From Eledone cirrhosa (lineage: Eukaryota): a DNA stretch of 64,000 nt. The stretch spans positions 31,868,001 through 31,932,000 of the forward strand of contig OZ024759.1 in the NCBI GenBank assembly GCA_964016885.1, given 5' to 3'. The translations under genes were made by a program, and so were the position numbers. The notes beneath the pieces are model-generated. The model did no database searches. It had not been told where the DNA came from and saw nothing but the letters and a program-made list of their open reading frames with translations. Below are positions 1-64,000 of the stretch, piece by piece; position 1 is the stretch's first letter, and each line of letters opens with the position of its first letter.

Positions 1-112
1 GTATGTATATATATATATATATATGTATGTTGTATATATATATATATATATATATTGTGTGTATAATGTTTATGTATGTATATATATATATAGTGTATAT
101 ATGTTTGTATGT

Positions 113-145
<33 letters not shown>

Positions 146-202
146 TGTGTGTATATGTTTATGTATGTATATATATATATAGTGTATATATGTTTGTGTA
201 TG

Positions 203-238
<36 letters not shown>

Positions 239-529
239 CGTGTGTATAAATGTTCTGTAGGTTCAAGGACGTATGAAACACCACACAACCTACCCCCAAC
301 TCCTCACATCTTCTGAGGGTCGTTTAAACCACCGCCACCACCACCACCACCACCAGCAGTAGCAGTAGCAGCAGCAGGCAGCACCACCACCACCAGCAGC
401 AGCATGGACATGTTTAATTAACGCTAGATATTTCTAGCCCACCAATTATCTTAACACACACAAACATATATATATATATTATATCCACAGAAATATATCT
501 ATATATACACGCAGACAGACACTAAAATA

Positions 530-569
<40 letters not shown>

Positions 570-624
570 CATATGCATACAAATAATTACCCCCCCCCCC
601 CTATATATATATATATCTAAAATC

Positions 625-897
625 TTAGATCTGTCTTAAGCCAGAAGGCTCATTTGGCCGGTGCTGATCCCGGTTTCATGGCGTGAAGCGACTGAGAGTA
701 CAAGACCCCCCCTGGATAGGACGCCAGTCCATCGCAGGGTTAAACCTCCAGCTATTGCTGGTACTCATTTTCAGCTGAGTGTAGTGGAGCAACGTGAAAT
801 GAAGTGTTTTGCTCAAGAACACAACGCGCAACCCAGGAATCGAACCCACGACATTATGATCGTAAGTCCAACACCCTTACCACTAGGCCACGTGCCT

Positions 898-899
<2 letters not shown>
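625..899 (-). mobile_element. Near full-length tRNA-derived SINE
   Basis: The minus strand starts GGAGGCACGTGGCCTAGTGG (A box) and has GGTTCGATTCC (B box). It continues into the TTGTGTTCTTGAGCAAAACACTT...CTCAGCTGAAAATGAGTACC body typical of mollusc SINEs. Related heads occur at 1959, 28966 and 43805. Confidence 0.85.
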
Positions 900-957
<58 letters not shown>

Positions 958-1178
958 GCTATAATCGGTTTCCATCAAAATGCAATGTGTTTATGGCTTC
1001 TAACTTTAGATACAGATAATAATATTATATATTATGGTATAAATAAACTATTATATATATAGTCATCACAATACATATAACTTTAATAATAGTTGACAAC
1101 TATAGATAGAAGTTGAATAAATCAATTAAAGTATCCATGGAGATGGATTTCAAATGTATCAACGTCTTTGTAAATTAA

Positions 1179-1244
<66 letters not shown>

Positions 1245-1552
1245 CACATACATATATATATACATATTTAATTGTCTGATTATTATATAACAGATGACAT
1301 AGAAATACGCATCACAGGATTACGTTGTAAATAGAATGTTATTAAATTATAACATACTGCTTCCAAGTCATTACGGACACACACACACACACATATCTAA
1401 AATAGTGTGTCGCACAGGACAATGACAGTGCGAAAATCAATGGAAAAAAACGGACAGTCCAACCTCCTCACTTCAGCAAATTTGTTTGTTACTAAAGGTG
1501 GTATCAATGTTAGCACTGAATGTTAAGGCAGGGTGTATAAATTAGTTTGATA

Positions 1553-1673
1553 AACAAGTCTGATGAGGAGACTGATGTTGGAGTCTATATCACAAATATA
1601 TCACACATATATATGGTCTATTTCACAAATATGAATATTGAGCCAGTCATCTGTGAAACGTACGTAACTGGTT
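1553..1673 (+). ncRNA. Type I hammerhead ribozyme with long (~88 nt) helix II
   Basis: AACAAGT-CTGATGA-[long stem II including GACTG/CAGTC]-GAAACGTACGTA-ACTGGTT. Stem I has one mismatch, helix III is the palindrome ACGTACGT, and the cleavage triplet is GUA. Confidence 0.7.
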
Positions 1674-1728
1674 AATAAAAAATAAGAACACCAATGTGAA
1701 ACATGTTTTACTCAATATATATATATTT

Positions 1729-1945
1729 AGAAGTAGTACCACAACAGTTAGTTCACCATACCGAGAACAAATGTTTCACCTCATTCGGAACCTCAGCTCG
1801 CTTTAGACTGAGCTGACGATCCGAATAAGGTGAAACATTTGTTCTCGGTATGGTGAACTAACTGTTGTGGAACTACTTCTACGAAACTCGTCCCATGGAC
1901 TGAGTGCTCTACTACTACGGATATAACCCTCCAGTGTTCTACTAT
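1729..1945. mobile_element. Fold-back short repeat (Penelope pLTR-like, family C)
   Basis: Inverted arms at about 1729-1800 and 1807-1880. A second fold-back copy of the same family lies at 27907-28124. Confidence 0.75.
1807..1849 (+). ncRNA. Minimal hammerhead ribozyme
   Basis: ACTGAG-CTGACGA-TCCGAATAAGGT-GAAACATTTGTT-CTCGGT. Stem I is ACTGAG/CTCGGT and the site is GUU. The inverted arm carries a CTGAGGT variant core. Confidence 0.7.
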
Positions 1946-1958
1946 TATATATATATTT

Positions 1959-2180
1959 GGTGAAGGCCGTGTGCTGAGTGGTTAGAGAATTGGATTCACA
2001 ATCTTGAGGTTGTGAGTTCGATTCCTGGACCGGGCGATGCGTTATGTCCTTGAGCAAGGCACTTTATTTCACGTTGCTCCTTCTACCTGGAGTTGCGACC
2101 GATAGATAGTATTAGCAACTGGAAAGACCGACGGAAACATTGTTTCCTCGGTCCGATTTGACGAAAGTCGATCCTTCCAA
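1959..2180 (+). mobile_element. tRNA-SINE head joined to a ~100-bp distinct tail
   Basis: A/B box-like head (GCTGAGTGG, GAGTTCGATTCC) and TGTCCTTGAGCAAGGCACTTT, followed by a tail shared with 28966-29175. Confidence 0.7.
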
Positions 2181-2429
2181 AATATATATATATTTATAAT
2201 GAGTAAAACCTAAGTTGCAGCTGCACTATAGCAGATGTCAATCGAATTATAAGAGGCAGCCAAGTAACTCTCAATAAAAGTGAAGAATTGATATATTTCT
2301 ACCCCAGTGTGAACACAAGTAGTTATGGAATTGTGACACCAAGAATAAAGTGGCCAGAAGCGTGTTGCCAATACAACAGCGATATATACAAGCAGGTCGA
2401 ACATATATATATATATATATATATATATG

Positions 2430-2645
2430 ATAAAGTATGACCCCGACGGCAGAGCTCAAGCCGTTTCGACGGCTATTTCTGGACTAAATTAGTAAAAAAT
2501 TCTAATTTAGTCCAGAAATAGTCGTCGAAACGGCTTGAGCTCTGCCGTCGGGGTCATACTTTTTCCTATTACCCACTCTACTACCCTAAGTATTGAGTAC
2601 TCTGGTGCGTTATGGTCCATCTGGTTCCTTACCACATCTCCTTCG

Positions 2646-2650
<5 letters not shown>
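2430..2650. mobile_element. Fold-back short repeat (family F) carrying an HHR 3'-half-like motif
   Basis: Inverted repeat centred near 2495 containing GAAACGGCTTGAGCTCTGCCGTCGGGGTC. Other copies at about 8270-8340, 14120-14350, 19548-19610, 38913-39080, 46392-46530 and 49736-49853. Confidence 0.75.
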
Positions 2651-2704
<54 letters not shown>

Positions 2705-2724
2705 CTATGTATTATTTGGTGTAT

Positions 2725-2840
2725 ATCCCGCCCAGGTTAACTTTGCCTTTCATCCTTACGGGAGTCAATAAAATAAAGTACCAGTAATGCACTGGGCTCG
2801 ATTTAATCAACTTTTCCTTTCACCAAAATTGCTGGCTATC
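2725..2840 (+). mobile_element. Partial octopus-type SINE (GCCTTTCATCCTTACGGGG domain)
   Basis: Matches the body of the fuller copies at 24815, 33812, 40030 and 43215. Confidence 0.7.
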
Positions 2841-2850
2841 TGTCCTCCAG

Positions 2851-2901
2851 GGCTTCCTGATGATTTCTCCCGAATGAAACAGTTCTAGTCCTGTAGAAGC
2901 C
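2851..2901 (+). ncRNA. Type I hammerhead ribozyme (family D)
   Basis: GGCTTC-CTGATGA-TTTCTCCCGAAT-GAAACAG-TTCTAGTC-CTGTA-GAAGCC. Stem I is a perfect 6 bp, stem III is ACAG/CTGT, and the site is GUA. Confidence 0.85.
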
Positions 2902-2902
2902 A

Positions 2903-2934
<32 letters not shown>

Positions 2935-2938
2935 CATA

Positions 2939-3075
2939 TGATGGCTGCAAACTCTTCTAAGAGTATTGCAATTGCTTGTCAGATTACAGAAAATGGCGCA
3001 TGTTTAGGCTACGGCCAGCCACACGAACCTGTAACATAACCTGAACAAGCAATGTCTGTGCTTTGAAGGTTTTTT
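2939..3075 (-). mobile_element. 3' end of RTE-like LINE
   Basis: The reverse complement ends TTGCAATACTCTTAGAAGAGTTTGCAGCCATCA followed by (TA)n, matching the 3' end at 15040-15075. Confidence 0.6.
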
Positions 3076-3179
3076 AAGTGGGGAAAGGCCTAGCACTCGG
3101 CCAATCCCACTCTCTACCCGAAAAGGAGAACTGGTCAACATCATCGGATGCTTCCGTGCCGCAGGTTTTTCTTTTCCAG

Positions 3180-3210
<31 letters not shown>

Positions 3211-3214
3211 AAAC

Positions 3215-3287
<73 letters not shown>

Positions 3288-3291
3288 CACA

Positions 3292-3379
<88 letters not shown>

Positions 3380-3409
3380 TCATATATATATATATGAAAG
3401 AATTGCTTA

Positions 3410-3732
3410 AATATATAGACAGACTGAATAAAAAATGGCGTAGACATACAACACAACAGGAGGAACAATGAATATAACACCACTGACGATGTTGCAGATG
3501 TGCAACGAAAGATTTATGTAAATTATGTAAACTATATATATGTGTTTGTGTCTATATTGTATCTGTATTATTTTTGACCGCCGGTCAGTCAATGGCAACA
3601 TTGAGGACCGAGTAAGTTAGATCGCAGATATAAAAGACAGCGAGAAGCGAAAACCAACCAAACAGTGAGTGTGTTCTGTTATTAATTCTGGCAATATTAC
3701 GCAAATATGACCCTCCCCAAATATAACAATAT
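3410..3732 (+). mobile_element. Solo pseudo-LTR of Penelope family A with HHR-like core at 3479-3520
   Basis: Near-identical to 37590-37916, downstream of the GIY-YIG ORF. Contains CTGACGA-T-GTTGCA/TGCAAC-GAAA. Confidence 0.85.
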
Positions 3733-3877
3733 ATATATATATAAATATAATGTAGGAGGTGAGTTTTATTGTAGTACAATAAAGCAATGCAGATATCGGA
3801 TAAGAAGCACTCTACAGTTTGTGGGACTGGAGTATGCATAATATAAGATCAAAAGATGGTTAAAGGAGTTCCATATA

Positions 3878-3944
3878 TTTTATTATGCGCATTTCAAAAA
3901 CAAACATCATCATGCAATAATATTTGTGTTTTCATCAGATAAAA
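3878..3944 (-). ncRNA. Hammerhead ribozyme (family B, minus arm)
   Basis: Reverse complement of the 4075-4141 motif. Confidence 0.85.
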
Positions 3945-4074
3945 CAGGAGAACATGATATGAAGGCTAAAAAACACTTGTTGATAGTGCAGTTTTAAATC
4001 AACATATGTTGATATGTTGATTTAAAACTGCACTATCCACAAGTGTTTTTTAGCCTTCATATCATGTTCTCCTG

Positions 4075-4141
4075 TTTTATCTGATGAAAACACAAATATT
4101 ATTGCATGATGATGTTTGTTTTTGAAATGCGCATAATAAAA
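4075..4141 (+). ncRNA. Hammerhead ribozyme (family B, plus arm)
   Basis: TTTTAT-CTGATGA-[AAACA...TGTTT stem II]-GAAATGCGCATA-ATAAAA. Stem I is perfect, helix III is the palindrome ATGCGCAT, and the site is AUA. Confidence 0.85.
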
Positions 4142-4349
4142 TATATGGAACTCCTTTAACCATCTTTTGATCTTATATTATATATAAATATATATATATA
4201 TATGTACACACACACACACATCATATATATATATATATGAAAGAATTGCTTGAATTAAAATGTCTAGCTACGCATTTGGGGAACGCTCGGGTGTTATTAT
4301 GAACACCACGGAGGTGCTAACGGACGTAATCACCTAACCCAACATCCGG

Positions 4350-4445
<96 letters not shown>

Positions 4446-4619
4446 GACGTGGTTGGTGGAGGTTTAATTAGAATGGTCAGTAACACGGGATTGACCTCCA
4501 GGGGTCAACTATGAGAGTGTGTTGTTGTTAGGGGGAGGGAGAGGGGACAGAGTGTAGGAGGGGGAGAGAAAAGGGGACAAGAATGACATCCAGAACTGCA
4601 GTATTTAAAGGTACACACC

Positions 4620-5600
4620 TTTCCTCTCTTTCACTCTCTCTCCCACTCTCTCTCTCACTGTTTCACTTTCTCTCTCTCCCACTCTCTCTCTCACTGTTTC
4701 ACTTTCTCTCTCTCTCTTCCACTCTCTCTCTCACTGTTTCACTTTCTCTCTCTCTCTTCCACTCTCTCCCACTCTCTCTCTCACTGTTTCACTTTCTCTC
4801 TCTCTCTCCCACTCTCTCTCACTGTTTCACTTTCTCTCTCTCTCTTCCACTCTCTCCCACTCTCTCTCTCACTGTTTCACTTTCTCTTTCTCTCTTCCAC
4901 TCTCTCTCTCACTGTTTCACTTTCTCTCTCTCTCTCCCACTCTCTCTCTCACTGTTTCACTTTCTCTCTCTCTCTTCCACTCTCTCCCACTCTCTCTCTC
5001 ACTGTTTCACTTTCTCTCACTCTCTTCCACTCTCTCCCTCACTGTTTCACTTTCTCTCACTCTCTTCCACTCTCTCCCACTCTCTCTCTCACTGTTTCAC
5101 TTTCTCTCTCTCTCTTCCACTCTCTCCCACTCTCTCTCTCACTGTTTCACTTTCTCTCACTCTCTTCCACTCTCTCCCACTCTCTCTCTCACTGTTTCAC
5201 TTTCTCTCTCTCTCTTCCACTCTCTCCCACTCTCTCTCTCACTGTTTCACTTTCTCTCTCTCTGTTCCACTCTCTCCCACTCTCTCTCTCACTGTTTCAC
5301 TTTCTCTCTCTCTGTTCCACTCTCTCCCACTCTCTCACTGTTTCACTTTCTCTCTCTCTCTTCCACTCTCTCCCACTCTCTCTCTCACTGTTTCACTTTC
5401 TCTCACTCTCTTCCACTCTCTCCCACTCTCTCTCTCACTGTTTCACTTTCTCTCACTCTCTTCCACTCTCTCCCACTCTCTCTCTCTCTCTCTCTTCCAC
5501 TCTCTCCCACTCTCTCTCTCACTGTTTCACTTTCTCTCTCTCTCTTCCACTCTCTCCCACTCTCTCTCTCACTGTTTCACTTTCTCTCACTCTCTCTTTT
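4620..5600. repeat. CT-rich minisatellite, ~50-bp variable unit
   Basis: Repeated CACTGTTTCACTTTCTCTC...TTCCACTCTCTCCCACTCTCT. Confidence 0.9.
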
Positions 5601-5692
5601 GCGTTTGAAGGGAAGTTTCACGTATTTAATTAAAACAATACACACACACACACACACACACACACATATGCACACAGGCATAAACATGCATA

Positions 5693-5728
<36 letters not shown>

Positions 5729-5803
5729 TACACACACACACACATATATATGTATTATATATATATATATAACTCAATAATATATATATATATATATATA
5801 ATT

Positions 5804-5842
<39 letters not shown>

Positions 5843-5991
5843 CTCAATAATATATATATATATATAACTCAATATATATAATTAAGTTAACAATGTACAT
5901 CCACATATGTATACTGAAATACTAGTATGCATATGAATATATATATATATATATATATATATAACTCAATAATATATATATATATATAACT

Positions 5992-6051
<60 letters not shown>

Positions 6052-6056
6052 ACTCA

Positions 6057-6094
<38 letters not shown>

Positions 6095-6237
6095 ACTCTA
6101 TATCTATATAGTTAGGGAAGGAAGCAGAAAATTGCTATTGTGATCCAGTTCTTGGTTAAGAAAGCCGGTTTCATGGATGGTTTCAACGCACGGTTAGGGT
6201 AACTCCACAAGTTTGTAAGAATTCCGTTCAATCTTGG

Positions 6238-6512
6238 AGTATAAAGTATAACATATAAAAGAGAAAACACAGGTAAGCATTAAGAGAAGGATTTTATCCA
6301 GGTATTTACGACCGTTTCATTGGTAAGTGCAACCTTATATTGCTATACTGCAAATAGCAGCCACTCAATTATAATTGTTGTTCACAGTCCAAATACTGAT
6401 ATTTGCAGTATAGCAATATAAGGTTGCACTTACCAATGAAACGGTCGTAAATACCTGGATAAAATCCTTCTCTTAATGCTTACCTGTGTTTTCTCTTTTA
6501 TATTTTATACTA
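6238..6512. mobile_element. Fold-back short repeat with HHR 3'-half-like GAAACGGTC
   Basis: Arms at about 6245-6356 and 6400-6511. GAAACGGTCGTAAATACC is present but no CTGANGA was seen. Confidence 0.6.
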
Positions 6513-6586
6513 TATATATATATAAGACATACGCATACATTCACACACACACACACATATTCACATTCATATACAGACATACATGC

Positions 6587-6624
<38 letters not shown>

Positions 6625-6655
6625 TTGTGAATATATACATATGTGTGCGTGAGTA

Positions 6656-6720
<65 letters not shown>

Positions 6721-6768
6721 TAAAATAACAGATTAAAGTTTAAGCAAAGAATCGCTGCTATATATACA

Positions 6769-6807
<39 letters not shown>

Positions 6808-6838
6808 TACTCACGCACACATATGTATATATTCACAA

Positions 6839-6874
<36 letters not shown>

Positions 6875-7397
6875 GCATGTATGTCTGTATATGAATGTGA
6901 ATATGTGTGTGTGTGTGTGTGTGTGAATGTATGCGTATGTCTTACTTAATTGTCACCAATAACCATTACCTCGTTACCAAGTGTGATCGATTTGTCTGTT
7001 AAATGCAATCTTTCTGCATTTGATATATATTATTGTTGTTGTTGTTGTTGGTGGGGTTACAGATGCTGCTGTTACTGACATTATTATTGCTGTTGTTGTA
7101 GTCGTCTCTGCCATTGTTGCCGTTGCATCTGTTGCTGACACTGTTAATGTTGTTTGTCTTAGGTATAAAAACGACCCACAGGTATGTTACCTGTACACTC
7201 TTATAATTTTGGTATATTGATAGATTGATGGAGTTCTATTTACTTAGAACTTAGTATTTCTGGTGTTTGTGTGTTGGGCTTAACATAGTCGAACAATTTC
7301 ATTAAAATATTAACACCTTTCTCATAAATATTCCATAAATATTCTGTCGACGCCTTTAATTAATGGTGCTTTTCTAATTAACAACAAACTAATGAAT

Positions 7398-7437
<40 letters not shown>

Positions 7438-7440
<3 letters not shown>

Positions 7441-8046
7441 GTGGCTGCCAACTCGTTTTCGAGTACGGCCACTACTTTATATCCATGTAGGAGAACCCCT
7501 ACCGATGGGCTGAACGAGTGTGACTTTTTAGTCCAGCCAGCGACTTGAAAACTCTGGTACAAACACTACACTGGTGACAATTATTGACACACAGTGTTGG
7601 ACCCATGGTACCATGTCACGACAAGTGTAGAGAGATCTCCAGATATAAAGCAATGTCTGTGCCGTGAAGCTTTTATAGTGAGCAAAGGCACTGCACAAAG
7701 ACAGTCCCACTCTCTTAACCAAGATGATATTTACCAAAAAGAAGAACAAGTCATCATCATTGGATACCATCAGGGTTGCAGGTGTTATATCAGAGTTTTC
7801 CTTCTCCTAGAATTCTGCCTTGACAAAGGCTAAGGGGTCATCTCTCCCGGTGATTTTGGATGGGCATTGACTCTTAAGAGCTCCGTTGCCCTTTGACAGG
7901 TTTTGGTTTTAGTCCTGCAGGATGTCCAAAGTCACCCTTCCCACCAACAAACCTTGGTGGGGTTGCCAGTTTAGTCGCCAACGACCCAACCATGGGACAG
8001 GTTGTACTGGGATACATGTTACCAGTAGCACCAACTGGTGACCTGA
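7438..8046 (-). mobile_element. ~610-bp non-autonomous RTE-derived retroposon (copy 1)
   Basis: Highly similar to 52973-53581 in the opposite orientation. Its 3' end resembles the RTE 3' ends in this window. Confidence 0.75.
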
Positions 8047-8154
8047 CATATATATACATACATACATACAAGTTTATCCCGGGTTCAATCAGGGGTAACC
8101 ACAGTAAGTAAGGTACTCAATACAAAGCAGAGTATAATTATTTAATATAGAAAT

Positions 8155-8205
8155 GGCTTCTACAGGACTAGAACTGTTTCATTCGGGAGAAATCATCAGG
8201 AAGCC
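8155..8205 (-). ncRNA. Hammerhead ribozyme (family D) within fold-back 8070-8260
   Basis: Reverse complement of the 2851-2901 motif, followed immediately by a plus-strand copy (8206-8250) that lacks the 5' strand of stem I. Confidence 0.85.
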
Positions 8206-8404
8206 CTGATGATTTCTCCCGAATGAAACAGTTCTAGTTCTTTAGAAGCCATTTATATAAATATATACTACGGACTCCAGAAATAGCCGTCGAAACGGCT
8301 TGAGCTCTGCCGTCGGGGTCAAACATTTTCCTATATATACTACGCATATATATGATGTTTCTGTTCTTGAGAAAGTGGGCACCACACGTATTTAGAGGAG
8401 GATT

Positions 8405-9212
<808 letters not shown>

Positions 9213-9264
9213 TAATAAAATAATGAATAAACAAAGAAACAGTTCCTTATATTAAAAAAAATTC

Positions 9265-9402
9265 ATCATTTTACGATCGTTTCTAGGATATATATGTGTT
9301 AGAGTTGGTATGCATATTCTATAGATCTATGTACAATATTTATACAAACTATCAGAGGGAATATACATACCTACACATATATATGCTGTCTTCAGAAATA
9401 AT
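9265..9402 (-). ncRNA. Hammerhead ribozyme with ~105-nt helix II
   Basis: ATTATTT-CTGAAGA-[long stem with ATATATATGTGT/ACACATATATAT]-GAAACGATCGTA-AAATGAT. Helix III is the palindrome ACGATCGT and the site is GUA. It lies in an ~830-bp element (9208-10045) with an internal ~230-bp diverged direct repeat. Confidence 0.75.
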
Positions 9403-10338
9403 GATATTTGTTTATTGAAAAAACAAAGATTCAATACAATAGGTCTGTTTAGGAACAGGTTTTGAATTGACCAATAGAGAGATAGTGAGGGTCAAGGTAG
9501 TAATATAGTAGTAGAAGAACCTTAAATTATGGGTAGAGGAAGGTAGATTTCAGTTTTGGATGGAAAAGAATATTATGAATGAAGGATTATTTTAGGGAAG
9601 AAATAGGTCTTATGCTGACCTCAGAAATAATTTTATTTGTTCATTGAATAAAACCAACAAAGATCTAATATATTCTGTCTGTTTGGTAAGAGGTTTAGAA
9701 TTAACCAATAGAAAGTTAATAATTGGCCAAATGGTAAAATAGTAGTAATTGAAGCTTATTTTAGGGGTGAAAATAGGTCAGGTGGTCAGTAAAAGGTATA
9801 CAAGCAGTTGCTGTTATAAAATAGTAATGCCAATACAAATATCTAAGGTGACTAAAGTTTTACGATAAGAATGTTAGTGAAAAAAATACATCTATGAAAA
9901 GAATATAAATTAATTTAATTGATGGGTTTATTTATATTGATAAAATTATACTAATACATATAGATATGATAAATAAGAGTTAGATGCAGTTGAAAAGTGC
10001 TGTTAAAGATGAGGGGAAATTAAAAGAATATAAAAATAATATATATATATACTTATAATATTATAATGAAATGACAGGAGGCTGGATTTGTGTAAATCCT
10101 TGAAAGGTTTATTATACTATGATCATTTCAATGACGGGTAGTACTCTCTATATTATTGCATTACGATTGACCATACGGAATAGACCAGCTCTATACAGTG
10201 GTGAACCTCAAACTTGAATATATATACTTATATATATATATATATACACATACACACACACATACACACATATATATACACATATGGACACTACCGTAAA
10301 CTTTTGGTAGATTTATCTACATATATATATATATATCT

Positions 10339-10395
<57 letters not shown>

Positions 10396-11183
10396 GACAG
10401 ACACATACATACAATGACTGGTGATAGTCAATGCTCGAATGCTTTCCATCACAAGGGTCTGCTAGCTGTCATGTCTGACATGGGTCTAAGCTATCCCCAC
10501 CACCACCACCACCACACCGCCACCCTCTCTCTCACCCTCTCTCTTTCTAACCTCTCTTTATCACCCTCTCTCTTTCTAACCTCTCTTTATCACTCTCTCT
10601 CTTTCTAACCTCTCTTTATCACCCTCTCTCTTTCTTACCTCTCTTTATCACCCTATCTCTCTCACCCCCCTCTCTTTCTCTCTCACCCCCCTCTTTCTCC
10701 CCCTCTCTCCCCTCTCCCCCTCTCCCTCCCTCCCTCAATCTCTCACTCTCTCACTCTATCTCTCTCACCCTCTCTCTCACTCTCTCCACCTCTCTTCCCC
10801 CCTATCTCGCCCCCTTCTCTCAGCCCCTCTCTCACTTTCACACCCTCTCTCTCTCACTCCCACCCCCTCTCTCACCCTCTCACGCCCTCTCTTACCCTCT
10901 CCCTCACACCCACCCCTCTCTCACCGTCTCTCTCACACCCACCCCCTCTCTCTTACCCAAACCTATATAACCCCACACACTCTTTAACAGGAGCCAACTA
11001 AAGACGTAACCCCCCCCTCTCAGCTGCCATATTACAAGATGAATAACATGGCGACATCTTTCTTTATATATTTCTTGATCTATATTTATATTTTATTATC
11101 TGTATGTTTTATTTATCTTTTACTTACTTATATTTATTTGTTCATCTCCCTCTCTCTCCCCCCCTTCTCTATATGTATATGTA

Positions 11184-11221
<38 letters not shown>

Positions 11222-11383
11222 ACTCTCTCTCTCTCTCACCCACTCTCTCTCTCTCTCACTCTCTCTCTCTATATATATATATCTCTCTCTCTCTCTCCCC
11301 CTTTCCCTCTCTCTCTCTCTATATATATTTCTCTCTCTCTCCCTCTCCCTCTATATATATTTCTCCCTCTCCCTCTATATATA

Positions 11384-11426
<43 letters not shown>

Positions 11427-11518
11427 CCCTCTCTCTCTCTCACTCACTCACTTACTCACTCACTCACTCACTCACTCTCTCTCACTCTCTCTCACACTCT
11501 CTCACTCTCTCTCACTCC

Positions 11519-11551
<33 letters not shown>

Positions 11552-11600
11552 AATATATAGATATATTTCTCTTTCTCCCACCCTGTCTCTCTCTCACCCC

Positions 11601-11634
<34 letters not shown>

Positions 11635-11686
11635 TTCTTTCCCTCTCCCTCTCTATATATATTTCTCTCTCTCTCCCTCTCTATAT

Positions 11687-11764
<78 letters not shown>

Positions 11765-12180
11765 CTATTTATATATTTTTATTTATTCAATTATCTATTT
11801 CATCATTTATTTGTTTATTTATTTATATATTTAATAGGTTGTTTATTTATTTGTTAGGTTTGTTGTGAAATAAAGTCCATGTTTCTTTAATTAATGCGCT
11901 TGGTCTAATGTTTGTAGTTTGTGGGGTGGGGGAAATGACTTGCTCCTCTTCTCTGCCTTCATCGCCGGACGGATGTTTGCAGTCAAGAAAAATATCCTAT
12001 TTATATGGTGTCATAGTTTATTATTTAAGGGGTCTGGGTGGCTGGTGGGGGCCCTGATTTAATATTGTTGGGTGAGGGAACTGTGACTTCATATGAATAC
12101 GAAGGAAATATATATATATATATATAAATATATATATATGTATATGTATAAATATATATATATATATATACACATACATA

Positions 12181-12211
<31 letters not shown>

Positions 12212-12212
12212 T

Positions 12213-12262
<50 letters not shown>

Positions 12263-12532
12263 TGCGGCTAACTAGTGACTTAATATGAACATGAAGGAAA
12301 TATATATATAGGGAGAGAGGGAGGGAGGGGATGAGAGAGAGAGAGAGAGAAGGGGATGTGACGAAAGAGAGAGAGAGAGGTGGGGAGGGGACGAGAGAGA
12401 GAAGGAAGAAAATGTGATGAGAGGGCGAGAGAGATAAGGCTAAACAAATATGTCTGCTATACTTCAACGATGTGACCTGACCGCCATTTTGAAGTCGTTT
12501 CAATTGTTTTTAAAGATCTGATGTCATTTAAT

Positions 12533-12596
<64 letters not shown>

Positions 12597-12608
12597 TATC
12601 TCTCTCTA

Positions 12609-12663
<55 letters not shown>

Positions 12664-12728
12664 AATTAGCTCTCTCTCTCTCTCTCTATCTCTAAATAAC
12701 TGTCCCTCACTGTGTTGTTGCTATTGTT

Positions 12729-12775
<47 letters not shown>

Positions 12776-40631: not shown

Positions 40632-42310
40632 TAGTGTCTAGAGAAGCGTTTCTCAAACTGTTTACTTTTGTAGAAACTTTGAAATAATTTTCATGTCTCT
40701 TATAACGACCTAATTTGAAACCTTTATTATATGAAAGTGTCAGAAGTGTTTCGTCACATTGAAAAGGCTACAGTAGTGTGACGAAAACTGCCCTAGTGTC
40801 TAGAGGAGCGCTTCTCAAACTGTTTACTTTTGTGGAAACCTTGAAATAATTTTCATGTCTCTTATAACGACCTAATTTGAAACCTTTATTATATGAAAGT
40901 GTCAGAAGTGTTTCGTCACATTGAAAAGGCTACAGTAGTGTGACGAAAACTGCCCTAGTGTCTAGAGGAGCGCTTCTCAAACTGTTTACTTTTGTGGAAA
41001 CCTTGAAATAATTTTCATGTCTCTTATAACGACCTAATTTGAAACCTTTATTATATGAAAGTGTCAGAAGTGTTTCGTCACATTGAAAAGGCTACAGTAG
41101 TGTGACGAAAACTGCCCTAGTGTCTAGAGGAGCGCTTCTCAAACTGTTTACTTTTGTGGAAACCTTGAAATAATTTTCATGTCTCTTATAACGACCTAAT
41201 TTGAAACCTTTATTATATGAAAGTGTCAGAAGTGTTTCGTCACATTGAAAAGGCCACAGTAGTGTGACGAAAACTAGCCTAGTGTCTAGAGGAGCGCTTC
41301 TCAAACTGTTTACTTTTGTAGAAACTTTGAAATAATTTTCATGTCTCTTATAACGACCTAATTTGAAACCTTTATTATATGAAAGTGTCAGAAGTGTTTC
41401 GTCACATTGAAAAGGCCACAGTAGTGTGACGAAAACTAGCCTAGTGTCTAGAGGAGCGCTTCTCAAACTGTTTACTTTTGTAGAAACTTTGAAATAATTT
41501 TCATGTCTCTTATAACGACCTAATTTGAAACCTTTATTATATGAAAGTGTCAGAAGTGTTTCGTCACATTGAAAAGGCTACAGTAGTGTGACGAAAACTG
41601 CCCTAGTGTCTAGAGGAGCGCTTCTCAAACTGTTTACTTTTGTGGAAACCTTGAAATAATTTTCATGTCTCTTATAACGACCTAATTTGAAACCTTTATT
41701 ATATGAAAGTGTCAGAAGTGTTTCGTCACATTGAAAAGGCTACAGTAGTGTGACGAAAACTAGCCTAGTGTCTAGAGCAGTGTTTCTCAGACTGTTTACT
41801 TTTGTAGAATCTTTGAAATAATTTTCATGTCTCTTATAACGACCTAATTTGAAACCTTTATTATATGAAAGTGTCAGAAGTGTTTCGTCACATTGAAAAG
41901 GCCACAGTAGTGTGACGAAAACTAGCCTAGTGTCTAGAGCAGTGTTTCTCAGACTGTTTACTTTTGTGGAAACCTTGAAATAATTTTCATGTCTCAGAGA
42001 ATTATCTCTTATAACGACCTAGTTTTAAATAATAAAAGAGTTTGAAACCTTTATTATATGAAAGTGTCAGAAGTGTTTCGTCACATTGAAAAGGCTACAG
42101 TAGTGTGACGAAAACTAGCCTAGTGTCTAGAGCAGTGTTTCTCAGACTGTTTACTCTTGTGGAAACCTTGAAATAATTTTTATGTCTCAGGGAATTATCT
42201 TTTATAACGACCTAGTTTTAAATAATAAAGGACTTTGAAGCCTTTATTATAAGAAAGGGTCAGAAGTGTTTCGTCACATTGAAAAGGCCACAGTAGTGTG
42301 ACGAAAACTG
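40632..42310. repeat. Satellite: eight 162-bp units plus two ~193-bp units
   Basis: TAGTGTCTAGAG starts at 40632, 40794, 40956, 41118, 41280, 41442, 41604, 41766, 41928 and 42121. Confidence 0.95.
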
Positions 42311-42543
42311 ACCGAAACATTAAAGGATTACATTAAGTATTAAAATGACACGAGAAAGACATTAAACACTCATGTGCTGAAAGAGCAATGAAATATATTT
42401 ACGAAAAGAAATAGAAATAAAAATACACAAGGAAAAAAACCTGAGTAGCTTTTAAATTCCGTCCATTAACTCTGTGTTGGTGGGTCTACCTCTACACCAT
42501 ATATATTATACTGATACATAAAAATGTATATATACATACATAA

Positions 42544-42598
<55 letters not shown>

Positions 42599-42644
42599 CA
42601 GGTATATATATATATATGTATATGTATGTATATTTATATATAAT

Positions 42645-42727
<83 letters not shown>

Positions 42728-43214
42728 CATGTATATGTATGTATATTTATATATAATTATATGTATAGTATTTATATATATATATATAAGTAAAATATAC
42801 ATATATATATATACACACACTCACACATACACACACATATTTATATATATATACACACACAGACACACACTTACATACACACACACACCATGTGCGTATG
42901 AAATCCAGATGTATTGTATTAAAAAAAAACTTGATTAATGATCTGCAGGTCGAGACTGCTTTCAAATGTTATGAATATTTGAAATATTTTAGCAAAATTC
43001 ACCAGCGTCTGTTATTTCGATTAAGACATCCTGAGATACCAATAAGAGTGCTACTCAGAAGTACTATGGATCCTCCGTCGGTGTCGACGACGGTCAACGT
43101 GTAAGAAGATGTGTATTCACAGACACATGTGTACGCTTAACGCAATTGCAGAGCAGAATGCATGTAAGTTATTATGTAACAATGTTGGACCAGTCCATTA
43201 TTTGTATAAATAAA

Positions 43215-43408
43215 GGGCGGTGGATTGGCAGTATCGGTAGAGGGTCGGACGCCATGCTTTGCAGCATAGAGTTACGGCCCTTTACGTTGAGAGTCCAAAT
43301 CCCGCCGAGGTTAACTCTGCCTTTCATCCTTACGGGGTCGATAGAATAAAGTACCAGTAATACACTGGGATGATTGCTGGCCTTGTGCCAAAAGTAGAAA
43401 CAGTTATT
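43215..43408 (+). mobile_element. Octopus-type SINE
   Basis: GGGCGGTGGATTGGCAGTATCGGTAGAG head through the GTAGAAAC tail. Confidence 0.82.
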
Positions 43409-43804
43409 TGTATTAACGCCTGGCTATCTCAGAGATACTTGCAACTTTGATCTTATTCTCAGGGAGATTCAGTATGACTCAGTGCATAATAAGGCTGGCC
43501 TATTGAATTATAGGTACAGTCCATCTGACAGGCTTGCAAATAGTTTTACGCAGAAGTTTTGGGTAACCCGCGGGTAATGGTTAAGACACTTGCTCAAGAC
43601 ACTTGCTCAAGATGACTGGTATTGGAATCAAACACGAGACTTCATGATATCAAAGTCAACTTCTTAACCACATAGCAAAGTCGGCTGTCCATTGTACCCA
43701 CTGTAATGGTTTCTGATTTAGACGCTAGGTCAATAATTTTGGAGTGAGGGGAAAGGCGATTTAAATCAACCCCAGTGTGTTACTGGTACTGTATATTATC
43801 GAGT

Positions 43805-43950
43805 GAAGGTGCATGGCTTAGTGGTTAGAGCATTGGGCTTGCAATCGAAAGGTTATGAGTTCAATTCTCTGACCGAGTGATGTGTTGTGTCCTTGAGTAA
43901 GACACTTTACTTCACCTTGCTCCAGTTTACTCAGCTGTAGAAATGAGATG
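43805..43950 (+). mobile_element. tRNA-SINE 5' part (625-899 family)
   Basis: TGGCTTAGTGG A box, GAGTTCAATTC B box and TTGTGTCCTTGAGTAAGACACTTT. Confidence 0.75.
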
Positions 43951-44062
43951 ATAGGGACTGGGGTCCCTATCATTAAATCACCCAAGACACCTCCAACGAG
44001 ATATACCTTGGAGGAGGCCAGCTTGGAGGTGTGAGCTGTCACATACACACACACACATATTA

Positions 44063-44190
44063 GCGACCCCTTGTAAGGATGAAAGGCAAATCTCACCTCG
44101 CTGGGATTTGAACTCAGAACGCAAAGGGACGTGACTTTATACCACAAAACGTTGTCCAACGCTCTACCGATATTGCCAATCCACCGCCCT
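44063..44190 (-). mobile_element. Octopus-type SINE 5' half
   Basis: Reverse complement of the 43215 head and domain. Confidence 0.75.
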
Positions 44191-44364
44191 TTGTGTAATA
44201 GACATTAGTACAAGGCGGATTGACAGTTGAAACGTTCAAACTCCAATCACGTTACCTTCTCGTCTACGTCTTGTAACGTTTTAGACGAGAACTGTAGTTA
44301 GGTATCCTAACATGCTCTGTGTAACCCCCCTTCTCTGTCTCTGTGGATGGATGCGTGCATTTAT

Positions 44365-44637
44365 GTGTGTGTGGAGGGTATGTATGTGTATGTGGGGTAT
44401 GTATGTGTGGAGGGTATGTATGTGTATGTGGGGTATGTATGTGTGGAGGGTATGTATGTGTATGTGGGGTATGTATGTGTGGAGGGTATGTATGTGTATG
44501 TGGGGTATGTGTGTGTGGAGGGTATGTATGTGCATGTGGGGTATGTATGTGTGGAGGGTATGTATGTGTATGTGGGGTATGTATGTGTGGAGGGTATGTA
44601 TGTGCATGTGGGGTATGTATGTGTGGAGGGTATGTGC
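44365..44637. repeat. 36-bp minisatellite, ~7.5 copies
   Basis: GTGGAGGGTATGTATGTGTATGTGGGGTATGTATGT repeated. Confidence 0.92.
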
Positions 44638-44711
44638 ATCTAAGACTCATTCAGCTTCAACCAATACCAACGACGTGTAACACCATCAATGCATTGTTAT
44701 TTGGACATTGA

Positions 44712-44749
<38 letters not shown>

Positions 44750-44894
44750 TCAAACACACACACACACATAGATATATATATGTATGTATGTATATATGTA
44801 TACATATATACATACACACTCAAACAGATATATATATGTATATACATATATACACTCCAACACAACACAGCACACATATATATTCATACACATA

Positions 44895-44936
<42 letters not shown>

Positions 44937-44981
44937 TATATATATATATACATACATACATACCTACAAGCATATATATAT

Positions 44982-45021
<40 letters not shown>

Positions 45022-45030
45022 ACAAACAAA

Positions 45031-45061
<31 letters not shown>

Positions 45062-45081
45062 CATACCTACAAACATATATA

Positions 45082-45113
<32 letters not shown>

Positions 45114-45192
45114 TACCTACAAACAAATATATATACATATATATATATATATATACATATACCTACAAACACACACACACATATATATATAT

Positions 45193-45238
<46 letters not shown>

Positions 45239-45262
45239 ATATACACACACATATATATATAT

Positions 45263-45315
<53 letters not shown>

Positions 45316-45525
45316 CATACACTCACACATACACTCAGTACCGCGACCTGGTATCAACCAAAGTGTGAAGGAAATGTTTAGAAAAATAAACAAATAGAAA
45401 ATGTCTTACTTATAACAGCATGACTCACTTTATCGATTTCTGGACAAGCGCACATGCGCACTGGTACATATAGATAGACAATATATGTATAGATATGTAC
45501 ATATATATGTATAGATATGTGTGTG

Positions 45526-45604
<79 letters not shown>

Positions 45605-45664
45605 ATATATGTATAAATATGTATTTGTGTATATATAGATATGTATATATATATATATGTGTAC

Positions 45665-45698
<34 letters not shown>

Positions 45699-45699
45699 G

Positions 45700-45732
<33 letters not shown>

Positions 45733-45759
45733 TTACATATCTGTATCTATCTCTCTATA

Positions 45760-45812
<53 letters not shown>

Positions 45813-45863
45813 ATATATACATATATATATATATTTACATATCTATATCTCTCTCTCTATATA

Positions 45864-45914
<51 letters not shown>

Positions 45915-45965
45915 GTGTATCAAACCCTCTTTCATGAATACATACATATATGCATGAGTATATAT

Positions 45966-46022
<57 letters not shown>

Positions 46023-46147
46023 CACACATACATACACACACGTAATATTACTGATGTAAATACGCACTGAAGCATATCAACTCGTAAATTACACGTAGTT
46101 TCTCATATATTCCTACATATATATACATATATACGTATGTATGTATG

Positions 46148-46194
<47 letters not shown>

Positions 46195-46354
46195 CCATAC
46201 ACAGAGATGCGTATGTGTATATTTAACCCTTTAACATTCACATTACTCTATCTCTTATTGTATTTTCACAGTAAAGGTCTAGAACTGCTTCACTCGTAAA
46301 GTCATTTCTATATTAAAAGTTTATACTCTATGTATTGAGTACCTTACTTACTGT

Positions 46355-46394
<40 letters not shown>

Positions 46395-46526
46395 CGAAGG
46401 AAATGTGGTAAGGAACCAGGTGGACCATAACGCACCAAAGTACTCAATACTTAGGGTAGTAGAGTGGGTAATAGGAACCAGTAAGACCCCGACGGCTGAG
46501 CTCAAGCCGTTTCGACGGCTAATTCT

Positions 46527-46572
<46 letters not shown>

Positions 46573-46725
46573 CCCCCCTACACACATATATATATATATC
46601 TCCAAAGCGCAATGCAATGCATGCACTCTATTTGCTGTACCAGATGTTGTCAATACTGATATATATATATATATAAAAGCAAGTCGGTCTGTGTGTGTGT
46701 GTGTAAAAGGTAAACAGAAACAACA

Positions 46726-47171
46726 TCTATATATATATAAAAGCAAGTCGGTCTGTGTGTGTGAGTGTCTGTGTGTCTGTGTCTGTGTCTGTGTGTGTGT
46801 CTGTCTGTGTACAAATACTAGGCTCCTTTTAACATTTGAAGTACCAGGCCGATTTCAACCAAATTTGGCACACCTGTTGCTTATATGCCAGAGCAGGTTT
46901 TGGACCAAAAACAAATTTGAAAAAAAAATCGATATTGGGGCCGAAAAATCGATTTTGTGTGTGTATCTGTCTGTGTACAAATACTAGGTTCCTTTTAACT
47001 TTTGAAGTACTAGGCCGATTTGGCACGTGCTATTGAGGCGACCTCTCATTGGCTAGCCCATTAGCTGACATAAGCTGACATGCACTCAGAAATTGCTAGC
47101 TAAGCCATAAACGACCTTGAACAATTCAGGCTGTGATTCATTTCCCGAGCAAGGCCGGGTACATCTGCTAG
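46726..47171 (+). mobile_element. Non-autonomous Helitron (Lep1/Heligloria-like architecture)
   Basis: 5' A|TCTATATATATATAAAAG, internal GTCTGT/GT microsatellite, CCGATTTCAACCAAATTTGGCACA motif, 3' hairpin CCCGAGCAAGGCCGGG, then CTAG|T. Inserted between A and T. Confidence 0.8.
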
Positions 47172-47244
<73 letters not shown>

Positions 47245-47313
47245 GAGAAGAAAGAAGAATACTGCGTGGTTTGCACATGGGTTACATATGATAAAAATAG
47301 TCCTTCGTCAGTG

Positions 47314-47374
<61 letters not shown>

Positions 47375-47389
<15 letters not shown>

Positions 47390-47392
47390 TTG

Positions 47393-47423
<31 letters not shown>

Positions 47424-47431
47424 GAGATATT

Positions 47432-47494
<63 letters not shown>

Positions 47495-47636
47495 AGATAG
47501 ATAGATAGAGAGAGAGAGAGAGATATTGAGATAGATAGATAGAGAGAGAGAGATATTGAGATAGATAGATAGATAGAGAGAGAGAGATATTGAGATAGAT
47601 AGATAGATAGAGAGAGAGAGATATTGAGATAGATAG

Positions 47637-47711
<75 letters not shown>

Positions 47712-47716
47712 TATTG

Positions 47717-47772
<56 letters not shown>

Positions 47773-47858
47773 AGATAGATAGATAGATAGAGAGAGAGAG
47801 ATATTGAGATAGAGAGAGAGAGTGAGATATTGAGATAGATAGATAGAGAGAGAGATTG

Positions 47859-47889
<31 letters not shown>

Positions 47890-47946
47890 TATTGAGATAG
47901 ATAGAGAGAGAGAGATATTGAGATAGATAGAGAGAGAGAGATATTG

Positions 47947-47983
<37 letters not shown>

Positions 47984-48105
47984 TATTGAGATAGATAGAG
48001 AGAGTGAGAGAGAGAGATATTGAGATAGATAGATAGAGAGAGAGAGATATTGAGATAGATAGATAGATAGAGAGAGAGGGAGATAGATAGATAGAAAGAG
48101 AGATA
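47375..48105. repeat. Compound (GATA)n/(GA)n repeat punctuated by GATATT
   Basis: Direct reading. Confidence 0.9.
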
Positions 48106-48215
48106 GGACTGTTGTATCAAGTGCAACTTCAAGTACAAACATCACCTATTGTTCTCTCTCGTCTTCAAACCTCAGAACTCTGTGTCGTGTGAAAGGTGTA
48201 GATGTTTGGATGAGT

Positions 48216-48303
48216 GGTGAGGGGCCGCCGGGTGATATGGCCTGGTGAGGGGTCGTCGGGTGACATGGCCTGATGAGGGGCCGTCGGGTGACATGGCCTG
48301 ATG
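48216..48303. repeat. 28-bp GC-rich tandem repeat, 3 copies
   Basis: G(G/A)TGAGGGG(C/T)CG(C/T)CGGGTGA(T/C)ATGGCCT. Confidence 0.85.
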
Positions 48304-48470
48304 AGATATCTATCTTTGGTGTTTGATATCAGCGTTAGGGGTGGGTGGGGTGGCGATGGATTGTTTTGATGGTGAGATGATTGGAATGGAGTTTATCTTC
48401 ATGGTTGATGGTGCTGTTTGTAATGGTGACGGTGATGGTGGTTGGATAGTTGGAATGGAGGTTATCTTAA

Positions 48471-48912
48471 CCCTTTAGCATTTACATAACTCTATATATA
48501 CTATTGTATTTTTGTGGCGAAGGCTTTATCTCACATAATTATCTCACATAATTATCTCACATAATTATCTCACATAATTATCTCACATAATTATCTCACA
48601 TCATTATCTCACATAATTATCTCACATAATTATCTCACATAATTATCTCACATAATTATCTCACATAATTATCTCACATAATTATCTCACATAATTATCT
48701 CACATAATTATCTCACATCATTATCTCACATCATTATCTCACATAATTATCTCACATCATTATCTCATATAATATCGAATCTATGAGATTTTGATGTTAT
48801 TTATTTTGAGAACAATACCTTAACATCAGTAAGAGTGGCCAGTTAGGGTCAGTTAGAACAGAAAGAGATGAGAAAATTCTGGCCACATACGGCCGGTTTA
48901 AATGCTAAAAAG
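48471..48912. mobile_element. piggyBac-like MITE with TTAA TSD and an internal 13-bp minisatellite (48527-48770)
   Basis: TTAA|CCCTTTAGCATTTA ... TAAATGCTAAAAAG|TTAA with an internal (TTATCTCACATAA)n array. A related left end lies at about 46223. Confidence 0.7.
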
Positions 48913-49097
48913 TTAATGGTTGATGGTGTTCGTTGTAATGGTGGTGGTGATGGTGGTTGGATAGTTGGGGTGGGGATTATCTTGATGATAGTTGTAATGA
49001 TGATGATGATGATGATGATGACGGTGAGGGAGTTGGTGATAGTGATGATGATGATAATGGTGACTGTAGTTATGTTCCTGCGTCGACAGTTTCAAAT

Positions 49098-49705
49098 ATT
49101 TGGGTGCAATCGTTTCAGATGAAGGACCTAAACCTGAAGTACTCGCCAGATCTGCTCAGACTATAGCATTACTTACAAAACTTAAGACCATCTGGAATGA
49201 CAAGAACATAGCCCTCAGCTCAAAGATCAGACTCGTGCGCTCTCTGGTCATGTCCATATTCTTGTACGTCTGTGAGTCTTGGACAATGACAGCAGATCCG
49301 GAAAGAAGAATACAGGCTATGGAGATGAGAGAAGATGCTTCAAAAAGCTCCTTGGTATTACCTACAGAGGCCGCATCGCACATGAGGAGGTGCCAAACAG
49401 AATTTGGCAAGCCATCGGCCCTTACGAATACTTGTTGACCATTGTGAAAAAAACGCAAATTGAGATGGTACGAGCTTGTGACAAGATTTTCAGGGCTTGC
49501 CAAGACTGTCCTGCAGGGAACAGTACAAGGAGGGGGAAAGAGAGTCAGGCAGAGAAAGAGATGGGAGGACAACATTTCGGAATGGACAGGAATGAAGCTG
49601 GGTGCAACCATGAGGAGGATGGAGAGGCGAGAAGGATGGAAGGAGCTGGTTACCAGGTCATCTGTGGCACCCCAACCGTCCACCAGATTATGGGACAGAT
49701 AAGAT
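49098..49705 (+). pseudogene. RTE-clade LINE 3' fragment
   Basis: LGAIVSDEG.KPEVLAR...SKIRLVRSLVMSIFLYVCESWT and RWYELVTR.SGLAKTVLQGTVQG...RQRKRWEDNI, with frameshifts. Confidence 0.9.
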
Positions 49706-49911
49706 GATATATATAATATAATAATAATATATATAACAAAGAGGGCGTGGTATAATAACGGGTGGACCATAACGCACCAGAGTACTCAATACTTAGAGTA
49801 GTAGAGTGGGTAGTCAGGATCCCGACGGCTGAGCTCCGGCCGTTTCGACAGCTATATATATATATACAATGATATTAAATAAATGGAAACTATATTTATA
49901 AAACCATATTT

Positions 49912-49974
49912 ATTTTATTATATATATTTAAAGGGCAACCAAGACAACCTTGGTGCGCTTTCATCAGATAAAAT
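49912..49974 (-). ncRNA. Degenerate hammerhead (GAAA changed to TAAA), related to family H
   Basis: ATTTTAT-CTGATGA-[stem II]-TAAATATATATA-ATAAAAT. Confidence 0.5.
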
Positions 49975-50160
49975 ACAAAGTTTGTTTTATAAATAGAGAC
50001 ATACCCATGAAAATCATACCTTATCGGTTGGAAATTCACTGGATATATATATATATATATACTTAGGTTAATAGGAGTTAGGTATTGTATACCCGTGTCC
50101 CATTAAGGTATTTGTTCTTGAATGTTTGGTTGGTAGAGTCCATAACACCAATCAAACCCC

Positions 50161-50220
50161 TTTTATAGCTCTGACGAATCCTACGGTTACGTAAGGAAGA
50201 AACATTGTAAGCCAATAAAA
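50161..50220 (+). ncRNA. Minimal hammerhead ribozyme (family G)
   Basis: Same as 27597-27656. Confidence 0.8.
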
Positions 50221-50254
50221 ATCTTTTGATGTTGTAGACGCTCTTGTGTTCTTT

Positions 50255-50319
<65 letters not shown>

Positions 50320-50441
50320 ATAATTAACGCCGTACTCGCACCACCAACTACACAAACGAAGACGGGTGAGTTGCATTACATCGCGGTTGACCATACGGAA
50401 TGACCAGTTCTATTCAGTGGTGAACCAACAAACCTAAATAA

Positions 50442-50481
<40 letters not shown>

Positions 50482-50771
50482 ATTTATATGTATGTGTGTG
50501 TGTGTGTGTGTATTTATATATGTGTATATATATTTATGTGTATATATATGTGCATATATATTTATGTATATATATATATAATATATAAGATCAAAAGATG
50601 GTTAAAAGAGTTCCATTTATTGTACTACAATAAAACTCACCTCCTACACCCCCCCCTCTAAATAAAATATTTTTCCCAATATCACACATCAATCTAAAAT
50701 TACTTCTCATATGTAGATTTAAAACTGCACTATCCACAAGTGTTTTTTAGCCTTCATATCATGTCCTCCTG

Positions 50772-50836
50772 TTTTATCTGATGAAAACAAATATTATTGC
50801 ATGATGATGTTTGTTTTTGAAATGCGCATAATAAAA
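50772..50836 (+). ncRNA. Hammerhead ribozyme (family B)
   Basis: TTTTAT-CTGATGA-...-GAAATGCGCATA-ATAAAA, in rearranged family B pieces at 50580-50870. Confidence 0.85.
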
Positions 50837-50929
50837 TACATGGAACTCCTTTAACCATCTTTTGTTCTTATATATATATATATATACGATATTAAACAAA
50901 TGGAAACTATATTTATAAAAAACATATTT

Positions 50930-50993
50930 ATTTCGTTATATATATTTCTGGGATATCATATTAAAAATATGGTATGCCTTCCTCAGACAAAAT
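50930..50993 (-). ncRNA. Hammerhead ribozyme (family H, minus arm)
   Basis: ATTTTGT-CTGAGGA-...-GAAATATATATA-ACGAAAT. Confidence 0.75.
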
Positions 50994-51130
50994 ACAATAT
51001 ACAAGCTGTTTTATAAATAATTTTGACATACCTTAGAATAATGCAACTTCGATTTAAATCAACTTTTTAAATGGAAGTTGCATTATTCTAAGGTATGTCA
51101 AAATTATTTATAAAACAGCTTGTATATTGT

Positions 51131-51194
51131 ATTTTGTCTGAGGAAGGCATACCATATTTTTAATATGATATCCCAGAAATATATATAATGAAAT
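51131..51194 (+). ncRNA. Hammerhead ribozyme (family H, plus arm)
   Basis: ATTTTGT-CTGAGGA-AGGCATACCATATT/AATATGATATCCCA-GAAATATATATA-ATGAAAT, with palindromic helix III ATATATAT. Confidence 0.75.
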
Positions 51195-51322
51195 AAATAT
51201 GGTTTTATAAATATAGTTTCCATTTGTTTAATATCGTAAACCTACTCCAAAACTGTTGAGTGCTTTTATATCAGTTATAAAATATTTACTCGTTGTAACC
51301 CAACAATTTTAAATAAATCTTT

Positions 51323-51372
<50 letters not shown>

Positions 51373-51577
51373 GATATACGGATAAGAACCCAGCTAGATA
51401 TGTAAGCAGATATGTAGCCATCCTATAGACATATGGTGCGAGAACTGTGTCTGTGAGGATGGAAGAAATGGTAAAAATGGACTTCAAGTATTTCACTTGA
51501 GAAGAATATGGAATATTTAGCGTCTTTTCCACCAGTCTACACTTATCAGCGTTAAATTAATATTTCTAATTTCGACC

Positions 51578-51608
<31 letters not shown>

Positions 51609-51672
51609 TGTATGTATGTATGTATGTATGTATGTATGTATGTATGTATGTATGTATGTATGTGTATATATA

Positions 51673-51724
<52 letters not shown>

Positions 51725-51745
51725 AATATATATATATATATGTAA

Positions 51746-51813
<68 letters not shown>

Positions 51814-51988
51814 GTATTTATATATATGTATATATATATATGTATATATGTGTATATATATATATTTAAAATCACACACACGCACACACGTATATACATA
51901 TATACCTGTGTGTGTGTGTGTGTGATTATCAATCAATTTTTGTATCGATCTTCACGTATACATACAAATATATATATGTGTATGAGTA

Positions 51989-52047
<59 letters not shown>

Positions 52048-52550
52048 TTATATATATATATATACATATATATATATTTATATAAGATCAATAAACTTAT
52101 TACAGATGTAAACTACTTAAAGTCGTCACAGATGTGCTACTACTGCTGCTGCTGTTCTTTCTGCTAAATATGGAAACCTGTTAGCGCAGTAAATTACTTT
52201 ATAGCATGTTTTAGGGTATAATATATTAATTTGAAACGAAATAGTTCCCCACCTCCTCTCCTCCATCGATAATTAACACACCATACACCCCATCTACACC
52301 GCCACCACCGCTACAAATTATCAAATATTTTAGAAACCTTTTCTGAAATATCTAATATTGTCTAATATTGTCTTAAAATATTCGATAATCCGAACTTATT
52401 TTTGTTCGGTTCTTTTTGAAACTAAAAGGAAATAAATATTAAATGATATTTTAGTACTTTATTGTTCAAACTTTAAACATTAGGATTGTATATTTTATAA
52501 TTGATCCTACGTTGGTTTCGGCGATGAGTATTACGGTCGTTCAGTTAACT

Positions 52551-52635
52551 CAGAACTTCTCAAAGTGGGCACTACAGCTACCCGGGGGCGTTAAGAAGGT
52601 CCAATGGGCGCTGGGGCCAAGGGGGCGGTAAATAT
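52551..52635 (+). mobile_element. Degraded hAT/Charlie-like left end
   Basis: CAGAACTTCTCAAAGTGGG followed by GC-rich subterminal GGGGGCG motifs. Confidence 0.4.
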
Positions 52636-52691
52636 GATATAATAGTATATTAAATATCAAATGATACATATTATATATATATATATATACG

Positions 52692-52842
52692 TCATGCTTT
52701 CTAGCATAGTTACGTCCCTTTATGGTCTGAGTTCAAATCCCGTCGAGGTTAACTTTACCTTTCATCCTTACGGGGTCGATAAAATAAAGTACCAGTAATG
52801 TACTGAGTAATTGCTGGCCTTGTGCCTAAAGTAGAAACAATA
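52692..52842 (+). mobile_element. 5'-truncated octopus-type SINE
   Basis: B box, domain and tail as in 24815. Confidence 0.78.
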
Positions 52843-52972
52843 TATATATATATTTTTTTTGACATAGTTCTTTAATACGATATATGATGGTATCATATTA
52901 ATTTAATATATCATATTAATTTAATATGATATCTGATGGTATCCAATGATGTATGTATGTATTTATGTCAGG

Positions 52973-53581
52973 TCAGGTCACCAGTTGGTGCTACTGGTAA
53001 CATGTATCCCAGTACAACCTGTCTCATGGTCGGGTCGTTGGCGACTAAACTGGCAACCCCACCAAGGTTTCTTGGTGGGGAGGGTGACTTTGGACATCCT
53101 GCAGGACTAAAACCAAAACCTGTCAAAGGGCAAAGGAGCTCTTAAGAGTCAATGGCCATCCAAAATCACCGGGAGAGATGACCCCTTAGCCCTTGTCAAG
53201 GCAGAATTCTAGGAGAAGGAAAACTCTGATATAACACCTGCAACCCTGATGGTATCCAATGATGTTGACTTGTTCTTCTTTTTGGTAAATATCATCTTGG
53301 TTAAGAGAGTGGGACTGGCTTTGTGCAGTGCCTTTGCTCACTATAAAAGCTTCACGGCACAGGCATTGCTTTATATCTGGAGATCTCTCTGCACTTGTCC
53401 TCACATGGTACCATGGGCCCAGCACTATGTGTCAGTAATTGCCACAAGTGTAGTGTTTGTACCAGAGTTTTCAAGTCGCTGGCTGGACTAAAAAGTCACA
53501 CTCGTTCAGCGCATCGGTAGGGGTTCTCCTACATGGATATAAAGTAGTGGGCGTACTCGAAAACAAGTTGGCAGCCACCAT
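52973..53581 (+). mobile_element. ~610-bp non-autonomous RTE-derived retroposon (copy 2)
   Basis: Structured 5' leader, TAGGAGAAGGAAAACTCTGA motif, and 3' end GTACTCGAAAACAAGTTGGCAGCCACCA followed by microsatellite. Confidence 0.75.
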
Positions 53582-53700
53582 GTATATGTACATATGTATA
53601 TATGCACATGTATGTATGTATGTATATGTATATGTATGTATGTATGCATATGTATGTATATATGTATATATGTATATAAATGTATGTATATGTATGTATG

Positions 53701-53734
<34 letters not shown>

Positions 53735-64000: not shown

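Follow-up and report, generated by a model that had tools for sequence, protein, structure and literature searches.

Inverted units made of 5´-truncated pLTR arms, of which one alone carries a tail, were published for EN+ Penelope-like elements (PLEs; PMC8557442, legend of fig. 2; PMC3846280), and the palindromes at their junctions were explained by self-priming (PMC3846280). As far as the consulted sections of the respective reports go, the formation of inverted ends in PLEs, the closest relatives of telomerase, was called unsolved (PMC8557442, PMC11167929). The Hydra clade was described as a group of C-terminal EN+ PLEs, which in the supplement of that report includes Hydra-1_Obim (PMC8557442). 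Penelope was found to possess an internal promoter within its pLTR (PMC2377424), and dimerisation was expected to be a requirement for PLE hammerheads of the type with a short helix III (PMC4209133). On the biochemical side, the Poseidon PAc protein was revealed to cut and to extend both strands in vitro with uncleaved RNA serving as template, whereby reverse transcription starts at two internal sites which flank the tail (PMC11167929).

The locus analysed here is a stretch of 64,000 nucleotides from Eledone cirrhosa (the window), surrounded by a 3.0 Gb genome that is rich in microsatellites. It contains two inverted repeats of one family, which the original prediction had placed at 3746-4178 and 59242-59662 and which were found there, with arms that are 98-99% complementary to each other and with 96.8% identity between the copies across their full extent (Table 1). 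An 88-nt extension, the tail, is present on the left arm alone in both copies. With the EN+ PLE units, as portrayed in the consulted parts of the literature, they share the head-to-head arms, the one-ended tail, the junction palindrome, the hammerhead within the pLTR and the (TA)n targets; they differ in the length of the tail, 88 nt instead of 30-40, and in a stop at a single letter, accompanied by an extra G, for roughly half of the arms. As (TA)n stands at both ends, a target-site duplication is not readable for either copy.

Table 1. Copies of the hammerhead-bearing family in the window (r, position in the reference copy; a slash within a motif marks the turn point)
Feature	Position	Strand	Detail
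Copy 1, long arm (pLTR and tail)	3750-4007	-	r3474-r3731
Copy 1, tail, long arm only, between two putative priming sites	3750-3837	-	r3644-3731
Copy 1, type I hammerhead motif	3878-3944	-	CUGAUGA core from 3938, predicted cut after 3884
Copy 1, junction filler GTTG	4008-4011	+	flanking arms both end at r3474; final letter G
Copy 1, short arm	4012-4181	+	r3474-r3643, end is (TA)n
Copy 1, type I hammerhead motif	4075-4141	+	core 4081, predicted cut after 4135
Copy 2, long arm	59242-59499	-	r3474-r3731; tail 59242-59329; hammerhead core from 59430
Copy 2, arm overlap ATAT	59496-59499	.	4-nt microhomology at the putative RNA 5´ end
Copy 2, short arm	59496-59662	+	r3474-r3640; hammerhead core 59565, predicted cut after 59619
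Mini insertion, same family	50583-50648	.	short arm (minus, ~50583-50615) joined to tail fragment (plus, 50616-50648)
Solo 5´-truncated arm	50646-50873	+	r3411-r3640; passes the turn point as TCTC/ATATG; hammerhead core 50778

Copies of the family were located in the genome by exact word searches, with a 27-mer derived from the ribozyme yielding 21,512 exact matches, and are numbered after a reference copy (L031:2317-6047, r1-r3731) in which CATATG lies at r3473, CUGAUGA at r3543 and the predicted cut after r3597. The copy at this reference locus is long, its ORF of 800 aa encompassing RT and GIY-YIG (YRDD, IYEC...YFG), and the tail is directly joined to r1 at 195 tandem tail-to-ORF junctions. 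The ORF-bearing long copy and the tandem junctions together identify the hairpins as the pLTR end of an autonomous PLE. A Pfam profile search of the ORF named no family at E 0.1, hence the assignment to the EN+ Penelopes rests on motifs and on the likeness to listed Hydra proteins: the ORF carries HSDKTNN (DKT), CNCRIKNKC (CxCx5C), ICNLC (CxxC) and ICLH (CxH) of the Hydra-type set, reads RLRWTA or RLRWIA at the RWK position, where RW is retained but K is not, and is devoid of CCHH (CX2-5CxxC) over the endonuclease region, which was read through. Comparison with the Hydra clade, as far as it is set out in the consulted parts of PMC8557442, revealed RW, DKT, CxCx5C, CxxC, CxH, the absence of CCHH, a hammerhead and the insertion into (TA)n as common properties, and by eye the ORF resembles the Hydra proteins listed there; the 3.7 kb unit, RWT or RWI in place of RWK, an N-rich linker and another hammerhead are different. 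Two short DNA words of the family found no match in the supplement of that report, where Hydra-1_Obim is listed. Judged by these motifs, both hairpins are best classified as head-to-head pLTR stubs of an autonomous Hydra-clade PLE whose layout was already known and whose family would be Hydra-type and new, the two window copies being likely dead stubs. The N-rich stretch (L031:4200-4400) forms the linker between RT and endonuclease and recalls the N-rich inserts described for rotifer Penelopes in the consulted part of PMC3846280, and the 3´ untranslated region harbours an imperfect direct repeat of ~220 bp (L031:5330-5760) which varies among subfamilies.

At the centre of copy 1 the A of ATATG is the last letter of each arm and GTTG, which looks like a templated insert, separates the two, giving an imperfect palindrome, whereas the palindrome of copy 2 is perfect and its arms overlap by ATAT. 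The two copies, which had been suggested to be the same fold-back formed twice, share the turn site but differ in the build of the junction. Arm variants match within a copy and differ between copies, as had been pointed out (ATATGG in both arms of copy 1, ACATGG in both arms of copy 2), and the single arm mismatch of copy 1 (3981 versus 4038) falls on a polymorphic site. The copy near 50700 indeed displays the unfolded upstream sequence; the region 50583-50873 looks like a composite of a mini insertion with a short and a long part, followed by a separate arm with other variants. Copy 1 is itself inserted into the (TA)n end of a solo tail-less pLTR of a Neptune-like family (window 3398-3745).

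The arms contain a candidate type I hammerhead with CUGANGA and GAAA cores, an NUH site and stems I-III, whereby stem I comprises 6 bp (TTTTAT/ATAAAA in the plus-strand motif of copy 1), stem II 12 bp that are maintained across variants, and helix III is short and palindromic (TGCGCA in the same motif). Rfam returned no hammerhead family, neither at the gathering score nor at E 10, and the matches at E 10 were generic hairpins below threshold, e.g., MIR529, which were rejected. The idea of a ribozyme placed on each strand is borne out by the motif, which is present on both strands, but RNA transcribed across either hairpin is predicted to pair into a duplex of 163-166 bp (about -270 kcal/mol) that would trap the ribozyme; with the ribozyme buried in this predicted duplex, its presence on both strands is likely to be a by-product. 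Such long perfect hairpins could feed small-RNA silencing. The predicted cut site was also considered as a major template end and rejected as such, since the excess of arms which start to differ from the reference there (214, as compared to 96 one base upstream) is a weak and indirect hint of self-cleavage, about 17 of 30 cut-site loci being true breaks by eye; according to these counts a ribozyme-cut template would at most constitute a minor class. Among the matches listed, symmetric hairpins with both arms starting from the predicted cut site are found at L255/L256 (G000:C1:244900699-244900754) and at G000:C8:59937947-59938002. The type I hammerhead within PLE-derived pLTR sequence is shared with the non-LTR retrozymes (bioRxiv 10.64898/2026.07.22.740005), which in the consulted part of that report are head-to-tail tandem arrays; identity with them was rejected, as the window hairpins are head-to-head stubs and their family is coding.

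Arm ends were assessed in an unbiased sample of 63 C1 segments anchored on the ribozyme, which yielded 48 head-to-head pairs, 42 of them classifiable at both ends, next to 6 unclassifiable pairs and 30 unpaired arm segments. All 42 classifiable pairs possess one end at r3731 (tail) and the other at r3633-3652 (tail-less); an exception within the sample is the segment C1:10047400, which carries two long arms 2.2 kb apart. A long and a short arm were likewise found for 97 of 97 partnered arms in a set of 120 arms picked for stopping at r3474, where a few hairpins count as two rows. The short end is followed by a predicted bulged hairpin; a similar CTC...GAG(C/T)GCTT word lies behind the long end, but its predicted fold is unlike that at the short end.

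As to the inner ends, the turn at CATATG had been regarded as reproducible, which is true for about half of the arms reaching it, while other turn points are spread across the element. Mapped genome-wide they show one strong hotspot at a single letter, r3474, the A of ATATG: 9,681 arms carry r3476-3499, 3,875 of which (40%) continue to r3470. Perfect CAACATATGTTG hairpins occur 705 times genome-wide and the reversed control pattern not once (0), hence these hairpins are not due to chance. Arms end at this A even without a partner arm. A non-reference base precedes r3474 immediately in 3,320 arms genome-wide, as compared to 298 arms for the position one base further in. It is G in 1,703 of these arms and A or T in 1,617 taken together (~25 A when the first 100 were counted by hand). 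At the control position (298 arms), a hand count likewise covering the first 100 rows gave 19 with G. Examination of 70 G arms, 47 of which are short arms, revealed that in 37 the G derives from neither the partner nor an insert, including 5 partnerless arms in which it separates (TA)n from r3474; the other 33 divide into 12 partner-templated cases, 12 with a single central G:C (ambiguous), 7 ends of templated inserts and 2 unclassified ones. At some junctions both arms carry an extra base (CAACATAT-C-AT-G-ATATGTTG). The TTTC/ATAT context at r3474 resembles an initiator. For L1 and SVA, untemplated G at complete 5´ ends was attributed to reverse-transcribed cap in the consulted part of PMC4859970, and a literature look-up found no earlier paper on a cap or untemplated-G signature in the hairpins considered here. 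Going by the G signature, r3474 is likely a capped transcription start within the pLTR. Two large hairpins turn elsewhere (L055/L056 at r2863; L076 at r2969), with both arms beginning at one shared non-hotspot letter, as expected if cDNAs ran off one broken RNA or snapped back.

A second hammerhead family (window 50976-51148; L336-L405; 147 exact matches) also possesses long and short ends. Its stop site, TTTC/ACTACC, is not a palindrome and its junctions are ragged: 37 of 73 arms end at this edge or up to 17 nt downstream, 2 within the 12 nt that adjoin it upstream, and the remaining 34 read through or carry indels, 5 indel variants having been put aside by eye for this count. G is present in 2 of the 4 arms starting exactly at the edge, one of them partner-templated, which makes the family weak support for the extra G. 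GTTGATTTAAA was considered as the shared start of this family and rejected, as the word belonged to the partner arm.

The reading favoured here, with a probability of roughly 0.7, is twin priming, in which the A of ATATG would be the capped 5´ end of the RNA, where both cDNAs run off before they are end-joined. Initially, an endonuclease would cut both strands of the (TA)n target and each 3´-OH would prime reverse transcription, one at r3731 and the other 88 nt further in. The template would be uncleaved RNA starting in the pLTR at TTTC/ATATG, so that cDNAs of 258 and 170 nt, respectively, would have reached its 5´ end, where RT may often add C opposite the cap. The cDNA 3´ ends would then be connected, be it through annealed ATAT as in copy 2, through blunt or filler joins, or through templated inserts as in copy 1, after which each cDNA would be extended on the other. 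The palindrome would govern the neatness of the join and not the position at which the arms stop, ATAT serving as microhomology only, and the arms would share their end letter because that letter is likely the capped RNA start, rather than through fold-back.

The existence of two antisense cDNAs, neither copying the other, is suggested by the reach of the arms: neither arm contains the other in 26 of the 42 unbiased pairs, and the further-reaching arm is the short one in 26, the long one in 7 and neither in 9 ties (p 0.001; 26 versus 6 after fixing one duplicated locus and one junction). Where one arm is at the hotspot and its partner stops early, the early-stopping arm is the long (tail) one in 45 cases and the short (tail-less) one in 5 (p 4e-9); 9 of these 45 long-arm stops cluster at the second priming site, which is not significant overall (p 0.09). 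At the same time the arms agree with each other, within perfect hairpins at 504 of 515 diagnostic sites with 211 discordant sites expected (37 of 41 intact pairs, 51 loci), and within non-nested pairs at 108 of 111 sites, against an expectation of 39 discordant ones (assessed for the 23 of 45 pairs that overlap enough). Concordance and non-nesting together indicate that both arms come from the same source sequence and were each primed on RNA; concordance may instead reflect subfamilies active at different times and not one RNA molecule, and the two primers would sit either on one RNA molecule or on two sister RNAs. It is the thousands of young copies that allow for such a count-based test, which favours two RNA-primed cDNAs, and a single-base prediction for the capped start follows from the copy counts.

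Twin priming was reportedly described for L1 by Ostertag and Kazazian in 2001. L1 inversions are not known to duplicate the arm and use variable sites, whereas the sites are fixed here, lie 88 nt apart and give overlapping arms. Internal priming on the RNA from the second target nick and an extra 5´ G at complete ends are common to both systems, as judged by the consulted part of PMC4859970. With the Poseidon PAc protein the favoured model shares two RT starts around the tail, the cutting and extension of both strands and the uncleaved RNA; inverted products are not addressed in the consulted sections of that study, where the start site is equal between strands (PMC11167929), whereas each insertion here appears to use one site per strand.

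No ORF-linked tandem copy out of 30 has its start at r3474, which, together with the 40% read-through, demands that another template, longer or circular, exists. Either a ribozyme-cut circle or a tandem transcript of greater length might explain both the read-through and the ORF-linked copies. At two loci (L075:1041-1951, r338 to r3597; L067:634-1805, r614 to r3467) the ORF-start region is rejoined to the pLTR; these resemble short monomers copied repeatedly and are a possible trace of circular templates.

Among the alternatives, one retains twin priming but regards r3474 as an RT pause or as the end of an uncapped processed RNA, with the G resulting from a terminal-transferase or microhomology bias. 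The lack of ORF-linked tandem copies beginning at r3474 would be in line with this, as would the 33 of 70 G cases of other or ambiguous source and the G which precedes 5 of 12 ATA sites in the partner strand. It accounts poorly for the single-base sharpness (3,320 versus 298), for the G located between (TA)n and r3474 without any partner and for the initiator-like context in two families, and is considered unlikely.

The mechanism originally proposed was a snap-back, i.e., cDNA stopping at the palindrome, folding on itself and being copied back into the second arm, and self-priming of this sort is also the model put forward in PMC3846280. The 705 perfect palindromic junctions and the concordant arms are as it would predict, 16 of the 42 pairs are nested or tied (ties and long-further pairs), templated inserts at junctions are local DNA copy-back, and the cDNA end is predicted to pair weakly with GATATG near r3520 (-2.5 to -3.9 kcal/mol), where three junctions lie. 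A copied-back arm must however sit inside the tail-bearing arm, and the tail-less arm is not contained in it in 26 of 42 pairs and in 45 of 50 early-stop cases, which refutes snap-back as the general rule. Nor are G arms that are short in 47 of 70 cases producible by snap-back from the long arm, and a perfect junction from CAACATAT-ended cDNA would need a stem of 1 bp with a 2-nt loop, which is absent from the predicted fold. The stop furthermore occurs without a partner arm and with the extra G, and the sharp edge of the second family is non-palindromic. Snap-back is thus judged improbable as the general route, being a possible explanation for the ties and for the few junctions near r3520.

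A ready-made hairpin copied as a unit, the arms of which are kept alike by gene conversion, appears very improbable. It might account for 7 private alleles common to both arms (versus 38 in one arm only) and for identical haplotypes at several loci, but the same turn is found on many haplotypes with differing junction fillers, and the arms of old copies are just 87% alike. The private divergence of the unpaired tail (0.0059) is close to one half of the divergence between arms (that half being 0.0041 per site). Arm homogenisation, named at the outset as the alternative to snap-back, is not needed. Perfect palindromes are a known class of artefact. A fold-back artefact of assembly or of long reads has next to no likelihood even though none of the read sets examined was seen to span a whole window copy, as unmirrored flanks and the one-sided tail argue against fold-back read chimeras, arm mismatches and fixed ends point the same way, raw Illumina reads of another study (run X24) show an opposite-strand joint at r3474 (96 reads with one start), and a contig of run X1, possibly the source sample, spans the centre and extends 44 letters to either side of it. 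In many further X1 contigs r3474 is connected to other positions, and a junction filler is found there in a contig from a different organism (X5).

Taken further, twin priming might be obligate for the integration of PLEs, with two fixed start sites on a single RNA that is capped and uncleaved, where the leading cDNA is chased or displaced by the trailing one; priming in the 5´ pLTR of this message would then yield only strong-stop-like hairpins which record the transcription start, and ORF-bearing copies would come from another template, e.g., a ribozyme-cut circle. This generalisation is tentative. If true, it would replace the published self-priming model and render PLE transcription starts readable from genome sequence alone.

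Other repeats of the window deserve mention. A Neptune-like Penelope (35250-37916) encodes RT thumb and GIY-YIG in its head-to-head arms, carries one hammerhead core on the minus strand (35498) and one on the plus strand (37668), has a tail on a single arm, and obeys the rule of one long and one short end. Further head-to-head hairpins belong to several unrelated families (1728-1881, 2429-2569, 6240-6516, 8146-8259, 14118-14273, 20934-21054, 27976-28123, 28628-28811 and 38710-38850); most of them are situated in (TA)n, and some possess hammerhead cores as well as a tail on one side. A tandem array with a unit of ~162 bp occupies 40606-42313, and a dispersed repeat of 632 nt is present at 7416-8047 and, inverted and 96% alike, at 52972-53603.
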